Positions 1 through 64,000 of a DNA stretch of 64,000 nucleotides are shown here, piece by piece. The position numbers were made by a program, and so were the translations under genes. Where the stretch lies: the NCBI GenBank assembly GCA_025336685.1, contig GCA_025336685.1_4717.1; one strand, 5' to 3'. Source of the stretch: Escherichia coli (GTDB lineage: Bacteria > Pseudomonadota > Gammaproteobacteria > Enterobacterales > Enterobacteriaceae). How positions within the stretch are numbered: position 1 is the first letter of the stretch; each line of letters starts with the position of its first letter. The notes beneath the pieces were generated by a model. The model ran no database searches, was not told the origin of the DNA, and saw nothing but the letters and a program-made list of their open reading frames with translations.

Positions 1-659
1 CGTTTTGCAACGGTTTGCGGATCCAAACGTCGTAACGTCCCTGATGCTGCGTTACGTGGATTTACGTACGGTTTTTCATTGTTTGCAACGAGTTCTGTGT
101 TCAAGAGTTCAAAGGCGTAGTGCGGCATCAACACTTCACCACGAACTTCGATTTTCTGTGGTGTTGATTCCCCCATTTTCAATTGTGGAAAGACGCCCAT
201 TACCGTACGGATATTCGATGTAACATCTTCGCCCTGAACACCGTCCCCACGAGTTACCGCACGTTGCAACAAACCATCCTCGTAATGAATCGCGATCGCT
301 AACCCATCGTATTTGGGTTCGATCAAGTATTCGAGCGTGTCTTCTGCTACCCCTAAGGTTTTTGCGATGGACTCCGTCCAATTCCGCAACTCTTCTTCAG
401 TGAACAGGTTATCCAAAGACATCATCGGAGACGGATGCTTCACGGTCTCAAAACCGTCAACCGGTGTGCCTACACGACGGGTTGGGCTGTTAGGTGAAAC
501 CTGATCGGGATGCTGCGCTTCATATTCCCGTATCGTTTTCACCAGGTTATCGTATTCTTCATCGGTGTATTTCGGTTCCGCTTTAACATGGTAATAATAA
601 TCAGCTTCGAGGATCGTATCGATAAGTTTCAGATAGTCTGCTACTGTTGTGATTTTCAT
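1..659 (-). CDS. ligA: NAD-dependent DNA ligase (LigA-like), N-terminal part; C-terminus lies beyond the window start
   Basis: Minus-strand ATG at 659..657; translation MKITTVADYLKLIDTILEADYYYHVKAEPKYTDEEYDNL...EPKYDGLAIAIHYEDG...RGDGVQGEDVT...NPRNAASGTLRRLDP matches the LigA adenylation domain including the KxDG lysine motif; not in the ORF track because the frame runs off the edge. Confidence 0.8.
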   Translation of the reverse strand, partial: MKITTVADYLKLIDTILEADYYYHVKAEPKYTDEEYDNLVKTIREYEAQHPDQVSPNSPTRRVGTPVDGFETVKHPSPMMSLDNLFTEEELRNWTESIAKTLGVAEDTLEYLIEPKYDGLAIAIHYEDGLLQRAVTRGDGVQGEDVTSNIRTVMGVFPQLKMGESTPQKIEVRGEVLMPHYAFELLNTELVANNEKPYVNPRNAASGTLRRLDPQTVAK

Positions 660-940
660 TTACGTTTACCTTTGTTTCTCTGACGTTCTTCTCGACGAGC
701 GAGTGCTTCACGACGACGTTTCTGTCGAACTTCTTCGGGTAACCGGCGTTCGAACCAAAAGAACGGCCAGAAAATCGACCCGAGGGCGATAAAAGGGAAT
801 GCTCCCATCATCGCAACGCAATGTGCTGGAAGCGTGTAGGTTGGGGATTTAATACCGTGCTTATGTAACCCGATGGTCACTGTAACTATTTCGATTAGCC
901 AGCCAGATAGATACAGGCAGCCGAGCATTTGTAGAATCAT
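656..940 (-). CDS. small membrane protein, basic C-terminal tail
   Basis: ORF 656..967 in track starts at TTG; ATG at 940 (MILQMLGCLYLSGW...) is preceded by GGAGG; hydrophobic segments then RRLPEEVRQKRRRE tail. Confidence 0.4.
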   Translation of the reverse strand: MILQMLGCLYLSGWLIEIVTVTIGLHKHGIKSPTYTLPAHCVAMMGAFPFIALGSIFWPFFWFERRLPEEVRQKRRREALARREERQRNKGKRK

Positions 941-1047
941 ATTGTCGTTTCCTCCATACGAAACCAAAAAATTGTCAAAATGTACATCGGCATAACACCC
1001 GTGTCCGCCCGCGATGGGAGGGACACGAGCAATACGCTTTTATTTCT

Positions 1048-1656
1048 TCAAGACTTCACAACACATTCGACTTCGTCGTTCATATAGGCTTCGTATAAAG
1101 ACAGCACTTCCTTCATTTTAATTTCAGGTAGCGCGACGGAACGAATCGCTTTCAGGATATTCCGTGTTTGATGGTGTTTAGCCTTCGCCTCACGCAGTTT
1201 ACAGAATTGACGGATACAGGTATTAACTTTACCGCCTTCCGCACGTTCGAGGGCGACATGCAGTTTCAGATCCAGTAATACTTCCGTGAGTTCCTGGGTG
1301 GCAGGATCGTTACGAATAAGTCGCACCGTCCGTTCATCCGGATTCAGCATCGTAAGGTACTGAAGCTTGATCTGCTCGGGTACGGGTTTCGTGTTCATCA
1401 TGATGGTGTCAAACTGTTCCTTAACATCCAACTCATTGAACACATAACGTTCGATGTGTACGACGTGCGCTTTTCCTGACTCACCGTAAACCGCCATCGC
1501 ACGATAGTCATCGAACAACACGACATACATCAGATCTTGTTCCGGTCCGGTGGTACCATCGATGAGCTTCGGTGCATACTCCTTAAAGAAGCCGCAACGA
1601 ACCGCTTCATCCGGCATGATCGTCCACGCTTTAACGGGTTGCTTTACGAGTTCCAT
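1048..1656 (-). CDS. hypothetical protein
   Basis: ORF 1048..1680; internal ATG at 1656 (MELVKQPVKAW...) has GAGGTG 5 nt upstream. Confidence 0.45.
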   Translation of the reverse strand: MELVKQPVKAWTIMPDEAVRCGFFKEYAPKLIDGTTGPEQDLMYVVLFDDYRAMAVYGESGKAHVVHIERYVFNELDVKEQFDTIMMNTKPVPEQIKLQYLTMLNPDERTVRLIRNDPATQELTEVLLDLKLHVALERAEGGKVNTCIRQFCKLREAKAKHHQTRNILKAIRSVALPEIKMKEVLSLYEAYMNDEVECVVKS

Positions 1657-1951
1657 GTAACACCTCATCAAGATTATCACTTACACCTGGCGGTACCACG
1701 ATACCGGTACGAATCACAGCAGCAACTTCCTGCATGCCTTTACCCTTCAACGCATATGTTTCATGTACCACATTACGTCGAGTCGTTAATCCAACAAATT
1801 TACATACCACCATGTTGTTTTCTGAAAGATAAGCGGTGTCGAGTTCACCGTGCAACAATTCTTTTTCTTTGGTATCAATGCCTAATAACGCAATTTGATA
1901 AGCAGAAAGTTTCCAATAACGCATGTTATCACCCAAACTGTTAAGAAGCAT
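1631..1951 (-). CDS. hypothetical protein (start may be ATG 1924)
   Basis: ORF in track; alternative start MRYWKL at 1924 with GGGTGA RBS. Confidence 0.35.
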   Translation of the reverse strand: MLLNSLGDNMRYWKLSAYQIALLGIDTKEKELLHGELDTAYLSENNMVVCKFVGLTTRRNVVHETYALKGKGMQEVAAVIRTGIVVPPGVSDNLDEVLHGTRKATR

Positions 1952-2357
1952 CCTGTTTAATGTTGATGACTATTTCCGTTCGAACCGGATTGGTCAGTAC
2001 GGCCTGCATGCGTTCAAGCATCATTGGGTTATCCGTAACTACCACATCGGCGTAACACATTGGATGACTTTCGAACGCTTCGGTGTCGCTTACTAACAGA
2101 ACACCCATCACATTTACGTATTGCGGTATGCGACCACGAATGCGTTGCCACATGTCTTGAGTAAGGTCTTCGCTTTCTAACGCAACCACGACAACAGGAC
2201 TGATATTTACCGGGAAACGCGGATGTACCGTGCGGCGAAACGTTATCCAGCTTTCGATGTGGGATAATGCAAGTTCGAGAGAACAACATTTTGGAGAAAT
2301 CTGTATGTTTATTTGCTGAATCAATGAAAGGGGGTTTTGTACAGTCTCTTCAGCCAT
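1941..2357 (-). CDS. hypothetical protein
   Basis: 138-aa ORF abutting the upstream gene stop. Confidence 0.45.
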   Translation of the reverse strand: MAEETVQNPLSLIQQINIQISPKCCSLELALSHIESWITFRRTVHPRFPVNISPVVVVALESEDLTQDMWQRIRGRIPQYVNVMGVLLVSDTEAFESHPMCYADVVVTDNPMMLERMQAVLTNPVRTEIVINIKQDAS

Positions 2358-3335
2358 TTACTTTTTCCTGAAAATCAATGTCGGTAAGCCGTTTCTTACA
2401 GCATAATACAACACTAAGAGGTTAATCTTGCCTGCGGATACCGTAAGCATTTTACGACGACGTGGTAAACTAACCGGTACGGTAGATGCCATCGTCGCAC
2501 TGTTCTTGAACGTTTGGGAATAACGTCGCAGCGACGCTTCACCTAACAACGGAAGGAAAAGATCCTCGGTAAGAATATCATCGCAGATATACGTAATCGC
2601 AAGTAACGACGGATTCCACTCGTTCAGGAACTCGAAAATCTCGTTTGCGATACCCAGTGCGTTATTGGGAAGCGGAACCTCACGAACGTATTTCTGATTG
2701 CCTTTATCCAGCAGGATTCTCGACATACAGTAGTCGTGGATTATACCCGCAACGTCATCCGCTGTCTCAGCATTCTGCATCAATGCTTGCGCTTCTTCCC
2801 AAGCCAGCTGACGTTTTGTTTCGTAATAGGTTGGTTTCAAAACCGCGTAAAAATCATGGATTAAACGACCAACGTCGCCACGGGTTTTCTCAGCCAGCGC
2901 GATTGCGTACGCTTTCTTCTCCGCATCCGTTAAGATCTGATTACGCCACAGTTCATATTCGTCTAACAGCTCGGTGTATTTGGCGGTCCAGTCAGAGGAA
3001 AGATAATAACCGATGCTATCAATCAACGCCTTCGTTAAAACACCCAGACGTTCGCGTCTCGGATCGACCGACGGCTCATAGACGAAAGGCAGCTTCGGTT
3101 TTTCAAAACCGCTGGCTACGACGGTATCTGAAAAAGCGTTCGCGAAAACACCCATCGGTTTCCATGACGTGAGGAGATCCTGATACAGCATCGGATGAAC
3201 GTTATTAATCGCTGTGAATTTATCGTCGAAAAGACTCACGCTTGGATGTTCGGCATTCGCAAGTTCAAAATAAATTATTTCGAGCAACGCCTTTACCGCA
3301 TCGCGTGTCTTATCGATAGGGCCAACAGAAGCCAT
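2358..3335 (-). CDS. hypothetical protein
   Basis: 325-aa ORF, no recognisable motif. Confidence 0.5.
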   Translation of the reverse strand: MASVGPIDKTRDAVKALLEIIYFELANAEHPSVSLFDDKFTAINNVHPMLYQDLLTSWKPMGVFANAFSDTVVASGFEKPKLPFVYEPSVDPRRERLGVLTKALIDSIGYYLSSDWTAKYTELLDEYELWRNQILTDAEKKAYAIALAEKTRGDVGRLIHDFYAVLKPTYYETKRQLAWEEAQALMQNAETADDVAGIIHDYCMSRILLDKGNQKYVREVPLPNNALGIANEIFEFLNEWNPSLLAITYICDDILTEDLFLPLLGEASLRRYSQTFKNSATMASTVPVSLPRRRKMLTVSAGKINLLVLYYAVRNGLPTLIFRKK

Positions 3336-3349
3336 GTAAAATATCCTCG

Positions 3350-3616
3350 TTAAAAAGTACCCATGATCGATAGGGCAATATGGTCTTTATTCGCACGCGC
3401 TTGTAACGACATATCGAGACCGCTTTTCTTAATATGCCAACGTGCCACCAGTTCCGGTTGGTCAACGGAATACAACCCTTCTCGATGTTGATTCAACCAT
3501 TTAGCAATCGGATGCAATTTATCGGGATTGACCACACCCAATTCCAAGCCGCCAGGTGTTAATGGTTTAGAATAAAAGTCAAGTGCGTTCCGTAAAAAGT
3601 CATCCTCGATGTTCAT
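3350..3616 (-). CDS. hypothetical protein
   Basis: 88-aa ORF; ATG at 3616 overlaps the stop of the upstream small ORF (ATGA). Confidence 0.45.
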   Translation of the reverse strand: MNIEDDFLRNALDFYSKPLTPGGLELGVVNPDKLHPIAKWLNQHREGLYSVDQPELVARWHIKKSGLDMSLQARANKDHIALSIMGTF

Positions 3617-3729
3617 CGTAGCATACCTACCATGCCAATTACAGCAAACAGTACGCCGACGGCGCTATACGCAAGCAGCGCTTTAGCAACCCAAGATTTT
3701 ATTTCCGTAAGCTCGTCATTATTTACCAT
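3613..3729 (-). CDS. 38-aa hydrophobic peptide (single predicted TM helix)
   Basis: Not in ORF track (too short); ATG 3729 preceded by GGGGTGAG; MVNNDELTEIKSWVAKALLAYSAVGVLFAVIGMVGMLR; stop overlaps next start. Confidence 0.3.
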   Translation of the reverse strand: MVNNDELTEIKSWVAKALLAYSAVGVLFAVIGMVGMLR

Positions 3730-3805
3730 ATCTCACCCCGTTATGTTATTGTCTGATCTCATACCTTTACCTAAGCGTATCCCCGCCATTAAGACGGGGT
3801 GCTTA

Positions 3806-4180
3806 TCACCAGAGACGATTACCTTCCTCGTCCCACCAAGCAAACGCTTGTGTCGACCCAAATGCGTTAGGGCGTAATGCCATGCCCTTACGGTCAACGA
3901 TTAACCGCAACTCAGTACCGAACCATTCAATCGAGATAAACAAACCCTTCCGAATGATTGCTTGATAACCTGATAGCCGTTCAAAGAGTCGTTGAAAATT
4001 CTCATCATGTTCACACGACACTAATGCTTCTGAATAGCGCCGCATCGATCTTGCGTCAGCGGGTAAACGTGTTTTACAGTCCCACCATAACACAGCGTAC
4101 ATCAATGCGGCATTACGCAATCGTAGTGATTGAACCGGTGTTAATTGTCGTCCTTCAACATCGTCGATGATAACGTACAT
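3806..4180 (-). CDS. hypothetical protein
   Basis: 124-aa ORF. Confidence 0.45.
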   Translation of the reverse strand: MYVIIDDVEGRQLTPVQSLRLRNAALMYAVLWWDCKTRLPADARSMRRYSEALVSCEHDENFQRLFERLSGYQAIIRKGLFISIEWFGTELRLIVDRKGMALRPNAFGSTQAFAWWDEEGNRLW

Positions 4181-4186
4181 TGCGTC

Positions 4187-4441
4187 TTATTCCGCGTTTG
4201 TTTCCTTAACATGGACACATTCCGCATCGATCGTCACACCGGTAGAACGATGGGTCTCGTTGGGAGAATCAAATCCGCTATTGAACAACATAGCGAACGT
4301 GTTATTATCCATACGAGCAAAGGTCTCCGCAATACGATCGGGATGAAAATCGGTGCGGTTGATGGTCGATTTCACAAAAACTCCTATAAACAATTTAATT
4401 ATTGGTATTAAGATTAAAGCAGGATCTGCGGACAGCAACAT
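4187..4441 (-). CDS. hypothetical protein
   Basis: 84-aa ORF, overlaps upstream gene by 28 nt; start uncertain. Confidence 0.3.
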   Translation of the reverse strand: MLLSADPALILIPIIKLFIGVFVKSTINRTDFHPDRIAETFARMDNNTFAMLFNSGFDSPNETHRSTGVTIDAECVHVKETNAE

Positions 4442-4899
4442 GATTCGTAACCACCTTCATGCGGTAACGTATTGCTGGTGTCAGGCCAGACAAGCTGAAT
4501 GCCCGCAACTTTTTTACCATATCGAGCGACAGCAGCTATCGCATACACTTCATTGAAGGATTCAATATCTTCAATTTCGCGTACGTCGAGACGCAACGTT
4601 TCGCCTGTACCCTTCAAAGTCAGATTGCCGTCGAACGCACCTAACGGGATGGTCTTTGCCTTCACCATGAAGTTACCCAGCTTGTTGATTGCTGAACCAA
4701 GGGCAGGGCAGTAACCGGACACGAAGATTTCCGGCATCCCATGTTCGGTTAGACCAACAGTATACATAAAGCCGGGCTCGTCGCTTCCCTCATCAGGAGC
4801 GACACCGACAATAGCCCACTGCTTTTTCTCGATATATTCTTCGACAAAATCGTCCAGTTTTGAAAAATTGTTTTCATTAAGTTTAACTGTGTTACTCAT
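4414..4899 (-). CDS. hypothetical protein
   Basis: 161-aa ORF MSNTVKLNENNFSKLDDF... Confidence 0.5.
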   Translation of the reverse strand: MSNTVKLNENNFSKLDDFVEEYIEKKQWAIVGVAPDEGSDEPGFMYTVGLTEHGMPEIFVSGYCPALGSAINKLGNFMVKAKTIPLGAFDGNLTLKGTGETLRLDVREIEDIESFNEVYAIAAVARYGKKVAGIQLVWPDTSNTLPHEGGYESCCCPQILL

Positions 4900-5173
4900 G
4901 TTCTTTATCCTTTAATGCGTTTTCTAACCAACGGACATAACTTTCACGATAAATATGAATATGTCTTTTACCGTCGCGAAAGTTAGGGTCAATAAGATGA
5001 ATCGCAGCATGGGTTGAGGTAGCCGCATGCTGCAAATGTTTTCGTGTTAATCGTCCACGTTTTACCCAGCGTTGAATATACCGTGCGTCTGCTGCAAGAC
5101 AGGTATGTTCATCGATGAAAGGCACCAATACCTGAACGATGCTACCGTAATACACCATCGAACTGTTGAACAT
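4892..5173 (-). CDS. hypothetical protein
   Basis: 93-aa ORF. Confidence 0.4.
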   Translation of the reverse strand: MFNSSMVYYGSIVQVLVPFIDEHTCLAADARYIQRWVKRGRLTRKHLQHAATSTHAAIHLIDPNFRDGKRHIHIYRESYVRWLENALKDKEHE

Positions 5174-5203
5174 CTGCGTCTCCGTGCAAATGGATGGGGC
5201 GGA

Positions 5204-5512
5204 TTAGTGAAGAATTACTGTTTGCGATCCGTTCTCGTATTCAGCAAGTAACTCGTCGTACCGACGATCAACTGTCTTGATCGCATTATCAATCTCCGAC
5301 ATGTCTGATGCCGTAGATCGTTTCGCTTCCAGTCGATATACTAACGCATCACGCATACCCTCGGCTGCAGCGAGTTCACAGGTTGCTTGATGTTTATTAT
5401 CCGAAAAGACGAAGAACGGTTTGTTTTCTTCATCAGCCAAGAAGTAGTCACGAATCGCAACCAACCTTTCTTCTGGAACCAGTTCACAATTGTTTTCGTT
5501 CATTTTCATCAT
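5204..5512 (-). CDS. hypothetical protein
   Basis: 102-aa ORF. Confidence 0.45.
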   Translation of the reverse strand: MMKMNENNCELVPEERLVAIRDYFLADEENKPFFVFSDNKHQATCELAAAEGMRDALVYRLEAKRSTASDMSEIDNAIKTVDRRYDELLAEYENGSQTVILH

Positions 5513-5517
5513 CTCTC

Positions 5518-5844
5518 TTAAAGTTTTAACGTATTGACGCCGCTTATAAAGGCGTTGATTTCATTGTCGATGTTACCGGTTTGTTCGATAATCTTCTCCA
5601 CCATCAATCTTGGTTTGTTGTATGCGATACATACAGCATCGGGACCATTTCCATACATGCTAGCGACGTAAATCCGAAGTTCTTTTAAACGATCGAGTAA
5701 CAACTGTGTGACATCCAGAACTTCTTCTGTGGCGGTCCGTGTGTTACAATCGCGTAACTTATGCTCTAACAGTGACGTCGCGGCATCGAGCATGGATGTG
5801 TATTTACGGTAGTTATAGATATCAATCATGGCTGTCTGATTCAT
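5518..5844 (-). CDS. hypothetical protein
   Basis: 108-aa ORF. Confidence 0.45.
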   Translation of the reverse strand: MNQTAMIDIYNYRKYTSMLDAATSLLEHKLRDCNTRTATEEVLDVTQLLLDRLKELRIYVASMYGNGPDAVCIAYNKPRLMVEKIIEQTGNIDNEINAFISGVNTLKL

Positions 5845-5855
5845 ACATACGTTAC

Positions 5856-6515
5856 TTATTTGTCAGGGTCTGGAAAATAGTAATATCGCCAATACAACAT
5901 AGCAATCGCATTTCTTATTCGACGCGCCTCGAAACGACGGCCGAGAAAGGACTTGTAACAAGAATCGCGAACCATAAACAACTCATGGCTCGATATCATC
6001 AGAACCACGATCTCTCTTATATACGAATTGCAGCACTCGATAAACGGATCTGTATCGTACGTATATTTCCTGGCACTACCTATCCCCAACTCTCTATTTA
6101 ACTCACGACAGTTTATCAAAGACTTCGCACAACTGATAAGCCGGACGAAGTCCCGTAAATTGCGGCGAAAGCAAAAATGTCGCCAGGTTCTTAGTGCGTT
6201 ATGTAGCGGACCTAGGATATCTATTCCGATTTTTACAATGTCCGCATCTTTCTTTAATACTTTTTTGTAATACTTCCTATCGTTCGATAATCCATTAAAC
6301 TCATAATTACAATTATATAGCTTATTCGTGCATTCAACCATCTCGTCGATGTATGATAAGAAGTAGTCCACTAATCTAACTGCTTTGTTATCGTCGTACT
6401 GTTCAGTCAGCAGGCGAAGCTGGAGTAGTCGTTTTCGGAAGCGGCGAATACGCCATTGCCACCAAAACCATCGAATATCCCGAATAGGTTTTACTGTCTC
6501 TGTATTAGAGTTCAT
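5856..6515 (-). CDS. hypothetical basic, W/R-rich protein
   Basis: 219-aa ORF in an AT-rich block. Confidence 0.45.
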   Translation of the reverse strand: MNSNTETVKPIRDIRWFWWQWRIRRFRKRLLQLRLLTEQYDDNKAVRLVDYFLSYIDEMVECTNKLYNCNYEFNGLSNDRKYYKKVLKKDADIVKIGIDILGPLHNALRTWRHFCFRRNLRDFVRLISCAKSLINCRELNRELGIGSARKYTYDTDPFIECCNSYIREIVVLMISSHELFMVRDSCYKSFLGRRFEARRIRNAIAMLYWRYYYFPDPDK

Positions 6516-7149
6516 CGTTATTGATACCCTCTATTAGTTGTACCGCAACCTCTCTTTCGGTGTTGTAAAAGAACTTGCGATGGAACCGAACAAGAAGCCT
6601 TTCAAATTTACGTTGCACGATCTTTTTGCGTTCGATATGGCCCAGGGAGAGCAAAGCACCCATGCAACGTACCGCCTGTTCAAGAACTTGTTTCGCGGTA
6701 TCATGATCATCCGGCAACGGTAAATCTTCTTCGTCGTCTTTAGCGATAAGACGTCTAATGATGTTATCGATGCGTATCTCATCGCCGTTAATAAAAGCAC
6801 CTTTCTCCCATTCATCAAACCGTTGATGGATTTGACGTTGTAGGTTGGCCCTATCTTCCGTTAACTCTTTCAACTGGTTTTCTAAGTTGAATACGGTACG
6901 GCGATCTGTTTCAGTGAATCTTTCCGACTCTTTATACCACCAATCATTACGTGCCAGTAAATCGTTGACACGCGATACCATCCGACGACATTCACCAACA
7001 AGTCCATCACCATTCGGTAACTCTGTGCCGAAATAACATTTGTATTTATAACGCGTAACACGGATTAAACGTTTCGCTAGAAAACCTTGTTTTTCCAGTT
7101 TCTTCTTCAGCTGTATGTATTTCTCTTCTTTTGTTTCCATTAATTCCAT
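6505..7149 (-). CDS. hypothetical protein
   Basis: 214-aa ORF, charged/coiled-coil-like composition. Confidence 0.45.
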   Translation of the reverse strand: MELMETKEEKYIQLKKKLEKQGFLAKRLIRVTRYKYKCYFGTELPNGDGLVGECRRMVSRVNDLLARNDWWYKESERFTETDRRTVFNLENQLKELTEDRANLQRQIHQRFDEWEKGAFINGDEIRIDNIIRRLIAKDDEEDLPLPDDHDTAKQVLEQAVRCMGALLSLGHIERKKIVQRKFERLLVRFHRKFFYNTEREVAVQLIEGINNDEL

Positions 7150-7538
7150 GATGTTGTACCTCGTTCAGCAATCAGGAGGGTCGTGGTTGTGCTTTTCACT
7201 AATCTATTAAAGTCTTGATATATCCGCCTGAGGGATGATTTCAAATTGCAATAACGGTTGAAATAAACCTTCAGGTCATCTTTTGTCACCGTCTCCGTAT
7301 TTATTTTCGTAGAAACACCGAGATCGATAAACTCTTTTCTTAATTGGGATAATTCGTCAAGAAGTCGATGATGGCTTAGATAAATAATAGATTTATCGGA
7401 TAACAACTCGCCGGTTATCCGGCTCTGGCGTTCATCGAGATATTGGAGCCGCCATTCAATTCGCTTACGTAATTTATCAAGTAAATCAACAAAAGCGGTA
7501 TAGCTGTTAACGGCTAGGTTAACTTGACTCGCTATCAT
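7140..7538 (-). CDS. hypothetical protein
   Basis: 132-aa ORF. Confidence 0.45.
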   Translation of the reverse strand: MIASQVNLAVNSYTAFVDLLDKLRKRIEWRLQYLDERQSRITGELLSDKSIIYLSHHRLLDELSQLRKEFIDLGVSTKINTETVTKDDLKVYFNRYCNLKSSLRRIYQDFNRLVKSTTTTLLIAERGTTSWN

Positions 7539-7885
7539 TCCACATTCTCCGTTATATGCTTTAAACTGTTACGTATACTTCTCAATCGATGGTTAAATCC
7601 GGAACGATAACATTTCCGTTCAAACCGTGCCGCTCGCGATTTATTCGCCTGATGAAGCTGTTCGTTCACCTGCGACGCTATACGTAAACGCCGCAATAAA
7701 GACCTCAGCCGAACGACAACCAACGGCTGTTCTTTTACCTTCTCTAGTTTGAGTAAATCGTCAATACGAAACTTTATTTCGATAATCTGATTCCTGTTTT
7801 TGCGGTACTGATGAATATACCAACATCGACGAAAATAGGCGATGCTAAACATAGGGTAGGTCCTTTTCAACGCCACCTCCAACAA
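7535..7885 (-). CDS. hypothetical basic protein
   Basis: 116-aa ORF. Confidence 0.4.
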   Translation of the reverse strand: MLEVALKRTYPMFSIAYFRRCWYIHQYRKNRNQIIEIKFRIDDLLKLEKVKEQPLVVVRLRSLLRRLRIASQVNEQLHQANKSRAARFERKCYRSGFNHRLRSIRNSLKHITENVE

Positions 7886-8070
7886 TAAAACGGATTAGGT
7901 GCTTTATGGTATTTATAAATACCCACTTTCTTCCGTCTGCCTTTACCCGGTCCTCGTTTAATACGTTTGTTATAAACACGACCCAAATATCGAGTGACGA
8001 TAGATCGGGATAAATACATCGGATCGATATAATCCAGAGTACCCGCTTCTGTTTCTTCGAGACATTGCAT
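7867..8070 (-). CDS. hypothetical small basic protein
   Basis: 67-aa ORF. Confidence 0.35.
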   Translation of the reverse strand: MQCLEETEAGTLDYIDPMYLSRSIVTRYLGRVYNKRIKRGPGKGRRKKVGIYKYHKAPNPFYCWRWR

Positions 8071-8096
8071 ACGTAACTCCTCTTTCCTCTAAGAAG

Positions 8097-8300
8097 TCAA
8101 TCCAGCATAAGCCATGGCATCGCTTTCGCGATAGAATCCACCGCAGCATTTGCTATCCTTCGTTCAGTCGTTGGTACCACATGCGCCACGAACCGTTTCC
8201 CTTTATTGCAACCTTTCTTGTGTTTTCCTTTGACCAAACGAACACCAATCATGTCGTTGATAACATGATTTAGTATGTGGCGCTGTAGAGAATTAATCAT
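8097..8300 (-). CDS. hypothetical small protein
   Basis: Track start 8303 is GTG; ATG at 8300. Confidence 0.35.
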   Translation of the reverse strand: MINSLQRHILNHVINDMIGVRLVKGKHKKGCNKGKRFVAHVVPTTERRIANAAVDSIAKAMPWLMLD

Positions 8301-8439
8301 CACTTTTACTCCAGGCAGAGAAGATTCTTGGTTTTAGTTCTATCTGTCCGCATATCCAGGTGTATCTCCATTTACCTTTACGAGGACCTTTCTTATTTTT
8401 AACACCTATCAGAATACGATAAGGGTATGACCAAGCCAT
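8293..8439 (-). CDS. 48-aa basic protein
   Basis: Not in track; ATG 8439 preceded by AGGAG at 6 nt; MAWSYPYRILIGVKNKKGPRKGKWRYTWICGQ... Confidence 0.35.
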   Translation of the reverse strand: MAWSYPYRILIGVKNKKGPRKGKWRYTWICGQIELKPRIFSAWSKSDD

Positions 8440-8469
8440 TCTAAACTCCTAAAATAAATCTCGATATTC

Positions 8470-8763
8470 TTAATGCAATTGCTTCTTAAAACCTAATTTA
8501 AGAAGCGTCATTCTCTTGTCGATGGTATCTAAGGCTTCCAGCAAGGATTTACGCTGCTCCTTTGTAAGCATATCGACGCGTAGACGTTCGTTAATTTCTG
8601 CTTTAAGTTGTATAGGAAGGGTTTGTGTAAGTATGCTATCAGCCTCCATCTCGTAACTATTTTTCGGTATGGGTAATGCTTCAGTAACGCCAGTGAGATA
8701 AAAACCGATAATGGTTACTCGTTTATCCATTGCTTCTAACAGTTCAGAACTTACTTCATCCAC
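8470..8763 (-). CDS. hypothetical protein
   Basis: Track start at 8796 is a GTG inside the terminator hairpin; GTG at 8763 has GGAG 8 nt upstream; ATG at 8730 is an alternative. Confidence 0.35.
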   Translation of the reverse strand: MDEVSSELLEAMDKRVTIIGFYLTGVTEALPIPKNSYEMEADSILTQTLPIQLKAEINERLRVDMLTKEQRKSLLEALDTIDKRMTLLKLGFKKQLH

Positions 8764-8780
8764 GATAGTTCTCCGTATTA

Positions 8781-8798
8781 GGGTGGGCGTACCCACCC
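8781..8798 (-). terminator. hairpin GGGTGGG-CGTA-CCCACCC immediately after the thyA stop
   Basis: Perfect 7-bp stem, 4-nt loop (UACG on the minus-strand RNA). Confidence 0.45.
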
Positions 8799-8810
8799 TC
8801 AGTTGTTAAT

Positions 8811-9107
8811 TTATACCGCCACCTTAGCCTTGATAGCAGGGTGTGATTGATAACCGACGAATACAAAGTCTTCGTAGCGGTAATCCGTAATACTTTCCGG
8901 TTTACGTACGATTGTTAGCTTCGGTAATGGATACGGCTCACGACTAAGTTGCTCTTTAACCTGTTCGAAATGGTTGTGATAGATGTGGCAATCCCCACCC
9001 GTCCACACGAACTCACCAACGTCCATATTCAACTGCTGGGCAAGCATATGCGTTAGCAACGAATATGATGCGATGTTGAATGGAACACCTAAAAATACGT
9101 CAGCACT
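8811..9107 (-). CDS. thyA: thymidylate synthase, exon 2
   Basis: [25 protein letters not shown]...[10 protein letters not shown] matches the ThyA C-terminal half; joins in frame to exon 1 ending ...LSCQLYQR. Confidence 0.85.
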
Positions 9108-10214
9108 CATTCTGTTCAGATAAGGTCGTTAATCTTATCCCGTTAAAATAACAGCTGTAGATTATCTCTACAGTTCGGACTATATCACGATCTCCTTCCC
9201 TGGAGACCCCTCCCGTTTCACACCCACTTGGGCGTTACGCTACTCATCACTATTTTTATTCATCCGTTTAGTGCTTTCGCTAGTCTCTGGGCATTCTTCT
9301 ACAAGTCTGTACGATTCAAATTTGGGATTTTTACTACCTAATCGATAAAGTATCGTTGCCGGAACAACACCTAACTGCCGAGCCGCCTCAGTTAAAGAGA
9401 CATACTGAATTCCGTCGATTTCCACTTTACGTGCTGTAGTGGGAATCTTCCCCTTATTCACTTCGGCAAGACGACGTCGCGTCTCTTCTGTATGGTGTCG
9501 CCCATAGAACGAATTCTTTTCCCCGGTTCGGGTTTTTGCAAACTCTGATATCTTTCGACGAGTTTCTTCGCCAACCTTTACACCTAGGCGTCTAGCCCTA
9601 GACGCCGCGATGTTTTCGGGAGTGCATACTTTTCGCCGAATGAGTTCACGTGTTTCCGGTGTATGTGTTCGACCATACATCCCGTTACGTTCGCCCGGAT
9701 TGCCATGAACAGCGCGCCTTTGTTCAGGCGACATCGAAGCGAATCGATCGTTAACGACTTTAGTTATTTTCTCGATTATGTCATCGCGACGTGGGTTTCT
9801 CGATAAATTATCACCGCCTAAAGCACCTTTCCCGATATTGAGAGATGCTTCTTCCGGGATGCTATCGATATACACCTGCTCTAAAGCGTATGCCTCTTCT
9901 CGGGTACTACATTCATCGATATCCACGGTGATAAATCCACCACGGTTATGGATATCTTGTAATTTAGCGTTGTGGTGAGAACCATTACGCAAAGCCGATC
10001 TGTGCGTAGCTAACCGCTGATTAATGTTCCCGGTGCTACCAACATAGACATCGCCGTCTTGAGTACATAACCGATATACTACTGGTTTTTTCATACTGCC
10101 TCCTTTAAAAGAGAGACAGACTTGTAGAAGGTTAGCAACGGATTAGCCCGTAGGCTTTCCCGTTTTAAGGAGGTTATTCGACGTAGCTCACGCTACGAAG
10201 GCGCAGTTGCGTTT
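9108..10214 (-). other. group I intron (1107 nt) in thyA
   Basis: Exon 1 ends in U, intron ends in G (..CUGAACAGAAUG); P-like UUAAAACGGGAAAGCC, Q-like AAUCCGUUGC, R-like CCCAGAGACUAGCGAAAG, S-like GUGAUAUAGUCCG; last ~35 nt closely resemble the T4 td intron 3' end as I recall it. Confidence 0.8.
9240..10094 (-). CDS. GIY-YIG homing endonuclease encoded inside the thyA intron
   Basis: N-terminus VVYRLCTQDGDVYVGSTGNINQRLATH (GIY-YIG), repeated NUMOD-like GxxNxxYGRxHTxETR segments, C-terminal HTH-like region; ATG 10094 preceded by AGGAGG. Confidence 0.85.
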   Translation of the reverse strand: MKKPVVYRLCTQDGDVYVGSTGNINQRLATHRSALRNGSHHNAKLQDIHNRGGFITVDIDECSTREEAYALEQVYIDSIPEEASLNIGKGALGGDNLSRNPRRDDIIEKITKVVNDRFASMSPEQRRAVHGNPGERNGMYGRTHTPETRELIRRKVCTPENIAASRARRLGVKVGEETRRKISEFAKTRTGEKNSFYGRHHTEETRRRLAEVNKGKIPTTARKVEIDGIQYVSLTEAARQLGVVPATILYRLGSKNPKFESYRLVEECPETSESTKRMNKNSDE

Positions 10215-10937
10215 ACGCTGGTAAAGCTGACAGGATAAAGCACGTGTTGGTACGTTATGCGCATTCAACCAAAGTTCTGTTTCACTGCGTCGTACATCAT
10301 CCGTAACCCACTGGGTTCTTAATACGTCGTTGCGCTGGACATAATCAACGCGTTCATCGAGTGTGAGTTCGTGGGTATAGAACTGATAGAATGAATGGCA
10401 CGGAGCGAGATGCATATCGTCTAAATCACCTACGTTCCATGCGCTAACGATGATCCGTCGAGAATCAGGATCTTCTTTAAGCTGACGCATCACGTTTGCA
10501 ATCTGATCGTGATGTCTAACATACACGAGGTGTTTTAGCATACCGTCATTAAGAATGCCGAAATATTCATAGCCGCGTTGCATCAACTCACGAGTACGTT
10601 CTGTATCGTGCGGAACAACCACTTTATAGTCGATCCATTCCCGCCATTGTTTGCCGTAAATCGGTCCTAGATTCCCTTCTTCGTCAGCCCATTCATTCCA
10701 GATACGAACACCGTTATCTTGAAGATAAGCAACGTTTGTGTCGCCGTTAAGAAACCAGAGCAGTTCGTGGATAACGCTCTTAAGGTGAATCTTCTTGGTG
10801 GTTACCAGCGGAAATCCTTTCTTCAAGTCAAAACGCATCTGACGTCCGAATACGGAACGGGTCCCGGTCCCCGTGCGGTCGGCTTTATCGCGACCGTTAT
10901 CCATGATGTCTTGCAAAAGGTCCAAATACTGTTTCAT
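10215..10937 (-). CDS. thyA: thymidylate synthase, exon 1
   Basis: [31 protein letters not shown]...[32 protein letters not shown]...LSCQLYQR; in-frame read-through into the intron gives KRNCAFVA-stop. Confidence 0.85.
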
Positions 10938-11137
10938 TTTAATCCTCTAAGTGTTTCAAGTAGTTCCTGAAATTTATAACGATATTTAGAATCACTTAAC
11001 GTGTAGCAGCAACCACGTAACACGTTATACGCGTAATCAGCTTGTAAACCACGAACCTTCGGATCCAATGATAGATTCAATGACGCGTCATCAAAAATCC
11101 ACGCTTCAATGTTCTTCTTAGATTCCTTCGTTAACAT
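10934..11137 (-). CDS. hypothetical protein
   Basis: Track start 11146 is GTG; ATG 11137 has GAGGTGA upstream; stop overlaps thyA start. Confidence 0.4.
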
Positions 11138-11268
11138 CGTTTTCACCTCGTCGTAAAAGTAAATAGAGTTTTGTCGAGACGCCCTAATTACTTACAACGT
11201 AGGTTCTCCTGGCTTCAGAGAATTCTTAAAATCCGTTAGTTTTGATAGATAGGATAAGACGGCATAAA

Positions 11269-11289
11269 AGCCTCCCATTACGGGAGGCT
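11269..11289 (-). terminator. hairpin AGCCTCCC/GGGAGGCT followed on the minus strand by UUUUAUGCCG
   Basis: 8-bp stem, then U-rich tract. Confidence 0.5.
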
Positions 11290-11301
11290 CCATCAATCAA
11301 C

Positions 11302-11850
11302 TTACTTCACGAGAACAGTGAATTCGAGAACGTAAATAGTCTCGTCATCCATCGGATTTGTCGTGGTATAACCAACAAAGCAATAACCCATATCCGCGAT
11401 AAAATCGCTAAGTTTATCAACATCGCCTACATTGATACGATCATCAACAGACAGACGACATTTACGGGTTATACCACATCCGCGAGGAACACCGGATAAC
11501 ACGGATAGGAAATGCGCGATCCGGTTATTGGTTGCGAACTGTGCATAATCGCCGTAGCGTTTAAGGTCCTTCATCGCAACCTCGACAGCCATACGACGAC
11601 CAGGCGCTACGTATTCAGTGTACGCATACGCTGCGATCGTACGACGATCTTCAGTCAGGTAAGTATTCCCATCAGGATGGTAGCTCTCGATTGTTCCGTC
11701 TTCATAGGTGACGTTTACAACAGGTGCACCGTACTCGTCGCGACCGAATTCAATCTTGCATTTATCCGAAAGCGGTAGAATCGTACACGGTTTTGCGTTG
11801 TTCTCATCGGGGAGATTATAACCGCTCATCATTTTCAAAAAGATAGACAT
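11302..11850 (-). CDS. hypothetical protein, tandem paralog A
   Basis: MSIFLKMMSGYNLPDENNAKP...TIAAYAYTEY aligns with the adjacent 11937..12470 product; RBS GAGGT. Confidence 0.5.
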   Translation of the reverse strand: MSIFLKMMSGYNLPDENNAKPCTILPLSDKCKIEFGRDEYGAPVVNVTYEDGTIESYHPDGNTYLTEDRRTIAAYAYTEYVAPGRRMAVEVAMKDLKRYGDYAQFATNNRIAHFLSVLSGVPRGCGITRKCRLSVDDRINVGDVDKLSDFIADMGYCFVGYTTTNPMDDETIYVLEFTVLVK

Positions 11851-11936
11851 AATAGAACCTCATGATAATAGATAATAGAAATGATAGATAGTACAACAAA
11901 TTGAGGAGGTATTATCCCACCCCCTCGTAGGGATTA

Positions 11937-12470
11937 CTACTTAACGATCGCGATGATTTTGCCGCTCGCACCGGCGTAATATGCTGTTAATTTACCAGTA
12001 AACAACTCTTGTAAAAGACGATTTACATGACTAACAAAGTTAGGGTTGTCTGATTTTACAAACTCGATATTGCGCGTTTGTTTTATATCACGATCGATTA
12101 AGCGTATTTCCAACAACGCACAAATAAGGCGATCGTCAAGTTTACCACTTGTATCCAACACTTCCCCATACGTCGTAGCACGGACGTCCGCATACATACG
12201 GTCAACATCATCCTTCCCAAAACCACAGGAATAGGCATACGTTGCGATGGTATTACCATTGTCCATCACATAAACGTTACCGCCTGGGTAATCGATAAAT
12301 CGTTGATCCTTATCGCCATGAGCGACGAACTCCAGTGTCGGTCTACCTAGTGAATCACGATTGAATTCGATTGTGGTCAAACGGTCAGGTACCACATGCA
12401 ACGTAAACGGTTTCGCATTGTTACGATCGCTAGTATCACAGTTAGCCATTACTTTTACAATAACACTCAT
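11937..12470 (-). CDS. hypothetical protein, tandem paralog B
   Basis: MSVIVKVMANCDTSDRNNAKP...TIATYAYSCGF; RBS AAGGAA. Confidence 0.5.
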   Translation of the reverse strand: MSVIVKVMANCDTSDRNNAKPFTLHVVPDRLTTIEFNRDSLGRPTLEFVAHGDKDQRFIDYPGGNVYVMDNGNTIATYAYSCGFGKDDVDRMYADVRATTYGEVLDTSGKLDDRLICALLEIRLIDRDIKQTRNIEFVKSDNPNFVSHVNRLLQELFTGKLTAYYAGASGKIIAIVK

Positions 12471-12544
12471 GTTTTATTCCTTAGTAGTCCTAGTAGTAGT
12501 ATTGAGGAATTTCACCTCATTAGATAGTCTATTTTGGTAATGTT

Positions 12545-12844
12545 TTACTGAAACAGGACATTAAATTCGACAAGATACCCATCGGATCTATCACCACGAT
12601 AACGGTTGCAGAAAACGCCGAATTTCATCAAGAACTCACATAACTCTTCGGCTTTGTATAACGGAATACGATTTTCGTCGAACAGAGGGCACTTATGGCT
12701 AACCCGCTCCGACGAATCAACGCAACACAAATAAAGAAGGAACCGAACGATAGCTCGGTTCTTAGTGAAGCTCTCGAATTCACCTGCGGTTCTGAACTCA
12801 TCGAGGAGCTTTGTCGTTTTCTTCAATCGTTCACGATCAAGCAT
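12545..12844 (-). CDS. hypothetical protein
   Basis: 99-aa ORF, RBS GAGG. Confidence 0.45.
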   Translation of the reverse strand: MLDRERLKKTTKLLDEFRTAGEFESFTKNRAIVRFLLYLCCVDSSERVSHKCPLFDENRIPLYKAEELCEFLMKFGVFCNRYRGDRSDGYLVEFNVLFQ

Positions 12845-12866
12845 GTTAACCTCAATACGAACATAA

Positions 12867-12898
12867 CCCTCCTCCTTCCCTGATGGGTTGGAGGAGGG
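12867..12898 (-). terminator. hairpin CCCTCCTCC ... GGAGGAGGG
   Basis: 9-bp stem downstream of the 12908 stop. Confidence 0.45.
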
Positions 12899-12907
12899 AA
12901 TATGCTA

Positions 12908-13222
12908 TTATTCTGCTTTAGGCGATGAACCGTTCTTTTTGAAGTCGGATTCGTATTTCACGTTAGAATCGAGAACCTCACGAACGGTTTTATCCGTACA
13001 ACCACGGGCGATGTATGCATTAAGATCGTCGCGTAATTTACGCATTGTTGTTTTATCCGCATCAGAAACATCTGACTTGGTAAGACGGAACGCAATCGCA
13101 TCACGAATTTTATTCAACATTGCTGGGTTATTACGCTGTTCTGCAAATACCGCTTTGATGAACTTATCGCTATCTTTCGAAGCGATGGCTGCATCAAGAA
13201 TCTCAATATGCTTTTCAGACAT
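12908..13222 (-). CDS. hypothetical protein
   Basis: 104-aa ORF, RBS AAAGGAA. Confidence 0.5.
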   Translation of the reverse strand: MSEKHIEILDAAIASKDSDKFIKAVFAEQRNNPAMLNKIRDAIAFRLTKSDVSDADKTTMRKLRDDLNAYIARGCTDKTVREVLDSNVKYESDFKKNGSSPKAE

Positions 13223-13273
13223 CTTCTTTCCTTTATTAAACGATCATCGTCATATTCATTGCGCAGGGTGCTA

Positions 13274-14599
13274 TCACTTCAGAAGCTTAGACATCGCCAT
13301 GCTTCGCGCTAACGCAACATCATACGCATCCATGATCGCGTCACCGATAGCGGTATGACGGATCAGCGGAATACCCATGTCTGGATACTCTTTGGTGCCT
13401 AAGATGGATACCGGTTTGTCTTGATACGCAGCAATCATCGAACGGATATCCTGAACCTGGTTATAACGACAAACTGGCTTAAAGCCCGCTTTACGGAACC
13501 AATGCTCTAATTGAGGCCAATCTGTTTCACCGCGAGCAAGATAATAGAAGGTATCCTTACCGTAGTATTCAGTCATTTTGTCACGAATACTGTTGACGAA
13601 CGCATTTACTTCGGTGATGGCTTCTTTATAACCCATTGCCTTACAATGTTGAAAACAATAGTCGCGCGCTTCCTTTGGTGCTTTGGTTTGCCACCATTCT
13701 ACTGTTGATTCACTGATACGACCACCGTCAGCGATTTGACCATGAACGTCAGGGAAGATATCTATACGCGGACCGTTAACAATGGATTCTGGATTAGCCA
13801 GATCGAAGAACACGATACCGATTTCCAGCAATACTCCATTCTTTTCCAGACTAAGGTTTTCAACATCTAAACAAAATGCAGGCTTCTCTACCGCTAACGG
13901 CTCGAACGAATGGTTGCTGGTATCCGATTCGGTTTTAAGTTCGACGACAACCGGATCGGTATCCGTAGGTTTCAGTTCTACTACAGCATCATCGAGTCCC
14001 GATAACGAAAAATAGTCTTCGAAGAAATCGGGTATCGTCATGCCATGCAAATTGATATCGCAATCTTCCAACCATTGCTTCAACTGGTGCTCACCGGCAT
14101 GAATCGCTAAACGACATGGTCCGGAACGATCATCTAGCGCTGCATCGATCCAGAAGAAAGCGCGTATAAGTAAGTAAGGATTGTACTCCGCGATGATTTC
14201 TTGGCTAGCCGAGAAATCGTACACCATTAGTTGTGTTATTCCCTTACGAGTGTTATACGGATCAACTTTCAATCGACGCACTATTTCTTCTACGAATTCC
14301 AACGCACGCGTGTACGATGTGGACCCACCTTGTTCATACGAACATATACCCGTCAAAAGTTCCTTATAGGACGCATATGGAACCATAGGCGATAATTTGT
14401 ACGACAGTTCAGTATTGTAATTATCGCATAATTTCTTCGGGGCGATAGCATCCTGTATCGCTGTAATAAACGCCGGTCCATCAATATCAAACAACCATCC
14501 TTGACGCCGGTATGCAGTGTATCGTAATAACGCACCGATAACTGCCTGGGGCGGTGTATATTCTTTTCCGTTAATTTCAAACAGTAGTTTGCTCATCAT
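13274..14599 (-). CDS. protein with C-terminal DnaQ-like (DEDDh) 3'-5' exonuclease domain
   Basis: FCLDVENLS (Exo I D-x-E), later HTAIGDAIMDAYDVAL (Exo III H-x-A-x-x-D-A); N-terminal ~230 aa unassigned. Confidence 0.6.
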   Translation of the reverse strand: MMSKLLFEINGKEYTPPQAVIGALLRYTAYRRQGWLFDIDGPAFITAIQDAIAPKKLCDNYNTELSYKLSPMVPYASYKELLTGICSYEQGGSTSYTRALEFVEEIVRRLKVDPYNTRKGITQLMVYDFSASQEIIAEYNPYLLIRAFFWIDAALDDRSGPCRLAIHAGEHQLKQWLEDCDINLHGMTIPDFFEDYFSLSGLDDAVVELKPTDTDPVVVELKTESDTSNHSFEPLAVEKPAFCLDVENLSLEKNGVLLEIGIVFFDLANPESIVNGPRIDIFPDVHGQIADGGRISESTVEWWQTKAPKEARDYCFQHCKAMGYKEAITEVNAFVNSIRDKMTEYYGKDTFYYLARGETDWPQLEHWFRKAGFKPVCRYNQVQDIRSMIAAYQDKPVSILGTKEYPDMGIPLIRHTAIGDAIMDAYDVALARSMAMSKLLK

Positions 14600-14611
14600 A
14601 ACACCTTTTCA

Positions 14612-14947
14612 TTATTCTGGTTTATCTGTTGTCAGGCCGAGTCCGGTCAATATCACGTAGTCGTACCAAGCTTTTACTTTCGCTTTCGCTTCATCTAAAC
14701 TATCGGTGTTGATGTGCGGAAACTCATCGTTGATTGGGAAAGGTAAATCACAGTCGTAGCTTGTATAATCCTTCCAACCTTTCCACTCGATAGTTAGAGA
14801 ACCAAAAACGGTCTCAGCAACAACGTGGTTATAGCGACATTCTTCACATGGCGAGCGCTCTTCCGACCAAACAAGCTCATGCTGCGCTAAAAGTTGTTGT
14901 ACGACCGATAATGGTTGCTCTTCATTAAGTTCGATAATGTCTATCAC
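14612..14947 (-). CDS. hypothetical protein
   Basis: 111-aa ORF. Confidence 0.45.
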   Translation of the reverse strand: MIDIIELNEEQPLSVVQQLLAQHELVWSEERSPCEECRYNHVVAETVFGSLTIEWKGWKDYTSYDCDLPFPINDEFPHINTDSLDEAKAKVKAWYDYVILTGLGLTTDKPE

Positions 14948-15540
14948 CGTATACCCTCCTTTTCCTTATCGTAATTACTACACATATTGACAAACGCAGT
15001 ATTATCAGACAGCATGCTAACCATCTGACGGATTGCGTCCAACGGTTCAAGTTTAGGATTGATTGATTCACCGGTCAACGCGCTTATTGCTCGTGTGATC
15101 TCAGCCAAATCAACGTTCGGGTCTTTATCATCAATGATGAGCAGACTCTTCGCTGGTTTCTGACGACGTTTGATGATTAACAAATACGTGACAAGGTTCT
15201 CACGCCAAGCGTCAGAATCCAGATTGCGTATTACGGTTAACGCGCGACGCTCTTCCGCCCATGATGGTTTCTCACGGATAACGGGCATGTAAGATAATTG
15301 CTCAGCAAGCCCTTTCAAACTGACACGGTTGGTGCCACCAGGATGCTCACTAATCCGCAACATCTCGGTTAACAGACGGACATATGCGGTTGTTGTAGAA
15401 ACACCCCGCAGCGGCAGGAACAAATTATGTCCCGGAACCCCATCATGACTCAGCGGTGCGATATACGCCATGAATTGACGGATATCGTCATCGGTCTGTT
15501 CTCCAGCAACGAACTTAAACGCTTCACGTAGAACGCTCAC
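14944..15540 (-). CDS. hypothetical protein
   Basis: 198-aa ORF. Confidence 0.45.
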   Translation of the reverse strand: MSVLREAFKFVAGEQTDDDIRQFMAYIAPLSHDGVPGHNLFLPLRGVSTTTAYVRLLTEMLRISEHPGGTNRVSLKGLAEQLSYMPVIREKPSWAEERRALTVIRNLDSDAWRENLVTYLLIIKRRQKPAKSLLIIDDKDPNVDLAEITRAISALTGESINPKLEPLDAIRQMVSMLSDNTAFVNMCSNYDKEKEGIR

Positions 15541-15826
15541 TACGAAGTCTCCTTAATGTTTCTTTTATATGCAATCTCTTCGGCAAGTACAGACGTTTGT
15601 ATAGATCAATTAACAGATAACGCATAACAGAAGCGACCACCAGGTATTCACCTTCAGCTTCCGAATAACGTATCATGTTAATTGGGTAATTCAAATAAGA
15701 ATAAGAAAAGAGATCATCGTTGGTAAGGTGATGATCTTCAAGATACTGACGAAACAATTTTGCTAAGGCATCGTACTCCATTCCGTAGTAACACAACGAC
15801 ACCTGTCTTGCAGATAGTCGTTTCAT
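15524..15826 (-). CDS. hypothetical protein
   Basis: 100-aa ORF. Confidence 0.4.
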   Translation of the reverse strand: MKRLSARQVSLCYYGMEYDALAKLFRQYLEDHHLTNDDLFSYSYLNYPINMIRYSEAEGEYLVVASVMRYLLIDLYKRLYLPKRLHIKETLRRLRSERST

Positions 15827-16665
15827 GCTGGGTTACCTTTTAGTTTTCCACGTATCATGTCGACAACGCGTGAGGGATCAGAAATAACATTGGCGATAAG
15901 ATGATCGATAGGTAGGTCGAGAACGATTTTCTTCAGCTGGAAAGCCGTATCTTTACGACGCACGCCGTAGAACACGCCATCTTTAAACACAACCTCGTAC
16001 GAAATGGGGAGCTGGCTAATAACCGTGTTAGCGTAATCACCCAACCACATCGACCCCGCCATCAGATGCGCACAAACCGCATGACTAATACGCACATCTT
16101 TGTTCTTCCGGCTAACGTCTTTGGTTTTCGACATGGTAACCAGAAGTTCACCGATCTTACTCAGCATATCGTCGTATACCCCAAAGAACTTAATCAGTTG
16201 TCGGGCACCTAACGATATATACGTTTCTCGCGGTAAGACACAACACACCTGCGGTAACGTTCCAACCCCATAGACACAACTGTAGGGTGATAATGGGAGC
16301 AAATCAGCAACCGCGTTCTTGATGTTGTTATACTCAACGATATCGTTGAACGGCGAAAGCCCTTTCGTAATCGGTTTATCAATCGCCACATCAAACTCCG
16401 CGAACGTCCATGCTGCTTTACGGGGTTCCCCTTTCTTGTACGGTGGGGCCAGTACCGCAACAACACGAAGTCGATATTCGTGTGTATCGCGTAGCTTAAG
16501 TTGGATACCCTCATCGTCGCCTTCACGCACAAGTGAGTAGCGGCTCGCGCAACCATCACAGGCCACCGTTGGTTCGTGTTGACCGTATGCTGCAAGCATT
16601 GGTTTACTAAGATCTTTATCACAGTGTTTACAATGATGATCCTGTTCCTGATAACTGATTTTCAC
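15823..16665 (-). CDS. hypothetical protein with N-terminal zinc-ribbon-like CxxC..CxxC
   Basis: CKHCDKD...CDGCASR near the N-terminus. Confidence 0.5.
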   Translation of the reverse strand: MKISYQEQDHHCKHCDKDLSKPMLAAYGQHEPTVACDGCASRYSLVREGDDEGIQLKLRDTHEYRLRVVAVLAPPYKKGEPRKAAWTFAEFDVAIDKPITKGLSPFNDIVEYNNIKNAVADLLPLSPYSCVYGVGTLPQVCCVLPRETYISLGARQLIKFFGVYDDMLSKIGELLVTMSKTKDVSRKNKDVRISHAVCAHLMAGSMWLGDYANTVISQLPISYEVVFKDGVFYGVRRKDTAFQLKKIVLDLPIDHLIANVISDPSRVVDMIRGKLKGNPA

Positions 16666-16680
16666 ATCAGGGCTCCTTTG

Positions 16681-17637
16681 TTAATGTAATACGCGATCTA
16701 CTGGAATTGTCGAAGCGTTGCTGGCGGACAGATTCGTTGCTTTACGATCGGGACTGAATCGACGAGCGTTCTCTTCATGGTAGTTAACAGGGTTGTCCTG
16801 TTTCAGCAATTCTATTGCTTCATCAAACGCTAATTCCCTATAACCCTTTGGATATAGGAACAGAGGTTCGTCAATATCCAACCCTTTAACAAACTCATGC
16901 GACAACCAAACGCTACCATCGGCACTGTAAAGAACAGGCTCAACATCATAATCCAAAACGTATTGATACCAGTAATTAAACAGTTGGGCGATCCATCGAT
17001 TACGTAATAAATAATCGATTACGACCGCACTACGCACGCTATGGCACCAGCCGATCTTACCGTCAACTCTCTGTAACAATGTACCGTCATTTGCTTGGTG
17101 GATGACAGCATTAAATAACCAGGCAAGATCGGTTGCGAAAAGTGCCGCTTCTTGAATATCGCTAATGTAGCGCACAGGTATCGTCAGATGAGTGCGGTAA
17201 TGCGCCATCGCTTCTTCGTAGTTGTCTCCTTCGATACAGAGAATACCATTTGACGACAGATGCCCCTGATTCAATGACTGGCTGATATAAAGATCAGCGA
17301 TCGCGTTAATATGTTCGACGGTACCCAAGGTTAATTCGGACATAAAACGATCAACGTCAACAGACATCGATGTACCGGAAATGAACGGATTGGCTGGGCG
17401 AGCCGTATTAGAGAAAATGATCGACCAGATCGCTTCGTGTTTTTCATCCGATGGGACAAACGAAATATGACGTTCTGCACTATTATCATCAACAGATACT
17501 TCTACTGTTTTCAAACAGCTAGTACAAACATAACACGTGTTCGGCAACGGCATATCCGAAAACATATCGTAACGAATTGTCGCAATTGAAATATCGTGTC
17601 CGCAGTGAGGGCATGTGGTATCAATAAGTGTTCTCAT
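16681..17637 (-). CDS. hypothetical protein with N-terminal zinc-ribbon-like CxxC..CxxC
   Basis: CPHCGHD...CYVCTSC near the N-terminus. Confidence 0.5.
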   Translation of the reverse strand: MRTLIDTTCPHCGHDISIATIRYDMFSDMPLPNTCYVCTSCLKTVEVSVDDNSAERHISFVPSDEKHEAIWSIIFSNTARPANPFISGTSMSVDVDRFMSELTLGTVEHINAIADLYISQSLNQGHLSSNGILCIEGDNYEEAMAHYRTHLTIPVRYISDIQEAALFATDLAWLFNAVIHQANDGTLLQRVDGKIGWCHSVRSAVVIDYLLRNRWIAQLFNYWYQYVLDYDVEPVLYSADGSVWLSHEFVKGLDIDEPLFLYPKGYRELAFDEAIELLKQDNPVNYHEENARRFSPDRKATNLSASNASTIPVDRVLH

Positions 17638-17903
17638 TGTTGAATTCCTTTTGATAAGAATAACTGTATATCGGTAAACTGTTCTTTAGGAACATCGTCG
17701 GCAGCCGTTAGAACCTCAGGGCCGTGTTCGTTGAGGTAAGCTTCTCGTTGAAGATGATAAAGTCGATTGGCTTCTTGGAACTCAGTGTCCGTCATGTAAA
17801 CCAACTTAAACTTCGAACGTTTATTCGGATTATATCTCTTATTACGTTTCTTTGGTTTCTTCGCCATAATAGCCTCGTGAAGGTGGATGGGTGTACCATC
17901 CAC
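17634..17903 (-). CDS. hypothetical basic protein
   Basis: 89-aa ORF. Confidence 0.4.
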   Translation of the reverse strand: MDGTPIHLHEAIMAKKPKKRNKRYNPNKRSKFKLVYMTDTEFQEANRLYHLQREAYLNEHGPEVLTAADDVPKEQFTDIQLFLSKGIQQ

Positions 17904-17914
17904 CTTCCTCCATG

Positions 17915-18436
17915 TTAAAGTGCGTTCATTTCTTCAGGTGTGCGTACAGTGCGCGTGTTGGGATCGACCATTGCTGGTACGCCCGCAGGACATTTACGGA
18001 CATCAATCCGCATCTCCGGCTCGATCGGACGAACGCGATACGTTTTACCATCGTCGGTTAACACCGAAATGGTCAACGCTTGGTTCAATTCATTAACGAA
18101 GTTCACCAAACGCTGCTGCCCGCCTGTCGACCAGAAGTTAAGATCGGTTTCTCCGCTGAAATAACTGATTCCTTCGGCGGTCCCAATCGTGATTTTAACG
18201 ATGCCTGGATAGTCACGAAGAAGGGGTGCCTGATAACCTTCATCTTCCGTATCCAATTTTACCCACGCGCCTCCCGTAGACAAGCAGTTAACTTCCAAGG
18301 CGGTTGGCGCACTGACTTCTGCCGATGACCAGGTATACATCGTACCTAGTTTAGCGTGTCCGGTTTCCAGCTCACTGTAATCCCAAGCGTGTGCTGATGC
18401 TGTAATAAAGAGGGCTGCAAGAAACAACTTTTTCAT
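17915..18436 (-). CDS. predicted secreted/periplasmic protein
   Basis: MKKLFLAALFITASAHA-WDY: n-region, hydrophobic core, AxA cleavage motif; RBS AGGAA. Confidence 0.5.
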   Translation of the reverse strand: MKKLFLAALFITASAHAWDYSELETGHAKLGTMYTWSSAEVSAPTALEVNCLSTGGAWVKLDTEDEGYQAPLLRDYPGIVKITIGTAEGISYFSGETDLNFWSTGGQQRLVNFVNELNQALTISVLTDDGKTYRVRPIEPEMRIDVRKCPAGVPAMVDPNTRTVRTPEEMNAL

Positions 18437-18491
18437 TCTTTTCGATTCCTATTAAAAGTGACCGATTTCTGTGGTCAGGATTGCTAATACA

Positions 18492-18926
18492 TTAAATCCG
18501 GTTTTGTTTCCGTATTGCACGGTTACGTTTACGTTCTTGGTCTTTGACAGTACCAAGAAACTTCCTTAATTCTGACGGTTGGAGCGTACCCTCACGTACC
18601 ACGCCGTTTTGTTCGATATGGTAAGACCAATAACCAACTTCAGCTGTTAAAGATAACGTTGTTGGTTGCACGTCGGGCAGCGATCGAGGTGAGAAAATAA
18701 AGAGTAATTCAAAAGGCGTTTCTCGGCTGATGGTGGGACGGATACTAACGTCAAGCCCCTCCCATCGCTGCGGCTTAAATATTCCTCCAGCGGCGACGAT
18801 TGTCTCCGAGCGTTGGTCTACAAGCTCAGCTAATTCACGATCGTCATTGAAATAAATATCGTGAAGGATATCTGTGTCGATAAAAAACCCGCGATCGGAA
18901 TCGTGACGAACAATTGAATTCTTCAT
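18492..18926 (-). CDS. hypothetical protein
   Basis: ORF 18492..18953; second ATG at 18926 has better RBS spacing. Confidence 0.4.
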   Translation of the reverse strand: MKNSIVRHDSDRGFFIDTDILHDIYFNDDRELAELVDQRSETIVAAGGIFKPQRWEGLDVSIRPTISRETPFELLFIFSPRSLPDVQPTTLSLTAEVGYWSYHIEQNGVVREGTLQPSELRKFLGTVKDQERKRNRAIRKQNRI

Positions 18927-19000
18927 TCTAACGCCTTTGTTGTTTGTTTTCATGTCCTATACGAACACGAAAAACCGTTAATTTTTACCTTGGTTGCGTG

Positions 19001-19288
19001 TTAAAATTCCACACCGCGACCGGTCATCGACGAAGGAACCGTGCGATAATAGAAGTAGATGTAATGGTCGCGATGGCTAAAATAGTTTTTGCAAGCATAG
19101 AACTCTCCAGATCCAATGAATGATTTAATACGTGTGACTTGAGGGTGTCGTTCGATTAGCGCTCGTAGGACGATTTCCATTTGGTGTGCGCTCAAGCCTG
19201 GTCGAGCTGCGACATGATAATGAAGCTCCTTAAGAAATCGTTTCCAGGGTTCGGGTTGTGTCGACGATCGAGACATCGTTATCTCCAT
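19001..19288 (-). CDS. hypothetical protein
   Basis: 95-aa ORF, RBS GGAG. Confidence 0.45.
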   Translation of the reverse strand: MEITMSRSSTQPEPWKRFLKELHYHVAARPGLSAHQMEIVLRALIERHPQVTRIKSFIGSGEFYACKNYFSHRDHYIYFYYRTVPSSMTGRGVEF

Positions 19289-19314
19289 AGCAGGTACCGG
19301 TAACGCGGCATAAA

Positions 19315-19332
19315 CCCTCCCCGAAGGGAGGG
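19315..19332 (-). terminator. hairpin CCCTCCC-CGAA-GGGAGGG (UUCG loop on RNA) followed by UUUAUGCCG
   Basis: Perfect 7-bp stem, tetraloop, U-rich tail. Confidence 0.55.
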
Positions 19333-19342
19333 CGGTTAATGA

Positions 19343-19900
19343 TTACTCCATCCATACTTCTTCGTCGTAATGATTTTCTATCGCATTACGCCAAAAACGT
19401 ACGGTGTCCAAACTAATCGGTGCGTAAAAGTGTTGGTCAACGCCTACATTAAGTCCGTTGGCCTTCGCTAACATACAGCGATGAATGTGCCCGAATAGAT
19501 TGAAGTAGCCTGGGTTTCTTTCGCTGGGCTTATGGCATAGCCAGTAGGATTCGTCATTGCTAATCGGCAATACCAGCGGATGTTCATAAACAGCAGCAAA
19601 CCCCATACCGAGCAGTTTATCACGCCACGCGTCGAAGCTTAATCCTGTCGCTTTGTATGCGTCTTCGTCCCAATTCCCCATTACCAATTGAACCTGGATA
19701 TCAGAACGAATGGCTTCCACGAACTCGAACTTACCCCAATCACCTAAATGCCACAACACACTGTTCTTTGGAAGATTGTTGATGGCTTTCAGCATATGCT
19801 GGTTCATATCGGCGACGCTTGCGAACGGACGGCGTGAATACGTCCATGTACGCTCGCTATCAAAATGGGTATCCGATATAAAGAAGATGGGTGAGGTCAT
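19343..19900 (-). CDS. calcineurin-like metallophosphoesterase
   Basis: Motifs ISDTHF, GDWG, GNWD, GHIH. Confidence 0.7.
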   Translation of the reverse strand: MTSPIFFISDTHFDSERTWTYSRRPFASVADMNQHMLKAINNLPKNSVLWHLGDWGKFEFVEAIRSDIQVQLVMGNWDEDAYKATGLSFDAWRDKLLGMGFAAVYEHPLVLPISNDESYWLCHKPSERNPGYFNLFGHIHRCMLAKANGLNVGVDQHFYAPISLDTVRFWRNAIENHYDEEVWME

Positions 19901-20379
19901 CGATTTAATTGCTCCAGAAATGCACGACCCGATTTACTTGCTTTTAAATGTTGTTCTGCGGAAGTAAGCAGAAGATCGGTTGGTGTGAATGCAGCGCTAC
20001 CTTTCCACGCCGTTTTCAGTTTACCCTTTTCGATACTGAACTGAATCAGTTGTTGGGTACCGAAGTTAAGCGTGTTCGTTGCGGCGCTAAATACACCACC
20101 CATCATGCTGTAACCAAAGACTTTCACATTTTCCGTGTAGAAGTCATTGTCGATCAATTTGTTCTGGAGCTCGAGTTGGTCGGACGGCAGTAATCCCCCA
20201 TCAAAGACACTTAAAATACCAGCCAGGCGATACATACTCACCTTCCCTGCAACGCCCACCACGTAATTGCCATACACGGTTTCTTCCAGTTTAGCAACAA
20301 CGGTGCGATCGTCGGAGGTTTTCATCGAAACCTCAATACCATCACCAACTTCTGTCAACGTTAAATCAACGATACTCAT
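19897..20379 (-). CDS. hypothetical protein
   Basis: 160-aa ORF, ATGA overlap with upstream gene. Confidence 0.45.
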   Translation of the reverse strand: MSIVDLTLTEVGDGIEVSMKTSDDRTVVAKLEETVYGNYVVGVAGKVSMYRLAGILSVFDGGLLPSDQLELQNKLIDNDFYTENVKVFGYSMMGGVFSAATNTLNFGTQQLIQFSIEKGKLKTAWKGSAAFTPTDLLLTSAEQHLKASKSGRAFLEQLNR

Positions 20380-20401
20380 TCATTATTCTCCGCTTTCATG
20401 T

Positions 20402-21088
20402 TTAACACATGATTTCACCATGTTTCTTTTCAACATACGTATAAACGTCATCCAAATAAGCAATGAGTTTATCCCGATTTGCACAAAGCGATTTAATCGC
20501 CGCAATCTCTTTCATATAAAGCTGCTGACCTAACGCCGGATAAGTAATCCAAGCATAGCCGTCAGGCGCAAATTTAGAAATAAGATAATCGGCGGTTTCC
20601 TGTAATGCGAACTCTTTACTCATCTGACCGTAACGATGTTCGATTGCACGGATACCAAAACGTTCACTATCCAGACGACCCATATCCGCCAAACGAAGCA
20701 CCTGAGAAGCAACCGAGCTACGTGGACCGGAGTATGAGGCACGGTGTTCAGCAATAAGTACACGTATCTCCTCGATGTCTTCTGGTGTGAAAATATGTTG
20801 CTCGTTACGAAGCAGGATAACCGCTGCACGAATACCCCCGATGAGGTGGTGGTATGTTCTGTTTTCATGGCATGCAATATCGTGCATAAAAGCGGCAGTT
20901 AATAGACGACGACGTTCCGTGGGTCTGATGATGCCAACCACATCGGCAAGCTCATTTGCCAGTTCAACAACAGCAAGCACATGTTCTTCTTGATGGGCAA
21001 GATCGTTCTTCTGAATATTTTCAATTACTTCAGCGCGAGTTTCCTGAGATAAGAAATTTAAACAATCCAACGAATATAAAGATTTCAT
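20402..21088 (-). CDS. HD-domain phosphohydrolase
   Basis: HEEHVLAVVELA ... FMHDIACHE (H..HD metal-binding pattern). Confidence 0.6.
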   Translation of the reverse strand: MKSLYSLDCLNFLSQETRAEVIENIQKNDLAHQEEHVLAVVELANELADVVGIIRPTERRRLLTAAFMHDIACHENRTYHHLIGGIRAAVILLRNEQHIFTPEDIEEIRVLIAEHRASYSGPRSSVASQVLRLADMGRLDSERFGIRAIEHRYGQMSKEFALQETADYLISKFAPDGYAWITYPALGQQLYMKEIAAIKSLCANRDKLIAYLDDVYTYVEKKHGEIMC

Positions 21089-21136
21089 CGCACGTACCTC
21101 TTTGAATCGGTAGATAGATTAATAGATATTGATTAC

Positions 21137-21161
21137 TCACGTAAGTAATATAGCCGTGAAA
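21137..21161 (-). promoter_or_regulatory. conserved promoter-like motif (TATATTAC core), copy 1
   Basis: Plus strand TCACGTAAGTAATATAGCCGTGAAA, 49-73 nt upstream of the HD gene start. Confidence 0.5.
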
Positions 21162-21304
21162 GGATTTGTGTTGGTCCGTTTCGATGCCCATCGTATTTTA
21201 TGGATTGTCGAATGACGTCATTTTAAGGGACATCCCCGACCTCCTCCCCACACCTTTCCAGGGGAGGAGTTTTATCATACTTTTCTATTAATTCGAGCGC
21301 GATT

Positions 21305-23386
21305 ATGTTGGATAGAATCAATCGTTTAATGAACCGAATGACGGTTAAAAATCAGAGTAACAATACCGTGCATATCGGGGGTATCGATGCGTGGCGTCTT
21401 TCAGATGACATTCAGCGAATATGGGGTACCTCCCGATTTATGAAGCACATGTTTCGTAATTTTTCTTCTAGTGGGCTCAGTCTCCACAACTTTTACCTCC
21501 CCGATTTCGTTTATATTCTCGAAACGATCATCGAGGCAAAGAATACCCGTAGCAACAAACGCATGCTGAAACACCTTATCGAGATACTACTACAGGAAAC
21601 ATGGTTGCAAAATACCACCATCGAGCAGCCCGCAATCCTCGATAAAGCACGCATGAACAAAATGCTAACGCTCTCTCTGTTCGATTATCAAGATGAGTTC
21701 ATCGACATCTATAACCGTAACGTACCTAAATACCGACTGAAAGGATACGTGTGTGCGATGGGTGCAGGTGCCGGTAAAACGATCACAGCGCTGGCATTAA
21801 GCGCCGCAATGAACGTCGATGTATTTGTGGTCTGCTGTCCTAAGAACACCATGCGTTCAGCATGGCAATCCGATGTAAACAAAGCCATCGTTGATCCTGC
21901 AACAGAAACCGCGTTCTGGTCAGACACAATGCCACCATCACAGCTGCAGAAAAGCGATAAGTACTATTTTCTACATTACGAATCGATGGGCTTATTAAAC
22001 GATGTGATGATCAAGCATAAACGCACAGCGAAGCGCGTTCTTATTGTTGTTGACGAAAGCCATAACTTCAACGACAAGAACAGCCAACGTTCCCAGCGAC
22101 TGGTTGATCTTGTACAGACAATGCGTCAGACCATGAATGCGGATGTGCACGTCTTGTTTATGTCAGGTACCCCTGTTAAACAGATGGGTTCTGAGATGAT
22201 CCCATGTTTAGGTTGTATCGATCCGATGTTCCAAGGACAGGTGGTCGATAGCTTCAAAGCAATTTACGGTTTAACCAGCAGCCGTGCTAACGATATCCTC
22301 AGACATCGTCTTGGGTTCATGATGCATGTCGTACCTAAAGAGGCTTACCGTAAAACCCGTCCGGAAGTTCAGGATGTTTACGTGAAGCTTCCTAATGGTA
22401 GCGATTATACCATCTCGAGCATTCGTGACGACATGGCGATATTTGTACGCGATCGGGCGAAGTATTACAAGGATAACTGGGGACATTACCGAAAGATTTT
22501 TGATGATGCCTTGGACTACTATCGTAAGACTATTCGTACCGACGGAGAACGTAAAGAGCTATCTCGATACGAATCGATTGTTGCGCGTTTCCAGAAAGGT
22601 TACGATCCCGTCAGAGACAAAGACGATGCGATGTTCTGCAGCGCGTTTGAAAAACGTTCCATCATGCCAGTTCTTCCTTCTGATTTAAGGGTTGCTTTCA
22701 AAGACGCCAAGAGCGTCATCAAGTACGTTGGGTTGAAAATTCAGGGTGAAGCATTGGCCCGTGTTCTGGGCGCAGCGCGCATTCGGTGTCATGTCGACAT
22801 GGTGGAATACATCGACTTCGAAGGGTACATCAATAACGCCGAAGCCAAAGTGTTGATCTTCACGTCGTACGTTCAGGTGGTTGAACGCGTCGATAACATG
22901 CTTCGTGATGCGGGCTTCTTACCGGAACCCATTTACGGGAAGACCAACAAAAACATCAACCAAATACTTGCCCGTCTACGCGACGATCCTGACAGCGGTC
23001 CCGCTATCGCAACCTTTGATAGCTTAGCTGAAGGGGTTCCGATGCTGATGTGTAATGTGGGTCTCTTCTTGAACAACCCGTGGCGTTCATCCGATGAAAT
23101 CCAAGCCATCAGCCGTCTCGACCGTGTAGGGCAAACGCAACCTGTTCGGATTTATCGTTTCATGTTAGATACGGGAAGCGAGGGTAACGTTTCTACCCGT
23201 AGTCACGAAATCATGGAGTTAAGTCGACAGCTTGTTGAAGAAATCACGGGCGTCAAATATGTAGTGAACAAGCAAGATGATGTTAACTTGCAAGAAACGT
23301 TGGCGATGGAAGGATACGATCAATACGTTACCGTAAACGCCACGGAATACGATATTAAACCACGACCTGCGTTCTTGGAATGGTAA
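21305..23386 (+). CDS. SF2 (SNF2/DEAH-like) helicase
   Basis: Walker A MGAGAGKT, DEAH-like VVDESHNF. Confidence 0.7.
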   Translation: MLDRINRLMNRMTVKNQSNNTVHIGGIDAWRLSDDIQRIWGTSRFMKHMFRNFSSSGLSLHNFYLPDFVYILETIIEAKNTRSNKRMLKHLIEILLQETWLQNTTIEQPAILDKARMNKMLTLSLFDYQDEFIDIYNRNVPKYRLKGYVCAMGAGAGKTITALALSAAMNVDVFVVCCPKNTMRSAWQSDVNKAIVDPATETAFWSDTMPPSQLQKSDKYYFLHYESMGLLNDVMIKHKRTAKRVLIVVDESHNFNDKNSQRSQRLVDLVQTMRQTMNADVHVLFMSGTPVKQMGSEMIPCLGCIDPMFQGQVVDSFKAIYGLTSSRANDILRHRLGFMMHVVPKEAYRKTRPEVQDVYVKLPNGSDYTISSIRDDMAIFVRDRAKYYKDNWGHYRKIFDDALDYYRKTIRTDGERKELSRYESIVARFQKGYDPVRDKDDAMFCSAFEKRSIMPVLPSDLRVAFKDAKSVIKYVGLKIQGEALARVLGAARIRCHVDMVEYIDFEGYINNAEAKVLIFTSYVQVVERVDNMLRDAGFLPEPIYGKTNKNINQILARLRDDPDSGPAIATFDSLAEGVPMLMCNVGLFLNNPWRSSDEIQAISRLDRVGQTQPVRIYRFMLDTGSEGNVSTRSHEIMELSRQLVEEITGVKYVVNKQDDVNLQETLAMEGYDQYVTVNATEYDIKPRPAFLEW

Positions 23387-23392
23387 TTAAGA

Positions 23393-23418
23393 AGCTCTGT
23401 CTGATGTCAGACAGAGCT
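23393..23418 (+). terminator. hairpin AGCTCTGTCT-GATGTC-AGACAGAGCT followed by TTTATGCCG
   Basis: 10-bp perfect stem 6 nt after the helicase stop. Confidence 0.6.
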
Positions 23419-23485
23419 TTATGCCGTGTTTGTTACAAAATCGTATGGCGTATATGCGTTGTACTTATTAAATAGGACAGAATAC

Positions 23486-24937
23486 ATGAAACTCAAACAA
23501 AGCTGGAAAGACGAACTTCTTGCGTTAGTAAATAGCAAAAACAGTTTACAGCTGACATTAGCCGACGTAAAATTTGAACTAACTGAACCGGTAAGCGAAG
23601 TGCCCGGAACGGTTACTGTTACGATCAAACCGAACGATGATAGCCGTTACTTTAACGAGCAGTCTCTGACCTACATCCGTCGAGACATCGCTAAAAACTT
23701 CACCGGGATCCCGTTACGGGTTATCGTTAAAAATGATACTGCCGTAAAGGATATCATCAACACGATCGCTGAACGTTACGGATTGGTATTTGACACAACC
23801 GTCGACTTCCTCGAATCCGAGCTGAATAAACAAATTACGTTCGCAGACACCGGTATTAAAGACATCACGGTTCCGGTTGCAAACACGTCTTATGTTTGGG
23901 CTGGTAATCTTCAGTTCAACATTGCTAACGATACGTTAAGCTTGATTACGATCATCAAGCAAACCGATCTTACGAATCTGGTTTATCTGGATGGTGTTGA
24001 AGCTGATACAACGGGATCGTTACTATTAGCAACGACCTCGGTTATCGACGAAAACGGAAATACCGAAACAACTGAAGGTGTCCTTGACGCAGCGCACTTC
24101 CAGAATGTCCTGAACGTCATGGTTCGTTATGGTGATATTACCAACGAACAAATGCAACAAGCAATGCAGACAATTAACCAAAGCGAAGACGTTCGTAGAG
24201 TAGAGGTGAGATCATACGGTGACGCCGAATTACTGGTAACCACCAAGAAAGATTGGGCTATCGGCAGCCTTAAGGGTGCTATGGTTGTTGGACGCGCTTC
24301 ACCTAAACCGATCCAATACGTTCTTAAAACAAAAGGCGGCAGCATTATATTATCATTAGATGGTTGGACAAATGTTTCCATCGATTGGGGTGATGGGAAT
24401 AAGACGACGGAGGACTCAGTCGATAATGAATATCGGCACACCTATGCGGACACTACAGAACGTACGATCGTCGCTACGGGTACCCCTACCAACGTTGAAG
24501 ATACAGAGGTACAGCAAAGCTTCACCGGTGGTAACATCACTGAAATCGTTGACTGGAACAACGGATTACCTAAGGCCCCATCATTACCTGCGGCGAACAG
24601 TTTAACTAAGGTTCCTAATTATATCCCGGCATACTGGACATCGTTAGAAGGTATGTTTACACGATGCAGCGTTATTAACGACGTGAACATCACCAAATGG
24701 AACACCCGCAACATTACTTCAATGAAGGACCTCTTCTACGGTTGCGCTGCGTTCAACCAACCGATCGGTTCGTGGGATGTTTCGTCTGTTAAGAATATCG
24801 ACAATATGTTGTCTGGATGCTTCGCGTTCAATCAGGATCTGAGTGGTTGGACATTCCCGGCAGGCACTTCACACATCAACTACGACGGCATGACCGCCGT
24901 GTGGAGTACTGAACACAAACCACACTTCGCTGAGTAA
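23486..24937 (+). CDS. protein with C-terminal DUF285/BspA-like repeats
   Basis: Track start is further upstream; ATG 23486 (MKLKQSW) has AGGA RBS; C-terminus has repeats FNQPIGSWDVSSVKNIDNML / FNQDLSGW. Confidence 0.55.
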   Translation: MKLKQSWKDELLALVNSKNSLQLTLADVKFELTEPVSEVPGTVTVTIKPNDDSRYFNEQSLTYIRRDIAKNFTGIPLRVIVKNDTAVKDIINTIAERYGLVFDTTVDFLESELNKQITFADTGIKDITVPVANTSYVWAGNLQFNIANDTLSLITIIKQTDLTNLVYLDGVEADTTGSLLLATTSVIDENGNTETTEGVLDAAHFQNVLNVMVRYGDITNEQMQQAMQTINQSEDVRRVEVRSYGDAELLVTTKKDWAIGSLKGAMVVGRASPKPIQYVLKTKGGSIILSLDGWTNVSIDWGDGNKTTEDSVDNEYRHTYADTTERTIVATGTPTNVEDTEVQQSFTGGNITEIVDWNNGLPKAPSLPAANSLTKVPNYIPAYWTSLEGMFTRCSVINDVNITKWNTRNITSMKDLFYGCAAFNQPIGSWDVSSVKNIDNMLSGCFAFNQDLSGWTFPAGTSHINYDGMTAVWSTEHKPHFAE

Positions 24938-24956
24938 AAAAAAATAGTTAGCATAT

Positions 24957-24989
24957 CTTCCTCCCTACCCATAACGGGCGGGGAGGAAG
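24957..24989. terminator. hairpin CTTCCTCCC ... GGGAGGAAG between convergent genes
   Basis: 9-bp stem, followed by GTTTATG on the plus strand. Confidence 0.5.
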
Positions 24990-25006
24990 GTTTATGTGGC
25001 TATGAC

Positions 25007-25345
25007 TTAGAACCAGAGTTCTTTCATGAGGTAGGCTTCCATATCGTAGATAAGCCACTCGTCAGGAATTTCTAAAGGATCGTCTTCGGTTAAGGTCAGC
25101 ATGTGCAGGGCGAACGCACGCTTAATATCGTTCAGCAGTTTCTCGTCGTCGTAACCTTCGGGTAGTTTACGGTCTACCAGTTGGGTTTGTTTATAGACAG
25201 CACAGAACGCTTCAGGGCTATGTTTGTCCATCGGAAATTGTTCGGCGGCCTGGACCATCGTCAACGTCCAGCTTACAACATTGTAACGCTCACCGTTAAT
25301 TTCACTGAACTGATCATCGATTAAACAGATTTGTTGTACGTTCAT
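25007..25345 (-). CDS. hypothetical protein
   Basis: 112-aa ORF. Confidence 0.45.
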   Translation of the reverse strand: MNVQQICLIDDQFSEINGERYNVVSWTLTMVQAAEQFPMDKHSPEAFCAVYKQTQLVDRKLPEGYDDEKLLNDIKRAFALHMLTLTEDDPLEIPDEWLIYDMEAYLMKELWF

Positions 25346-26235
25346 TCATTTTCTCCATTCTTATCTTGGTCGCAATCGCACTCTTCGACGTCTTTCTTAC
25401 TTAAACGTAAGACACCAAGTGCGGCATGCTTGAGTTCTTGCAACGCGCTTTTCAGCTGACCTTCTTCATCGAAATCAAAATACTTCTCGTTGTAGCTTAA
25501 TGCTGGAATCATATTTACGAGAGGCTCGATGGCAGGCATCAACATTTCAATAACAACCTTAGGATCAACAAAGCGTTCAAACCCTTCAGGAAGTTTGCTT
25601 ACCACAACTTTATCGTTCTTGATGAAGAATTTGTTCTTGAACAAATCGTCAAGAATAGCGTTCTCTTCATCCGTACGTTTTGCGTGAGGACGATCGATCA
25701 TCTGCACAAACACATCACTCAACGCTTCAGGCAAGGTCGGATTTTCACGAAGAGAAGTTCCAGCCGGAATTTCAATATCGATCTTTGCCCACTCAACAAC
25801 CTGGTGATCTCGTGTGTAGATAACATCGACTTCCCATGCCAGGCCGTCCGGACTTTCTACGGTGTAGCGTGTTTTCGCCTGACCTTCCGGAGCCATACGC
25901 TCGATAGCATCAAACATCTCGACTGGAATTTCGACTTCGCTTTCCGTTGCATCGCCTGGACCACGATACACCTTCGTGGTCATGATGTATTTCGGTTCTT
26001 CGTTATCGATCTGTATAGCTCGTGCTCGTACTTGACCTTTCACACCACCAACGGCCGTGTTATCAAACAACCATTGATGTTGCACCATATGTTCGATTTT
26101 TGATGCTACTTGACGAAGACGCTCAACACCATCCTCAGCCAGTTTACCAAAGAAGACCAGCTCACGTTCCTGCTGTGTCTCACCACTTAACATCATTAAA
26201 TTGGCGATTTGTTTCACGCCTCTTACTTTTGACAT
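25342..26235 (-). CDS. hypothetical protein
   Basis: 297-aa ORF. Confidence 0.5.
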   Translation of the reverse strand: MSKVRGVKQIANLMMLSGETQQERELVFFGKLAEDGVERLRQVASKIEHMVQHQWLFDNTAVGGVKGQVRARAIQIDNEEPKYIMTTKVYRGPGDATESEVEIPVEMFDAIERMAPEGQAKTRYTVESPDGLAWEVDVIYTRDHQVVEWAKIDIEIPAGTSLRENPTLPEALSDVFVQMIDRPHAKRTDEENAILDDLFKNKFFIKNDKVVVSKLPEGFERFVDPKVVIEMLMPAIEPLVNMIPALSYNEKYFDFDEEGQLKSALQELKHAALGVLRLSKKDVEECDCDQDKNGENE

Positions 26236-26303
26236 ATATGCTCCGGTTGTAAGGGCCTGCTTCGAGGCCCTTCATTGATTTTTGATTCCACCAAACGCTA
26301 TCG

Positions 26304-27878
26304 TTACAATTCAAAATCTTCATCGATAACGCGCTGGGTAAGCACTTTGTCGCTGAAGAACTCCACCTTGCGCTGATGGTATTTACGATGCGCTTCGATA
26401 GAAGTACATACCAGATACCAGAAGGTTGGCGTCATTCCTTCAAACTTCCCTTTCAGCTGACGCAGTCGCCCCAACACCTGAATGTTACCGGTTCGTGACC
26501 CCATCGCTAACGTCATGAACGCCATCACCAAGTCAGGAAGGTCGATGCCCGTACCTGCCGATTTCACCGTCGTAACGCTAATATCGTTATCCAACAAGAC
26601 CATGAAATCTTCTTCAGCCGTATAAGGACCGATCTCTAACTCAGGAATACGTTCACTGAGATAATGCGACAACGACTTACACATATCAACGGTTGCACAA
26701 TACACCAGCATCTTCATACCTTCCTGATACTGGTTCATGAAACCTTTGATGATAACCGTATAGATAAAGTTGAAATACGCGAGTTTGAGCTGCTTGTTCT
26801 TCATGATAGACTGTTCGAATATCGTGTGAGAATAAGAACCCCCAAACCCTTTGTATCTGACTTTATCTGTACTACGTAGTCGATACGTCACGGCATTTAC
26901 CGCAATGTATTTCTTGTATTCGCCTTTCGCATAACGGGCTTCTTTCGGATACATCAAATACAACATCCGCTCGATGAACGGATCATCGGACACCGCCGTT
27001 GCTGACAGATAGATGATTTCCGGAATACTAGCGTAACACTTGACCTTAAACAAGAAATGCAATGCTTCATGGCACTCGTCATGAATCAGAAGGCCTATGC
27101 CGGTCTTTTCCCAAAACTCAGCGGGATGAAAGGCATACGGCGCAACGCAGTTATTCTTCTCGTAGTCCGCAATATAACGTTGGAACATGTTCAAGGAGAA
27201 CAATGCGATTTTGAAGTCGAGTTCACCTTGTTCAACCAAGGTTTGAAACTCCAACATACTGTAACGAGGAATGTCGGGATGCGGTGGATCCTCCTTAGCG
27301 TTCCCGCGTATCTCGATAACGTCCCCTGGTTCCATCCCGAAGAAGTTCAGCAGTGAGCTTCGCCAACCTGGCATGTATCTCGGCGACAGAATGATACCCG
27401 TCCGTACACCGCGTCGGAAGGTAATCTCCTGCGACATGGCCGTTTTTCCCGACCCTGTTTGAGCGGTGTTTAGACTCATTCTGAAGGGGGTATCCTTACC
27501 CCCATTCATGTACTCCAACCATTCTTGCTGATCTTCACGCCATGGGAACTTCCATTTCTTTACGAACTCCACTTCTTTACCTGGTGCCGGATCGTGATAA
27601 ACGATTTCCAACCACTCTTTTCGTATCCCTCGGGAAAAGATAAAATCCAAAAACGATTTCAACTGTTCGCGGAGTAAGTATACCTCGCTATAATCGCTTC
27701 TCGCTGCGGCATACGTGTTTATGGTATCGGTAACCATTCTCCGTGTACGAGGGTCGCGCCGTTTCCTCAGATGCAAACAACGGTCTCGAAGGTAATGGCC
27801 GATAAGATGGGCAAATCGAAGTCCGTATCCGCTCAGCTTCATGCCATGCGAGAAGACGTCGATACGAGCTAACTTCAT
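26304..27878 (-). CDS. SF2 DExH-box helicase
   Basis: Walker A TGSGKT, motif II LIHDECHE; ATGA overlap with upstream stop. Confidence 0.7.
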   Translation of the reverse strand: MKLARIDVFSHGMKLSGYGLRFAHLIGHYLRDRCLHLRKRRDPRTRRMVTDTINTYAAARSDYSEVYLLREQLKSFLDFIFSRGIRKEWLEIVYHDPAPGKEVEFVKKWKFPWREDQQEWLEYMNGGKDTPFRMSLNTAQTGSGKTAMSQEITFRRGVRTGIILSPRYMPGWRSSLLNFFGMEPGDVIEIRGNAKEDPPHPDIPRYSMLEFQTLVEQGELDFKIALFSLNMFQRYIADYEKNNCVAPYAFHPAEFWEKTGIGLLIHDECHEALHFLFKVKCYASIPEIIYLSATAVSDDPFIERMLYLMYPKEARYAKGEYKKYIAVNAVTYRLRSTDKVRYKGFGGSYSHTIFEQSIMKNKQLKLAYFNFIYTVIIKGFMNQYQEGMKMLVYCATVDMCKSLSHYLSERIPELEIGPYTAEEDFMVLLDNDISVTTVKSAGTGIDLPDLVMAFMTLAMGSRTGNIQVLGRLRQLKGKFEGMTPTFWYLVCTSIEAHRKYHQRKVEFFSDKVLTQRVIDEDFEL

Positions 27879-29881
27879 AACGTGAATACATCCTCCGGTT
27901 TAGGTTCTTTGCGCGGTAAAAGCATGTAGTCGATCGGATGATCCGGCTTCATGGTTGGGATATAACTGTTCGGGTTTTGGAACGCATCCAGCTGCTCTTG
28001 GTGAGCGAACTTCATACTCAAGGAGCGCATGTTCATGTTCTTCTTGAAGGTACTGAAGTATCGTGTTGTTCCCTGTTTCGGCATGCGATAATCTTTCGTG
28101 TGTGGTGAACGAATCATGCTAGCGTAGAGAATAACATCGAGATGCGAAAGGTTCATTCGCAGACGCTGGGCACACAGGCGATGCCAATAGTACAGCACGT
28201 TTGCAACTTCTTCCGGTGTAGCTTCGTCTTCCGAGAGGAATCCGGCACTGAAAGAACCTTTCCCGAATTTGAACTCACGTTCGATTTCTTTTGCGTACTC
28301 CATCATGTTTTTGTGGATTAACGGCATCTGGAATAACGTACGTGAATTGTCCCAGTGTTTCAAGTCGAAAATCACAATCCCGTCAGACGTCACTTCCCAG
28401 CTATGGCGTTTAAGATAACGGATAAACGCTTTACTCGGTACAACAGGACGTCCGCAGAAATCGAAATTGACTTTGAGCTTACGATAGCTTTCATCTTTCC
28501 TGTCGTAAATCTCCATATCGCAAAGCGTCATGTTAAACAGACGCTGTGGTATCAGCGAACTGATTTCTTCCGCTTCAGCTACATCGTACAACATGTTCGC
28601 AAGACCTAACTTCATCTTAATCAACACGTGTTTACCTTTCAGCTCACGTGCGAGTTTGATGTCGTTCATGTTCTGGCTGTAGCGAAGGATATGTTGATAT
28701 TCCGGTGGGATTGGTGCTGTGGATACCGTTGACGAACCATCGTGGTGTTTGGTAGAAAGAATGTTCTGCGTTACCTGTTGCGAGCAGGTACGTGCTGCAC
28801 CATCACCGACATTATCAGTCAATGCGAAGTTATGGCTCAATTCACCATAACACGTCGTGCATACCCCAGCAGGATCGGGATGATGACAATAGTTAACGGA
28901 GCGCATGCGTACCGTCGTGCCGATCAATTCTTTCATGTGTGGTTGTATCGCTACCAACGAACCGTCATCACGAATAATGAATCGACCGTGGAAGCCGCGT
29001 AGGTCGGTCTCATCACGGATTGGCATCGGGATGGCCTCTCTACTACCACAATCACCAGGATGTAGTCGTTGCACAACCGCTGTCGCTATCTGAAGTTCGC
29101 GACCGAAATATTCGGACTTTTTAATCTGCTCTTTGTTGAACAGCAGCGATTTCGCCGCAGAACGACTTTCTTTCAAGCTGTCAGGAAGAGAGATCAAACC
29201 GGCTGCATACGACCGCATTACCGGATCGCGGAATATCTCGGAGTTAATATCGGTCAAGAATCCACGCATCCCAATACACTGTAGCACCTGCCCAATCGAA
29301 ACGTGTTCGGTTCTTACCGCACGTGCGATAGGGTTTGCATGTAACGTTTTATCGGTGCTCAGTACCTTTGTCAATTTCTTGTATGCGCTTTCGATACCTT
29401 CGCGGGTGGGTTCCGCTTCAGCGATGATTTTCTTAACTTCAGGGTGTACAGTAATCTGATAAAAATCGTCCGCACAAATAGTTGTTACGTATTCCTCCAA
29501 CGCATACGTAAAGAAGTTATACACATTGTTAAACATATCGAACAATGCTTTCCAGAGAACCTCACGATTCTCTTGTGGGTAAGCATACATGCATTGACGA
29601 TACGCTGCGCTTTGCAACGCAACCGACGAACCAGCAGTAAACTTGCGTTTATCCACCAGGTTCTCTTTTGTCAATGGTGTCTCAGGATACATGCGATGCA
29701 CAGACCAGTGCATGTAACTAAAGAAAATGCGTCGTGCGCGCAATTCATGAACGCCATCGTCCATCTCGATATATACACGGTCGTTAGGCTGTGCCCACTC
29801 GAATACCTCATCAACCGGCCAGTGCATAAGCTCGCGTGCCCTCACACGACGTTTCGTGGTGGTCGTCTGTGTTGTAGTCAT
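27875..29881 (-). CDS. multisubunit RNA polymerase beta-prime-like subunit, C-terminal module
   Basis: CTTCYGELSHNFALTDNVGDGAARTCSQQVTQNILSTKHHDGSS parallels bacterial beta-prime CxxCYG...GxAIGxIAAQSIGEPGTQLTMRTFHxGG. Confidence 0.65.
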   Translation of the reverse strand: MTTTQTTTTKRRVRARELMHWPVDEVFEWAQPNDRVYIEMDDGVHELRARRIFFSYMHWSVHRMYPETPLTKENLVDKRKFTAGSSVALQSAAYRQCMYAYPQENREVLWKALFDMFNNVYNFFTYALEEYVTTICADDFYQITVHPEVKKIIAEAEPTREGIESAYKKLTKVLSTDKTLHANPIARAVRTEHVSIGQVLQCIGMRGFLTDINSEIFRDPVMRSYAAGLISLPDSLKESRSAAKSLLFNKEQIKKSEYFGRELQIATAVVQRLHPGDCGSREAIPMPIRDETDLRGFHGRFIIRDDGSLVAIQPHMKELIGTTVRMRSVNYCHHPDPAGVCTTCYGELSHNFALTDNVGDGAARTCSQQVTQNILSTKHHDGSSTVSTAPIPPEYQHILRYSQNMNDIKLARELKGKHVLIKMKLGLANMLYDVAEAEEISSLIPQRLFNMTLCDMEIYDRKDESYRKLKVNFDFCGRPVVPSKAFIRYLKRHSWEVTSDGIVIFDLKHWDNSRTLFQMPLIHKNMMEYAKEIEREFKFGKGSFSAGFLSEDEATPEEVANVLYYWHRLCAQRLRMNLSHLDVILYASMIRSPHTKDYRMPKQGTTRYFSTFKKNMNMRSLSMKFAHQEQLDAFQNPNSYIPTMKPDHPIDYMLLPRKEPKPEDVFTL

Positions 29882-30026
29882 TATTGCTTTCCGATTTAAA
29901 TGGTTTTATCATACGGTTTACCAAATCCGTTGGACTTTACTATCGTTGTGATAGCATCGGGAATCCCTTCCCTTAGGTTATGTAGGTGTTAATATATCTC
30001 CACTGCTGTCGTAAAGGTCAGCAGCA

Positions 30027-30512
30027 TTATCCAGCTTCCTGTTGTAAAGCGTATGGATCCATAGCGTCTGACATATTCGCAAAAACGGTGAGAATAAACC
30101 CCTTTATCTGTCTCACCTCGGTTACACGAAGCCCTTTATCATTACGGTATACGTTTTCTTCACCGACCAACTTCGGCCTGACAGCATAAACCCCATCAAC
30201 AAACGGGAATGTCGGATACGGATAAACGCCGATACGAATGATGTTTGGGTAATCACCTCGAAGGTCACGCCCAAATGTATCTACTCTACCGTAAACCGTT
30301 CCATCCACACCCTCCACTTCAATGAGATCATTTCGAATATCCTGAAATAGCTGCTCTAACGTGTCGGCGGGGTACGTATATGCGACACCTAACGCTGGAT
30401 CCTCAATGGTTTTGACACTGAATCCGTTAAGCCAAACAATCTGTTCATCCGCCCATGTTTCTTCATATACCGTTAATCCATCGCCGTATATGTTGGCGTG
30501 TGCTATCTCCAT
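30027..30512 (-). CDS. hypothetical protein
   Basis: 161-aa ORF. Confidence 0.45.
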   Translation of the reverse strand: MEIAHANIYGDGLTVYEETWADEQIVWLNGFSVKTIEDPALGVAYTYPADTLEQLFQDIRNDLIEVEGVDGTVYGRVDTFGRDLRGDYPNIIRIGVYPYPTFPFVDGVYAVRPKLVGEENVYRNDKGLRVTEVRQIKGFILTVFANMSDAMDPYALQQEAG

Positions 30513-30626
30513 AATCTCATTTCCTCTTATACGTTAGGATAGATGACATGTTGGATATACGTTGCCTTTGCATATATTGCTTTATTTCCGTCAGAAATAA
30601 CGGAAAATAAAAACAACGACATAGTT

Positions 30627-30656
30627 CCCTCCCACCTCCACACGGGAGAGGGAGGG
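30627..30656 (-). terminator. hairpin CCCTCCC ... GGGAGGG
   Basis: 7-bp outer stem downstream of the 30670 stop. Confidence 0.4.
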
Positions 30657-30669
30657 TTAGTCATGTTTA

Positions 30670-31035
30670 TTACTCTATGCTGTCTTCTTCAGCACAATCC
30701 TCTTCGGAACCGTCGAACGTTTTCTGCACCGCGGTGGTATCCCAGTTGGCGGCGTAATCAGCCATCGCTTCGCGCAACGCTTCTTCACCAGCATCACCGG
30801 CCAGGTCAAGCACAACCAAACCTTGCGCGACGTTTTGAGCGACTGTATCAATAACGGTTGCATCTTCTTCAAAACTACGTACCGGTTCAATGGTGCCTAC
30901 ATCAACAGCATAGTTCGTGGTCGCTGTAAGCACGGCGACTTGTAGCGCATCGCTATTATCATCATCATGCAATGCTGCTTCAATACCGATTGGACGGGCC
31001 AGTTCTTGCAGTGTTAATTTGCGAATTAAGTTCAT
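30670..31035 (-). CDS. small acidic protein
   Basis: 121-aa ORF with acidic C-terminus. Confidence 0.45.
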   Translation of the reverse strand: MNLIRKLTLQELARPIGIEAALHDDDNSDALQVAVLTATTNYAVDVGTIEPVRSFEEDATVIDTVAQNVAQGLVVLDLAGDAGEEALREAMADYAANWDTTAVQKTFDGSEEDCAEEDSIE

Positions 31036-31068
31036 TATGTTTTTCCTCAGGTGAATGTTAGCGATCGT

Positions 31069-31416
31069 TTAAAACTTTAAAACTTTTTCGATACGATGGT
31101 TGACAAGTTCATTGAACGATTCTTCAACTTGTTCAATAATTTCATCAACGTCGATATCTAATTGTTGGGGTTGGATAACATGCTCTTTCATGGTTTCTAG
31201 CCAGTATTCGGCTTTAACCATAACGTTAGCTACTTGTTCAACCTGACTACGTATGTCGACGATCTGACAGTCAGGATTTTTAATGTCGATGATGTGTCCA
31301 TGATGATTGATAAAACCTAGCTTATTCGTTGCTTTTACTGCATCGCGGGCAAGTTCTTGCAGGATTAAATTATTTACGTAGTTCACTGCTATGGAACGAT
31401 TTTCTTTATCACTCAT
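31069..31416 (-). CDS. small acidic protein
   Basis: 115-aa ORF; shares an LxLQELAR segment with the 30670..31035 product. Confidence 0.45.
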   Translation of the reverse strand: MSDKENRSIAVNYVNNLILQELARDAVKATNKLGFINHHGHIIDIKNPDCQIVDIRSQVEQVANVMVKAEYWLETMKEHVIQPQQLDIDVDEIIEQVEESFNELVNHRIEKVLKF

Positions 31417-31495
31417 ACCAGGGATCCTCTTTTTAAGTCTTCACATTCTAGTGTTAAGCAGTTAAAATAAACCGTCCCTTTAATCAGCATAAACA

Positions 31496-31525
31496 TCCTC
31501 CTCCCACCACATGGGTAGGAGGAGG
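31496..31525 (-). terminator. hairpin CCTCCTCC ... GGAGGAGG followed by AUGUUUAUGCUG
   Basis: 8-bp stem; a GTAATATA word sits between the upstream stop and the hairpin. Confidence 0.4.
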
Positions 31526-31536
31526 CGTAATATACA

Positions 31537-31947
31537 TCAGAAAGGAGGACGATCTTTAAATTCTAGCAACGTGTCTTCGAAGCAAGCGATGAGTTCAGAC
31601 TGCAATTCTGTTCGGCCTTGTTCACCGAAAAGTTCCAGCAACATTAACCCCCGAGCGGTCTTCGTAGCAACCTCTTCGCAGATACAGAGATTGTGGACTT
31701 CATCATCGTCAACATCTTTACGTAACTGTGCCGCAATGGGCTTAAGATTGCCGTTTTCATCGTATTCGTCACGAAATGCATCATAAGCCGCATCGATGTT
31801 CGCTATCCGTGTCAATCCTTCAGAATCCCGCCAGTCTCGATATAATCCAAGCAGACGGTTATGATTCTTCGTTTTGATGTTCGGTGCCGGAAGGTTGCGT
31901 AACAGATGTGGTGTAATCCTTGCTATAACGCTATCCGAATGGTCCAT
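31537..31947 (-). CDS. hypothetical acidic protein
   Basis: 136-aa ORF. Confidence 0.45.
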   Translation of the reverse strand: MDHSDSVIARITPHLLRNLPAPNIKTKNHNRLLGLYRDWRDSEGLTRIANIDAAYDAFRDEYDENGNLKPIAAQLRKDVDDDEVHNLCICEEVATKTARGLMLLELFGEQGRTELQSELIACFEDTLLEFKDRPPF

Positions 31948-31958
31948 CGTTTACCTCG

Positions 31959-34127
31959 CTAGCTTTCGCAGTCATCTGCGTCGATGATTTGTCCACCGGC
32001 AACGTTCAGTTGATGATACAGAATCCTCAACGCACGGTTACCACCAATGGGATACTTCTCGAAGTTGGTCGCAATAGGAATCGCTGACGGCTTATCGGTC
32101 GCATAGATGCTTTCAGTGATGCTATCCACCTGTTTTGGATTGTTTGCATAGTCCATAAAGACGCTCGCAAACCACCCACCAGCAAAGGCGGTAACTTCGC
32201 GATGTTCAGATTCACCACAGTAACGAGTTGGTTGCTCTTTACCAGGAGAACTGTACTTATCGCTATTACTGAGTTTCGACGGTAATCCGTGCGCTTGCAG
32301 TTTAGGAATACCCACCGCTGACCAATCGTTCGCCGTCTTCTCCAACATCATGATGTACGTGTCACCGATCGCAATATCGTTCTTGGTTGTCCGCCACTGC
32401 CCAGAACGTCCGCGGTACCGTACAGGACCTTTCTTCAACGGGAACTCACGAATCAGATTCTCCATACGTTCTGAACCCGCTGCGATACTGTCTGTCGGGA
32501 TATAAACTTCCGTACCGTGGCGTTGTACGTACCGTAAATGATCCCATTTATCCTCATCCGTGATACAGTATTTTTCAACAACCTGTTCCACGAACTCAGG
32601 ACTGACGATATAGTAGTAGCGCATCAGTGTGTTCCAAGCGGTCTCCAGATCGCCTGCATCCATCACTGGTTTCAGCTCACGCATGATCTGGTCACCAACA
32701 CCGTTGATGTATGGCGCATTAACACGACTTAAACTCATCCTTTTGATTACCGTGCTATCGTCAAACATAAAGTCCGCAACGTTACCCCATTGGTCAACCG
32801 GCATTTCATCGTCTTCCATGATGTCGGTTACGACGAATTTATCACCCGCCATACCCGTGAATTTAAACCCGATACCTGGAACAACGTCATACGTGTACGT
32901 GATGGTCACACGCCAATCATCGAGATTCTCTTTACGGTAATCGCGGGTTGGTAATACATGACGTAGCTGTCCGTTAGGATTGCGGATATCAATACCGTGT
33001 TCAGCATCAGCCAGGTTCAACCACCACATCACCGTTTGATGATGACGTATCGGCGTACCAACGCGTTCACGTTCGTACTTACGAACAGCATCCTGAATTC
33101 GGGTGTAAAGCAAACCGATTGCGTTTTCATATTTCAGGAATTGACGATACGGAGGACGCATCTTCTCTTCCATCATAATCGCACGCTCGCGGGCTTGACG
33201 TCCAGAACGACGATGTCGATCGCTGACAACATCGATATCCGTTACACGCGCATTCGGTTCAGCGTAAGTGAGATCATCGTAAACATAATCCACGCGCTGA
33301 AGGTTACACGTCATCATGTCAACAACGCTGAGGATAGGATCTATTTCGCGTGTTGCTGCAAGCAACCCATCCTTACGAATGCGCTCACCGTTCTCGGGTA
33401 TTGCTTGGTATACTTCGTCATCACCGTAGAGATTGATTGGGTATCGCGATTTACCTGATGTAATTGTTCGCTTCTCAATACCAGTACTGGTGAAATGCTT
33501 CAATACACCGCGACGGGCAACGCCACCATCTTCAATACACTGGTAGAAGCTACCGAAACACACCTTGCAATCGCGACCGTAACCCCACTCACGTGTTTCT
33601 TGATTGATCGCTGGGCTTTCCATCAAACGAGAATATCGTGGTACGATCTGGCCTCGACGAAGGGAATGGAACAAGTTGGTTGGTCGAAAACGGAAACCGT
33701 ACTGCTGATGCATGATGTGATGCTCGGGCACTTCAAGCAAGCGTAGCTCGTGACGGTTACCATCCTCTTGGTTTTCATACAGCACGTAATGCATCGTGTT
33801 TGTTTTGATGCTGTTTGCTGTATGCCCTGGTTGAAACCGCGGAATGATATCTATGATGCGAGATTCAACTGGAAACTCTACTGACCAAGTGTTTTGTCCG
33901 TACTGGTATTCAATCCCCGTCGTTAGTCGGGACGGCTTCGCATCTTTGATAACCAACGCTTGGCTAAGATGTCCACCAAACATCGCAGCGCGCTGTGCTG
34001 AGTTATAATGCAATAGCCCGTTAAGTCCAGTCCCTACGCCAGTATACTCCTGTTTAATGGGAATGATTTTACCTTCAGCGATTGCCTGCTTCACAGATTC
34101 ATAAAGAGGTTTTTCTTTATAATGCAT
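31959..34127 (-). CDS. multisubunit RNA polymerase beta-like subunit, C-terminal module
   Basis: GDKFVVTDIMEDDEMPVDQWGNVADFMFDDSTVIKRMSLSR parallels beta GDKxAGRHGNKGV..EDMP..G.P.D..LNPLGVPSRMN; GESEHREVTAFAGGW parallels GEMEVWALEAYGA; ATG 34127 (MHYKEKPLY) with AGGAAG RBS instead of track start 34292. Confidence 0.65.
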   Translation of the reverse strand: MHYKEKPLYESVKQAIAEGKIIPIKQEYTGVGTGLNGLLHYNSAQRAAMFGGHLSQALVIKDAKPSRLTTGIEYQYGQNTWSVEFPVESRIIDIIPRFQPGHTANSIKTNTMHYVLYENQEDGNRHELRLLEVPEHHIMHQQYGFRFRPTNLFHSLRRGQIVPRYSRLMESPAINQETREWGYGRDCKVCFGSFYQCIEDGGVARRGVLKHFTSTGIEKRTITSGKSRYPINLYGDDEVYQAIPENGERIRKDGLLAATREIDPILSVVDMMTCNLQRVDYVYDDLTYAEPNARVTDIDVVSDRHRRSGRQARERAIMMEEKMRPPYRQFLKYENAIGLLYTRIQDAVRKYERERVGTPIRHHQTVMWWLNLADAEHGIDIRNPNGQLRHVLPTRDYRKENLDDWRVTITYTYDVVPGIGFKFTGMAGDKFVVTDIMEDDEMPVDQWGNVADFMFDDSTVIKRMSLSRVNAPYINGVGDQIMRELKPVMDAGDLETAWNTLMRYYYIVSPEFVEQVVEKYCITDEDKWDHLRYVQRHGTEVYIPTDSIAAGSERMENLIREFPLKKGPVRYRGRSGQWRTTKNDIAIGDTYIMMLEKTANDWSAVGIPKLQAHGLPSKLSNSDKYSSPGKEQPTRYCGESEHREVTAFAGGWFASVFMDYANNPKQVDSITESIYATDKPSAIPIATNFEKYPIGGNRALRILYHQLNVAGGQIIDADDCES

Positions 34128-34158
34128 AGGACTTCCTATTATCGAATTGAGGTACGTC

Positions 34159-34512
34159 ATGTCTAACACGCCCCTGAACGACTTTCTTAAGACAAACCCC
34201 GATGACCTCATCCACGATCTTGATTTCAGGAACGTTGTTGAGATGCATCTGGAATATTTCAAAAATGCCGGACTGGTCTCTACGATAGACATACCACCCG
34301 AACGCGCCTACGAATTCGATGGTAACTTTTATGGATTGTGTCGTGTTCTGCTCGGCGAGGGCAGTGAATCAATGCACTGGATCACCATGAGACTCAATGG
34401 TTATCGCGACCCTACGGAATACACCGCCGATGTTCTAACCATGAAGATTGTCGATACAAGCGCAATCAACACATTAAAACAACAGTACCGCACAATCCAC
34501 TACAGCGCTTAA
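34159..34512 (+). CDS. hypothetical protein
   Basis: Track start is TTG at 34147; ATG 34159 (MSNTPLNDF) has GAGG RBS; divergent from the beta-like gene. Confidence 0.45.
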   Translation: MSNTPLNDFLKTNPDDLIHDLDFRNVVEMHLEYFKNAGLVSTIDIPPERAYEFDGNFYGLCRVLLGEGSESMHWITMRLNGYRDPTEYTADVLTMKIVDTSAINTLKQQYRTIHYSA

Positions 34513-34517
34513 GATAA

Positions 34518-34546
34518 CCCTCCCACAGCGTAAAGCGTAGGGAGGG
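34518..34546 (+). terminator. hairpin CCCTCCC ... GGGAGGG followed by CATTTATGCCG
   Basis: 7-bp stem with 15-nt loop, 6 nt after the stop. Confidence 0.5.
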
Positions 34547-34577
34547 CATTTATGCCGTCGTTCGTTGGCTTAGCACA

Positions 34578-35858
34578 TCAGAAACGATTTACAGTACGTC
34601 CTGTCCATGCACTCAGGATGTTGTTACGTTCCATCTCAGCCCGACGACGTAAGCCGTTTGGTGACTGCGGTGCTTGCGGCATCCCCCACCCAGCAGGCTG
34701 CATACCCATACCAGGCCAAGCGGAATTATTGAACATCGTACCGTTACGTTCCGCAACACGATTCATTAATGTATCAAACGTGCTATTACCTGCCGGTTGA
34801 TTACCGCCGCTTTCCCATTGATTAGGTTGAACAGGTGTAGTTTTACCCAACAGGTTATCAATCACGTTACTCGTTGCAGCAGGACGCGGTTGCATGCCTT
34901 CATGTGCAGCTGCTGATGGATTTGGCTTAACCGTCGGCTGCGGACGACTGTTCAGCGTTACACCCATGTTGTATTTCGCTGGTGGAATCTGACCACGATG
35001 TTGGGTAATCGGCTCAAAATCCTCGACCCAGGTAACATCGCAATAACCGTTCTCTTTACCGTCGTACTTATCACCAAACAGTTTGATAAGATTGTTCAGC
35101 GGTTCCATCAGCTTCGCGAAGCTGTGGATAAGACAATCGAAATACGGAGCATGAGGATCGCTTGACCCAGCATTATACGTTTCACTTACCTCACCGGAGT
35201 GAGGGATAACGTACTCAACCAGGTTTCTCAGCATGTTAAGATCTTTCTTGGAAATCTCAACACCACACCAGTACGTTTTCTTATCTTTCGTGCTGATGTG
35301 TTCCTCTTCCATGAACGGGAAAGTAACTACCGCAACGCGGGTCATCTTCTTACCCATGTAGGTTGCGCCAGTACGACGAAGATAAATTTTAGACAACGTA
35401 TACGGTGTGTCACGTTTCAACCAAACGGTGACCAGTTTACCTAACGTCGTTAGCGTTTTATCGCTGGCATCCGCAAGGATATTGAAGAACTCTTTTTGCT
35501 TCGGTCCGAAACGTTTTGCTTCTTTAGGATTGATTGCGGTTTCAACCATCCAAATCAGCATGGAACACAGTGTGGCGTTAAAACGAACAACCATTGCACG
35601 ACGCAGGAACTGAAGTACTTCCGATTCACCATTCATCACGTCTTCACTTAGCGGATGGAACAGTACACGTTCGGCGAGTTGATTTCCGGTACGAACTTCG
35701 GGAACCGGCATCAGCAACGGCATGCTTTCCACGGTAGCGGCAACTGCAACAACTTTACCATCCCCATCTGTAAAACGATATTCTAATTCGTGGGCGTCAT
35801 TTTCAAAATAGTTAACGCTTTGCAGCGCTTTGCGATAAGCTTCAATAAGCTTCGACAT
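34578..35858 (-). CDS. hypothetical protein with Q/P/G/M/N-rich low-complexity C-terminal region
   Basis: 426-aa ORF, RBS AAGGAAA; C-terminal ~120 aa low complexity. Confidence 0.5.
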   Translation of the reverse strand: MSKLIEAYRKALQSVNYFENDAHELEYRFTDGDGKVVAVAATVESMPLLMPVPEVRTGNQLAERVLFHPLSEDVMNGESEVLQFLRRAMVVRFNATLCSMLIWMVETAINPKEAKRFGPKQKEFFNILADASDKTLTTLGKLVTVWLKRDTPYTLSKIYLRRTGATYMGKKMTRVAVVTFPFMEEEHISTKDKKTYWCGVEISKKDLNMLRNLVEYVIPHSGEVSETYNAGSSDPHAPYFDCLIHSFAKLMEPLNNLIKLFGDKYDGKENGYCDVTWVEDFEPITQHRGQIPPAKYNMGVTLNSRPQPTVKPNPSAAAHEGMQPRPAATSNVIDNLLGKTTPVQPNQWESGGNQPAGNSTFDTLMNRVAERNGTMFNNSAWPGMGMQPAGWGMPQAPQSPNGLRRRAEMERNNILSAWTGRTVNRF

Positions 35859-35887
35859 ATTGCGTTTCCTTTTCTTTTACGTCAACG

Positions 35888-35906
35888 GTCCCCTACAACA
35901 GGGGAC
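35888..35906 (-). terminator. hairpin GTCCCCT-ACAAC-AGGGGAC
   Basis: 7-bp perfect stem just downstream of the 35914 stop; no U-tract. Confidence 0.35.
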
Positions 35907-35913
35907 CTATGGA

Positions 35914-37500
35914 TTAGAAGTTGCCTTTGGTAGTTACCGCATCCACCAGGTTAAACAAATCAACACTCAGCTTGTAAACCTCCTGCTGACTACGGTTGAG
36001 CAGCGGGCTGTACGCGGATGGGTTGATGTTCGGCATGGTGTACGGAATCGGTGAAGAGCCGTCAACGCTGATCTTGAACTGGCTGTCCAGGAACAGGTTA
36101 ATCGCACCACTCACCATAACCGCGTTCGGGTTGTTACCCAACATGGAGGGCAGGATATTGGTAATCATGTCGGAACGCATCTGTTCAGCAGCGCGGTTAC
36201 AATCATACCCTTTAATGAACGGTACAGCGTCAGTAACCGCAACCGCCCATTGCCCAGGCATGATGCCTAGTTCTGGATGGCCGTGGTTATCAGCAATGAA
36301 ACGGAACGACTCCAACATGCGATACGTCATCGCAGCAGGCATCATCGCAGCAAGTGATGAACAATACAGCGTTGGATAATCGATAACGTCCCAGCTCTGG
36401 CTATCGGTCGGCATCCAACCAAACTCGGTGGTTGCCGATGTACCGCGACGAGCTTCCACGTACGGGAACAGTCTTAAGACATCACGGACATGCTCGCCGA
36501 ACATCCGTTTCATATCAGCCCAACTCAGGCTACCGCTGAAGGCGAATCCCTCATCACGCATAATCGCACCGAATACCGGATGCGCAACCAACGGTTCTTC
36601 ACGAACAGCTTGAGCTGCTTCTACGTAAATATCCTCATTCTCTGCGCTACCTGGATGAGACCCGCTTTCGTACGTCTGACGAATAGCCCCGACGTTATCG
36701 AAGGCTTTTCTTAGATAGATGGTTGGGATGTTCGTATCAGCACTCGCTGGTTTGATTTTCTCCGTTGCGAAACACATTGCTGCTTCCACACCACGAAAAA
36801 CCGGTTCCGGTTGCGATTGATAGGAAGAGCGATGAACCACATCAGCGTAGGCTGGATCGAACTGCTGCATCACGTTCTGCATGGCTGGGTCCATGAACTG
36901 GTTATCAAAACCACCATTGCCTACCCAACGTGCAGTCGACGCATAAGTCAGCGTATCCTGAACACGAGTACTGAACTGAACATCACGATTAACAGGGTCG
37001 TATGCGCCAGTCAAAAGGTTCGTTGCGTCCATCGGGGTCGCGCGAACGATTTGCTTACCGAACATATCCGTTGTGGTTGTTTCGGTTACCTGGATTACAT
37101 TCGTGAAGAAGAACACCAGTTCGTTCGGCAGATCGATGGCACGTGTTGTAAACGCATCGAGGCTTACCGAATGGTCGGTGTATCCAGAAATGTAATGGAC
37201 GCGCTTGGTTCCTGGTGCAAGGGCCAAGGATTCTTCCACAGCCATCATGAAATGGAAACGACGTGTGCCCCAACCATTCGCAATCTCCGAAACCCCCTCA
37301 GGTTCTGCAGACTGCTGTAACAAACCGGTTGCAAGCTTATTGATTGCTGATGGGGTTGTTGCCGTACCGAACTTCGTCGTGTTAATAAAGTCTTCGATGC
37401 TACGCATGCTATCTGCATGGAATCGTAGTGGACGACGTTGTACGTTGTTGTACGGTGCGGTTTCAACCATCAGTATTTCACGAACATTCATCGGGATCAT
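35914..37500 (-). CDS. hypothetical 528-aa protein
   Basis: Long ORF, no recognised motif. Confidence 0.5.
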   Translation of the reverse strand: MIPMNVREILMVETAPYNNVQRRPLRFHADSMRSIEDFINTTKFGTATTPSAINKLATGLLQQSAEPEGVSEIANGWGTRRFHFMMAVEESLALAPGTKRVHYISGYTDHSVSLDAFTTRAIDLPNELVFFFTNVIQVTETTTTDMFGKQIVRATPMDATNLLTGAYDPVNRDVQFSTRVQDTLTYASTARWVGNGGFDNQFMDPAMQNVMQQFDPAYADVVHRSSYQSQPEPVFRGVEAAMCFATEKIKPASADTNIPTIYLRKAFDNVGAIRQTYESGSHPGSAENEDIYVEAAQAVREEPLVAHPVFGAIMRDEGFAFSGSLSWADMKRMFGEHVRDVLRLFPYVEARRGTSATTEFGWMPTDSQSWDVIDYPTLYCSSLAAMMPAAMTYRMLESFRFIADNHGHPELGIMPGQWAVAVTDAVPFIKGYDCNRAAEQMRSDMITNILPSMLGNNPNAVMVSGAINLFLDSQFKISVDGSSPIPYTMPNINPSAYSPLLNRSQQEVYKLSVDLFNLVDAVTTKGNF

Positions 37501-37501
37501 T

Positions 37502-39088
37502 TTATTTTTTTCCTCTTAAATTTACTACATGTTCATTTAATCGAACAACTAATTGCACAAGCTGCTGACGGATATCTGCTGGGCAAAGCATCAATCCTTT
37601 ACGATCAGCTGGGACTTTCTCAAGGATTTCCGGACCTGCTGCGGAAACATCCCAATCCCATTCACAAAACGCATCAGCCACCATGTTAATACCGACAACC
37701 GGTAAAGTTGTACGTTCATCTTCATACATGGCATGCGGATACAATTTATTGACGGTAATGACCTCCTGTGGTTTTAACTGATGGATAATCTGGTAAACGT
37801 CGTCGCGTTTAACCTGGATACCTACGGTCAGCGCAGCCAGTTGAGGAAAACCCCAATGGTCTAATAAGCACGCTGCGATTGCTAACGCTTTTGCCTGATG
37901 TACGGCTTCAATCGGTGATAGACTTCTCGCTGGAAGATGACTATCAAGCAACCATTGTGCCAATGCTCGGCATCCACGGTTGATTGGTTTTAACTCAATG
38001 CTGTCATCATGTTTAGCGTAGGTGTATCCGTCGTAACGTTTTGCGATACGCGCATACATGTCTTCAACTTTACCGTAAGGTGCTGTTTCGTCGACGTCAT
38101 GCAACACCCGTTCCATCTGGGTAAGATACGCGATATCAAGGATGAGTACGCGTGGTGAACGTTTATCTTTCACCATCAACGCATCAATCACGCCTTGACT
38201 GTCTTCATCTTGCGCATTCCCTCGCGGCGTTTTCTCGCGAATCGGTCCGCTGAAACGTCGTTCCGTACAAAGGTTATTCACATAGCTAAAGATCAACGTT
38301 ACCAGGTGCGTACAACTCACCAACACTCCATCTTTAACGACAGGCTGTACGGCTTGGTCCAAATCGCGTACTGCGAGACGGCGAACGATGGCTTGTGAAC
38401 GCAACCAACCAGGTACTTTCTCTGTCGACATGTAATCCACCGTCATCGACAGCGTGATCTTTTTATCGCCTGTCTGTGCACGGATATAATCTTCCAGTCG
38501 GTCGTAAGCAGCGATATCATGAATGCGTGTTTTATACATCAACGACATAGCCACTTCTTCTTTACGTACCGTCCCGTACGTTTTCCCTGCGTCAATCAGA
38601 AACTCCGCCCAAATCGGCACCATCAGCCGGACGTAGATCGCTAACGCCGTTAACTCAACGTAATCGTTTCGTAAATAGGTTTTCTCAGGTATGTCATCCT
38701 CACCTAATGTTGTTTTCATGTCTGGCGGTAATTTTACCCAACCTGGGGTATTACACAACGCCAGAATCTCTTCATAGACGATCGGTTTGTAAATTTCACC
38801 GACGGCGCGGCTCAACTCCTCCATTTGTTGCTGTGGAGCAATGTAGTTATCCATCGCTTCACGTGCTTTAACGAACCCTTCGAAGATGTCGTCGATTCGA
38901 CGTGGGTTCTTTTGTTCTATCCAAGCGAGATACTTATTAATCTCTCGCATCTGATTGCTAGCCATATCCCCATCAATCTTGATGTAGCCTTGGCCTGAAA
39001 ATTCCACGGCACGTCCGTCACGATGTTTGATGAGATAGTGATCCAGCTTTTCTTTGCCTTGCGTCGTAATGACGGGCACAATGTGCAT
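37502..39088 (-). CDS. hypothetical 528-aa protein
   Basis: Long ORF preceded by a 240-nt structured leader with promoter-like motif. Confidence 0.5.
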   Translation of the reverse strand: MHIVPVITTQGKEKLDHYLIKHRDGRAVEFSGQGYIKIDGDMASNQMREINKYLAWIEQKNPRRIDDIFEGFVKAREAMDNYIAPQQQMEELSRAVGEIYKPIVYEEILALCNTPGWVKLPPDMKTTLGEDDIPEKTYLRNDYVELTALAIYVRLMVPIWAEFLIDAGKTYGTVRKEEVAMSLMYKTRIHDIAAYDRLEDYIRAQTGDKKITLSMTVDYMSTEKVPGWLRSQAIVRRLAVRDLDQAVQPVVKDGVLVSCTHLVTLIFSYVNNLCTERRFSGPIREKTPRGNAQDEDSQGVIDALMVKDKRSPRVLILDIAYLTQMERVLHDVDETAPYGKVEDMYARIAKRYDGYTYAKHDDSIELKPINRGCRALAQWLLDSHLPARSLSPIEAVHQAKALAIAACLLDHWGFPQLAALTVGIQVKRDDVYQIIHQLKPQEVITVNKLYPHAMYEDERTTLPVVGINMVADAFCEWDWDVSAAGPEILEKVPADRKGLMLCPADIRQQLVQLVVRLNEHVVNLRGKK

Positions 39089-39180
39089 AACAACCTCTTT
39101 TCGCGGTTCCCTGTTGAAACGTCTTCTGTGACGTCTACCACAAAGGTAACATTTATGTCGCCTCTATGACTTTGTTCATA

Positions 39181-39202
39181 GAGGTAATATAAGCGTGAAT
39201 AA
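39181..39202 (-). promoter_or_regulatory. conserved promoter-like motif (TATATTAC core), copy 2
   Basis: Plus strand GAGGTAATATAAGCGTGAATAA, ~95 nt upstream of start 39088; overlaps hairpin CCTCTATGA/TCATAGAGG. Confidence 0.45.
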
Positions 39203-39330
39203 TTTTGGATTCCAGCTGAGTTATCGCTCAGCATGCAAGGCATCCCGCCGAAGCGAGACACCTTGCACTAACGGAAAGTATTCGCGTTACCTTCTGAGTC
39301 TTCGATTCAGAATGCGAAGCTAAAGCATTA

Positions 39331-40119
39331 TTAGAACGCTAAGCCATCAAAGGCTACAGACGGATCATCGTCGTCATTTGCGCTTGGTGCATCCCAACGG
39401 GTATCAGGGGCAGCTGGGGCCGAACGTGATGCGTTAGAGTTACCGTTGTACTGGCCGTTACCAGCATTACGGTTACCGCCGCCGTTATTATTGTTGCGAT
39501 TATAGCTGTTGTTGCCATTACTTACGCTACGGCTCTCACCATCGAAATTGGTTGCGAGGATGCTTGGCAACACAGCACGATGGATGCGTACGAATTCCAA
39601 TGCACAAAGCGGAGAAACAACCCCGATCTGCAACGGTTGCCCAGACTCATCAACCAGAGAGTGGAAACGTGGTGGTTTGAATACGAACTGGATGTTTGGT
39701 TTCTGGTATGCTGTTACAGCGATGTATACCGAACCATCATCATTCTTACCAACCCATGTTGTACTTTCGGTAATCTGTTTCTTCTTACCTGGGTTATTGC
39801 GATCATCAATAACCTTTTCGTTCTTCATCGCAAAGCGTTGACCTGGTTTACCCTTAGCAACCTGCTCAAGGATCGCAAGCAGGTTGTAGAACGCGTATGA
39901 ACTCATGCGTGCCCAAATGCTTTCAGCGCGACCCTGCTGGTCTTTACGACCTGTATAAACCGTGATACGCGGTTGATTCTTAGCAACGCTAATTTTCAGT
40001 GAGGGGACCGAATTGCCACCCTCAACTTTTTCGTCCGCCCACAGTTTCCAGTTGTTGTCGTCGTAAGCCGTAGGAATAATGTTTCCTTGTGGTTTACTAC
40101 CCGAATTCCAATTGCTCAT
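39331..40119 (-). CDS. possible ssDNA-binding protein
   Basis: Globular N-terminal ~190 aa, N/G-rich linker (NGNNSYNRNNNNGGGNRNAGNGQYNGNSN), acidic C-terminal tip DDDDPSVAFDGLAF resembling an SSB tail. Confidence 0.4.
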   Translation of the reverse strand: MSNWNSGSKPQGNIIPTAYDDNNWKLWADEKVEGGNSVPSLKISVAKNQPRITVYTGRKDQQGRAESIWARMSSYAFYNLLAILEQVAKGKPGQRFAMKNEKVIDDRNNPGKKKQITESTTWVGKNDDGSVYIAVTAYQKPNIQFVFKPPRFHSLVDESGQPLQIGVVSPLCALEFVRIHRAVLPSILATNFDGESRSVSNGNNSYNRNNNNGGGNRNAGNGQYNGNSNASRSAPAAPDTRWDAPSANDDDDPSVAFDGLAF

Positions 40120-40192
40120 TTTCAGCCTCGTTACGTAGTGTGCATCAATTTCTGGTTCAGATGATTGTCAATATTAGTTAAAAATTACAGCC

Positions 40193-40990
40193 TCAGCGGA
40201 ACATGTCCAACAGAAAACGTTTTGCGAAGGGGTCGCGTAACTGGTTGACACCAAAGCGTGTACGGTCTTCCGTTGTTAACGGATTCCACTGACTCTGTTT
40301 CGCAAGATCTAACAGCATCCTTTTTATTTTCACCGGTCCGCTGTTAAACTGTACGGCTTGGTCACCGAACGTTCCCAATGTCATCTTTGTAAATGGGAGG
40401 TTCGCAACCTCTGGACGATCCCCACCAGTAAGTTTGGTTGACCACTGATGTTTTCGTTTCAAAGTTCCGGTATGACTCTCTACCAAAATAAGTTCACCAA
40501 AACCGGTTCTTGCCAACAAGTCAGAAACATAGTGCGTGGTGATATACGATGTTTTGGTTATCGTGGGTAATTTACAATCCATCGATTCGATATTAGGGAG
40601 TCGATCTACAGACGCCATCAACCCACGATAAAGTGTAGCGAGTCCTTTTTGTTTTTCGGTATGTGGCTCCTTGTGTATAGCGTGCGGATAAACACGCTTT
40701 ATTGATGCATAGGTTGGCGCATATATCCGCAAACGAATATGGGGAACGAGTTCATTCACCAACTGCCTTAGCTGCAGCAACTCGTTTTGAAAATCCCCCG
40801 TTATCATCGATAATGGTAATTTATGTTGCTCGACGTCTTCAAAGCTTTCAACAAAATTGCGCGCTAAAGTACGCAGGTTGAACAACCAATCCATCGGTGT
40901 TTCTGGCTGTTGCTGTACTGCTGATAATGTTGCTGACGTCCCCACCGATAAAGGATAATCACCTAGCGTGCGGGCGTACATATCGCTCAT
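40193..40990 (-). CDS. hypothetical protein
   Basis: Track start 41026 is TTG; ATG 40990 (MSDMYARTLGDY) preceded by AAGGAG. Confidence 0.45.
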   Translation of the reverse strand: MSDMYARTLGDYPLSVGTSATLSAVQQQPETPMDWLFNLRTLARNFVESFEDVEQHKLPLSMITGDFQNELLQLRQLVNELVPHIRLRIYAPTYASIKRVYPHAIHKEPHTEKQKGLATLYRGLMASVDRLPNIESMDCKLPTITKTSYITTHYVSDLLARTGFGELILVESHTGTLKRKHQWSTKLTGGDRPEVANLPFTKMTLGTFGDQAVQFNSGPVKIKRMLLDLAKQSQWNPLTTEDRTRFGVNQLRDPFAKRFLLDMFR

Positions 40991-41009
40991 ACCCCACAAC
41001 TCCTTCTTA

Positions 41010-42152
41010 TCATGGCAACGTATCAAGCCAAGCAGAAACCTTTAAGGCATCAACGTTCGGGTATTTATTACGGATGCGTTCGACCAACAAACGCTTAACG
41101 TTGTCCTTTGTCAAGTCCCCACCCTTCTCGATAACGTTATTGACAAAACTGTTCTTTAATAGCGACTGGTTGTTCTTGGCATCCGTTTTAATTGACCAGA
41201 CAAAACCTGGATACAAAGAAGGGATAGAACGAAACGTTTTCGCTGCGTCGTCTTCCTTATCGCAGCGTATTCGAATATGATCGCCCTTCTTCAATGGAGC
41301 CAATTCCCGTTCCAACACACGGACAATTTCATCTCCAACAAGACCATGCAGTTTTATCGTCTTGTAGACATCTGCTTTCTTGTTCTCAACAAATTCCCAT
41401 TGGTCGTTAAACGATTCTGTTAACGTATAACGGAGGTACCCCTTTGGACCTTCTTCGCCATGCGACAAGCGACCGAACGAACCGCCAACCATGATACGTC
41501 CTTTCTGGGATTGTAAGTGAATATGTCCGCTCACAATCCATCCCTGGGTCTTCTCCACCATTGCGTTATACGCATCACTGCTATGAACACATGTCGCTTT
41601 TAACGCTTCTGGTGGAAGCTGATATTCGAACGCACCGTGCATCAGAATGAAGTCCGGCGATCCCTTCTCATCAATAAGTCGGTTCACGGCTGACAACGTC
41701 ACATCCGGGTCGTGGCTGTAGTTATCTGGAAGATAAAGTACTTTTAAACCAAAGTCTTCATCAACCATGCAGAGGTCATCGTAATAACGAACTTTCGCTC
41801 CTATCTCCATGACCTCGTTCTGCTCAACGAACCACTGGCTTTGCTTCTGGTCGTGTAAATTGGTACCCTCAAGAAAGATCAATGTAATATCGTGTTTTCT
41901 CGCATACCGTAACAACCAGGTACCCCAAGCACGAACAGCAACCACGTCACTCGTTACAAACGTCGTAATACGATCGAAGACATCACCACTGAACGTAATC
42001 ACGTCAAGCAGCGCAGGATCTTCTTTGGTGATGTAATAACGTAGCTGGTTAATCAGGTTTACTGTTGGTGTTTGACGATGGATAAAGTGAATATCCGACA
42101 AATTGATTCCACGTAATACCCCAGGCGTTTTATTTCGACTGAAGTCTCGCAT
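41010..42152 (-). CDS. calcineurin-like metallophosphoesterase, Mre11/SbcD-like nuclease candidate
   Basis: Motifs LSDIHF, GDVFD, GTNLHD, MHG, SGHIH. Confidence 0.6.
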   Translation of the reverse strand: MRDFSRNKTPGVLRGINLSDIHFIHRQTPTVNLINQLRYYITKEDPALLDVITFSGDVFDRITTFVTSDVVAVRAWGTWLLRYARKHDITLIFLEGTNLHDQKQSQWFVEQNEVMEIGAKVRYYDDLCMVDEDFGLKVLYLPDNYSHDPDVTLSAVNRLIDEKGSPDFILMHGAFEYQLPPEALKATCVHSSDAYNAMVEKTQGWIVSGHIHLQSQKGRIMVGGSFGRLSHGEEGPKGYLRYTLTESFNDQWEFVENKKADVYKTIKLHGLVGDEIVRVLERELAPLKKGDHIRIRCDKEDDAAKTFRSIPSLYPGFVWSIKTDAKNNQSLLKNSFVNNVIEKGGDLTKDNVKRLLVERIRNKYPNVDALKVSAWLDTLP

Positions 42153-42934
42153 CAGAATTCCTCTAAATCGCTGCTGCTAATAGTCCCCGTCGTAGACGAC
42201 ATGTTTCTACTGCTCGCCGACGCTGTTGTTGCGGATGTTCTGGCTAGATTCAATCCATTTAATAACCCGCGCTCTTTTACCGTACGACGCGAACCATCAC
42301 GAACATCGTAAAGAGGTACGTTGTAATGGTCAAAAATCCGAAGCCATTGCACGTAATCAGCAACAACATGGTCTTTGCTTTCATTCGGAGCAAAGCGATC
42401 GAGCTGATGGTCAACATACGCTTTTGCGCTTTCAGGATTGAAGTTATACTGTCGACGTGCTTTATCCACCATCGCGAGGAAACATGTGTTGGGGTCACGA
42501 TTGATGTATGAACGCGTCCGGATAAAGATAGCCGGTACCGTAAACAGAACCTTGTTGTTATTCCCGTCAGTGACAATATTAACGGCACGATGTGGCTGAC
42601 CTGCTATCTTACACCAATCATGGACAATGGTGCTATTACTCAACATCTCCGCGTATTCAGGATCCTGAGAAAACATTCCTGCGAACGGATACAAGAAATG
42701 TTTAACAAACAGCGATTCGGGCAGGATGTTGGGACGCGTCATCTCCTGTAAACCTTTTCGTAGAAGCTCGCTGTTGTCTACCAGCTCCTGCCACATGTCC
42801 GGTCGTGTTTTCGGGATGGACGGATCCTGAGCGCGACGAATGCGTTCTTCTTCATTTACAACCACTACCCCGGCCGGATACCCCAATAAATCCGTTCCTT
42901 CGCTAACGTTGCTGTTAGTTTGGTGCGCCTTCAT
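42152..42934 (-). CDS. hypothetical protein, S/T-rich C-terminus
   Basis: 260-aa ORF. Confidence 0.45.
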   Translation of the reverse strand: MKAHQTNSNVSEGTDLLGYPAGVVVVNEEERIRRAQDPSIPKTRPDMWQELVDNSELLRKGLQEMTRPNILPESLFVKHFLYPFAGMFSQDPEYAEMLSNSTIVHDWCKIAGQPHRAVNIVTDGNNNKVLFTVPAIFIRTRSYINRDPNTCFLAMVDKARRQYNFNPESAKAYVDHQLDRFAPNESKDHVVADYVQWLRIFDHYNVPLYDVRDGSRRTVKERGLLNGLNLARTSATTASASSRNMSSTTGTISSSDLEEF

Positions 42935-43322
42935 TTACTTCCTCCTGCCACTTGACAAAATTACCACGCTCGGATCGCAGAACACCGCCCAAATCGTACG
43001 ATATACCTTTCTCTGTGACAATCCCGCCAATCTGGAGATCGACACGTTCCGTCGTCGGATCGATATACTTGACACGGACTTTCAATTCCACACGATCGTA
43101 ATAACGCATTAAATAATCATACAACATCCGGTATGTCGCATCTTCCAATTTGGGTGCGCTATACTGCGATGTTGCAATGAGGTACGGTAGTGAAACGATG
43201 GAACCTTGATAGCAATACGACTGGGAATGATTCGATATTGCGAAATTGGTCATTAACCCATCCAGCTTTTTTCCCGACGCGGTTAAAAAGCTCGACAGTC
43301 CAGGTAACGGATTCGATGCCAT
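42915..43322 (-). CDS. hypothetical protein
   Basis: 135-aa ORF. Confidence 0.4.
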   Translation of the reverse strand: MASNPLPGLSSFLTASGKKLDGLMTNFAISNHSQSYCYQGSIVSLPYLIATSQYSAPKLEDATYRMLYDYLMRYYDRVELKVRVKYIDPTTERVDLQIGGIVTEKGISYDLGGVLRSERGNFVKWQEEVNEGAPN

Positions 43323-43335
43323 GAGGAACTCCTCT

Positions 43336-43785
43336 TTAAGCGTAATTCATTCCAACCAATCTATCGTAGTTAGGCATATGCCCTAACTTCAGTTCGATAG
43401 GCATGGATACGTTGGTGCGCGGTGCGTAAAATGTTCGCGTATGCATATCGATATACCCACAGTCCAAATAAACAATATCGGACAACTCTGCCGGATGTTT
43501 AGGTGTGGGAATCTTTAGTCGATTATAACACTCGAGCTGCCACCAGGCATGAAAAAAGTTATTGTAAGCGTACGATTTACTGTTGGCAACTTTAAGTCCG
43601 TAGACCACCCATAACGCCGCCATGAAGTTGGTTGCGTTAATTCGCATCGGTTGTTCATTATTGAGCATGTACGTGTAGGTAAACAAGGGCGTGTTACCAT
43701 CACCGAAACGTCCGACCAAGGTATTGTTTGTGCGTTCGACCTCAAAGGAAAAATGCTGGCTGCTATTACCATCAAAATGAATCAT
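43336..43785 (-). CDS. hypothetical protein
   Basis: 149-aa ORF. Confidence 0.45.
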   Translation of the reverse strand: MIHFDGNSSQHFSFEVERTNNTLVGRFGDGNTPLFTYTYMLNNEQPMRINATNFMAALWVVYGLKVANSKSYAYNNFFHAWWQLECYNRLKIPTPKHPAELSDIVYLDCGYIDMHTRTFYAPRTNVSMPIELKLGHMPNYDRLVGMNYA

Positions 43786-43866
43786 TCTGTTCTCCCCAAG
43801 CTTTTCATTTCATAGAGTGGTGGAAATTCGTAGAAAGTTACAAAAATAAAAAGAATGGGTAGTCCC

Positions 43867-43887
43867 TCCCCACCCGAAGGTAGGGAG
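43867..43887 (-). terminator. hairpin CTCCCCACC-CGAA-GGTAGGGAG followed on the minus strand by a U-rich run
   Basis: 9-bp stem with one mismatch; UUCUUUUUAUUUUUG follows. Confidence 0.5.
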
Positions 43888-43902
43888 AGACCACAGATGT
43901 AT

Positions 43903-44367
43903 TTAAACCAATGCTGCGATAACGTCGTTAACATTACGACCACGCAACTCTGCCGCCAAACGAATAACTTCATCCAGGGAACGGTTTGTACGAATCTTAG
44001 CTACTTTCCAATTTTCAGGATACTGTTCGAAGTTAAGTAACCAAGTCATTACCTTTGCTTGTTCCACACCGTTGAGTTTGATTGTCGTGCGTGGATTGGC
44101 TTTGAACCACTTCTTGCTCAGCTGTGCCATACGGCGAACAGGGTAAGCGTAAGCGCGAGTCCAATCTTTGGACAGATTGTCGAGTAACTCACGGTAGCTG
44201 CTATCGTAGTCTTTGTTGATACGACGTAATAACCAGTTGGCGGTCATCTGATAGAGTTTATCATCTTCGCGTAACCGCATCCCTGCTACTGCTAAATAAA
44301 CGATAAGACCTGCACCCATGATGAGAGACAGGATAAACAGAACTTGGGTTTCTTGTGCTAAAGTCAT
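43903..44367 (-). CDS. membrane-anchored protein (N-terminal TM helix)
   Basis: VLFILSLIMGAGLIVYLAVAG hydrophobic segment; promoter-like motif upstream. Confidence 0.45.
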   Translation of the reverse strand: MTLAQETQVLFILSLIMGAGLIVYLAVAGMRLREDDKLYQMTANWLLRRINKDYDSSYRELLDNLSKDWTRAYAYPVRRMAQLSKKWFKANPRTTIKLNGVEQAKVMTWLLNFEQYPENWKVAKIRTNRSLDEVIRLAAELRGRNVNDVIAALV

Positions 44368-44452
44368 TTTACTATCCTCGGATTTCGTTAGGATTTGATT
44401 TCCAATATAAGGACAATGTGATATGCCTTATACAGTCGATTGATGTTGTACA

Positions 44453-44479
44453 TCACTTAAGTAATATAGCCGTGAAAAA
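44453..44479 (-). promoter_or_regulatory. conserved promoter-like motif (TATATTAC core), copy 3
   Basis: Plus strand TCACTTAAGTAATATAGCCGTGAAAAA, ~90 nt upstream of start 44367. Confidence 0.5.
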
Positions 44480-44486
44480 TGTTGGA

Positions 44487-45284
44487 TTAACGTGTTCTCC
44501 TATCACGATGCGTATACGACTGAAGACCGATGTCCATATGCGGTAACGTCAGCGTCTGCCAGATCTGTCGTGCATAGCGATCGAGCGTATGATCGTCAGT
44601 AACACAATCGACCGGTTCGATGAGGTGCGTCGTATACTGGCTTTTCTCGGAGAAAGGTTCTATGTTAGCGGTGTCCCCTAATCCGCTTTTCACCGTGAAG
44701 ACGAGACGAGTAATTATCATCGCCTTATGCTGCTGTTCATTATAGCGAAGGCTACGATATACGGCATAGCTCCCCCCTTTTAAGCTTCGGGTATAACGAA
44801 GGTCGGAGGTCGTCTCGGAAATCTGATACAGCATCCAATCCAACGTATCTCGCCAGTACGCATCATCCACATCAGGAACCGTGATACCATAACGCGTAGG
44901 CAGCAGTTCTAAAAGCAATTTATAAAGTCCTCGACGCAGACCATGCTCTTCTGTTTCAGACAAACCGTGTCCAACGTAACGTGAGATACGCGTACGTAAA
45001 TACGTACGGATGAACATATTTGTCATCAGTGATTTCGCGCTACTACTGGTATCCTCAAAGCGATCAACACTGAAACTCGTTTCAATCGGCTGCCCATTAA
45101 AGTACAATGCGGCAACATACATCGCATTACTGCTATCTCGTTCAATGTTTAAACGCCCGCAGATATTGGCTGCGTCGTTCATGGTAAATTCTAACTTATC
45201 GTGTTCGATACGATAGATAATATCCTCTTGGGTTGCTAAGCTCGCAATGCGACGATAACCCGGAGAAGTGCGTTTTACACCCAT
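44487..45284 (-). CDS. hypothetical protein
   Basis: Track start 45302 is TTG; ATG 45284 (MGVKRTSPGY) with GAGGA RBS. Confidence 0.45.
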   Translation of the reverse strand: MGVKRTSPGYRRIASLATQEDIIYRIEHDKLEFTMNDAANICGRLNIERDSSNAMYVAALYFNGQPIETSFSVDRFEDTSSSAKSLMTNMFIRTYLRTRISRYVGHGLSETEEHGLRRGLYKLLLELLPTRYGITVPDVDDAYWRDTLDWMLYQISETTSDLRYTRSLKGGSYAVYRSLRYNEQQHKAMIITRLVFTVKSGLGDTANIEPFSEKSQYTTHLIEPVDCVTDDHTLDRYARQIWQTLTLPHMDIGLQSYTHRDRRTR

Positions 45285-45325
45285 GATTGTCCTCGTTTTC
45301 AATTTAAGATTACATGCAGCATAAA

Positions 45326-45350
45326 CCCTCCCCGCATAAGGCAGGGAGGG
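45326..45350 (-). terminator. hairpin CCCTCCC ... GGGAGGG followed by UUUAUGCUG
   Basis: 7-bp stem. Confidence 0.45.
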
Positions 45351-45365
45351 TAGCCATTGAATAGA

Positions 45366-46004
45366 TTAACCTAATTTACCACCGGCGATATTGGTGAAAT
45401 CTTCGCCATCAGGAACTTGCAGTAGAATACGTGCCATGTCCCAGTTGGTTAATGTGATTGCTTTATCATCGATACTCAGTTCTGGTAGGTCGAGTTCATG
45501 ATCATCAAACTCGTAGGAAATACTCCACGTTTCATCTGTTTTAGGATCCGTCATCAATACACCGTCTGTCACACGCATGTAGTCCGGATGCAGTTCATTA
45601 CTGAACGTACTGAACGGATCGGTGTAACATTCAGCATACCCCTCGATCTGCTGACGCTGTGCCTTCGTACGTAATTCAGGGCACGCCATGATCAGTTGTC
45701 GAGATATGCCGTTTGCAGCACGGAAGTCTTCCACAGTGTTACATGGCATAACCACATCGTCATGGAAGATGTTCTCCGATTGTCTCAACAGCGTCTTACG
45801 GAGTTCAGCATAGTTTATCTGATTGAATGCATCGAACGTTGCTAACGATTCAGCGTAAAAATGCTTTACGTGTTCGCTTGCGCCACCGAGACTATTCATC
45901 AACTTATGGCCGTACTCCATAAAGCTTTTATCGAGACCGGAGGACATTTCTCCGAACCTCAGTGCACGATAACTGTCTCGTCCACCTGTAAATATTTGCG
46001 CCAT
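45366..46004 (-). CDS. hypothetical protein
   Basis: 212-aa ORF; AGGAGG RBS directly after the upstream stop. Confidence 0.5.
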   Translation of the reverse strand: MAQIFTGGRDSYRALRFGEMSSGLDKSFMEYGHKLMNSLGGASEHVKHFYAESLATFDAFNQINYAELRKTLLRQSENIFHDDVVMPCNTVEDFRAANGISRQLIMACPELRTKAQRQQIEGYAECYTDPFSTFSNELHPDYMRVTDGVLMTDPKTDETWSISYEFDDHELDLPELSIDDKAITLTNWDMARILLQVPDGEDFTNIAGGKLG

Positions 46005-46019
46005 TACAGGCGTCCTCCT

Positions 46020-46257
46020 TTAGCAATGGTTGTTAGTTGCTTCTATTTCATCAAGATACGGTTCTACGTCATCGCCCTCCACGAATTCGTTGAACCAACA
46101 GTCAATGGTAGAAATAACCGGTGACTGGTGTTCACATTTCTTAGATACCTTAAAAGGCACGTTATTATCCATCATACCGAGTTCGGGTCGAAAACGCCCG
46201 AAATGTTTCGCAGTCCAAATGTCTGGGACGATATGGTTGTTCATCGCGTCCCCATCG
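46020..46257 (-). CDS. RNA polymerase beta-prime-like N-terminal subunit, exon 2
   Basis: Starts with codons for DGDAMNNHIVPDIW, the continuation of NADF|DGD; ends at stop 46020. Confidence 0.75.
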
Positions 46258-47669
46258 CTTCAGTTTAATTTGGTCGAACGTATTCCAATTTCAATCCATG
46301 CCAATCACCGCCTTTACTAATAGCGGTACTTATCGTAGTCGGATGCACTTTATGTTCTTCAGCAAGGGCGAATCTATCAGGATAGACTTTATGTGTACCA
46401 TCCTCAAACACCACCTTTACTGGGAACCTTTGTAATCCACCAGTTTTTGGTCTAGGCTCTTTAGGAATATATTTACATTCGTTCACATCGCCAGGATAAT
46501 TCCTTGTCCACCATGCTTTCCAACCGTTTCTGGAAAACATCTTATCTCCATGACATAAGCTATGACTTAATGTCGCATAGCTCACTCCCACCATTGTTGC
46601 CGCCATTACGGTACTTTCCATGTGATACTTGTCTCCATCGGGCGATATTAAAACCAACCCGCCGTAAATAACATACGACTTACCGGCATCTTCGGATGTG
46701 AAACCGACAAATTCCATTCCGTGGGTAGCCGCATCGTAATATTTCATCAACGGCCATTGTCGTGTAGTACGGAACCATTTTGAAATCTGGGTGTGTGGGA
46801 TACCGTAACACTTAGCCGCATCGCGCATACTGTAATGTTCGGTTATCTCGCCAGTTCTCAAATCCTTTATCCATACTGTTTTAGCTTTCCAGTTCAAGCC
46901 CGTACGATAGGCATGGTACGTATTTTGGGATTGACTCGTCCATTCAAGATTATCCAAGCGGTTGTTATCTTTAACTCCGTCAAGATGGTTACCTACTAAC
47001 ATTGATCCCTCAGGCAGCATAGGTTTTTCACGAAAGGTGGATAAAACAACATGATGAGCTGCTATATCTCTACCTTCATGTCTGACCCTTACATATCCTA
47101 ATACGTTAGTTTTTCCTACTTCCTCTCCAGTATAGGCATCTATAATGACACCCTCCACAGAAGCGGCAAGTCCGGGATAATCTTTACAATGGTAAAATCC
47201 TGGGAATTTTGTCTCTCTAAGTTTCATCTTCTCTCCGCTATCGGCCAACAGAGAGAAAACGTTCCTCGGAGGCCGACGTTTTCAAATTAAACTACGTTAT
47301 CGACTATATCTTCATCCTCATTGCGAGGAGTCTCCCGTTTGGGTCTGTGTTTAACAGAGCCTACTCTACTCGACATCGCGTCTTTCGATAGTCTGTGAGC
47401 ACACATCTTAACGAACATTCGTGGACTCCTAAACAGGTGAACATTCTTGTTAAGATGCTTCGCTGCGGGTTATTCCCGTCCTACCTCTTTTACCATACCC
47501 AGTTCATTACGCTGGCCCTCATCTATGTCGCCACGATGAGTTGGTGTGTAGTCCGATTACAGAAACTTCCCGTCAATTAGAGAGTTTTAACTATGTTCCT
47601 GTTACCAGAAACCCGACTCCGATGATATCAATAAATCAACGTAAGTTATTGATTTAATTGAAGAAACTG
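46258..47669 (-). other. group I intron (1412 nt) in the RNAP beta-prime-like gene
   Basis: 5' splice after U (GCCGACUU|CAG); candidate IGS GAGUCGG pairs with exon CCGACUU including a U.G wobble; P AAUUGACGGGAAG, Q AAUAACCCGCAGC, R GCUCACAGACUAUCGAAAG, S GAAGAUAUAGUCGA all in the first ~400 nt; 3' end ...CUGAAG with terminal G. Confidence 0.8.
46265..47227 (-). CDS. HNH homing endonuclease encoded in the 3' part of the intron
   Basis: HHVVLSTFREKPMLPEGSMLVGNHLDGVKDNNRLDNLEW (HNH core); track start 47248 is TTG, ATG 47227 has GGAGAG RBS. Confidence 0.8.
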   Translation of the reverse strand: MKLRETKFPGFYHCKDYPGLAASVEGVIIDAYTGEEVGKTNVLGYVRVRHEGRDIAAHHVVLSTFREKPMLPEGSMLVGNHLDGVKDNNRLDNLEWTSQSQNTYHAYRTGLNWKAKTVWIKDLRTGEITEHYSMRDAAKCYGIPHTQISKWFRTTRQWPLMKYYDAATHGMEFVGFTSEDAGKSYVIYGGLVLISPDGDKYHMESTVMAATMVGVSYATLSHSLCHGDKMFSRNGWKAWWTRNYPGDVNECKYIPKEPRPKTGGLQRFPVKVVFEDGTHKVYPDRFALAEEHKVHPTTISTAISKGGDWHGLKLEYVRPN

Positions 47670-48925
47670 AAGTCGGCATTGTATCCCTTAAGGATCATCA
47701 CGCTTAACCCGATGGTGTTATCCTGCGGATCGCGTTTAACCTTGGTGATTTCAAGACATTGGTTACTGCTTCGGTCAAGTGATGGGTTTCGAACAAAACC
47801 ACACACAATCCCATCGAACGGTGTATCGGCAATAAGCTCATCGTGTAGCTCGCTCATCATCGGGTGGTAATTACGGACATGTTCCGCAACGAACGCACGT
47901 GCTGCTCTTGGTGAATAACCACGATGGAATAACTTGGATTGGATGTGTTCTTTATTGGTTAATGTAAATGGCGCGTATGGGAAATGCAGATGATAATAAC
48001 GATGGTTCGCTGTTATCGAACTGATTACGGTACGCGTGGTGAATGGGTGTAATGTACCTAATATGTTTTTACGCGTGATACCTTTCTTCTTACCGATGAA
48101 CTCATCGAAAATCGCCGAGTGGTACTGCAGCAGCTTCAGTTGTACTTTCGCCATCCAGTTTTCTTTCTTTCTGGCGCTCAAAGGTGTTGTTGGGTGATAG
48201 ATACTATTCAATGTGCCGATAGCATCGATCGCACCTTCCATTTTGCTATCTGCATAACGGCCGGTCGGTGTATTTTCGATAACGAACATCATGGCCGCAG
48301 GAAAGCTGATATACTGGCTGAAGAACTTATCACGATGGATACGGATGAATTCTCGTAGCGTGTCAACTTTCTCTGTGTTCTTCGGTCCACGTAACGTAGG
48401 TCCTTTATACAAGATCTCCATGATGCGATCGAAGTTCTGTATAAAGCTATTTACGCCACGTCGTATCCCGAATACATCGAATTGCTGCTCCAGATAGTTC
48501 TTGAGTTCGATGGGTCGTTTTACATTTGGACGGTAACTGGCATCAATGAGCCACGTCATCGTTTCGAAGCTTTTGATATTCAACTCGCTTGCCAGCACGA
48601 GATGGACCAACGGGTTAATGAACGCATCGATTCCTTCAGGGACACGCGCCCAGACCGTCGAACGAATCTCCTGTTCTGCTGGGTAGGTCACAACCGTTTT
48701 ACAGTTTGGACACACCGTGCCGAGCAGCTCACCACGATTGTAAAAACCGCATCCACATTGCGGTGTGATATCCAACGTATCGCTGGAGTAAACACGGGTG
48801 ATAAAACTGTTTAATTTCTTCTTCTCTTCGACGACTTTTGTATCGTAATCGTTCAACAAAATCGGCGTAAAGGGAAGTTCTGCGAGCTGTCTATCGAAAC
48901 TCACGATATCGAGCATGATGGCCAT
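47670..48925 (-). CDS. RNA polymerase beta-prime-like N-terminal subunit, exon 1
   Basis: Zinc-ribbon CGCGFYNRGELLGTVCPNCK; C-terminal ...IGLSVMILKGYNADF parallels bacterial ...LHPLVCAAYNADF; the ORF reads through into the intron as SFFN-stop. Confidence 0.8.
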
Positions 48926-48967
48926 GGGACATCTCCTACAAATGAAAAAGAACGTTAGGACGTATAA

Positions 48968-48991
48968 GGGAGGGAGGTTGCCCTCCCTCCC
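48968..48991 (-). terminator. hairpin GGGAGGGAGG-TTGC-CCTCCCTCCC upstream of the beta-prime-like gene
   Basis: 10-bp perfect stem. Confidence 0.5.
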
Positions 48992-49017
48992 GTCAGATTA
49001 CATCGAACGTTCTTCCA

Positions 49018-50913
49018 TTAGAACAGGTTGAATGCCCCACCCATGTTGTTACCGCCAACATTCGGACGATCGCTACGTGCATAGATGTTGCCGGAGATGT
49101 TACCCAGACCACGAGCACGTGCTGCTGTGTTACCACGAACAGCGGTACCTGCCAGATGCTGGATGTTCTCAGGACGGATGGTGAAGCCAGCTTCGGCAGC
49201 CGCTTCAATCAATGCCGCAAGCGCATTCGGTTCGAAATCGTAACGCATTGCCCAACCGGTTTGTTCCCAGCTACCAGACAGAACGCGATCGATGATTTCG
49301 TGACGAGCAACAACACGCTGAGACATCGACATATCGGTACGGTCGAAGCTGTCTTCCCAAGCTTCTACGGTATCCGGGTTAGTGATGTTCATCATGTACA
49401 GATCGTCCATATCACGAATATCGTGACGGTGGCCATCCTGGTGGTTGTAGTGACCCAGCGGGATACGGTTACCGGTAGCGTACACTAACGGCTGGCCGTA
49501 TTGATATTTCTTGCTGAAGCAACCCAGGGTGGTATCATCGAATGCACGATAGAGTGCTTTATAGCCTTCGGAGATTTCTTGAACTTTACCGTCAACGTTG
49601 CCCGTAAAGATCTTCTCAGCTGCAGGGATCATACGCAGCAACCAGCTATATTCACCTTCTTCCGGTACATCGATAGAAATCAGCAGAGACGGATACAGTA
49701 CCTGTTGCAGGAACTTGTAAATCTGCTCGTTGGTTTGAGTAGACAGATCCAGCGGTGCGGTAACTTCCGGATCCAGTACCATTGCCAGAGCACCCGGGTT
49801 ATGAGGACCGATGCCACGAGCAGCGTTGCTGATTAAAGACTGTGCCCACGCCATACCGCTGTTCAGCGTAGCGATGGTACCAATCAGACCTAACACGAAA
49901 GTGTTCGGAGTGAACGCATCCAGCTCCAGCGGGTAAGCGCTGGTCATCACGTAACGCGGCTGGTATTGTACAGTCGGCGGTACCGGATAACCGTTAACCA
50001 GAACAGGACCTTGGTTGAAGGTCGGGTTCTGCGGGCTGTAGGTCAGGTCAATGTAACCAGTGGTTGCGACCAGGCGCTGTTGACTATCGTAATCGCTCAT
50101 CGCTTGACGGATACGGTTAGAGATAGTTACAGTGATGTCAGAACGTACTGGGTTACCGACGATATCGCTGTCCTGCATACCGCTGGTGTTGTACTGAACG
50201 CTGCTGATCGGCTGATCGCTTGCCATCATGCCCAGGTTGAACTGCGGCAGGCCCAGTTTATCGCCGAGACGGATTTCGATCGCGGTTTGGATTGCGTTAT
50301 CTGCAGCAGACAACAGGGTGGTTGCCAGATGTGCAGATTCAGCGGTGATTTCATTGGTCACCACAGCCAGACCGGCGATACGAACAGTACCATTAGCCTT
50401 ACCACCAATAGCCGCATACATTGCCGCCATGACTTCGTTGATGAACGTGCCGTTCAGGTTATCAACCCAGGTACGTGGTACCAGAATGTTACCATGCGGA
50501 CCTTGTTCTTCACGACGCGGCAGCGGAGCCAAACCGGCAACCAGCGGAAGCACATAACCGAAGAAGTGGTTATGGTCACCAACTTTTGCACCGCTCATAA
50601 CAACCAGGGTCGGATACGGTACACTGTACTGGTTAGGATCGACGGTCACCATGATGAAGTCGTCTTTGAATCCTTTATCTTCCAGTTCTTTTTCCATCAG
50701 ACGGCGGAGATTCAGTACCTGCTCGGAGCCAGTATTACGGCTAATACGACGGCTCAGTGTACGGTTGATCGTACGCATCGTATGAGTTACTTTAGGCTGG
50801 CCAGCAAAATCTGCAGCGGTTTCCAGCGCCTCATCAGCACGTTGTGCGGTGCGGGTTTCAGCTGCACGAATTTCTACATTATCGTTACCGTTATTACGTA
50901 CGTCTAAGCCCAT
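49018..50913 (-). CDS. 631-aa protein, candidate nuclear-shell protein (chimallin-like); function inferred only from size, promoter and position
   Basis: Long ORF with AGAGGAA RBS, promoter-like motif upstream, immediately upstream of the beta-prime-like gene; I recall a similar arrangement in phiKZ. Confidence 0.45.
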   Translation of the reverse strand: MGLDVRNNGNDNVEIRAAETRTAQRADEALETAADFAGQPKVTHTMRTINRTLSRRISRNTGSEQVLNLRRLMEKELEDKGFKDDFIMVTVDPNQYSVPYPTLVVMSGAKVGDHNHFFGYVLPLVAGLAPLPRREEQGPHGNILVPRTWVDNLNGTFINEVMAAMYAAIGGKANGTVRIAGLAVVTNEITAESAHLATTLLSAADNAIQTAIEIRLGDKLGLPQFNLGMMASDQPISSVQYNTSGMQDSDIVGNPVRSDITVTISNRIRQAMSDYDSQQRLVATTGYIDLTYSPQNPTFNQGPVLVNGYPVPPTVQYQPRYVMTSAYPLELDAFTPNTFVLGLIGTIATLNSGMAWAQSLISNAARGIGPHNPGALAMVLDPEVTAPLDLSTQTNEQIYKFLQQVLYPSLLISIDVPEEGEYSWLLRMIPAAEKIFTGNVDGKVQEISEGYKALYRAFDDTTLGCFSKKYQYGQPLVYATGNRIPLGHYNHQDGHRHDIRDMDDLYMMNITNPDTVEAWEDSFDRTDMSMSQRVVARHEIIDRVLSGSWEQTGWAMRYDFEPNALAALIEAAAEAGFTIRPENIQHLAGTAVRGNTAARARGLGNISGNIYARSDRPNVGGNNMGGAFNLF

Positions 50914-50976
50914 TTGGGATTCCTCTTTTCTTAACCTTTATTAAATGACGTCATTGAATCAGCTTCTACTCGCTCA

Positions 50977-51010
50977 TTCACCTAGGTAATATAACCCTGA
51001 AATTTTTTTC
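50977..51010 (-). promoter_or_regulatory. conserved promoter-like motif (TATATTAC core), copy 4
   Basis: Plus strand TTCACCTAGGTAATATAACCCTGAAATTTTTTTC, ~65-95 nt upstream of start 50913. Confidence 0.5.
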
Positions 51011-51167
51011 AATATTGGTGTAACCGCATTGAACGATATAAACCCCTAGGCGAACGCTGCCGAGAAGCAACATTCTTTCTACATATAATCAGGATATGTC
51101 TGTAAACTTTTACTTCTCTTATTGAGAGTAATGTCATATCCGTTTACCATCTTCTTACGGAGTTCGT

Positions 51168-52262
51168 ATGTTTCGTGTTTTAAATAACCTCCCGCGAACA
51201 TCATCGGGTGTGCAACCCGTCCCTCAGAAAGACTATCTAATACGCGAAGTTCAAAGAAACCTACAGACAATCCAGAACCACTATCAGGGTTTTACCTTCG
51301 CGGTTCAGAGCGATCACATCCTTGCGTTGCTGCTCGCACAGCTCCCTATGAGATACGACATCTCAGTACAAACTTACTACGACATGATTCTCGATCTTAC
51401 TCCAGAATTGGGTAATCGTGTTAAGTTGACAACATCAAGATACGCGGGTAAGTTATTCGACGGAGCCTTCTATCCGGGATTGCATGAAGCTATTATCGCA
51501 ACCGGTGAAAGTCGTCTTATTTCACGTGACGTTCTTGACAACTGGCGTAATTGGTCACCAGTTAGAATCGTGACGCACCCATACGCAAATCTTCGTTACA
51601 TTCCTCTTCACCAAAAGCAGGTTGAGGAAGGACGGGGGTTTGCGGTCATTATGGTTGATGTACCTTTATTAGCGCTACAGTATCGAATGTGGTCTTTGGT
51701 CATGGGGCATAACGTCGATGGTAAATGGGTGGTTAAAGAACCGGTTACAAGCTTCCTTGCGAGTTTTCCGTTGGTTAACGCATTATACTCACACAACGAT
51801 GTTGTCGTACGCAACCGCTGTTTGTGGGTATCTCCGGCTAAGAATCCACTCAAATCACCAATTTACGTTAACGACCTTGATAACGTATTCGACCAAGTCG
51901 CTCTGTCCGTACAGCATCATTTATTACGAAGAAGACGAAGCTACACCGACATGCTTAAACAGATACCGAGTTTATACGGGGATCAGTACCAAGCAACCCG
52001 AATGGGCTACACCGTTGATCTTCGACAAACCCGATGGGCAAGGGATCTGGGTTGTCTGTCATTATGGCAGCAACTCGTCACGTTGCAAAACGTATCTGAA
52101 AGCGTCGGATTTAGCAGTCAAATCGATAACGACCTGTACCGTGCTGCCGACCGGAGTCTAAAAGAAGGTAACTGGGAATCCTCTCCGTTACCTGGCGATT
52201 TAAGACGTGAAGTTATTGCACAGGTTGCCGACCTCTTAAAAATTCTTCCTGCTGGTGCATAA
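51168..52262 (+). CDS. hypothetical protein
   Basis: 364-aa plus-strand ORF with GGAG RBS. Confidence 0.5.
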   Translation: MFRVLNNLPRTSSGVQPVPQKDYLIREVQRNLQTIQNHYQGFTFAVQSDHILALLLAQLPMRYDISVQTYYDMILDLTPELGNRVKLTTSRYAGKLFDGAFYPGLHEAIIATGESRLISRDVLDNWRNWSPVRIVTHPYANLRYIPLHQKQVEEGRGFAVIMVDVPLLALQYRMWSLVMGHNVDGKWVVKEPVTSFLASFPLVNALYSHNDVVVRNRCLWVSPAKNPLKSPIYVNDLDNVFDQVALSVQHHLLRRRRSYTDMLKQIPSLYGDQYQATRMGYTVDLRQTRWARDLGCLSLWQQLVTLQNVSESVGFSSQIDNDLYRAADRSLKEGNWESSPLPGDLRREVIAQVADLLKILPAGA

Positions 52263-52281
52263 CCACCTCCTTCTTTCCACG

Positions 52282-52313
52282 CATCCTCCCAACCCGTAAG
52301 GGAAGGGAGGATG
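52282..52313. terminator. hairpin CATCCTCCC ... GGGAGGATG between convergent genes
   Basis: 9-bp outer stem plus inner CCC-GTAA-GGG. Confidence 0.45.
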
Positions 52314-52328
52314 GGGTGGTGGGTTATG

Positions 52329-54482
52329 TTATTCTGCGGTTTCTTGCTTCGGTAAATAACTTGCTGCGATGTCTTGGGCCAACAATGTATTGTTTTTATT
52401 CGAGATGAAAATACCGTAACTTTCCATTAACGCATAATACGAACGAACGAGCGTAGAGATCAGTCGACGAATATCCATACCTTGAATAAAGATATCAGGA
52501 AGCCCGGAGGCTTCGATCACCGGTAATGGTATCGTTAAGTTGCTTATCGTTTTCTTATCGTTACGTACAATCCAATCACGGAAACGTTGTTGTAACCCTT
52601 TATCCTCCCATGAATCAATCCAATCATTAAGAAGCGTTTTGTTCTTCGTCGCCAGCGGTACACGAACCCCAACATAAGGCGGTTCAGAGCAATGGCCGTA
52701 CGATTGAGCAAACACCTCTTCCCACATATCGTAAGACTGTTTCGTTACTGCAACATGTGGTTTCACTTTAACACGTGTTAAGAAATCGGGGTCACCTCGT
52801 TTCATTGACTCAACGATTTCGTTTTCTAACGAGATGATATCATCAAGAACCAATCGAATACTGATCTTCTCGTTACGTAACAGCTTATCCATGATACCAC
52901 ACATCATCCGCTCAACACGTTGGACGATCATCTTCGGCGCTGATGCGTCGCGCATAACAGGGCCTTTCAATTCCAGCTTCGGTGGATTGATAGGAACCCC
53001 TTCACGCATGGTCATGTATCCGTAATAGTTTTTACCCATCGAGGTTAACGACAGGATTAAGAACATATATTCGTTCTTCATCTCCATTACGTACATATGC
53101 TCTTTCGCTACACCGATATTACCAGAACACATCGCCATCAGATGAACCGTAATCTGCGTAACCAGATAGATAAGCGTGTTTGCTAAGCGCGTCGAAATTG
53201 GATTGATCTCCATATTTCCAAATCGCCACTGAACCCACTCCTGGCAGGTAAACACCGTCGAGTCGGTATCAGACAACACACCCACTTCACGGATTGCCGA
53301 CGGAAAAGCATAAACGCCTGCCGGTTGGTTCTCGGTACGCCATAACGCCTTAATTAAATCAGCGTAGCTTTGGATGCGTTGCAGCATTAATTTTGTCGTT
53401 GCTGCAGTAAGACGATAACCGAGTTCATTTCCTTTTTCTAGCGCTACGTAAATCGCTTCCCCGTTCAAGAACTCCGTGCATTGTGCTGTAATCCAAGCTA
53501 CCGTGTTGTTATCCATGGAAGCAATAATGGCTTTAGCCTCTTCCATCGTTTCAACAGGTTCGGATGCCAGTTCACATAACGAGTCAAGAAAATCTCGAAC
53601 AAATTCAGGATTAAGCTCACGTAACGAGTACAGGTTATTGCTGTACATGTAGCAGGCACGTTCCAACGGCGTTAAACCGGTAATTAGCTCCCGGATGGTC
53701 AGCTCTTTCTCTGGGTCGAAAGTATACCGATGTAAGCATTTCGATACGTTAGCCCAAACCTCTTCCGGCGTAGGGTAATGCAGTTTGTATTTTACCATTA
53801 CCTGCTCAATGGCTTTACGATCGCTGTTACGGACAATACTCACGATGTTTTCAATTGCGATATCACAATCGTAATAATGGAAATTACCCGCAAGGAAGCG
53901 TTCGTTGTTCGCATTGGCTGAACCTGAAGCACAGCGACATGTTGTCGTTAGACTCGGATGCGCGATCGGATTGTAAAATGGGTTAAACTTGGACGCTTGG
54001 GTTCCTGACAAGCTGTTGTTATCTAACTTGGTGTTGGTTTGTCGTTTATCGTGTAACTCAGCTTCGTCTTTACGTCCGTGAGCTTGCGCTATCGACATTT
54101 GTTTCTTCTGTTTCTTACGCAACTTACCGTTTTCAACCGCAAAGTCGCTTAGCACACTGGAACGTGTTTCACGTGGATAACAGTTAGCCCATACCGGCGT
54201 GATAATTAAATTATTTTCTTTAATATCGTTGAAGTATTGGCTGAACTTGATGACTTCTTTTTCTCGGTTTCCTTCAGTACGCTGTGTTAGTACAAGGCAG
54301 TCGGGATCAACCATCCCGTATTTTCCACCAGGACTAACCGTATCAAGAACAAACTGCAACGCTTCCTGCTGAGAAATCCCACGCATGCGCATTAAGAACA
54401 GGGTATAATCCTGTACCGCTTCTTTGGTCATATCCAACGTACGGCCATATCCGTTTTCATCGTAAAAGAACGGATTTTCCAT
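52329..54482 (-). CDS. hypothetical 717-aa protein
   Basis: Long ORF, GGAGG RBS; no confident motif. Confidence 0.55.
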   Translation of the reverse strand: MENPFFYDENGYGRTLDMTKEAVQDYTLFLMRMRGISQQEALQFVLDTVSPGGKYGMVDPDCLVLTQRTEGNREKEVIKFSQYFNDIKENNLIITPVWANCYPRETRSSVLSDFAVENGKLRKKQKKQMSIAQAHGRKDEAELHDKRQTNTKLDNNSLSGTQASKFNPFYNPIAHPSLTTTCRCASGSANANNERFLAGNFHYYDCDIAIENIVSIVRNSDRKAIEQVMVKYKLHYPTPEEVWANVSKCLHRYTFDPEKELTIRELITGLTPLERACYMYSNNLYSLRELNPEFVRDFLDSLCELASEPVETMEEAKAIIASMDNNTVAWITAQCTEFLNGEAIYVALEKGNELGYRLTAATTKLMLQRIQSYADLIKALWRTENQPAGVYAFPSAIREVGVLSDTDSTVFTCQEWVQWRFGNMEINPISTRLANTLIYLVTQITVHLMAMCSGNIGVAKEHMYVMEMKNEYMFLILSLTSMGKNYYGYMTMREGVPINPPKLELKGPVMRDASAPKMIVQRVERMMCGIMDKLLRNEKISIRLVLDDIISLENEIVESMKRGDPDFLTRVKVKPHVAVTKQSYDMWEEVFAQSYGHCSEPPYVGVRVPLATKNKTLLNDWIDSWEDKGLQQRFRDWIVRNDKKTISNLTIPLPVIEASGLPDIFIQGMDIRRLISTLVRSYYALMESYGIFISNKNNTLLAQDIAASYLPKQETAE

Positions 54483-54556
54483 AAATCCTCCAAAAGTTAT
54501 TTAGTCTGTCTACATCATCTCGTATATCTGTTAAAAAAGAAGGACGGCATAAAAAG

Positions 54557-54584
54557 AACCGATCCAGCCGAAGCCAGATCGGTT
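54557..54584 (-). terminator. hairpin AACCGATC ... GATCGGTT followed on the minus strand by CUUUUUAUGCCG
   Basis: 8-bp stem, U-rich tail. Confidence 0.55.
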
Positions 54585-54638
54585 TAAAGGATAATAACTG
54601 ACTGAAAGATATCGATGATGTTCGTGAAACAAGATCTT

Positions 54639-54687
54639 CTCTCGTGTTACAATGATGCCAGATCAGAGGGAGGTTGTAACACGAGAG
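54639..54687. repeat. perfect 14-bp inverted repeat CTCTCGTGTTACAA / TTGTAACACGAGAG with 21-nt spacer
   Basis: Lies in the 300-nt intergenic region between the 54781 stop and the 54482 start. Confidence 0.6.
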
Positions 54688-54780
54688 ATGGTTCGCCAAA
54701 GAAGGAATAAAAAACACGAACCTATCTTATTTCACTGATGGCACTAACCACTCAAAATATATAGTACCGTATGTAAAAGT

Positions 54781-55194
54781 TTACTGATTAATCAAGTCGT
54801 TAGCAACAATCTTGGTGTAACCCGCCTGATTAAGAATTTGATTAATTTTTGTCATGTCGGTCGCATCCTCGATAACGATGCTAGGTTTATAGATCAGCGT
54901 CTTGGTAACGACGATCGTGCTCTCCTTAATCCAAGGAATCCCTAAAATCACATACTCACCATCAGCTGTGATGACCTCGACGTAATTGTACTTCGTCGGA
55001 TCGTTCGGTACACTCGACGGGAGCCGGGAATAAATCTGTTGGTGAATGGCGTCCACATCGCGGCCGTTACGTACGGCGGTACGATAATTGTACACCGCGC
55101 TAATTTCTACTCCGTTGAAGTTAACCCCAAGTTCTGGGGCGTACACATCAAAACTCACAACAGAGCCAATCTTTTCTAAATCAGAAGCTGGCAT
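54781..55194 (-). CDS. hypothetical protein
   Basis: 137-aa ORF, RBS AAGGA. Confidence 0.45.
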   Translation of the reverse strand: MPASDLEKIGSVVSFDVYAPELGVNFNGVEISAVYNYRTAVRNGRDVDAIHQQIYSRLPSSVPNDPTKYNYVEVITADGEYVILGIPWIKESTIVVTKTLIYKPSIVIEDATDMTKINQILNQAGYTKIVANDLINQ

Positions 55195-55205
55195 AATAGC
55201 ATCCT

Positions 55206-55727
55206 TTATTTAAAAATGTATTCATATCCGAAAGTCGTCGCCGACCAGACCCGGATAGATGATAGTGTTCCACCACGATAAAACGTTTTTGTGAACTCCA
55301 TATCCTGGACAACACGATAATAAACACGTCCGATAATACGTACGATAAGATATCGTGATAACGATCTCTCCTCGCAGTACTCATCGATAAAGTCATCGTC
55401 GATATCCGATAAGACAACATCTGCGATTTCTTGCAGTAGATTCCTCATCAGCATCTGCCTTCCTTCGGTACCCCACCCAGACAAACAGTAATCGTCTTCC
55501 GCCTGACTATAGATGTCGTTAACCGCCTGTTCGAGCAGTTGCTCAAGATAGTAGTCATCGCGCTTTATAACGTGGCGACGGCGCTCAGTGGCGTATTTTT
55601 CCATCCTGTGTTTCTCTTGTTCGGCGTATGTATTAACGACGCCACAGTCTTTTCTGGATCGTCCCACAATGCGCGACGAAAACTGGATACTACCATAACG
55701 GTAGGATAGATTTGTACGACCTCCCAC
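55206..55727 (-). CDS. hypothetical protein (start uncertain)
   Basis: ORF from track; overlaps upstream ORF by >100 nt if the first start is used. Confidence 0.3.
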   Translation of the reverse strand: MGGRTNLSYRYGSIQFSSRIVGRSRKDCGVVNTYAEQEKHRMEKYATERRRHVIKRDDYYLEQLLEQAVNDIYSQAEDDYCLSGWGTEGRQMLMRNLLQEIADVVLSDIDDDFIDEYCEERSLSRYLIVRIIGRVYYRVVQDMEFTKTFYRGGTLSSIRVWSATTFGYEYIFK

Positions 55728-56053
55728 CCGTAACGATGCGTGTTAGTCGTACGACCGACATTGAACAGACATAACTGATTTAAGAAACAGAGCTGCATCT
55801 TCGTAAACAACACCATGTCTTCACGTTTAACGTATCCGAGGATATATGCATTCTCGAACGCCTCGCGTGACAAGACAGGACGATTAAGATACCGCAACGC
55901 TAATACCAGCAACGTTGTTATACGCAACGGATCTTCCGGGTCATTCATGGTGTTCAGCTCTGCTTGTAACCAGTCGGGGATAGTAACCGTCAGACGATAG
56001 GTATCTGTTCCACGATCAACCACATTCAACGTTGAAAAAGGCAACATATCCAT
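55565..56053 (-). CDS. hypothetical protein (start uncertain)
   Basis: ORF from track. Confidence 0.3.
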   Translation of the reverse strand: MDMLPFSTLNVVDRGTDTYRLTVTIPDWLQAELNTMNDPEDPLRITTLLVLALRYLNRPVLSREAFENAYILGYVKREDMVLFTKMQLCFLNQLCLFNVGRTTNTHRYGWEVVQIYPTVMVVSSFRRALWDDPEKTVASLIHTPNKRNTGWKNTPLSAVATL

Positions 56054-56591
56054 GAATTCCTTCTAGCTCGAGGTTGTTCTCGACGGTCTTCGGTAATAAC
56101 CCACTGGCCGTTAACATCTGTGTCATCGAGTAATCAAAGCACGGAAATATAAGGTTAACGGTTTCCTGGATCGCGTCAACATAACTATAAATGGCTTCAT
56201 AATACTCACCGTCATGATCTACGCTAACCAGTTCCTGACACAGTTCTTCGCTTATCATTTCATATACCGGTGGATACCACGATTGAAATGGTCGCTGCAT
56301 ACGTAACGACCAGTACTCGTACGTCGTATACTGAAGCACGTCATAAGCCGATACGTTAATGCGGTCGAAGAAAGCATACTTGTCCATATGCTGATACAAC
56401 ATCGCCAGTACGGTTTCCAAGCACACCGATATCCGCACGCCATCATCTTTCCCGTTAAGAAAATTAGGTTTCTGCCGATAACGCACAAATGCCGACGGCT
56501 TTGATTGTATTATTCCACCACCAACCATAACGTCATACTCGTATCTAACGTAAAATTGAAATGCCACCAATCTTCTACACGTGGAATCCAT
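56016..56591 (-). CDS. hypothetical protein (start uncertain)
   Basis: ORF from track; no good RBS at any candidate start. Confidence 0.3.
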   Translation of the reverse strand: MDSTCRRLVAFQFYVRYEYDVMVGGGIIQSKPSAFVRYRQKPNFLNGKDDGVRISVCLETVLAMLYQHMDKYAFFDRINVSAYDVLQYTTYEYWSLRMQRPFQSWYPPVYEMISEELCQELVSVDHDGEYYEAIYSYVDAIQETVNLIFPCFDYSMTQMLTASGLLPKTVENNLELEGIHGYVAFFNVECG

Positions 56592-56995
56592 GTACGAAGG
56601 ATTTGGTTAACTTCGCTTCGCATCACCGATAAACGACAACGAAAGTCGAACTTCTCATCGTGGCCGTAGTCTTCATGCATGAAAACTTCATCCAAAACGA
56701 ACTCAAGTTGCGTGTCTACATCACGACCGGAGATATTTCGTTTGTACAGATACAGTTCAATCGTGTCGTAAAGCAACGTATGAATATCATAATTTCCGTT
56801 CGGCGAGAAATAAGGTAATCGCTCATCGAGCATCGAAAACAGATACTCACTGTAGTTTAATAACGGGATGATGTACCGACGTCCGGTCTGTGGTGTGCGA
56901 ATATGTATCGAAACCTGACTTGGACGCGGAATAGCCGACGGCTTAGAATCGTCTCTCTGAAATTGCTCTAAAGATCGCAACAAAGGTGGCCGCAT
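56510..56995 (-). CDS. hypothetical protein
   Basis: ATG 56995 (MRPPLLRS) with GGAGAG RBS. Confidence 0.35.
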   Translation of the reverse strand: MRPPLLRSLEQFQRDDSKPSAIPRPSQVSIHIRTPQTGRRYIIPLLNYSEYLFSMLDERLPYFSPNGNYDIHTLLYDTIELYLYKRNISGRDVDTQLEFVLDEVFMHEDYGHDEKFDFRCRLSVMRSEVNQILRTWIPRVEDWWHFNFTLDTSMTLWLVVE

Positions 56996-57239
56996 TGTAA
57001 CTCTCCAACGCCCAATTGTAAGGCCCTTCCAACATGTGTTCCCATACGTGAATAAACTCACTACCGAAGACAGGCTCGAGCGCCATGGTGAGATTCGTAA
57101 GTTCTGACGCTGCCGCATGGTAAGCATCAACATGTCTTTCCATCGACGGATCGTCTTCATTGAAAATACGTTCTGTGTCGCCAGCCCTCTCAATAAGTTC
57201 GGTAATGAGATCTGTCCATGTTTCGTGGCACGTCATCAT
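56943..57239 (-). CDS. hypothetical protein
   Basis: ATG-ATG at 57239/57236 (MMTCHETW) with AGGAA upstream. Confidence 0.3.
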   Translation of the reverse strand: MMTCHETWTDLITELIERAGDTERIFNEDDPSMERHVDAYHAAASELTNLTMALEPVFGSEFIHVWEHMLEGPYNWALESYNAATFVAIFRAISERRF

Positions 57240-58167
57240 TTCCTGTTCTCGACTTAGTATTCCGATGTCTGCGTGGACGCTGGACTCGAACCGGTCTAAA
57301 AGGACCCGAAGAACATGCACCTTGTCGATGTATTTCACCGTTATCCAAGAAAGCGGTCGCCATCGACTCAGCGTCCATCCGGTACTCGGGAACCCCAAAC
57401 TCATATAGTACGGGTTGCACGGGACCGAAGACGGAGCGACGTTGTTTAAATCGTTCCTTAATGGCAATGCCCTGTTTAATGTAAATGGGTTCATTGGCGA
57501 GTTGTTTCGCTTTTCGTTTCGCGTGAGCCAATCGAAGTTCTTCCAATTGCCCAAGCCATTCAAATTGTTCATCTGTTAGCTCCTGGGGACGTTCAACAAT
57601 CGCGCCAGATGGGCAGACATTGATCGTGATGTTAATTGATGGCATCGCCATCACTTGAGGGTTACTATTACGTACGCGGACAACATGTTCGGTTGCTGAC
57701 TTACGATCAACGCAATACTCTGTTTCTTGGAACTCAAATGCTTTTAACGGTGTTGGTTTTGTTTGATGTTTCTTAACACGACCAAGATCAACGATATAGA
57801 CATAGTCGCACACACGCTCTATTCCGTAAATACGGTTATCCGACCAGTTCTTACCAAACAGCTTGTTGTGATGATAAGACAAATATTCGGTTACCATACC
57901 CTGAACAACATCGAAGTCTTCTCGAAAGTCAGGTTGATACCAAATCGGGCCGAGAATATCTGCGAACGATTCGTGACGATATCGAGGATCATGTCGAGTC
58001 CAGGGCATTCTCTGATTAAGATCGAAATCCACCAACAATTCCGTTAATTGCAGTTTTTCCTTCGGAGAAAGCTGGCGTTGATGATGCAAACTCAAGCAAT
58101 CGATAAGTGGTAATGAAACCCACGATGCTAATGTGTACAAATCGATCCTGGCTAGTCTCTTGGTCAT
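57190..58167 (-). CDS. hypothetical protein
   Basis: ATG 58167 with AGGAAA RBS; C-terminal ~45 aa Arg-rich. Confidence 0.4.
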   Translation of the reverse strand: MTKRLARIDLYTLASWVSLPLIDCLSLHHQRQLSPKEKLQLTELLVDFDLNQRMPWTRHDPRYRHESFADILGPIWYQPDFREDFDVVQGMVTEYLSYHHNKLFGKNWSDNRIYGIERVCDYVYIVDLGRVKKHQTKPTPLKAFEFQETEYCVDRKSATEHVVRVRNSNPQVMAMPSINITINVCPSGAIVERPQELTDEQFEWLGQLEELRLAHAKRKAKQLANEPIYIKQGIAIKERFKQRRSVFGPVQPVLYEFGVPEYRMDAESMATAFLDNGEIHRQGACSSGPFRPVRVQRPRRHRNTKSRTGNDDVPRNMDRSHYRTY

Positions 58168-58258
58168 ACTCTTTTCCTAAGTCCCCATTGTTTATACACA
58201 CGATATCTGGGAATAGTTAAAATATACGGCGTAAAACGAAATAGGAGAGTTTCTGGCA

Positions 58259-58390
58259 TCATTTTCTCCCTCTTCGAATACCACCGATACCTCTTCGATC
58301 CAAGACGTCCCAAGCACGCTTTATTTCTTCCTCCCGTTCCTGATTCCAATCGTTAAATCGTTTTCTTATTTTATCCCACCACTCTCCCAT
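58259..58390 (-). CDS. small basic protein (43 aa)
   Basis: ATG 58390 (MGEWWDKIRKRF) with AGGAG RBS just downstream of a terminator. Confidence 0.3.
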   Translation of the reverse strand: MGEWWDKIRKRFNDWNQEREEEIKRAWDVLDRRGIGGIRRGRK

Positions 58391-58412
58391 GCTTTCTCCT
58401 ACACGGCATAAA

Positions 58413-58434
58413 AGCCTGCCCCGAAGGACAGGCT
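58413..58434 (-). terminator. hairpin AGCCUGUCC-UUCG-GGGCAGGCU followed by UUUUAUGCCG
   Basis: 9-bp stem (one G.U), UUCG loop, U-tract. Confidence 0.55.
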
Positions 58435-58443
58435 CGATAGAAC

Positions 58444-58644
58444 TTAATAACCATCCAATTTCAATGAAGGATGGTTGACGATATGTGCGTGTTTTGCTGG
58501 GTCGTATGGTTGATATGGAAAATAACCATGCCACTGACGACCTTGGCATTTCGTACATACGAACTGACCATCGCTTCGCTGATTCTCGTAAGCGAGTTCA
58601 GTACTATCAACATGACCGCAACGTTCGCAGATAAACAGCGACAT
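58444..58644 (-). CDS. small zinc-ribbon protein
   Basis: CERCGH ... CTKCQG, 66 aa. Confidence 0.4.
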   Translation of the reverse strand: MSLFICERCGHVDSTELAYENQRSDGQFVCTKCQGRQWHGYFPYQPYDPAKHAHIVNHPSLKLDGY

Positions 58645-58826
58645 AGCGCATCTCCATTCACTTGAACTTTTTGGTTCGGTGTTAGAAAAGCAAGAAACCG
58701 CTGTTCTTCGCTTCCGCTACAGTTTCGTCACCAACTTTCGGTGCCTGTTGACGCGCGTTACGATGTTCGATGTAACGTTTCGCTTCGTCAGCGATTTGTT
58801 TGATAATACCCTAAACGATCCAGTAC

Positions 58827-59660
58827 TTAAAACAAACGACGTCGCTTCTGAATCAGGCTGCTTTCAGGTACAAAACCGTCACAGCTGTAAATAGCGTTAA
58901 CACCCATGACTTTAGTCGCGTCTTTCGGATAAAGCGTACAGAAAGCAATAGGACTATCGTTCTCTTTCGTCCAATCGTATCCCACGAACGTATTCAGTTC
59001 GGTGATCGTTGGTTCCAAACCGGTAACACGTGGATGGTTTAAGAAGTTTTCCAGGTCGGCGCTGTCAAGACGACGGTTCTCACCAGAAAACAGAACACAA
59101 AGCTGGCTAATAACAACCTGCACGTCCAGGTTGACATCCTGCTCCGATTTCCCATTTTCGCCATTCATGTGATAGCTAACAATCACCGGACGTTTCAATC
59201 CTTCTGCAGCTGCCATCAGTCCTTTAAAGGTACGATCGGCGTTGATCGTTTGACGCTCATCATCGAACGAGGCAACGATGCAACACACCACACGTTCACC
59301 GCGTTCCAGCAGGTTAGCAACCAACGCAGGACCTGCAACAGAACCTGAACCACCGCTCAGACTAAAGACCACGATATTAAATTTACCAGGCGTATGCTTA
59401 TTGAGAATGCCTGGGATTTGTGAACAGATCAGTTCAGCGTTCTCATCACGCTTCTTACCAGAACCGTCTAACTCACGACCCGCCGCATCTTTAAAGATGT
59501 AGATATGATCGTCGTCCAGTGCGCTATCGCGTAGGTTAGCCCGGCTGGTATCAACATACGTCATGCTGTGTAATCCTTTCGCGACTTCGCCTTCAAACGC
59601 TGAGCCGATTTCGCCACCACAACCACCAACAGCCCAAATATGTACTTGGTTCTCTTGCAT
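58827..59660 (-). CDS. phuZ: PhuZ-like phage tubulin
   Basis: IWAVGGCGGEIG (tubulin/FtsZ N-terminal G-box) and FSLSGGSGSVAGP (GGGTGSG-type loop); block order matches PhuZ as I recall it; 277 aa, apparently lacking a C-terminal tail. Confidence 0.75.
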   Translation of the reverse strand: MQENQVHIWAVGGCGGEIGSAFEGEVAKGLHSMTYVDTSRANLRDSALDDDHIYIFKDAAGRELDGSGKKRDENAELICSQIPGILNKHTPGKFNIVVFSLSGGSGSVAGPALVANLLERGERVVCCIVASFDDERQTINADRTFKGLMAAAEGLKRPVIVSYHMNGENGKSEQDVNLDVQVVISQLCVLFSGENRRLDSADLENFLNHPRVTGLEPTITELNTFVGYDWTKENDSPIAFCTLYPKDATKVMGVNAIYSCDGFVPESSLIQKRRRLF

Positions 59661-59724
59661 GTGAACTCCTAATTTAATATGTATTTAACGTACAATGAAT
59701 CTTTCTTTGCTAAAGGGGTGACCC

Positions 59725-60567
59725 ATGGGTGCTATTGACCACAGTGTAGATCGTATCTGTCGTACAATACCGGCAGATATCCTACAGTATTGCTATATCG
59801 ATCGTTACGACTGGCGTAATCGCTATCCTCGTTCCGTAGAAGACATCATTACCGATTGGGTAATCCGTAAACGGGTTATCGGTGACATCGATATCTACGG
59901 GGGACTACAAACCGTTATTCCCCTCGATGATGCTGGCGTCACAGTCGAAGAAGTCACCATTAATTGTTATGTTTTCCACATCCCGTTGGAAGCCACGCAG
60001 GGACGTTATATCACGTCCGCATTATCCATTATCTCAGGGAGCGTGAACAACTACGGAATAAACTATAACGGGCAATGGGGTGCTTTCAACCAAACCCAGT
60101 TTCAACGTCAGCTTTGTGGGTGGAACCCCGCAAGCAACACGTTACAGCAAGGGATGAATGCTTTCGGTCCCATGAACGTTCTTAGTACGGCCAACGTTGA
60201 TATCATCGCCCCTAACACCATCATGGTGAACAACGTCACGCCGGTACAATTTCCCCTGAGTCTACGTTGTTTTCTTGCCCACGATCCGGAACTCACCAAC
60301 CTCAGCATGGAAGTTTGGAACGACTTCTACAAACTCTGTTTATACGCCACGCAAAGTGACATCTACAACAGAACCGTTATCCGTCTCGATAGAGGTGTTA
60401 CAGCACAAGGACAAGAAGTCGGTGCATTCAAGGAATACATCGATCGCTTTGCTGATGCTGAAAACACATATCAGGAATTCCTGAACGAAACGTGGGCTGG
60501 CGTTGCTGCCTGGAACGATCCACAAACTAAACGTCGCGCCATTCGACTACAAACCGGCTACTTCTGA
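59725..60567 (+). CDS. hypothetical protein
   Basis: 280-aa ORF, RBS AAGGGG, divergent from phuZ. Confidence 0.5.
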   Translation: MGAIDHSVDRICRTIPADILQYCYIDRYDWRNRYPRSVEDIITDWVIRKRVIGDIDIYGGLQTVIPLDDAGVTVEEVTINCYVFHIPLEATQGRYITSALSIISGSVNNYGINYNGQWGAFNQTQFQRQLCGWNPASNTLQQGMNAFGPMNVLSTANVDIIAPNTIMVNNVTPVQFPLSLRCFLAHDPELTNLSMEVWNDFYKLCLYATQSDIYNRTVIRLDRGVTAQGQEVGAFKEYIDRFADAENTYQEFLNETWAGVAAWNDPQTKRRAIRLQTGYF

Positions 60568-61094
60568 TTAACGACAGCTTCCTCCCTCGGTGTTTTCGAG
60601 GGAGGTATTTGCCGTTTGAACACTTTCAGCACGTTCGCAAAATCAGCAGCAATAATACAGGCCGAGGCTGATAGCTTATTGCTGAAAATGAGATCGTCCG
60701 GTAAACAATCGAACTGAATACCATATTGCGTCTTTGTCTCGTCAACGATCAGTGACGGTGTCGATCCTGTCTTCGCAATATCGGTGATGTACAAACGTAA
60801 AAATAATTCACCGTCTTCGCTATCAATAAAACGATAAGCGTTACCGGAAAACGCAGCATACGGCGTAACGATAAATTGAACACGATCGTCGGTCGGGTGG
60901 ATTTGTAACCAACGTTCGACATCGTTATTGCTCACATTCTGCATACGTAACACCGTGAATGCGAACAGTGTATCGTGATGCTTGGAATAATGCAGCACAT
61001 ACGCCGCATCTTTCTTTCTGTGAATCCCTTCAATATATTCTATTGTCGTGTAGCCTGATTTATATAGCTTTACTTGCGGTTTATCACTCATCAT
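60558..61094 (-). CDS. hypothetical protein
   Basis: ATG 61094 (MMSDKPQVKLYK) overlapping the upstream stop. Confidence 0.45.
   Translation of the reverse strand: MMSDKPQVKLYKSGYTTIEYIEGIHRKKDAAYVLHYSKHHDTLFAFTVLRMQNVSNNDVERWLQIHPTDDRVQFIVTPYAAFSGNAYRFIDSEDGELFLRLYITDIAKTGSTPSLIVDETKTQYGIQFDCLPDDLIFSNKLSASACIIAADFANVLKVFKRQIPPSKTPREEAVVNQK
60581..60605 (+). terminator. hairpin CCTCCCTCG-GTGTTTT-CGAGGGAGG followed by TATTTGCCG
   Basis: 9-bp perfect stem 14 nt after the stop; overlaps the 3' coding end of the convergent gene. Confidence 0.5.
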
Positions 61095-61390
61095 AACAGC
61101 CCTTCCCGTTTCATCGCAGCGCGCATACTTGCGTAAAGCGCATTCTTCATCGCACCTGGACGCAACGGATAACAAATCTCATATCGACGTCCTTGTTTTA
61201 CAGCAATTTTCCTTCCGTTCAAAAACAGCGTACCATTATCCAGCAACAACTCACCTTGTAGTACCATGAGTCCTGCTTTAACATGCCGTCCTTCTTCTTT
61301 AGTTAAGACCTTATAGCCGTGTTTATCCAATAACCACAATTCGTAGATACCATGCGCAGCCTTCGGCATTACTTTCTTCTTCGTCGTCAT
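61091..61390 (-). CDS. hypothetical protein
   Basis: 99-aa ORF. Confidence 0.45.
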   Translation of the reverse strand: MTTKKKVMPKAAHGIYELWLLDKHGYKVLTKEEGRHVKAGLMVLQGELLLDNGTLFLNGRKIAVKQGRRYEICYPLRPGAMKNALYASMRAAMKREGLL

Positions 61391-61402
61391 GGAAGATCCT
61401 CC

Positions 61403-61777
61403 TTAAACTCCTTGTCGGACCATCACCAACCGGAGCATGTTGTATTCCAATGTAGCGCTTTCTAATTCGAATTCATATCGATACCAGAAATTCGGCTCTA
61501 GTTGACCTACAACACATTTACGAACGTCTGTCTGCACCTTCCTCGACAATCCCTGTAATAGTTGCGTTATCTCTGGCCTGAAGTAATACGCCAAACCTAA
61601 CTGGTCAGAGTAAAACAGGCCACAATCAAAGATGGCCTGTAAAATAACATATTCAACCATCAGGTGCCGTGCATGGGGCTCAGGGAATGGCGAACGTAAA
61701 GCAAGATCTAACACATCGACGATTGGGCCGACATAAATGGCGGCACGGTACTCACGAATAACACTGATGTTATCCAT
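61403..61777 (-). CDS. hypothetical protein
   Basis: 124-aa ORF. Confidence 0.45.
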   Translation of the reverse strand: MDNISVIREYRAAIYVGPIVDVLDLALRSPFPEPHARHLMVEYVILQAIFDCGLFYSDQLGLAYYFRPEITQLLQGLSRKVQTDVRKCVVGQLEPNFWYRYEFELESATLEYNMLRLVMVRQGV

Positions 61778-61790
61778 GGTAGCCTATTCA

Positions 61791-62615
61791 TTAACTATCG
61801 CTTTCTGATGTATCAACGTAGTTGAAAATACGATCCCGTAAACACTCATAACGAGGCAACGCACTAAGAATGATCATCTTCAACTGCATCGCGATCGATA
61901 CGCGTTCTTCATCCGATGCATCGTCTCCCCATTTACCCGGCTTAACCTGAATAGGTTCACGCGGATCCTGCGGAAATATGAAACTTAACAACAGATAATC
62001 CGTACGGAACTCCCACACTTCTCGGCCGTCGTTATCGGTTTCTTTACGCAACGTGAAGAGTTGACGTTCGGTGGTTGGATCCAGCATCAGCGGTCGACCA
62101 CGAACGATCTCCAGTTTACGTGGACTGACGAACGTCGTACGTTCAGGAAGGTATTTTTCAACATCATCCGTATCCAACAAGAACAAAATGATGTCGTCGA
62201 AATACTTCGGTGCGTACGTGTGTATCGGTTCGCCATCGCTATACGAAGAGATCTCTTGGAGTATTGGCGTCTTAGACGAAAAGTTCTGGCATGAACCACG
62301 AGTGATCGGTAAGGTGTTCCATTGATGTTCCGTAGACAATTCGACAGGCACCAACGGATAATCATCGATGAAGACCGCGCACGTTGTGCTAATGGGTATT
62401 CTTCCATCATTGTTCGGTTCAAAAACCAGACGTATCTTACCGGTAATTAACGCCATCTCATCTGGCATTAAGTGGCTCGCTGACCGGGCAAGTCTGAAAC
62501 CGCTCGCCTGTTTATAAGGTTCGGGTTTATAGCCACGGACAATAAGAGAGACATCCGCAAGTTCAACGCTCACGAACGCATCTTTGATGTCTTCATTGTT
62601 CGTCGTTAACGTCAT
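61791..62615 (-). CDS. hypothetical protein
   Basis: 274-aa ORF; ATG overlaps the upstream gene end by 23 nt, GGAG RBS. Confidence 0.5.
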   Translation of the reverse strand: MTLTTNNEDIKDAFVSVELADVSLIVRGYKPEPYKQASGFRLARSASHLMPDEMALITGKIRLVFEPNNDGRIPISTTCAVFIDDYPLVPVELSTEHQWNTLPITRGSCQNFSSKTPILQEISSYSDGEPIHTYAPKYFDDIILFLLDTDDVEKYLPERTTFVSPRKLEIVRGRPLMLDPTTERQLFTLRKETDNDGREVWEFRTDYLLLSFIFPQDPREPIQVKPGKWGDDASDEERVSIAMQLKMIILSALPRYECLRDRIFNYVDTSESDS

Positions 62616-63630
62616 TGTTCATTTTCTCCATTGCTACAAATCGTTCAAGTTCACGTAATAAACGCTCTTTTAAAGCAGGATCAACTTCCGGAGCATGTTT
62701 ATCACGATACCATTCGGTCCCGTTGTATTGCAGGCTAACATGCCATGTTCCTAACGGGCTTTCCTCTGCAGCGGCGATGAAATTCTTAACGCCGGTTTTG
62801 GTAGGATACTCCATGATAGGAACAGCCTGCTTCGGATCCATTACGGTAAGATCCTGGAAGTTATAATCCAGGAGTGTTAACGCGCGTTTGTCGCGTAACA
62901 GTAATCCGCAATCCAAGATAGTGAAATCAATACCCCAGAAACGTAACTTACCTCCAACCCCAACAGGGGTATGGCCACGATAAACCGCGAGATAAATCTC
63001 ACCTTTATCGGTTTCTTTGTTGTATCCTGCAATGAAAGCAGCCGTAATTAATGGCTGGTGTCCTTTCGCTAAGAAGACAGGGTGGTTATGATACAACCAG
63101 TCACTACGAATCAGATCGGTAACCTGACCTAAACGTGCTGTTGGTACCATCACCGATCCCAGAGTTTCATCAACAGGAACCTGGTAATATTCAAACAGAA
63201 CACCATCGATTTCTTCGGTAGCGTAAGGCGTACGTGTGGGATCGTTAAGAAGTTTACGGAGTTTTGTGTCGATTTCGTTAACACGGCTACCCTGTTCTTT
63301 CTCGCGGCTACCGATAACAAAAGCAACAAGATTACGTACGCTAACAAAAACATCATCTTTCTCGGTGTCGCTGAGATCAGCCTCATCCGGCATCGTTGTC
63401 CAATGTAACGGACCTTCAACGACCTTAAGCCATCTATCTTCACGTCCCGGATAAATAAAAGGCTTATGTACAGGAACACTGGTATGCTGAACCCGTAATA
63501 ACAGATTACATAACGATGGCAATGTTTTCTCCAGAGGAGGAACAATACCTGATGTAACGGAAATAACGTAACGATTAAGAACAAGAGAAGCTGAATAGGT
63601 GATGTTATCTAATCCTGGTAATTGATCCAT
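62593..63630 (-). CDS. hypothetical protein
   Basis: 345-aa ORF, RBS AAGGA. Confidence 0.5.
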   Translation of the reverse strand: MDQLPGLDNITYSASLVLNRYVISVTSGIVPPLEKTLPSLCNLLLRVQHTSVPVHKPFIYPGREDRWLKVVEGPLHWTTMPDEADLSDTEKDDVFVSVRNLVAFVIGSREKEQGSRVNEIDTKLRKLLNDPTRTPYATEEIDGVLFEYYQVPVDETLGSVMVPTARLGQVTDLIRSDWLYHNHPVFLAKGHQPLITAAFIAGYNKETDKGEIYLAVYRGHTPVGVGGKLRFWGIDFTILDCGLLLRDKRALTLLDYNFQDLTVMDPKQAVPIMEYPTKTGVKNFIAAAEESPLGTWHVSLQYNGTEWYRDKHAPEVDPALKERLLRELERFVAMEKMNNDVNDEQ

Positions 63631-64000
63631 GATAAGAATCCTTAGTATGTTTGATATGTTGTTTAATTGACATATTAAGTTTAAAAGAGGTTATGTTTTA
63701 CGTATTGTTAATAACGTATTCTTATTTCTATTAGGTTATGTTCTATCTAAAGATAGTAAACAGATATAATGCTCCCCACCTCCCCATTCTCCCAAGTAAT
63801 ACTGGCCTACCGGCCCTCTCCTTTTTAAGGGAGAGAGTAAGCATTCAGTATTGCTCAAATGAATAAGCAAAACAGTATAAACTTACCGTCTCGGGATAAC
63901 TCGAGACGGCGTAGTATCTGTTTATCTCTTTATGCTAACAACCTATTTCTGCATAAACCTTTAACGATTCGAATACATCTCCCTTCTTTATCATCGTCTT

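Follow-up and report, generated by a model that had tools for sequence, protein, structure and literature searches.

The window, i.e., the whole stretch of 64,000 nt that was analysed, belongs to a Goslar-like nucleus-forming jumbo phage, that is, a giant E. coli phage. On its minus strand, the gene adjoining chimallin is orthologous to phiKZ gp55, which forms the N-terminal part of beta-prime in the non-virion RNA polymerase. The features of this gene are as follows (window coordinates; (-) denotes the minus strand):

47670..48925 (-): exon 1 of the non-virion RNAP beta-prime N-terminal subunit, ending ...AAT GCC GAC TT
46258..47669 (-): predicted group I intron, 1412 nt, first base C 47669, last base G 46258 (omega-G)
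47281..47660 (-): extent of the match to Rfam RF00028 (Intron_gpI), model positions 1-253, all covered
47225..47261 (-): predicted hairpin of 16 bp, burying the SD (GGAGAG) and AUG of the endonuclease
46265..47227 (-): predicted homing endonuclease gene, 320 aa, HNH_3 / I-HmuI-like, predicted catalytic His81 in ...VGNHLDGVKDNNRLDNLEW...
46020..46257 (-): exon 2 (C GAT GGG GAC GCG ATG ... stop), encoding DGDAMNNH... to the C-terminus

Host gene and exons

The ORF at 47654..48925 (-) comprises 423 codons and terminates with ...ILKGYNADFSFFN and a stop codon (47656..47654), i.e., the unspliced reading of exon 1 runs on to SFFN-stop. The minus strand has the second U of the Phe codon at 47670, a G at 46258 and a C at 46257, and after this C comes GAT GGG GAC GCG ATG AAC AAC CAT. 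Joining 47670 to 46257 yields a single ORF of 497 aa that reads ...GYNADFDGDAMNNHIVPD...; since 1412 mod 3 = 2, the frame changes between the exons. An intein is ruled out because of this frame change and because the insert runs into an in-frame stop after 13 nt.

Both the N-terminal Cys4 ribbon and the NADFDGD motif are present in the gp55-like product. Exon 1 matches PHROG 2987 (E 6e-133), the polymerase gene matches Pfam RNA_pol_Rpb1_2 at 36.9 bits, and the spliced protein aligns with phiKZ gp55 (PDB 7OGP chain A) over residues 21-476 (E 9e-75), continuously through the junction and NADFDGD. In 257 of 307 phage records, a single match spans 80% or more of the spliced protein, and the alignment is unbroken across residues 419/420 in 52 of the 60 rows listed. 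An earlier sequence-only reading of this DNA had described a beta-prime-like ORF of 423 codons that ends in NADF followed by SFFN-stop, an intervening sequence of 1412 nt with a final G, and a join of 47670 to 46257 that restores NADF-DGD, and had named alignment with uninterrupted homologues as a check. All of this is borne out by the sequence itself and by the above matches.

The polymerase gene lies beside chimallin as in phiKZ (gp54/gp55), and a chimallin homologue adjoins the gp55-type gene in the window, Goslar, phiKZ and six metagenomic or assembled loci. Compared to Goslar, the exons show 50 differences in 1494 nt with only 2 amino-acid changes, a pattern that points to strong purifying selection on the polymerase gene. 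According to published work, its product is the catalytic subunit for transcription of the late genes, such that the gene must be expressed. A scan of 45900..49100 for sigma-70 promoters and terminators, which does not model phage polymerases, found none above shuffled expectation.

Structure of the group I core

The 5' 380 nt of the intron match RF00028 with 50.3 bits (E 6.3e-11 for this region, E 8.1e-10 over the whole 64-kb window), which is the sole Rfam match in the window. The score is marginal given a gathering score of 50, and Goslar's 97%-identical copy stays below it (46.9 bits). Such a covariance-model scan had been proposed by the sequence-only reading, and the four strings that it had quoted as P/Q/R/S core elements align to the conserved P/Q/R/S positions of RF00028. 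It had also taken the exon to end in U and a GAGUCGG guide to pair with CCGACUU, with U.G at the splice site; this pairing is found as described and is invariant in five homologous copies. The individual elements were assigned as follows:

47670..47676 (-): P1 5' exon strand CCGACUU; U 47670 makes the U.G wobble at the 5' splice site
47633..47655 (-): 'P1a' hairpin in the P1 loop, AAAUCAA-UAACUUACG-UUGAUUU, recovered by MFE folding
47613..47624 (-): internal guide, CAUCG 47624..47620 (P10 partner) directly followed by GAGUCGG 47619..47613 (P1 partner)
47595..47612 (-): P2 hairpin, GUUUCUG-GUAA-CAGGAAC, with a GNRA loop
47399..47584 (-): P3-P6 region overall (P3 5' strand, P4, P5, P6/P6a/P6b)
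47584..47580 (-): P3 5' strand
47575..47569 with 47469..47464 (-): P4
47565..47473 (-): P5 and extension hairpins, register ambiguous by one base
47463..47399 (-): P6/P6a/P6b; P6b is cleanly deleted in the homologue L012
47301..47395 (-): catalytic core, 3' half
47395..47389 (-): P7 5' strand CAGACUA
47388..47342 (-): 47-nt insert with two hairpins, candidate P7.1/P7.2
47336..47332 (-): P3 3' strand GGGAG
47329..47315 (-): P8, with 2 doubly compensated pairs
47306..47301 (-): P7 3' strand UAGUCG
47283..47294 (-): P9 5' strand (UAGUUUAAUUUG), pairing with 46272..46261 about 1 kb away (12/12 pairs)
46261..46272 (-): P9 3' strand (CAAAUUAAACUG), followed by AAG, whose final G 46258 is the omega-G

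All helices of the conserved catalytic core (P3-P8) form, the P3/P7 pseudoknot and the P7 helix with the guanosine site among them. MFE folding independently recovers P1a, P2, P3, P4, P5, P6a/b, P7.2 and P8. Adjoining P1, the CAUCG of the guide pairs with CGAUG, i.e., the opening five bases of exon 2 (P10). The P1 loop of the window is unusually long (43 nt, containing the P1a hairpin), while P1a is not present in the distant homologue L012, whose P1 loop is short and conventional. At the other end of the intron, P9 closes the loop that holds the endonuclease gene. A P9 stem is found at the equivalent place in Goslar (ACGUGCACCGAC/GUCGGUGCACGU) and in L012 (CAACUGAG/CUCAGUUG), where the sequences are unrelated.

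In the classification of Michel & Westhof, subgroup IA is marked by extra P7.1/P7.2 helices between the P7 5' and P3 3' strands. The two hairpins of the 47-nt insert at this place appear to be of this kind, i.e., they are candidates for P7.1/P7.2. The second hairpin is supported by closing pairs that are conserved in L012, and the first one by an L012 hairpin of different sequence, as read by eye.

Covariation of the proposed helices

We assessed the named structure on five homologous copies of the intron, namely those of the window, Goslar, L006, L008 and L012. Since MAFFT put the 3' end of the ORF-less copies (A1) and the 5' exon of L012 (A3) in the wrong place, the alignments were rebuilt as composites that are padded with N and lack the P1 loop (A2, A4). 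The register of P3 was not unambiguous from the printed Rfam alignment, such that the registers of P3 and likewise P5 were chosen for best L012 support.

Among the five copies, 99.1% of 424 cells are paired compared to 37-41% when partners are slid, where the structure was drawn from the very sequences tested and four of the five copies are 95-97% identical. Due to the latter, most of the covariation power stems from the distant L012 and from P9. Given the rebuilt alignments, the pair counts rest on edited composites and not on raw loci: 20 pairs are changed on both sides, compared to 0-3 in the slid controls, and none of 500 shuffles was as good. These pairs include 2 in P1, 1 in P10, 3 in P2, 1 in P7, 2 in P8 and 9 in P9. 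With compensated pairs also found in P5, covariation supports P1, P10, P2, P5, P7, P8 and P9.

In P1, all 7/7 pairs form in each of the 5 copies, two positions are doubly compensated, and one position occurs as C-G, A-U and U-A. The compensated change of P10 is an A-U pair in the window vs. G-C in Goslar, L006 and L008. The three doubly compensated pairs of P2 are observed relative to L012, the loop of which is GCAA, and the closing pair of P7 is C-G in the window vs. A-U in L012.

The intron-encoded endonuclease

An HNH endonuclease ORF in the 3' part of the intron, as the sequence-only reading had it, is recognised by Pfam HNH_3 (25.7 bits vs. a cut-off of 24.8) and by PHROG 59 'HNH endonuclease' (E 5e-29). 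Its start is most likely ATG 47227, which has an SD (GGAG) 8 nt upstream, and not TTG 47248, the start given by a mechanical listing. The endonuclease motif NHLDGVKDNNRLDNLEW aligns with DHKDGNKDNNLSTNLRW of I-HmuI (PDB 1U3E). Pfam matches of the C-terminal DNA-binding modules are below threshold (I-HmuI_NUMOD-like 13.1 bits, HTH families about 14 bits), while the Goslar endonuclease, which aligns over the whole length, has a NUMOD1 above the cut-off. Compared to PhiPA3 gp210, which was shown to nick its target (PMC11620839), the window's endonuclease is 23% identical over 85% of its length. The independent assembly L014 has an identical protein of 320 aa, with 6 nt differences in 963 between the ORFs.

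The hairpin predicted over the SD and AUG has a dG of -29.4 kcal/mol (z -3.3), and 0 of 200 shuffles were as stable. By means of this hairpin, translation of the endonuclease would probably be held down in the precursor.

Relatives and mobility

L005 and L012 are two related contigs, about 95% identical, of which L005 lacks the intron and L012 has one at the window's insertion site. Identity is 95.6% to one side of this site and 92.9% to the other, and their alignment breaks exactly between GACTT and TGATGG. Relative to L014, the intron shows 10 differences in 1412 nt (99.3% identical) while the flanks show 256 in 4043 (93.7% identical; intron vs. flank, Fisher p 8e-23). Thus, the element displays what is expected of a mobile intron, i.e., a presence/absence polymorphism and an intron that is more alike than its flanks, as far as these sequence comparisons tell. 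L006 and L008 are relatives that carry copies of the intron with neither the ORF nor P9; in L006, this copy is located at 1853..2222.

We also considered whether the seven synonymous differences from Goslar at the insertion site reflect differing endonuclease targets. This was rejected for the upstream four, at 47690/87/84/81, since L014 combines the endonuclease of the window with an upstream flank like that of Goslar.

Searching the ribozyme core against 50,697 phage records via blastn returned only Goslar and a 108-nt match of 71% in a different PhiPA3 intron. When IMG/VR was scanned for the exact pattern, only Goslar itself and one three-intron allele were found.

Alternative explanations

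We consider it very probable that the locus is a single gene, the two exons of which are separated by a group I intron that is mobile, self-splicing and equipped with a homing endonuclease. This agrees with the interpretation given by the sequence-only reading, i.e., a group I intron with an HNH homing endonuclease within the NADF-DGD codons of a beta-prime-like gene, which is supported by the above results.

Alternatively, the split could exist at the protein level, such that a 423-aa protein (ending NADFSFFN) and a separate 74-aa protein (starting MNNH) assemble non-covalently in the manner of other polymerase subunits of jumbo phages, with an unrelated, free-standing endonuclease gene in between. 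In jumbo phages, beta and beta-prime indeed occur in nature as several polypeptides (PMC7598289), the pieces are listed as separate genes by gene callers and in the Goslar record, and an ATG is present at 46244. But the split would break the Mg-binding loop and remove all three aspartates from both products, while the DGD codons, which are upstream of ATG 46244 and in frame with exon 2, are conserved. Furthermore, the two pieces have exactly between them a complete group I core in which P1 and P10 covary, the majority of homologues is uninterrupted, and beta-prime is known to be split behind the DPBB domain and not at NADF/DGD (PMC7598289). Finally, the 'gene' of the second piece in Goslar begins at an ATG within a further intervening sequence that is not in the window. 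We thus regard a protein-level split as very improbable. Even less credence can be given to an artefact of assembly or annotation, i.e., a chimeric join or a contaminating mobile element, for which we find no specific support and which was considered since a database homologue (P0001) initially looked chimeric. The same arrangement is present in the independent assembly L014, with flanks 95% identical, and, with a different endonuclease, in the genome of the Goslar isolate. The odd tail of P0001 is a read-through into another real intron.

The element might also be a decayed relic that splices inefficiently or depends on a cofactor, encodes an inactive endonuclease, and is immobile and merely tolerated. 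This would be in line with the borderline RF00028 score, the unusually long P1 loop, one dataset in which phiKZ introns showed no splicing, and the ORF-less copies without P9, according to which the element loses or lacks parts in relatives. Decay is, however, hard to reconcile with a strongly conserved host gene (2 non-synonymous among 50 differences) that must be expressed, with core helices that are all intact and compensated, and with a full-length endonuclease ORF with an intact HNH motif. In addition, a 6/963 nt difference to the L014 ORF at identical protein sequence, within flanks that are about 6% different, argues for recent transfer rather than decay. We therefore consider a relic improbable, if somewhat less so than a protein-level split, and interpret the locus as a mobile intron in the following.

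Comparison with known systems

The kind of element is already known. For Goslar (vB_EcoM_Goslar; NC_048170 / MK327938), an Intron_gpI is annotated at 169269..169645 of the record, i.e., in the same gene, at the same NADF/DGD site and with the same IGS, and its ribozyme core is 97% identical over 373 nt. The order of elements is shared as well: the core comes first, then a loop that holds the endonuclease and is closed by a P9 of 12 bp, and finally AAG with the splice site. In contrast, the DNA is unalignable from just past P7 to the omega-G, the P9 stems are unrelated, and Goslar's intron HNH endonuclease (HOV27_gp186 / Goslar_00186) is only 29% identical to that of the window. Thirteen nt downstream, Goslar has a second, ORF-less intervening sequence of 355 nt, for which the window has no counterpart; by our reading, the Goslar polymerase gene has three exons. 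The record annotates the ribozyme core only and has the exons entered as separate genes, and we found no mention of an intron in the Goslar genome paper.

In phiKZ, the orthologous gene 55, also beside chimallin, is split by a group I intron (Rfam 75.6 bits) with the HNH gene gp56. This intron likewise interrupts the NADFDGD codons, with exons PHIKZ055 and PHIKZ056.1, and the joined protein is found in PDB 7OGP. It was described by Mesyanzhinov 2002 and Ceyssens 2014, as cited in PMC10914365 and PMC11512511. Different from the window, the insertion is 8 nt upstream (between N and ADFDGD), the endonuclease precedes the ribozyme core on the 5' side (within the P1 loop, as judged by eye) and is not in P9, and the ribozyme has no detectable DNA similarity to that of the window.

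PhiPA3, another chimallivirus, likewise has a group I intron at conserved aspartates of a multisubunit RNA polymerase gene, and the HNH enzyme of this intron (gp210) is I-HmuI-like. There, the host gene is that of the virion polymerase beta subunit (gp211/209), interrupted at another site, and not the non-virion beta-prime gene. Experiments with gp210 demonstrated nicking, target specificity and an advantage in competition (Birkholz et al. 2024, Science; PMC11620839), while the window's element is known from sequence. The element further resembles introns of T4 and SPO1/SP82 in its core, which is a candidate for the IA type, in interrupting the catalytic codons of an enzyme that is essential and acts on nucleic acids, and in an ORF looped from a peripheral helix; the host genes are different, and the sequences are related at no more than family level.

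The latter comprise the T4 group I introns td, nrdB and nrdD/sunY and the DNA polymerase introns of SPO1/SP82 with I-HmuI/I-HmuII, which are proven to splice and home. In T4, the start of ORF translation is sequestered in RNA structure, and HNH enzymes such as I-HmuI are nickases. These introns are reviewed in PMC12908238.

Relative to these systems, the following is new: an endonuclease/P9 module wholly unlike Goslar's despite the 97% identical ribozyme, ORF-less intron copies, an intron identity of 99.3% vs. about 94% for the flanks, and the apparent multi-intron hot spot at NADFDGD.

Proposed mechanism

The pre-mRNA would self-splice via the standard two-step guanosine-initiated transesterification, such that polymerase production would depend on splicing. 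Unspliced RNA would only give the 423-aa fragment, i.e., a product without the three Mg-binding aspartates. Spliced RNA is predicted to show the junction ...AAUGCCGACUU joined to CGAUGGGGAC..., equally ...AATGCCGACTT joined to CGATGGGGAC..., and the joined protein would contain the junction tryptic peptide GYNADFDGDAMNNHIVPDIWTAK.

A precedent is phiKZ, the gp55 of which migrates at 56 kDa when isolated from infected cells (PMC4666361), a mass which by our arithmetic fits the joined product of 508 aa rather than the 421-codon first exon. On the other hand, a long-read transcriptome of phiKZ shows no spliced reads at its three predicted introns (PMC10914365), which counts against splicing.

The 320-aa HNH endonuclease encoded in the P9 loop would be of the I-HmuI / PhiPA3 gp210 type. 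By analogy with the enzymes tested, it is expected to act on co-infecting relatives that lack the intron, nicking their allele close to where the intron inserts. With the intron-bearing genome as the template for repair, the intron would then be copied in, together with adjacent exon sequence.

A possible intron hot spot in the polymerase active site

A broader reading is that the roughly 27 nt encoding (Y)NADFDGDA are a battleground of introns, with at least 7 insertion positions across chimallivirus lineages and up to 3 tandem introns separated by 13-nt mini-exons. Endonuclease and P9 stem would form a cassette that moves independently of the ribozyme, such that the window, Goslar, L006 and L008 may represent gain, swap or loss of an endonuclease on a single ribozyme scaffold. 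The element of the window would have passed from phage to phage in recent times. Like PhiPA3 gp210, its nickase may also serve as a weapon against co-infecting relatives without the intron, in this case by disabling their polymerase gene for late transcription. Taken jointly, i.e., battleground, independent cassette, recent spread and possible nickase weapon, this reading is tentative and we consider it possible but on balance rather doubtful.

For annotation, the locus is to be read as one 497-aa catalytic polymerase subunit encoded by two exons, and Goslar, a model nucleus-forming phage, needs the same correction. If splicing takes place as proposed, it precedes the polymerase for middle and late genes and would thus add an RNA-level step to the infection programme. 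The loci compared provide a natural series on one ribozyme, ranging from no intron via an ORF-less intron to either of two unrelated endonuclease cassettes, and from one to three tandem introns. This series could open the long-debated colonisation of introns by endonucleases to experiment in a tractable E. coli phage, and it could serve to test nickase-mediated competition between nucleus-forming phages.

The interrupted polymerase gene

All genes discussed here are on the minus strand. The 423-codon ORF 47654..48925 ends in ...ILKGYNADFSFFN*, just as the sequence-only reading had it. Exon 1 closes with AAT GCC GAC TT (last base 47670), the intron with ...ACUGAAG (last base 46258), and the minus strand reads C GAT GGG GAC GCG ATG AAC AAC CAT from 46257 onwards. 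The join 47670|46257, which that reading had put forward, removes 1412 nt and indeed yields one 497-aa ORF containing ...GYNADFDGDAMNNHIVPD....

This spliced product is matched by PHROG 2987 ('RNA polymerase beta subunit'; residues 1-474, E 6e-133), by Pfam RNA_pol_Rpb1_2, which spans the junction (residues 371-428), and by PDB 7OGP_A, the solved phiKZ gp55 chain (residues 21-476, E 9e-75), whose C-terminal 75 residues align with the exon 2 product. Judged by these matches, the interrupted gene is thus an orthologue of the N-terminal fragment of the non-virion RNA polymerase beta-prime subunit. Alignment with uninterrupted homologues agrees with the join: a single match covers at least 80% of the spliced query in 257/307 phage records having a homologue, and it runs unbroken across residues 419/420 in 52 among the 60 homologues listed.

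The region is 96.9% identical to the nucleus-forming jumbo phage vB_EcoM_Goslar of Escherichia. The gene lies directly downstream of a chimallin homologue, in the same order as phiKZ genes 54 and 55:

49018..50913 (-), chimallin (nuclear shell protein) homologue, 631 aa, corresponding to the Goslar shell protein

Compared with L014, an independent assembly encoding the window's endonuclease, this homologue is 93% identical over the 1210 nt that L014 covers, a stretch more diverged than the intron.

Intron core and covariation

In a Rfam scan, Intron_gpI matches 47660..47281 (-) over the full model length with 50.3 bits (gathering score 50; E 6.3e-11 for the region, 8.1e-10 for the whole window), and it is the sole Rfam match within the 64-kb window. 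In the Rfam alignment, the four strings proposed from the sequence as core elements coincide with the conserved positions of P, Q, R and S. The helices were mapped as follows.

Helices of the intron
47676..47670 (exon) with 47619..47613 (internal guide sequence), (-), P1
47655..47633, (-), hairpin within the P1 loop
47624..47620 with 46257..46253 (exon 2), (-), P10
47612..47595, (-), P2 with GUAA loop
47584..47580 with 47336..47332, (-), P3
mapped, (-), P4; P5 with extensions; P6/6a/6b
47395..47389 with 47306..47301, (-), P7
47329..47315, (-), P8
47294..47283 with 46272..46261, (-), P9 (12 bp, long-range), followed by AAG and the splice site

Nested helices are recovered by pseudoknot-free MFE folding of the core alone. 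A 47-nt insert with two hairpins lies between P7 and P3'; in the published classification such hairpins point to subgroup IA, and the insert suggests that the intron may belong there. Entirely inside the ribozyme core, a 43-codon ORF (47287..47418, (-)) extends from P6 to P9; gene calling in L014 includes this ORF, which is almost certainly spurious.

We compared five intron copies, i.e., those of the window, Goslar (L001), L006 (Logan SRR5130533, ORF-less), L008 (IMG/VR 3300045988, ORF-less) and L012, a distant copy on a 255,607-nt contig of GCA_034286695.1 with a core about 66% identical. In the edited composite alignment, 99.1% of the 424 cells of the named structure hold standard pairs (slid partners: 37-41%), 20 pairs are changed on both sides (slid controls: 0-3) and 0/500 shuffles reach any observed measure, where the structure was derived from the same sequences, four of them 95-97% identical, the P5 register is ambiguous by one base and, in three copies, a single P6a position lacks its partner. 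The helices that decide the splice sites covary. Across the five copies, one P1 position reads C-G, A-U or U-A and another C-G or U-A; the anticipated U.G wobble at the splice site is invariant. One P10 pair, A-U in both the window and L012, reads G-C in the other three copies (Goslar, L006, L008). P9 occurs as three unrelated sequences, each perfectly self-complementary.

On the related ENA contig L005, chimallin is followed by an uninterrupted 496-aa gene and then by a 212-aa gene; L012 shares these genes and adds the intron. Identity between the two contigs is 95.6% upstream of the intron site and 92.9% downstream of it, and the break in their alignment falls precisely at GCTGACTT|TGATGG. 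The window uses this very dinucleotide, which gives an independent definition of the intron boundaries. We consider a group I intron with the junction 47670|46257 highly probable.

The endonuclease

For the P9-loop ORF, ATG 47227 is the most plausible start (320 aa, with GGAG 8 nt before it); gene calling in L014 gives a protein identical to it over all 320 aa. Its earlier assignment as an HNH endonuclease is borne out by HNH_3 above the Pfam cut-off and a PHROG 59 match. The motif NHLDGVKDNNRLDNLEW aligns with I-HmuI (PDB 1U3E), and Pfam matches to C-terminal DNA-binding modules are below threshold. Homology with PhiPA3 gp210, which was shown to nick an intron-less target (PMC11620839), covers 85% of the protein. 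Self-splicing of the intron and homing activity are inferred.

Both the Shine-Dalgarno sequence and the AUG of the endonuclease lie buried within a 16-bp hairpin (47261..47225, dG -29.4 kcal/mol, z -3.3). By analogy with T4 intron ORFs, this hairpin suggests that translation is restrained in the precursor.

Proposed modularity and transfer

Exon 1, ribozyme core and exon 2 are each about 97% identical to Goslar (11/373 nt differ in the core). Starting just past P7 and up to omega-G, the last intron base (46258), the two cannot be aligned as DNA (window 1039 nt, Goslar 1067 nt), and the endonucleases share 29% identity over their full length. L006 and L008 have the window's core without P9 and ORF, with GAUAAC-AG| in place of the window's GAUAAC-GU[P9 + ORF]GA-AG|.

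Relative to L014, the window differs at 10 of 1412 nt in the intron and 1 of 238 in exon 2, compared with 256 of 4043 in chimallin, exon 1 and the downstream genes (Fisher p 8e-23). That is, intron plus exon 2 (46020..47669) are 99.3% identical to L014, the flanking genes 92-96%. The shift is sharp, upstream near the 5' splice site and downstream near the exon 2 end, a divergence pattern that fits recent homing accompanied by co-conversion on one side. In the simplest reading, endonuclease and P9 stem would be exchangeable on a common ribozyme, and the window's intron version would have been transferred recently between diverged phages, the downstream exon being co-converted.

Immediately upstream of the P1-forming bases, four consecutive codons show synonymous third-position changes (47690, 47687, 47684, 47681; CTT AAG GGA TAC in the window, CTC AAA GGT TAT in both Goslar and L014), preceded by 108 nt with 0 differences between window and Goslar. 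We rejected a tie to the endonuclease type, since L014 has the window's endonuclease but Goslar's codons. The window-specific cluster may reflect a short converted patch or an altered target site.

Insertion sites and known systems

Insertion sites in gp55 homologues
before the AT of the Tyr codon: L006, L008
after N: phiKZ; probably KpGz_1
after NA: L010
after NAD: four metagenomic proteins
after NADF: window
after NADFDG: L009, L010
after NADFDGD: L011, P0060
after NADFDGDA: Goslar, L006, L008

From this comparison of homologous loci (L009, L010, L011, L003) and database proteins (P0025-P0065), the NADFDGD codons of chimallivirus gp55 homologues look like an insertion hot spot. Rfam confirms introns in L006 (scores below), in L009 (87.8 bits), in L003 (40.2) and in L010 (54.8 and 68.3), whose two strong tandem introns flank a DFDG mini-exon.

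In their copies of the gene, the independent Goslar-like assemblies L006 (1467..2590) and L008 (reverse strand) each have three ORF-less group I introns in tandem (in L006 31, 47 and 16.7 bits). Between these introns lie two 13-nt mini-exons, ATAATGCAGATTT and CGACGGGGATGCT, each of which must pair twice, in P10 with the preceding intron and in P1 with the following one. The second of the three introns is the window's, lacking P9 and endonuclease.

Goslar has a second, ORF-less intervening sequence of 355 nt (L001 5785..6139) after a 13-nt mini-exon (C GAC GGT GAC GCT), precisely absent from the window (corresponding site 46245|46244). Without both inserts, Goslar encodes a 497-aa protein differing from the window's by two residues. 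The 355-nt insert shows P/Q/R/S-like strings, a P7 GAAUA/UAUUC and a 3' end resembling the phiKZ gene-55 intron; its Rfam match is weak and partial (16.7 bits, E 0.33). Since the start ATG of RefSeq HOV27_gp185 falls inside it, this public annotation of the Goslar polymerase gene is probably wrong.

The kind of element is textbook, and the orthologous intron is already annotated: the Goslar record places an 'Intron_gpI' feature at the orthologous position, next to an 'HNH endonuclease', and enters the exons as separate genes; the Goslar genome paper makes no mention of an intron. A full-text literature search for NADFDGD together with intron returned nothing on phages. The well-studied gp210 intron of PhiPA3 interrupts another gene, that of the virion polymerase beta subunit. 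The allelic series around the window's intron is, however, unusually informative.

For phiKZ, the prediction that an intron carrying gp56 splits gene 55 dates from 2002, and later work lists this intron (PMC10914365, PMC11512511). It is inserted at N|ADFDGD. Its endonuclease ORF, gp56, is located 5' of the ribozyme core (L004 11170..12541), an arrangement opposite to the window's. Inspection by eye pairs GUUGGG (about 12209..12214), as the guide, with exon CCUAAU, which would put the gp56 ORF in the P1 loop. The 56 kDa of phiKZ gp55 purified from infected cells (PMC4666361) fit the joined product by arithmetic.

Two genes downstream of the polymerase gene, the chimallivirus-like contig L010 encodes a 410-aa IS605-type OrfB/TnpB (Cas12f1-like_TNB; 6519..7751).

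Follow-up and report, generated by a model that had tools for sequence, protein, structure and literature searches.

A candidate structured non-coding RNA between the SH3-domain and DNA polymerase genes of a Goslar-like jumbo phage

The window, i.e. the whole 64-kb stretch of DNA that was analyzed, can be assigned from its sequence to a Goslar-like chimallivirus (nucleus-forming jumbo phage, Chimalliviridae), the region being 95.9% identical to Escherichia phage Goslar. The local genes all lie on the minus strand, and the gap under study separates the gene for a small SH3-fold protein from the one for a divergent family-B DNA polymerase, whose product shares 99% identity with the Goslar DNA polymerase (Table 1). 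Most of the 80 related loci that were retrieved also have the SH3-domain gene 5' of the polymerase gene; the chimallin gene is located just downstream of the polymerase region, and the PhuZ tubulin gene upstream. The distance between the SH3-domain and polymerase genes ranged from 3 to about 1900 nt among the 80 chimallivirus polymerase loci (L014-L090), and the space from the SH3-domain gene to the terminator was, across the family, almost empty, occupied by an extra gene of 200-240 aa, or filled with 100-400 nt of structured non-coding sequence. In some lineages (e.g. L070, L080, L083, L085) this distance was 400-630 nt, with no ORF of at least 60 aa and strong predicted structure (z to -8.8), and such ORF-free structured gaps beside the polymerase gene may be further uncharacterized non-coding RNAs. 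The window also contains a group I intron (47281-47660, minus strand; Rfam RF00028, 50.3 bits, E = 8e-10), which prompted the idea of an intron relic in the gap; nothing was found in favor of it, and both flanking ORFs are complete.

Table 1. Genes and sequence features at the gap upstream of the DNA polymerase gene, ordered along the minus strand.
Feature	Coordinates	Strand	Size, score or basis
137-aa gene, SH3-fold domain accompanying phage DNA polymerases	54781..55194	-	Pfam PF20287, E = 1.3e-36
Palindromic box GTAAACTTTTAC (GTAA-N4-TTAC)	54773..54784	-	12 bp; overlaps the stop codon of the upstream gene
Intergenic gap	54483..54780		298 nt; between the 137-aa and 717-aa genes
Initiator-like TTTTGAG	54751..54757	-	predicted start G54753
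Three-way-junction RNA (predicted)	54624..54735	-	MFE -46.1 kcal/mol, z = -7.74
P1	54735..54724 with 54635..54624	-	12 bp
P2	54722..54716 with 54696..54690	-	7 bp; 19-nt U/C-rich loop 54715..54697
P3 (inverted repeat)	54688..54674 with 54652..54638	-	15 bp; 21-nt loop 54673..54653, CCUCCCUCUGAUCUGGCAUCA
Linker from junction to terminator	54585..54623	-	39 nt, unpaired in the fold of the 209-nt transcript
Intrinsic terminator, hairpin 54584..54557 and tail CUUUUUAUGCCGU	54544..54584	-	terminator scan and Goslar annotation
Conserved block, T-rich TTCTTTTTTA 54541..54532 and ATGATGTAG 54518..54510	54510..54541	-	after the terminator
Polymerase RBS GGAGG and ATG	54491..54487 and 54482..54480	-	direct sequence reading
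717-aa gene, divergent family-B DNA polymerase	52329..54482	-	Pfam PF20286, E = 1.7e-203

An earlier sequence-only reading of this DNA had drawn attention to a perfect 14-bp inverted repeat in the gap. The repeat is real and one base pair longer, with arms of 15 nt that are 100% complementary across a 21-nt spacer, and the rarity by chance that had been ascribed to so long an arm was borne out: perfect 15-bp repeats with a spacer of 3-60 nt appeared in 0 of 200 dinucleotide-preserving shuffles, and 14-bp ones in 1.5% of them. Within the window it is the sole case of perfect arms this long separated by a short spacer. The search beyond the locus that had been proposed as a check found the arm to be unique, with no second occurrence elsewhere in the 64-kb window, and a repeat family or mobile element was rejected on that account. 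The motif reported for the spacer, GAGGGAGG, is indeed present on the plus strand (54666-54673), although strand had been left out of consideration; since the gap is flanked by minus-strand genes on either side, the spacer in the gene-sense RNA reads CCUCCCUC, which resembles an anti-Shine-Dalgarno sequence and not a ribosome-binding site. Coding capacity was also considered for the gap: its four ORFs (28-86 aa) are all broken in close relatives by indels that are not multiples of three or by loss of the start codon, a plus-strand mini-ORF behind GAGGGAGG also loses its start codon, and a coding gap was discarded.

Compared with shuffled sequence, the whole gap is more strongly structured on the minus strand (z = -6.1) than on the plus strand (z = -4.4). 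In the minus-strand RNA the inverted repeat forms stem P3 of a three-way junction (Table 1), the minimum free energy structure representing 41% of the ensemble when the junction was folded alone (about 112-116 nt), and RNAalifold returned the same three-way junction as consensus. Searches against Rfam 15 gave no match to the gap at the gathering score (best E = 1.1 at a permissive threshold), nor any in 18 related loci, and by these searches the junction fold is absent from Rfam. Other kinds of RNA element were also considered. ARAGORN detected no tRNA or tmRNA in the window, which removed a tRNA-like element from the candidates. A riboswitch was rejected because no mutually exclusive terminator and antiterminator pairing could be formed: blocking the 3' arm of the terminator left only a 6-bp alternative helix and an unchanged junction. 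A pairing between the P3 loop and the 3' arm of the terminator, permitted by an 8-nt repeat, was dropped after two loop substitutions proved uninformative. As a separate observation, the P2 5' arm and loop (54698-54726) form a 72% direct repeat of 54536-54564 (terminator 3' arm, tail and T-rich block), with the pattern GGTTC..TTTTTAT..CCTTCTTT, which may go back to an ancient duplication of the terminator module or be a chance likeness in T-rich sequence.

In order to compare the gap among relatives, nine distinct Goslar-like variants were collected from viral and metagenome collections; complete E. coli genomes and plasmids held no further ones. The sequence-only reading had made its proposal dependent on conservation in related phages, and the fold is kept in the nine variants, with paired cells amounting to 100% for P1, 100% for P2 and 91% for P3. 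Four of the seven P2 pairs vary, with pairing kept in every case (a single GC to AU change, UG to CG in three sequences, and the wobbles GC to GU and UA to UG). The repeat itself is perfect in three variants, while the remaining six have lost one A in the 3' arm, leaving a bulged U; P3 pairing survives a wobble, this bulge and, in the variant L093, matched deletions on the two sides of the stem, by which 11 bp without interruption are restored. Three variant sequences folded singly gave the same junction (z = -5.2 to -5.5). Moreover, the new G-U pairs correspond to A-C mismatches on the opposite strand, so that the wobbles pair only on the minus-strand transcript, and the constraint acts on the gene-sense RNA and not on the duplex DNA. 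Both C/U-rich loops were nearly invariant in the nine variants, and their cores (UUCCUUCUUU and CCUCCCUCUGAUCU) invariant. Formal covariation was weak as a consequence of the high similarity of the nine variants: a single compensatory pair was seen, and the shuffle control was non-significant. The small structured RNA, one of the options put forward in the sequence-only reading, is thus the one favored, the repeat being a stem of a very stable three-way junction maintained through substitutions of the RNA type.

Rates were compared with L093, in which the third codon positions of the flanking genes are ~70% identical: differences affected 2 of 44 positions in the box block, 17 of 114 in the junction and 1 of 41 in the terminator block. 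By these counts, change across the entire gap is slower than at synonymous sites, and the fold is conserved under selection. L093 also carries a 19-nt insertion in the linker between junction and terminator, suggesting that the spacing of these two elements is not critical. Beyond the Goslar-like variants, two lineages with polymerases 64% and 58% identical (L008 and L009, respectively) share the gene order, a gap of 303-312 nt, the same box and the same terminator; the two flanking blocks align, and the middle of the gap is of unrelated sequence and is also strongly structured (z about -4). When searched with a covariance model of the junction, the remainder of the window, L008, L009 and ~60 further polymerase loci of chimalliviruses gave no credible homologue, and by this criterion the junction is recognizable only within Goslar-like phages.

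At the upstream edge of the gap, the palindromic GTAA-N4-TTAC box is one of three such sites in the window (1.1 expected). All three (12537-12548, 51102-51113 and 54773-54784) are placed at the upstream edge of a gap, in gene sense, and two of them share bases with the stop codon (CAGTAA) of the gene before. The motif (A/T)TG(A/T)AG follows the box after 18-20 nt in 7/7 aligned instances, the arrangement of box and initiator precedes both the chimallin gene and the polymerase leader in three lineages, and the chimallin-side copy of L009 shares 19 identical bases with the polymerase-side copy of the window. In the nine Goslar-like variants the initiator block is invariant. Middle promoters of phiKZ have been described as AAanTTACc centered at about -24, and the non-virion RNA polymerase of that phage initiates at the G of TATG (Yakunina 2015, PMC4666361). 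From the likeness to these promoters we infer a promoter here, with a start at G54753, the GTAA-N4-TTAC box being its putative upstream promoter or activator element. As in the phiKZ middle promoter, the last C of the TTAC box lies 18-20 nt before (T/A)TG (in AACTTTTAC, its C is 20 nt before G54753); unlike it, the box is palindromic and has a spacer of N4 instead of N2, that is, two extra bases. RNAfold predicted a hairpin across the box block which is not kept in relatives, as would be expected of promoter DNA. Sigma-70 promoters were dismissed, their matches being at chance level in a phage family that does not use the host polymerase. The palindromic shape of the box suggests a dimeric activator, and the phiKZ AAanTTACc may be half of a similar palindrome. 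In addition, TTCACGGCTATATTAC-like sequences were noticed in four gaps (minus strand, near 21130, 39190, 44465 and 50990); they resemble the AT-rich early (virion RNA polymerase) promoter of phiKZ-like phages, and the region upstream of chimallin has one of these sites plus a GTAA-N4-TTAC box.

At the other side of the junction, the terminator-like hairpin mentioned in the sequence-only reading (54557..54584) proved to be a minus-strand intrinsic terminator with 12 pairs, a cUUCGg loop and a T-run, annotated as a terminator in Goslar and invariant in the nine variants. It stands about 200 nt beyond the predicted start and precedes the polymerase ATG by 62 nt. The terminator motif of phiKZ has been published as BCCYCCCCHWWDGGGRRGGBYTTATKYYGT (Putzeys 2024, PMC10914365). 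The tail TTATGCCGT fits the YTTATKYYGT end of that motif, with TTTATGCCGT at 54553..54544 directly after the hairpin, and the window has six copies of TTTATGCC (1.8 expected), all of them directly following a hairpin; taken together, tail and recurrence identify the element as the standard intrinsic terminator of the family. Its stem is the unusual part, since in place of the CCYCCCC...GGGRRGG of the motif, which other terminators of the window carry, it consists of AACCGATCTGGC/GCTGGATCGGTT (AACCGAUCUGGC/GCUGGAUCGGUU, closed by the UUCG loop). In about a dozen lineages with polymerase identities of only 33-37%, a strong hairpin, often with UUCG, precedes the polymerase start by 65-85 nt, usually with a tail like TTATGCCGT or a close variant of it. 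This family-wide maintenance of a terminator beside the polymerase gene suggests that insulating or gating polymerase transcription is important.

Throughout the window, GC-rich hairpins, often with CCCTCCC/GGGAGGG stems, followed by (T)TTATG (the phiKZ-type motif) occur at least 12 times, on the minus strand at 58410, 45323, 31491, 30623, 24955, 19312, 12865 and 11266, and on the plus strand at 12901, 23420, 24993 and 34551; the pairs 12865/12901 and 24955/24993 resemble bidirectional terminators. The TATG that follows the terminator was also considered as a late promoter, and the published terminator motif (PMC10914365) explains it better, a double role being possible. As the terminator tail contains TATG, the core of the phiKZ late promoter, termination and re-initiation could be coupled.

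Between the terminator and the polymerase ribosome-binding site lies a second conserved block. Its T-rich part, TTCTTTTTTA, is common to all three lineages of the Goslar clade. ATGATGTAG stands about 31 nt before the ATG in the window, and the same sequence or close variants of it (ATCATGTAG, ATGGTGTAG) are placed about 30 nt before the ATG in phages whose polymerases are ~35% identical, the distant lineages with an element of this type being L021, L022, L029, L032, L036 and L074. The element resembles the TATGTAG initiator upstream of chimallin, and the block probably serves the polymerase gene itself as promoter or initiator; alternatively, it may belong to the 5'UTR, possibly as an operator. 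The conservation of ATGATGTAG is unusually deep for non-coding sequence; as RNA it would read as a two-codon mini-ORF (AUG AUG UAG). With regard to the repeat, its description as part of the untranslated region of the 717-aa gene holds only loosely, given that a canonical terminator and this deeply conserved, promoter-like element separate the two, and the repeat is therefore probably carried on a separate short transcript.

The explanation that we consider the most probable, with somewhat better than even confidence, is that the repeat is P3 of a non-coding RNA of ~200 nt, running from promoter to terminator, of the kind described in phiKZ and 201phi2-1. The GTAA-N4-TTAC box and the initiator TG 20 nt downstream would start minus-strand transcription at G54753, the junction and then the 39-nt linker would be transcribed in gene sense, and the unit would end at the chimallivirus intrinsic terminator with its TTATGCCGT tail. 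Transcription from the box, or incoming from the upstream operon, would be brought to an end by this terminator, setting free a stable, structured RNA of ~200 nt, while the polymerase gene would be expressed from the conserved element after the terminator, by read-through, or both. No transcript map of Goslar was found in the literature searched. The stems tolerate compensated changes and the cores of the C/U-rich loops are invariant, and in our view the loops would accordingly be the working surface and the junction the scaffold. Together with the tolerated 19-nt insertion, stem drift and loop invariance suggest a modular RNA with the loops as its active parts, and make a riboswitch-like switch unlikely. 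The loops would pair with purine-rich (Shine-Dalgarno-like) RNA or bind a protein; the search for targets of the two loops in the window yielded none beyond chance.

An attenuator or antitermination leader, in which the junction, alone (as in HK022 put) or with a phage protein (as in lambda nut, or with the polymerase as autoregulator), sets read-through into the polymerase gene, seems to us unlikely as the explanation of the locus. It would account for the conservation across the family of a terminator in the 5' region of the polymerase gene, and the two stem-loops with one unpaired base between them, preceded by a start site and followed by a terminator, recall put RNA. Of the 42 phiKZ terminators located in 5'UTRs, 34 have two strict modes, giving either a short RNA or read-through (PMC10914365), and antitermination was suspected by the authors of the 201phi2-1 study (PMC11512511). 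However, a search for antiterminator helices involving the arms of the terminator found none (the best candidate has 6 bp, about 1 kcal/mol), the 19-nt insertion of L093 argues against tight coupling, and the window has no second copy of the junction. The deeply conserved promoter-like element after the terminator also weighs against such a leader, since with it the polymerase gene need not depend on read-through.

We regard as improbable a passive role, in which the gap would have no promoter, and junction and terminator would be the 3' end of the upstream operon mRNA with no function of their own other than as stabilizer against exonucleases or as double-strand-specific (RNase III-type) processing site. 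Processing sites of the RNase III type are found between genes in T7-type phages, and P1 and P3, if stacked, would give a helix of about 27 bp. The box overlaps the stop codon and is not preceded by a terminator, so that upstream transcripts must run through the junction, as this reading expects. Nevertheless, it leaves unexplained both the conservation of box and initiator (in three lineages, and shared with the region upstream of chimallin) and the invariance of the loops over drifting stems, and elsewhere in the window a terminator hairpin alone suffices. Finally, a palindrome acting as DNA, be it the operator of a dimeric protein (the protein binding site raised in the sequence-only reading), a cruciform or a piece of a replication origin next to the polymerase gene, can be dismissed as highly improbable: a perfect 15-bp repeat far beyond chance, adjoining replication genes, would suit it, but the palindrome is perfect in only 3/9 close variants (the others having a 1-nt deletion in one arm), the substitutions give G-U pairs that pair only in the minus-strand RNA and are A-C mismatches on the other strand, the repeat is one part of an RNA fold that also includes P1 and P2, a spacer of 21 nt would be unusual in an operator, and there is no turn in GC skew here.

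If the short structured RNA exists, a further and rather doubtful step would be to see in it a working regulator of the phage and not a by-product, acting in trans as an anti-Shine-Dalgarno RNA or in cis as an antiterminator. In trans, the RNA would leave the phage nucleus, and its C/U-rich loops (CCUCCCUC, UUCCUUCUUU) may then pair with ribosome-binding sites on mRNAs of the host or the phage. The equivalent RNA of L008 carries CCUCCUUA, which we take to be identical to the 3' tail of 16S rRNA. In cis, the junction RNA may make the phage's own RNA polymerase ignore the family-wide terminator before the DNA polymerase gene. With either form, if true, a nucleus-forming phage would for the first time have a regulatory RNA whose mechanism is defined. 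Among nucleus-forming jumbo phages, Goslar serves as the E. coli model, and a candidate RNA with predicted ends, fold and conserved loops is now at hand, which could be knocked down with the published Goslar tools (antisense oligomers, dCas13d). In addition, three signals can be proposed for annotating the transcription units of the clade, namely GTAA-N4-TTAC with its initiator, a hairpin with TTATGCCGT, and the polymerase-proximal ATGATGTAG.

Among known systems, phages T4 and RB69 have an RNA hairpin ahead of their DNA polymerase gene, the translational operator of gp43, which overlaps the ribosome-binding site; unlike it, the repeat studied here is placed 147-201 nt upstream of the GGAGG, with a terminator in between. 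The put sites of HK022 and nut sites of lambda are stem-loops downstream of a promoter and upstream of a terminator that act on the host RNA polymerase. The stem-loops of the junction are likewise located between a promoter-like box and a terminator, a likeness that does not imply homology; unlike put and nut, the junction has a single copy in the window, and chimalliviruses use their own divergent polymerases. The closest parallel is offered by the short RNAs of other members of the same family. For phiKZ, 17 candidates were mapped, two of them confirmed by northern blot and most of the 17 giving either a short RNA or read-through (PMC10914365), and 11 such short RNAs were mapped in 201phi2-1 (Poppeliers 2024, PMC11512511). 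In the available text of these papers (PMC10914365; PMC11512511), no such RNA is placed upstream of the DNA polymerase gene. Unlike those RNAs, mapped by sequencing and northern blot, the Goslar-like RNA is a predicted one, likened to them by architecture and not by sequence or structure homology. That architecture comprises a putative promoter (the recurrent conserved box with its initiator and predicted start), an intrinsic terminator less than 250 nt after that start and upstream of a gene, and, as in the phiKZ and 201phi2-1 RNAs, a structured sequence conserved within the genus and with no conserved ORF preceded by a ribosome-binding site.

Follow-up and report, generated by a model that had tools for sequence, protein, structure and literature searches.

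The window, a 64,000-nt stretch of DNA from an Escherichia coli assembly, matches Escherichia phage Goslar at 95.7% nucleotide identity. On its minus strand lie six staggered open reading frames (ORFs), which we call A to F (A 57190-58167, B 56943-57572, C 56510-57193, D 56016-56591, E 55565-56053, F 55206-55727). Their frames, given as start coordinate modulo 3, run 0, 2, 1, 2, 1, 2, and every stop falls inside the next ORF, just as a preliminary description of the sequence had it. The same six coding sequences are annotated in Goslar as gp237-gp242, all hypothetical, and are placed between the gene for the tubulin PhuZ and the SH3DP/DNA-polymerase genes. PhuZ, which is nearby in the window, has private frame-breaking indels (around 58810-58850), unlike A to F. 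With the starts that we favour below, the genes and their downstream neighbours are:

57190..58167, minus strand: gene A, 325 aa, gp237; basic protein with an Arg-rich C-terminal tail
56943..57338, minus strand: gene B, 131 aa from the likely start GTG 57338, gp238; annotated as 98 aa from ATG 57239
56510..56995, minus strand: gene C, 161 aa, gp239; ATG 56995 follows GGAGAG
56016..56528, minus strand: gene D, 170 aa, gp240; ATG 56528 lies within L-W codons of the C tail
55565..56047, minus strand: gene E, 160 aa, gp241; ATG 56047 lies within G(Y/D)V codons of the D tail
55206..55604, minus strand: gene F, 132 aa, gp242; ATG 55604 lies within G-W codons of the E tail (GWKN)
54781..55194, minus strand: gene G, SH3DP domain protein, gp243; Pfam PF20287, E=1e-36
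54557..54584, minus strand: intrinsic-terminator-like hairpin 3' of G, matching a terminator annotated in Goslar

F and G do not overlap but are separated by an 11-nt spacer, and G is probably the last gene of the transcription unit that contains A to F. In a pattern scan of 54300-58900, the hairpin at 54557..54584 was the sole minus-strand terminator-like site, and the scan found none within the A-F cluster. Gene A begins at ATG 58167, which is preceded by the Shine-Dalgarno sequence AGGAAAAGAG.

Measured from conserved starts, the overlaps are not uniformly 40-80 nt, the size previously given for them, but range from 19 to 149 nt:

57190..57338, minus strand: A/B two-frame region, 149 nt; the Arg-rich tail of A over the N-terminal helix of B
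56943..56995, minus strand: B/C overlap, 53 nt; 1 variable column in 53 nt
56510..56528, minus strand: C/D overlap, 19 nt; homologous junctions overlap by 34 nt in relative L017 and 22 nt in relative L018
56016..56047, minus strand: D/E overlap, 32 nt; homologous junctions in L017 and L018, 35 nt each
55565..55604, minus strand: E/F overlap, 40 nt; start homologous in L018, where the overlap is 79 nt

With the annotated ATGs the A/B overlap is 47-50 nt, and an 82-nt value for C/D depends on ATG 56591, which reads GTG or CTG in relatives. The deposited annotation of the 237-kb Goslar genome contains 13 same-strand pairs (of roughly 215) that overlap by at least 19 nt and only five that overlap by at least 30 nt, four of which are in this cluster; the staircase of overlaps exceeds chance.

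We compared the region (55206-58167; 2,962 nt) across 12 independently assembled Goslar-like genomes of 86-98% identity. No frame-changing indel was found in this close set apart from a single inserted nucleotide in L025, three codons ahead of the F stop; in L022, a nonsense codon three codons before the A stop shortens A by 3 codons. Substitutions cluster at the third positions of each ORF's own frame, the switch points coincide with the proposed starts, and all six frames are under purifying selection.

Two uncultivated relatives at 22-45% amino-acid identity, L017 and L018, whose contigs were reached through phmmer homologues of A, extend the comparison. In both, the six genes recur as separate genes and in unchanged order, within a syntenic series of DUF7484, PhuZ, a small CxxC protein, A to F, SH3DP and DNA polymerase. 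By BLASTP, A, B, C and D have orthologues in each of the two relatives, E and F in L018 only; 17_E and 17_F were assigned by position alone. The distant orthologues of A are P0009 (32%) and P0010 (29%), C is 36-45% identical to 17_C and 18_x, and G is 55-63% identical to its counterparts. The preliminary description had set its proposal against relatives with six separate, well-spaced genes; separate they proved to be, but most of them overlap there too. Because related phages keep the same arrangement, we regard the staircase as genuine and not as a sequencing error.

The junctions themselves are conserved. The starts of C, D and E share the same or adjacent codon pairs of the upstream gene with L017 and L018, and that of F does so with L018. 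The C start sits inside Y-N-A codons of B, at the equal position in L017 (aATGac) and L018 (gATGtc). D starts at the same place in L017 and one codon upstream in L018, and its N-terminal MxGG..KPS is also found in 18_C. The E start site is common to all three lineages, preceded by GAAGGA, CAGGA or AGGAGAG, and an alternative ATG at 56053 reads ACG in L005-7. F starts at the same place in L018 (MEKCKARP..RRDD matching MEKYATE..KRDD), and L005-7 carry F-frame stops upstream of this start; indeed, when the frames of C, D, E and F are followed upstream of their starts, stops appear in relatives in every case. Since the junctions fall at homologous or adjacent codons in lineages only 22-45% identical, the overlaps are old and were present in the common ancestor. 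Their lengths vary among lineages: A/B is 149 nt, 89 nt (L018) or absent (L017; possibly 20 nt from GTG 6217), B/C is 53, 41 or 83 nt (83 in L018), and E/F is 40, 20 or 79 nt (79 in L018). Five consecutive pairs overlap here and six in L018.

Synonymous variation is suppressed where the genes overlap (Fisher P from 2e-6 to 6e-9). In the A/B region, third positions of the A frame vary in 1/32 codons, as against 113/238 in the body of A (P=2e-7), and those of the B frame in 6/33 as against 31/42 (P=2e-6). Third positions of B vary in 0/16 codons of the B/C overlap, those of D in 0/9 codons of the D/E overlap, and those of E in 1/12 codons of the E/F overlap; single short overlaps are underpowered, and pooling those of C, D and E gives 2/26 variable third positions versus 222/422. 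This reduction inside the overlaps indicates selection on both frames. The deeper comparison with L018 is less even: A third-position identity between the window and L018 is 21/29 (0.72) in the overlap versus 0.31 elsewhere (P=5e-6), and B third-position identity in the overlap is 0.30. At deep divergence the A frame is thus only weakly constrained in the overlap, and the low B value suggests that the A tail may be only mildly functional.

Two further zones of synonymous constraint lie just outside overlaps:

57339..57420, minus strand: extra synonymous-constraint zone upstream of the B start; A third positions variable in 2/27 (P=3e-5)
56996..57062, minus strand: extra synonymous-constraint zone upstream of the C start; B third positions variable in 4/22 versus 31/42

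For the first zone we found no stable RNA fold, Rfam match or conserved antisense ORF; the second begins at the C-frame GTG 57061 and has a fold z-score of +1.5. An RNA explanation of the zones was rejected (fold z-scores -0.02 and +1.5, no Rfam family), as were antisense genes in the plus-strand ORFs 57218-57484 and 57160-57408, in which the start is lost or stops are gained in relatives.

The start of B is, we think, more likely than not GTG 57338. This codon was found in 10/10 Goslar-like sequences checked and its homologue is ATG in L018 (MKYVKP.. versus VKYIDK..), while the annotated B ATGs read ACA CTG in L005-7 and L026. Near 57330 codon usage switches frame, from that of A to that of B, and a low-confidence AlphaFold2 model of B (47), used solely for helix start positions, begins a helix near residue 74-79 of the 209-aa ORF. 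On the other side, GTG 57338 has only a weak Shine-Dalgarno (GGA), and in the lineages of Goslar and the window the one before ATG 57236 is better. The homologous codon in L017 is GTC, so B starts elsewhere in that lineage. A longer B from ATG 57404 was rejected, as L018 does not conserve the B-frame peptide that would precede (V/M)KY. These comparisons suggest that the deposited gp238 start, and gene-caller starts of several orthologues, are probably placed too far downstream.

Several C-terminal tails had been described as non-native in appearance, and this holds in part for A, whose Arg-rich tail (pI 11.6) is relaxed in substitution data over its last ~17 codons and has no counterpart in relatives over its last ~23 residues. 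Its motif RPVRVQRPRR nevertheless recurs in a distant orthologue as RPVRRQRR, and the tails of B, C, D and E are native, since they align with orthologue tails. The absence of the A tail from L017 suggests that it is the younger, overprinted frame.

What the six proteins do is not apparent from similarity. Domain scans of A-F gave no Pfam or PHROG match, a family profile of A matched nothing among PDB sequences, word-indexed protein searches returned close relatives only, and Goslar was the only match in tblastn searches of 50,697 phage records. The AlphaFold2 model of A was unusable (pLDDT 34). Paralogy among A-F was not significant by BLASTP or hhalign (best C versus D, E=0.06); an 11-mer, AAGCCGTCGGC, encoding SKPSA is common to the C and D N-termini, a weak hint of paralogy. 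We found no paper discussing gp237-gp242 in the literature, and their proteins are not listed in Goslar virion mass spectrometry. In another chimallivirus, Erwinia phage Ea35-70, the equivalent slot between PhuZ and SH3DP/DNA polymerase likewise holds small hypothetical genes on one strand, eight in number (gp208-gp215). Their junctions, unlike those of A-F, are mostly 4-8-nt overlaps or gaps, with a single long overlap (34 nt), and neither sequence nor profile similarity to A-F was detected. A-F are specific to a Goslar-related clade of nucleus-forming jumbo phages.

A-F and the SH3DP gene probably form one early transcription unit beside the divergent DNA polymerase. Published RNA-seq of Goslar has reads on gp236-gp243 at 30 min post infection, with densities within ~2-fold of one another, and uniform, small log2 fold changes of 0.03-0.6 for these genes under ChmA knockdown (10.1101/2023.09.20.558163, Supplementary Table 2). 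Such uniformity of density and knockdown response fits early genes in one unit and, together with the lack of an internal terminator-like site, agrees with the single transcript on which any translational coupling would depend. In the arrangement that we propose, each downstream start lies within the 3' coding end of the preceding gene, in another frame, and the shared nucleotides would encode two proteins simultaneously. Ribosomes would initiate at every internal Shine-Dalgarno/start site, and those translating the upstream gene would cross these sites and terminate 19-149 nt later, which could link the output of neighbouring genes. The start regions do not stand out in predicted accessibility, which is 0.26-0.67 for them and 0.40 +/- 0.12 for the background. 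Linked output would suit subunits of one complex.

That A-F are genuine, conserved and separately initiated overlapping genes is, in our view, very probable. The preliminary description had left open a choice between genuine overlapping genes and indel errors breaking longer ones. The first is borne out by frames kept in 12 genomes (save the 1 nt in L025) with purifying selection in each, by separate orthologues in two distant relatives, and by the suppressed synonymous variation; the second is refuted, as a fused ORF is present in none of the relatives and an A+B fusion used as query recovered no spanning protein. The staircase look, the odd Arg-rich tail and the indels of PhuZ in the same window might still suggest sequencing or assembly indels, or recent pseudogenisation, of one or a few longer genes. 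We consider this hardly credible given the identical frame structure in 12 genomes and two distant lineages, the purifying selection in every frame, and the lack of a longer intact ORF in any relative. It is also very improbable that programmed frameshifting or transcriptional slippage fuses adjacent ORFs, for instance A to B by a +1 shift near 57340. Native-looking A does end, and native-looking B begin, at nearly the same nucleotide there (~57340), the annotated B ATG is absent in two sublineages, and nucleotides near the A/B junction are strongly conserved. However, none of the five junctions contains an X_XXY_YYZ heptamer or a homopolymer of at least 6, the shifts needed would alternate between +1 and -1, and a conserved ATG or GTG opens each downstream ORF. 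In L017, moreover, A ends in TAATAA with B beginning a few nucleotides on, and the L018 B start is ATG; RNA structure is not stable (z -0.02, +1.5) and has no Rfam match, and an artificial A+B fusion query found no fused homologue among 1.84 billion representative proteins. Equally little speaks for the overlaps being annotation artefacts, with true starts downstream of the preceding stops and no two-frame reading. Gene callers do set several L018 starts downstream, giving gaps, but the next in-frame starts (C 56833, D 56486, E 55948, F 55484/55454) would remove N-terminal segments conserved in the L017 and L018 orthologues, and it is at the overlaps that the upstream genes show suppressed synonymous variation.

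A stronger competitor concerns not the genes, which would still be genuine, but the overlaps, which may be functionless frozen accidents of start and stop drift in a fast-evolving accessory module, persisting because their removal would need simultaneous changes in two proteins. We give this reading a substantial chance, somewhat short of even. The A/B, B/C and E/F overlap lengths differ among lineages, A is relaxed over its last 17 codons and L022 dispenses with three, nine further Goslar overlaps of 19-50 nt lie outside the cluster, and reinitiation coupling reportedly needs overlaps of 1-4 nt (PMC10666635). Against it, three junction starts (four in L018) sit at homologous or adjacent codons despite 55-78% protein divergence, 5-6 consecutive long overlaps are very unlikely at a genome-wide rate of ~13/~215 pairs, and at 237 kb the genome has no evident need to economise on length. 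A functional role of the overlaps in expression is conceivable but not the outcome we would expect. The more specific proposal, that the staircase is a selected expression device for six subunits of one early complex, linked to the SH3DP/DNA-polymerase genes, whose ratios or order are set by ribosome traffic, strikes us as unlikely; were it true, the architecture would have been kept since the ancestor of the whole Goslar-related clade. Because Goslar serves as an experimental model of nucleus-forming phages, the cluster is tractable for testing effects of overlaps on translation, and it also offers a way into the role of an early six-gene module beside DNA polymerase.

Among known arrangements, small-phage overprinting (phiX174 B in A, K across A/C and E in D; the MS2 lysis gene) is usually ascribed to extreme genome compaction, and the younger overprinted frame tends to be basic and disordered. 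A-F are alike in having two same-strand coding frames, and the basic, disordered-looking A tail resembles the younger frame; they differ in that only gene ends, not whole genes, overlap, in a 237-kb genome with many intergenic gaps. On the comparative evidence, this run of five to six long overlaps is real and old in a genome that has no obvious need of compaction. Tail assembly chaperones of the lambda G/GT type, which depend on a programmed -1 frameshift, also present two overlapping frames at a tailed-phage gene junction, but A-F are not such a system, as they have no slippery site, possess their own starts and alternate in shift direction.

Co-directional ATGA and TAATG overlaps of 1 or 4 nt mediate termination-reinitiation coupling, and short overlaps of this kind are enriched among subunits of heteromeric complexes (PMC6728339, PMC10666635), which makes such subunits a plausible model for A to F. 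A-F share with these pairs that same-strand operon neighbours have nucleotides in common out of frame. In E. coli experiments, however, coupling requires an overlap of 1-4 nt and falls steeply with distance (PMC10666635), whereas the stops of A-F lie 19-149 nt past the next start, beyond the demonstrated range, and classical coupling may therefore be inoperative here. Another parallel is holD/rimI of Enterobacteria, whose overlap of 32-56 nt is the longest co-directional one verified in the survey by Palleja et al. 2008 (PMC2478687). It is likewise conserved, out of frame and tens of nt long, and was validated by the conservation of both protein ends among relatives. That case is a single gene pair, whereas five consecutive pairs (six in L018) overlap here, and several exceed its 56 nt: A/B at 149 nt (89 in L018), B/C at 83 nt in L018 and E/F at 79 nt in L018. 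Long co-directional overlaps are commonly dismissed as annotation errors and penalised by gene callers. The A-F overlaps are a known kind of gene arrangement, and if the proposed start of B is true, the A/B two-frame region outsizes any verified co-directional overlap of cellular prokaryotes (56 nt; PMC2478687).

The 4-kb stretch around the staircase shares 95.7% identity with a nucleus-forming jumbo phage, Escherichia phage vB_EcoM_Goslar, and the six ORFs, A to F, correspond to Goslar gp237-gp242, every one of which is annotated 'hypothetical protein'. Gene order is PhuZ (tubulin) and two small genes, A-F, an SH3DP-domain gene (G, gp243; Pfam PF20287, E=1e-36), a divergent DNA polymerase, and chimallin. 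Rechecking the ORFs confirmed the frame series 0, 2, 1, 2, 1, 2 for A-F given in the preliminary description:

ORF A, 57190-58167, minus strand
ORF B, 56943-57572 (longest ORF), minus strand
ORF C, 56510-57193, minus strand
ORF D, 56016-56591, minus strand
ORF E, 55565-56053, minus strand
ORF F, 55206-55727, minus strand

Genome-wide, the Goslar annotation as deposited has 13 same-strand neighbour pairs that overlap by at least 19 nt and only five that do so by at least 30 nt, four of them within the A-F cluster; five consecutive long overlaps are far above expectation from this genome-wide rate.

Such a staircase had been read either as genuine overlapping genes or as longer genes broken by indel errors. 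Aligned with Goslar (MAFFT), the window carries 170 substitutions and no indels within 55206-58167, and none occurs there in a seven-sequence comparison spanning three sublineages (98.4%, ~95% and ~86% identity), which includes three Logan contigs reached via an 85%-identical A protein. Five more metagenome assemblies (89-96% identity) show two changes only: a single nucleotide inserted into a T-run, three codons short of the F stop, near window 55217 (L025), and a nonsense CGA to TGA change at A codon 323, three codons before the A stop (L022). These end-trimming variants suggest that the extreme C-termini of A and F are dispensable. The frame structure is common to 12 independently assembled genomes; indel error is rejected, and genuine overlap is backed by the indel record, own-frame variation, and conserved junctions in relatives.

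Within each ORF, the alignment columns that vary are mostly third codon positions in that ORF's frame, and the dominant phase switches at ~57340-57400, 56995, 56530, 56050 and 55610. Codon-usage log-likelihoods, from a model trained on 28 long ORFs from the window, agree with this picture and place the A-to-B switch near 57330. All six frames are coding. The C, D, E and F frames also extend far upstream, but relatives have stop codons or non-synonymous changes in these extensions, which are therefore non-coding.

Within the overlaps, third positions are constrained. Across ten Goslar-like genomes, those of A vary in 113 of 238 body codons versus 1 of 32 within 57338-57240 (Fisher P=2e-7), and those of B in 31/42 codons where B is alone versus 6/33 overlapping A (P=2e-6) and 0/16 overlapping C; for C, D and E, the pooled overlaps vary at 2/26 third positions versus 222/422 in gene bodies. 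Between the window and L018, a contig from a distant uncultivated relative, 72% of A third positions in the overlap are identical (21/29; binomial P=5e-6), whereas synonymous sites are otherwise saturated (0.31 identity). These data show that selection acts on both frames in the shared segments. Strong synonymous suppression is also seen beyond the overlaps, in the 66-81 nt preceding the B and C starts (57339-57420 and 56996-57062, minus strand). It is explained neither by the overlaps nor by any stable RNA fold, Rfam family, or conserved alternative or antisense ORF.

Annotated-phage and word-indexed protein database searches returned Goslar-like sequences only. The query of a phmmer search against 1.84 billion representative proteins was an artificial fusion, A(1-277)+B; no protein spanning A and B came up, but two distant homologues of A did, P0010 (280 aa, 29%) and P0009 (334 aa, 32%). 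Their source contigs, L018 and a second distant relative, L017, are syntenic with the window: DUF7484, PhuZ, a 62-64-aa CxxC protein, the A homologue, five small genes, SH3DP (55-63% identity), and DNA polymerase. BLASTP supports orthology of B (32-33%), C (36-44%) and D (25%) in both contigs and of E (22%) and F (25%) in L018; E and F of L017 were assigned by position. A-F are therefore six separate genes throughout a clade in which protein divergence has reached 55-78%. The preliminary description had proposed comparison with related genomes; there the genes are separate, though most of them overlap too. The corresponding PhuZ-to-SH3DP/DNA polymerase slot of Erwinia phage Ea35-70 (Agricanvirus; L011 4699-8968) is filled by eight unrelated small genes, suggesting that in chimalliviruses this location is a hypervariable accessory region.

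PhuZ (58680-59660, minus strand) is truncated to 277 aa versus 326 aa in Goslar by indels of -1, +1 and -2 near 58849, 58821 and 58812, within ~40 nt, which shift the C-terminal 49 aa (GIIKQIADEAKRY...GFLLF) into another frame. They are private to the window: none of 15 related loci has them, not even the nearest relative (98.4% identical). They reflect either assembly error or genuine tail loss. Directly downstream of PhuZ, a 66-aa protein with two CxxC pairs (58444-58644, minus strand) is probably a zinc ribbon; its position is kept in L017 and L018, whose copies share 42% identity. The Goslar gp236 homologue (~58164-58560, minus strand) has a 189-nt deletion (breakpoint 58335) relative to Goslar, L003 and L005-7. 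The deletion also occurs in the nearest relative, L002, which has a 1-nt difference from the window at 58287; gene decay is probably under way in this sublineage.

With the exceptions given below, downstream start codons occupy matching codon pairs of the upstream gene across lineages:

C start: in the N-A / N-D / D-V codons of B's conserved YN..TFVA tail (window aATGcg, L017 aATGac, L018 gATGtc)
D start: in the L-W codons of C's LD.S..LW tail (window; L017 same place; L018 one codon upstream)
E start: in the (Y/D)-V codons of D's G(Y/D)V tail (window, L017, L018)
F start: in the G-W codons of E's GWKN motif (window, L018); not homologous in L017, where the frame relation differs and the start is uncertain

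For L018 B, C and F, the frame upstream of the called start is open and aligns with window N-termini (B, MKYVKP.. with VKYIDK..; MSTSRSRTSNLSSLL.. with MRPPLLRSLEQF..; F, MEKCKARP..RRDD with MEKYATE..KRDD), so the gene-caller gaps in L018 are probably artefacts. The start codons assigned to B (Goslar NC_048170 gp238 and L018) and to C and F (L018) thus seem to have been placed too far downstream (in L018, at 8917, 9251 and 10690 for the three genes); with the homologous starts upstream of them, both the proteins and the overlaps become longer.

Re-annotated overlaps in the window, L018 and L017
A/B: 149 nt; 89 nt; none, or possibly 20 nt (from GTG 6217)
B/C: 53 nt; 83 nt; 41 nt
C/D: 19 nt; 22 nt; 34 nt
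D/E: 32 nt; 35 nt; 35 nt
E/F: 40 nt; 79 nt; 20 nt
F/G: none (11-nt spacer); 19 nt; none

Exactly two copies of the 11-mer AAGCCGTCGGC are present in the 64-kb window (56491-56501 and 56934-56944, minus strand), each just past the preceding gene's stop codon and encoding SKPSA near the N-termini of C and D. The pair may be a remnant of an old duplication; a C-D profile comparison was not significant (E=0.06).

The RefSeq gp238 start is the ATG equivalent to window 57239. The ATG pair there reads ACA CTG in L005-7 and L026 and ACG ATG in L022 and L025, whereas GTG 57338 is present in 10/10 Goslar-like sequences checked (ATG at the homologous L018 codon) and is followed by a conserved peptide, KY(I/V)..V..(L/I)R.LLDRF..SV. 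AlphaFold2, run on the 209-aa B ORF with low overall confidence (pLDDT 47), predicts coil for residues 1-73 (pLDDT below 30) and a helix from residue 74, as confident (~59) as the rest of the helical bundle. Loss of the RefSeq ATG in relatives, conservation of the GTG, and helix onset argue against the RefSeq start, and we somewhat favour GTG 57338 as the main B start in this genus; ATG 57236, with a better Shine-Dalgarno, may also be used where present.

Several C-terminal tails had been described as looking non-native. For A, the Arg-rich motif RPVRVQRPRR aligns with RPVRRQRR at the L018 orthologue's C-terminus and is therefore not junk, but the last 17 codons do evolve freely. In L017, A ends (TAATAA) just before this region. 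Since the N-terminal helix of B can be made out in each of the three lineages and the A tail is missing from L017, we infer that the tail is likelier the overprinted newcomer.

Several other explanations were considered. Frameshifting would require shifts of alternating direction, every gene has its own start codon, and no junction contains a slippery heptamer or homopolymer. RNA elements fared no better, with folds not unusually stable (z = -0.02 and +1.5) and no Rfam match. Plus-strand ORFs, as antisense genes, are broken in relatives, and downstream starts that abolish the overlaps would delete conserved N-termini. A neutral 'frozen accident' is a serious alternative, to which we give a little under an even chance.

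Overlap could instead link expression. Several internal starts have Shine-Dalgarno sequences inside the upstream coding sequence (GGAGAG before C; GAAGGA, CAGGA or AGGAGAG before E). Ribosomes would initiate at each internal start, and the passage of upstream ribosomes across these sites would link the expression of neighbouring genes. Accessibility predictions for the start sites show no hint of structural masking. In E. coli experiments coupling collapses within ~20 nt (PMC10666635), and classical termination-reinitiation at A-F distances is doubtful. Goslar RNA-seq raw counts (Supplementary Table 2) put gp236-gp243 read densities within ~2-fold of each other 30 min post infection, with a uniform, small log2 change (0.03-0.6) under ChmA knockdown, whose transcriptome matches early infection (10.1101/2023.09.20.558163). 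Inside the cluster, a pattern scan for terminator-like sites found none; these data fit one early transcription unit. The Goslar virion mass-spectrometry paper does not mention gp237-gp242, and our literature search found no protein-level data for A-F, which have no detectable homologues of known function. A is basic, B, C, D and F acidic, and E near neutral (pI 7.8); as speculation, a single complex would be in keeping with this charge pattern and the common operon.

Co-directional overlaps of 1-4 nt between different frames are common, and long overprinted genes are found in small phages such as phiX174 and MS2. When 338 prokaryotic genomes were surveyed, all co-directional overlaps above 60 bp were traced to misannotation, and the longest verified case was holD/rimI at 32-56 bp (PMC2478687). 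The A-F cluster is a further example of this known phenomenon, unusual on three counts: five to six junctions follow one another, they have survived deep divergence, and the genome that carries them is very large.

Follow-up and report, generated by a model that had tools for sequence, protein, structure and literature searches.

A phuZ gene broken near codon 271 in a Goslar-like jumbo phage contig: compact frameshift lesion or local assembly error

The phuZ locus and its phage context

The window, meaning the whole stretch of 64,000 nucleotides analysed here, belongs to a Goslar-like Escherichia coli jumbo phage and shows approximately 94–95% nucleotide identity to Escherichia phage vB_EcoM_Goslar (95.4% match for the phuZ region). 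It is collinear over its whole length with Goslar ~123.5 to 186.2 kb, at a per-block identity of 88–96%, and the collinear span takes in the genes for the nuclear shell protein and for the multisubunit RNAP, as in a chimallin-encoding (nucleus-forming) jumbo phage, with phuZ in synteny with a characterised phuZ. The gene order around phuZ is the same as in Goslar, running from a DUF7484 gene through phuZ, which is followed by a terminator, to a gene for a 66-aa zinc-ribbon-like protein (58444..58644, minus strand). The latter is a homolog of Goslar gp235 with weak zinc-ribbon Pfam hits and its own GGAG ribosome-binding site, and is untouched by the lesion described below. At ~58259..58392 (minus strand) lies a homolog of Goslar gp236 (106 aa) carrying a 188-bp deletion relative to Goslar, with its junction near 58334; the deletion is shared with the two closest relatives of the window, L022 (an ENA metagenome) and L023 (GCA_039902845.1), both 99.1% identical, and gene calls at this position differ between Goslar-like loci, giving 106, 92, 128 or 65 aa or no gene at all.

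The phuZ ORF (58827..59660, minus strand) encodes 277 aa and ends in ...SLIQKRRRLF, i.e. ...ESSLIQKRRRLF, followed by a TAA stop at 58829..58827, as the initial annotation had reported. The corresponding gene of Goslar (gp234, YP_009820885.1, annotated 'tubulin PhuZ'; PDB 9pm9/9pmk) and that of 24 other Goslar-like loci measure exactly 981 nt and encode 326 aa, making the shortfall 49 aa and not about 40 aa as first estimated. Over residues 1–271 the product shares 96% amino acid identity with Goslar PhuZ, and it is authentic up to residue 271 apart from a Pro270Leu substitution, while residues 272–277 (QKRRLF-type) are out-of-frame junk. The Tubulin GTPase domain (Pfam PF00091) matches residues 9–151 with an E-value of 4.8e-7 and 30.7 bits, just below the 33-bit curated cut-off, as is also the case for Goslar PhuZ itself. 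The GGSGS nucleotide-binding signature of the tubulin/FtsZ GTPase domain is present in the 277-aa ORF (SLSGGSGSVAGP), and the T7-loop catalytic aspartates (Goslar D199/D202, RLDSAD) are likewise kept (GENRRLDSADLENF); both aspartates are invariant in 22 homologs, and D202A is a published GTPase mutant of Goslar PhuZ (PMC9891218). Helix H11 and the subunit-contacting tail are missing from the ORF as written; their coding DNA is intact but lies in the +1 frame, behind stops.

When compared to database entries, the 277-aa product was found to be identical to NCBI MCT7382273.1 / WP_260974143.1, labelled 'hypothetical protein', which judging by its sequence is a frameshifted PhuZ. MCT7382273.1 is encoded by a contig of 240,999 bp in a draft assembly of E. 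coli. The window thus belongs to the Goslarviruses picked up as by-catch in assemblies of bacterial isolates, a group for which 237 genomes have been reported (PMC12768965). Assemblies carrying the labels E. coli O157, Shigella sonnei, Shigella flexneri or Salmonella enterica also contain contigs of ~235–248 kb that encode identical or near-identical Goslar-type PhuZ, and Goslar-type PhuZ (the cluster of P0001; loci L007–L026) also occurs in gut metagenomes, which agrees with the reported by-catch spread of Goslarviruses (PMC12768965).

Several further features were recorded in the window. The thymidylate synthase gene (8811..10937, minus strand) is interrupted: ~1.1 kb that is missing from Goslar lies between its N-terminal part (10188..10937) and its C-terminal part (8811..9110). 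The insert encodes a 284-aa ORF (9240..10094) with GIY-YIG, NUMOD3 and I-TevI DNA-binding domains, and hence an I-TevI-like homing endonuclease; it probably marks a T4 td-type group I intron, with no intron called there in an Rfam gathering scan. A second group I intron (RF00028, 50.3 bits; 47281..47660, minus strand) lies beside the RNA polymerase beta-subunit gene, as annotated in Goslar, and adjoins a 327-aa HNH_3 endonuclease ORF (46265..47248; the region spans 46246..47660, minus strand). As this ORF gave no DNA-level alignment to the Goslar HNH gene, the homing-endonuclease cargo of the intron appears to have been exchanged. Finally, at 62929..63500, inside the homolog of Goslar gp228, divergence from the closest relatives jumps from ~0.3% to >25%, with in-frame indels, in what looks like a mosaic recombination patch.

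The displaced 3' end and the lesion patch

Downstream of phuZ, and in the +1 frame with respect to it, an open frame reading GIIKQIADEAKRYIEHRNARQQAPKVGDETVAEAKNSGFLLF extends between a TAG (58813..58811) and a TAA (58684..58682). It had initially been noted as a start-less, protein-like frame of 46 codons at 58670..58810; the frame and the absence of any ATG or GTG hold (the sole TTG lies 3 codons before the end), while its extent is 42 sense codons at 58810..58685 (58682..58810 with the TAA, minus strand). Its openness alone is within chance ((61/64)^42 ~0.13), and the frame is meaningful because all 42 residues are identical to Goslar PhuZ residues 285–326, comprising most of helix H11 and the C-terminal tail. 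This identity fully explains the protein-like look. The DNA of the displaced segment has 0 nt differences from the two closest relatives and 3 nt differences from Goslar, all of them synonymous. The frame is thus almost certainly the tail of PhuZ, displaced, rather than a gene of its own, and aligning PhuZ homologs through the C-terminus, the check proposed at the outset, gave the same answer, in that 277 aa is not full length and the downstream frame corresponds to the PhuZ tail.

The two parts are separated by a 45-bp patch (58811..58855, minus strand) that contains three indels (−1, +1 and −2; net −2) and three substitutions, all specific to the window when compared to every relative. Relatives read CCCGATTCGTG...ACCGATCG...GGGGG across the patch, the unlesioned-type sequence being ...CCCGATTCGTGAAGCGAC(G/T)TCGTTTGTTTTAAGTACCGATCGTTTAGGGGGTATT..., and the indels were located by DNA alignment with Goslar and two IMG/VR relatives. 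The first is a 1-nt deletion at 58849/58850 (CGTG > CA-G) with an adjoining substitution, the second a 1-nt insertion at 58822 (ACC-GATC > ACTGGATC) with an adjoining substitution at 58821, and the third a 2-nt deletion at 58811/58812 shortening a G5 run (GGGGG > GGG). The third substitution is the C>T at 58855 that gives Pro270Leu.

As a result of these indels, the Goslar stretch PESSPIREATSFVLSTDRLGGIIKQ... is spread across all three frames in the window. Frame 0 keeps PESSLI, upstream of the frame break; the first deletion then shifts the frame and TAA follows seven codons on. The PhuZ residues EATSFVLST (58822..58848, minus strand), the last beta-strand of the activation domain (E274–279 in the structural model), are found only in the +2 frame, DRL (58812..58820, minus strand) is again in frame 0, past the TAA stop, and the tail, GIIKQ...FLLF, is in the +1 frame. 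One frameshift is insufficient to join phuZ and the tail, as had been stated at first, since the +1 frame after phuZ is closed by TGA and TAG and three indels lie between the two parts. Compared to Goslar PhuZ, the window thus holds the same gene at the same locus with the last 42 codons 100% identical in the +1 frame, but the allele differs by the −1, +1 and −2 indels within codons ~270–284, which leave 277 instead of 326 aa and the last strand, H11 and the tail untranslated. The locus as a whole represents a single gene, the phuZ of a Goslar-like chimallivirus, interrupted close to codon 271 by a single compact lesion, and is either a broken gene or an assembly error.

Conservation of the locus and the origin of the patch

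For comparison, 24 Goslar-like loci with 21 distinct phuZ sequences were taken from GenBank, IMG/VR, ENA, Logan and NCBI assemblies. Their phuZ genes are 86–99% identical to that of the window, and all 24 have the 981-nt length with 0 indels. Across these loci, tail codons 272–326 show 24 synonymous variants against 2 amino-acid variants, and patch codons 268–286 show 11 synonymous and 0 non-synonymous variants. Over 58400–59800 (1.4 kb) the window differs from the two closest relatives only at the patch and at four substitutions, with zero differences in 58400–58810. The four substitutions are clustered within 22 bp inside phuZ (59388–59409, minus strand), all at third codon positions, and may represent a short recombination tract, in contrast to the disruptive patch 550 bp downstream. 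Across 56727–61800 (~5,030 nt), 15 substitutions and 0 indels were found outside the patch (0.30%), a rate at which a 45-bp segment should hold ~0.13 changes, compared to the six window-specific ones (Poisson P ~7e-9). No other indel relative to these two relatives occurs within 6 kb, and in the ~60 kb aligned to Goslar (~60 CDSs) the phuZ patch is the only internal frameshift, other non-3n indels inside CDSs being located only <=~25 nt from a gene start or stop.

The allele is absent from the 24 related loci, and among 15 listed members of the 111-member cluster (40 read) the only 277-aa protein is the window sequence itself. Exact-pattern scans detected none of the three indel junctions, each searched separately, in IMG/VR, nor the combined string of the second and third indels in GTDB genomes; in JGI metagenomes, scans with this combined string and with the first junction found no such allele, and two 21-mer matches were unrelated high-GC DNA. 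Complete E. coli genomes and PLSDB plasmids, searched for a second assembly of the same strain, gave no match, and a contig search returned no record of the window's own 277-aa or 325-aa proteins. A templated origin of the patch by template switching or gene conversion was rejected, the junction k-mers of 9–12 nt matching elsewhere in the window, on both strands, only at chance level. Import from a divergent PhuZ lineage was also rejected, as P0002 and P0003, homologs with 56–61% identity, are unrelated in sequence across the patch segment.

Of the explanations considered at the outset, sequencing or assembly error and genuine truncation both remain in play; the truncation itself stands (326 aa in all 24 loci), but the tail is not decayed as had been proposed, being pristine with the damage confined to the 45-bp patch upstream of it. 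The probability that the lesion is real in the phage DNA is put at, or only slightly below, an even chance. In its favour, the rest of the window is base-accurate, the gene hit is a dispensable one, and only one of the three indels is a homopolymer change. Against it, six changes in 45 bp form an abnormal mutational pattern, the allele is unique, and the source is a by-catch draft assembly.

The strongest alternative is a local consensus or assembly error, in which the phage would have an intact 326-aa phuZ and the patch would reflect a poorly supported k-mer path, a polishing error or a basecalling problem; we consider this plausible, at a probability somewhat under one half. It would account for the extreme clustering of three indels and three substitutions in 45 bp between flanks (411 bp downstream, 532 bp upstream) identical to the closest relatives, for the strong purifying selection on the tail and patch in all other genomes, and for the occurrence of the allele in one assembly only. 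Furthermore, one indel is a homopolymer change (G5>G3), the substitutions are readable as C:G>T:A next to indels, and the phage read share in bacterial isolate assemblies can be very low, with low values possible for Goslar-like contigs as well (PMC12768965). The full-length 240,999-bp phage contig on the other hand argues against very low coverage, and three indels at one spot are atypical of short-read consensus error at a coverage giving a single 241-kb contig. An error would also have to explain the two indels outside homopolymers in a window where ~60 CDSs hold no other internal frameshift and 6 kb hold no other indel relative to the closest relatives; a generally indel-prone (e.g. nanopore-only) assembly is ruled out by this otherwise frame-clean window. 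A choice between a real single complex mutation and a local consensus error cannot be made from the sequence alone, and the two come close to an even division.

Gradual decay of an old pseudogene after a first frameshift is highly unlikely. Changes following the first deletion would be neutral, but the five further changes are without exception confined to the first 45 of the ~175 untranslated nt, with 0 in the remaining 130 ((45/175)^5 ~1e-3). Moreover, the tail has 0 differences from the two closest relatives and only 3, all synonymous, from Goslar, and the 271-codon body differs from these relatives only at four third-codon positions. This reading was rejected on account of the pristine tail, and the confinement of the secondary changes to the first 45 nt points to either a recent complex event or a local consensus error.

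Programmed recoding, by which ribosomal frameshifting, stop readthrough or transcriptional slippage would rejoin the tail to PhuZ, is less probable still. The TTT_TAA_G at the ORF end offers a T-run at which a +1 slip is formally possible and would enter the tail frame. The +1 frame, however, reaches a TAG five codons on, directly before the tail, authentic PhuZ could be restored only by three separate changes of frame within 40 nt, and the G run, cut to 3 nt, is too short for slippage. The relatives (24/24) have a plain uninterrupted ORF and no split gene; neither a conserved slippery sequence with a stimulator nor a two-frame layout kept in relatives was found, and an Rfam scan of 58400–59100 at E<=1 gave no RNA element or recoding signal. 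Recoding was therefore rejected, on the three frame changes needed, the stops in the path, the lack of a split gene in relatives and the lack of an Rfam match.

That the 42 codons form a small gene of their own, using a non-canonical start, is barely credible: the frame is open and its codon usage protein-like, but the sequence is the phuZ 3' end (residues 285–326, 42/42), the same DNA is the in-frame end of phuZ in all relatives with no separate gene there, only ATT/ATC codons stand at its beginning, the AGGG just 1–2 nt upstream leaves no usable Shine-Dalgarno, no promoter was found upstream of the frame, and the one terminator-like match near it lies on the opposite strand at chance level.

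Predicted consequences for PhuZ and its phage

To place the lost segment in a structural context, the AlphaFold model of P0001 (97% identical; mean pLDDT 86.8) was used. The model comprises a beta-strand at residues 274–279, the long helix H11 at 281–305 and a lower-confidence tail at 306–326. According to this model, the 277-aa product would lack the final activation-domain strand together with H11 and the C-terminal tail, with the GTPase domain and the T7 aspartates kept.

Goslar PhuZ resembles the PhuZ/TubZ proteins of the Pseudomonas phages 201phi2-1 (PDB 3R4V, 3J5V) and phiKZ (PDB 3ZBP/3ZBQ) in its tubulin/FtsZ fold, in H11 and in a tail that binds the next subunit, and it matches the 201phi2-1 PhuZ and phiKZ TubZ PDB chains with E-values of 5e-29 and 4e-15, respectively. 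The proteins differ in that identity is only ~30% and in that Goslar-type tails terminate with a hydrophobic GFLLF/GFLIL motif. PhuZ of 201phi2-1 fails to assemble into filaments, in vitro as well as in vivo, when its C-terminal knuckle is deleted or the contacts of the knuckle are mutated (PMC7950403), and the phiKZ TubZ tail becomes ordered along the neighbouring subunit, greatly enlarging the interface (PMC3678025). According to published work, PhuZ assembly is abolished by removal of the tail (PMC7950403; PMC3678025). Since the tail is required for PhuZ polymerisation, the 1–277 product would not be expected to polymerise, and the allele should be filament-deficient. The tail deletions of 201phi2-1 and phiKZ were engineered in the laboratory, whereas the window, a natural sequence as deposited, carries the equivalent of such a deletion.

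If the lesion is real, one complex and very recent mutational event, without gradual decay, would have broken phuZ near codon 271, and beyond the premature TAA, seven codons after the first deletion, the remaining gene would go untranslated in the other two frames. The phage would then make a 277-aa PhuZ with the GTPase domain and T7 aspartates and without the last beta-strand, H11 and the tail. The PhuZ vortex of Goslar rotates the phage nucleus (PMC9891218); with a filament-deficient PhuZ, no cytoskeletal vortex and little rotation of the nucleus would be expected. Such a loss could be tolerated by the phage, PhuZ being non-essential as evidenced by viable dominant-negative mutants and knockouts (PMC11724907). 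The phuZ gene of phiKZ withstands dense transposon insertion, the competitive indices being ~0.35–2 (bioRxiv 10.1101/2025.11.23.690004), and PhuZ has been lost repeatedly within the Chimalliviridae (PMC11724907, PMC12768965). Given this dispensability and the repeated losses, a genuine loss-of-function allele is biologically plausible.

A real lesion would resemble natural PhuZ loss in the Chimalliviridae, where nucleus-forming phages lack a working PhuZ (PMC11724907, PMC12768965). In the Erwinia phage Asesino clade, Vibrio phage Ariel, Seoulvirus and Bapsvirus the gene is wholly missing, whereas in the window it is present, 99% like its intact relatives, with a fresh frameshift patch. Mechanistically nothing new is involved, the locus being a well-characterised Goslar-type phuZ with a frameshift patch, at most a natural tail-less allele and at least an annotation or assembly error. 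A link between the lesion and carrier-like persistence of jumbo phages in bacterial cultures is improbable.

The annotation is corrected in that there is no new small gene and no recoding signal downstream of phuZ. If the patch is an artefact, it illustrates that by-catch phage contigs from bacterial assemblies can carry local errors mimicking pseudogenes. It is possible, though at a little less than an even chance, that a wild Goslar-like phage accompanying an E. coli isolate lost the polymerisation of its PhuZ only just now, by a single complex event, as the first step of the losses seen repeatedly in the Chimalliviridae. If real, the lesion would provide a natural tail-less phuZ in an otherwise wild-type Goslarvirus, with which the share of the PhuZ vortex in phage fitness outside the laboratory may be tested, as well as a dated example of incipient PhuZ loss.
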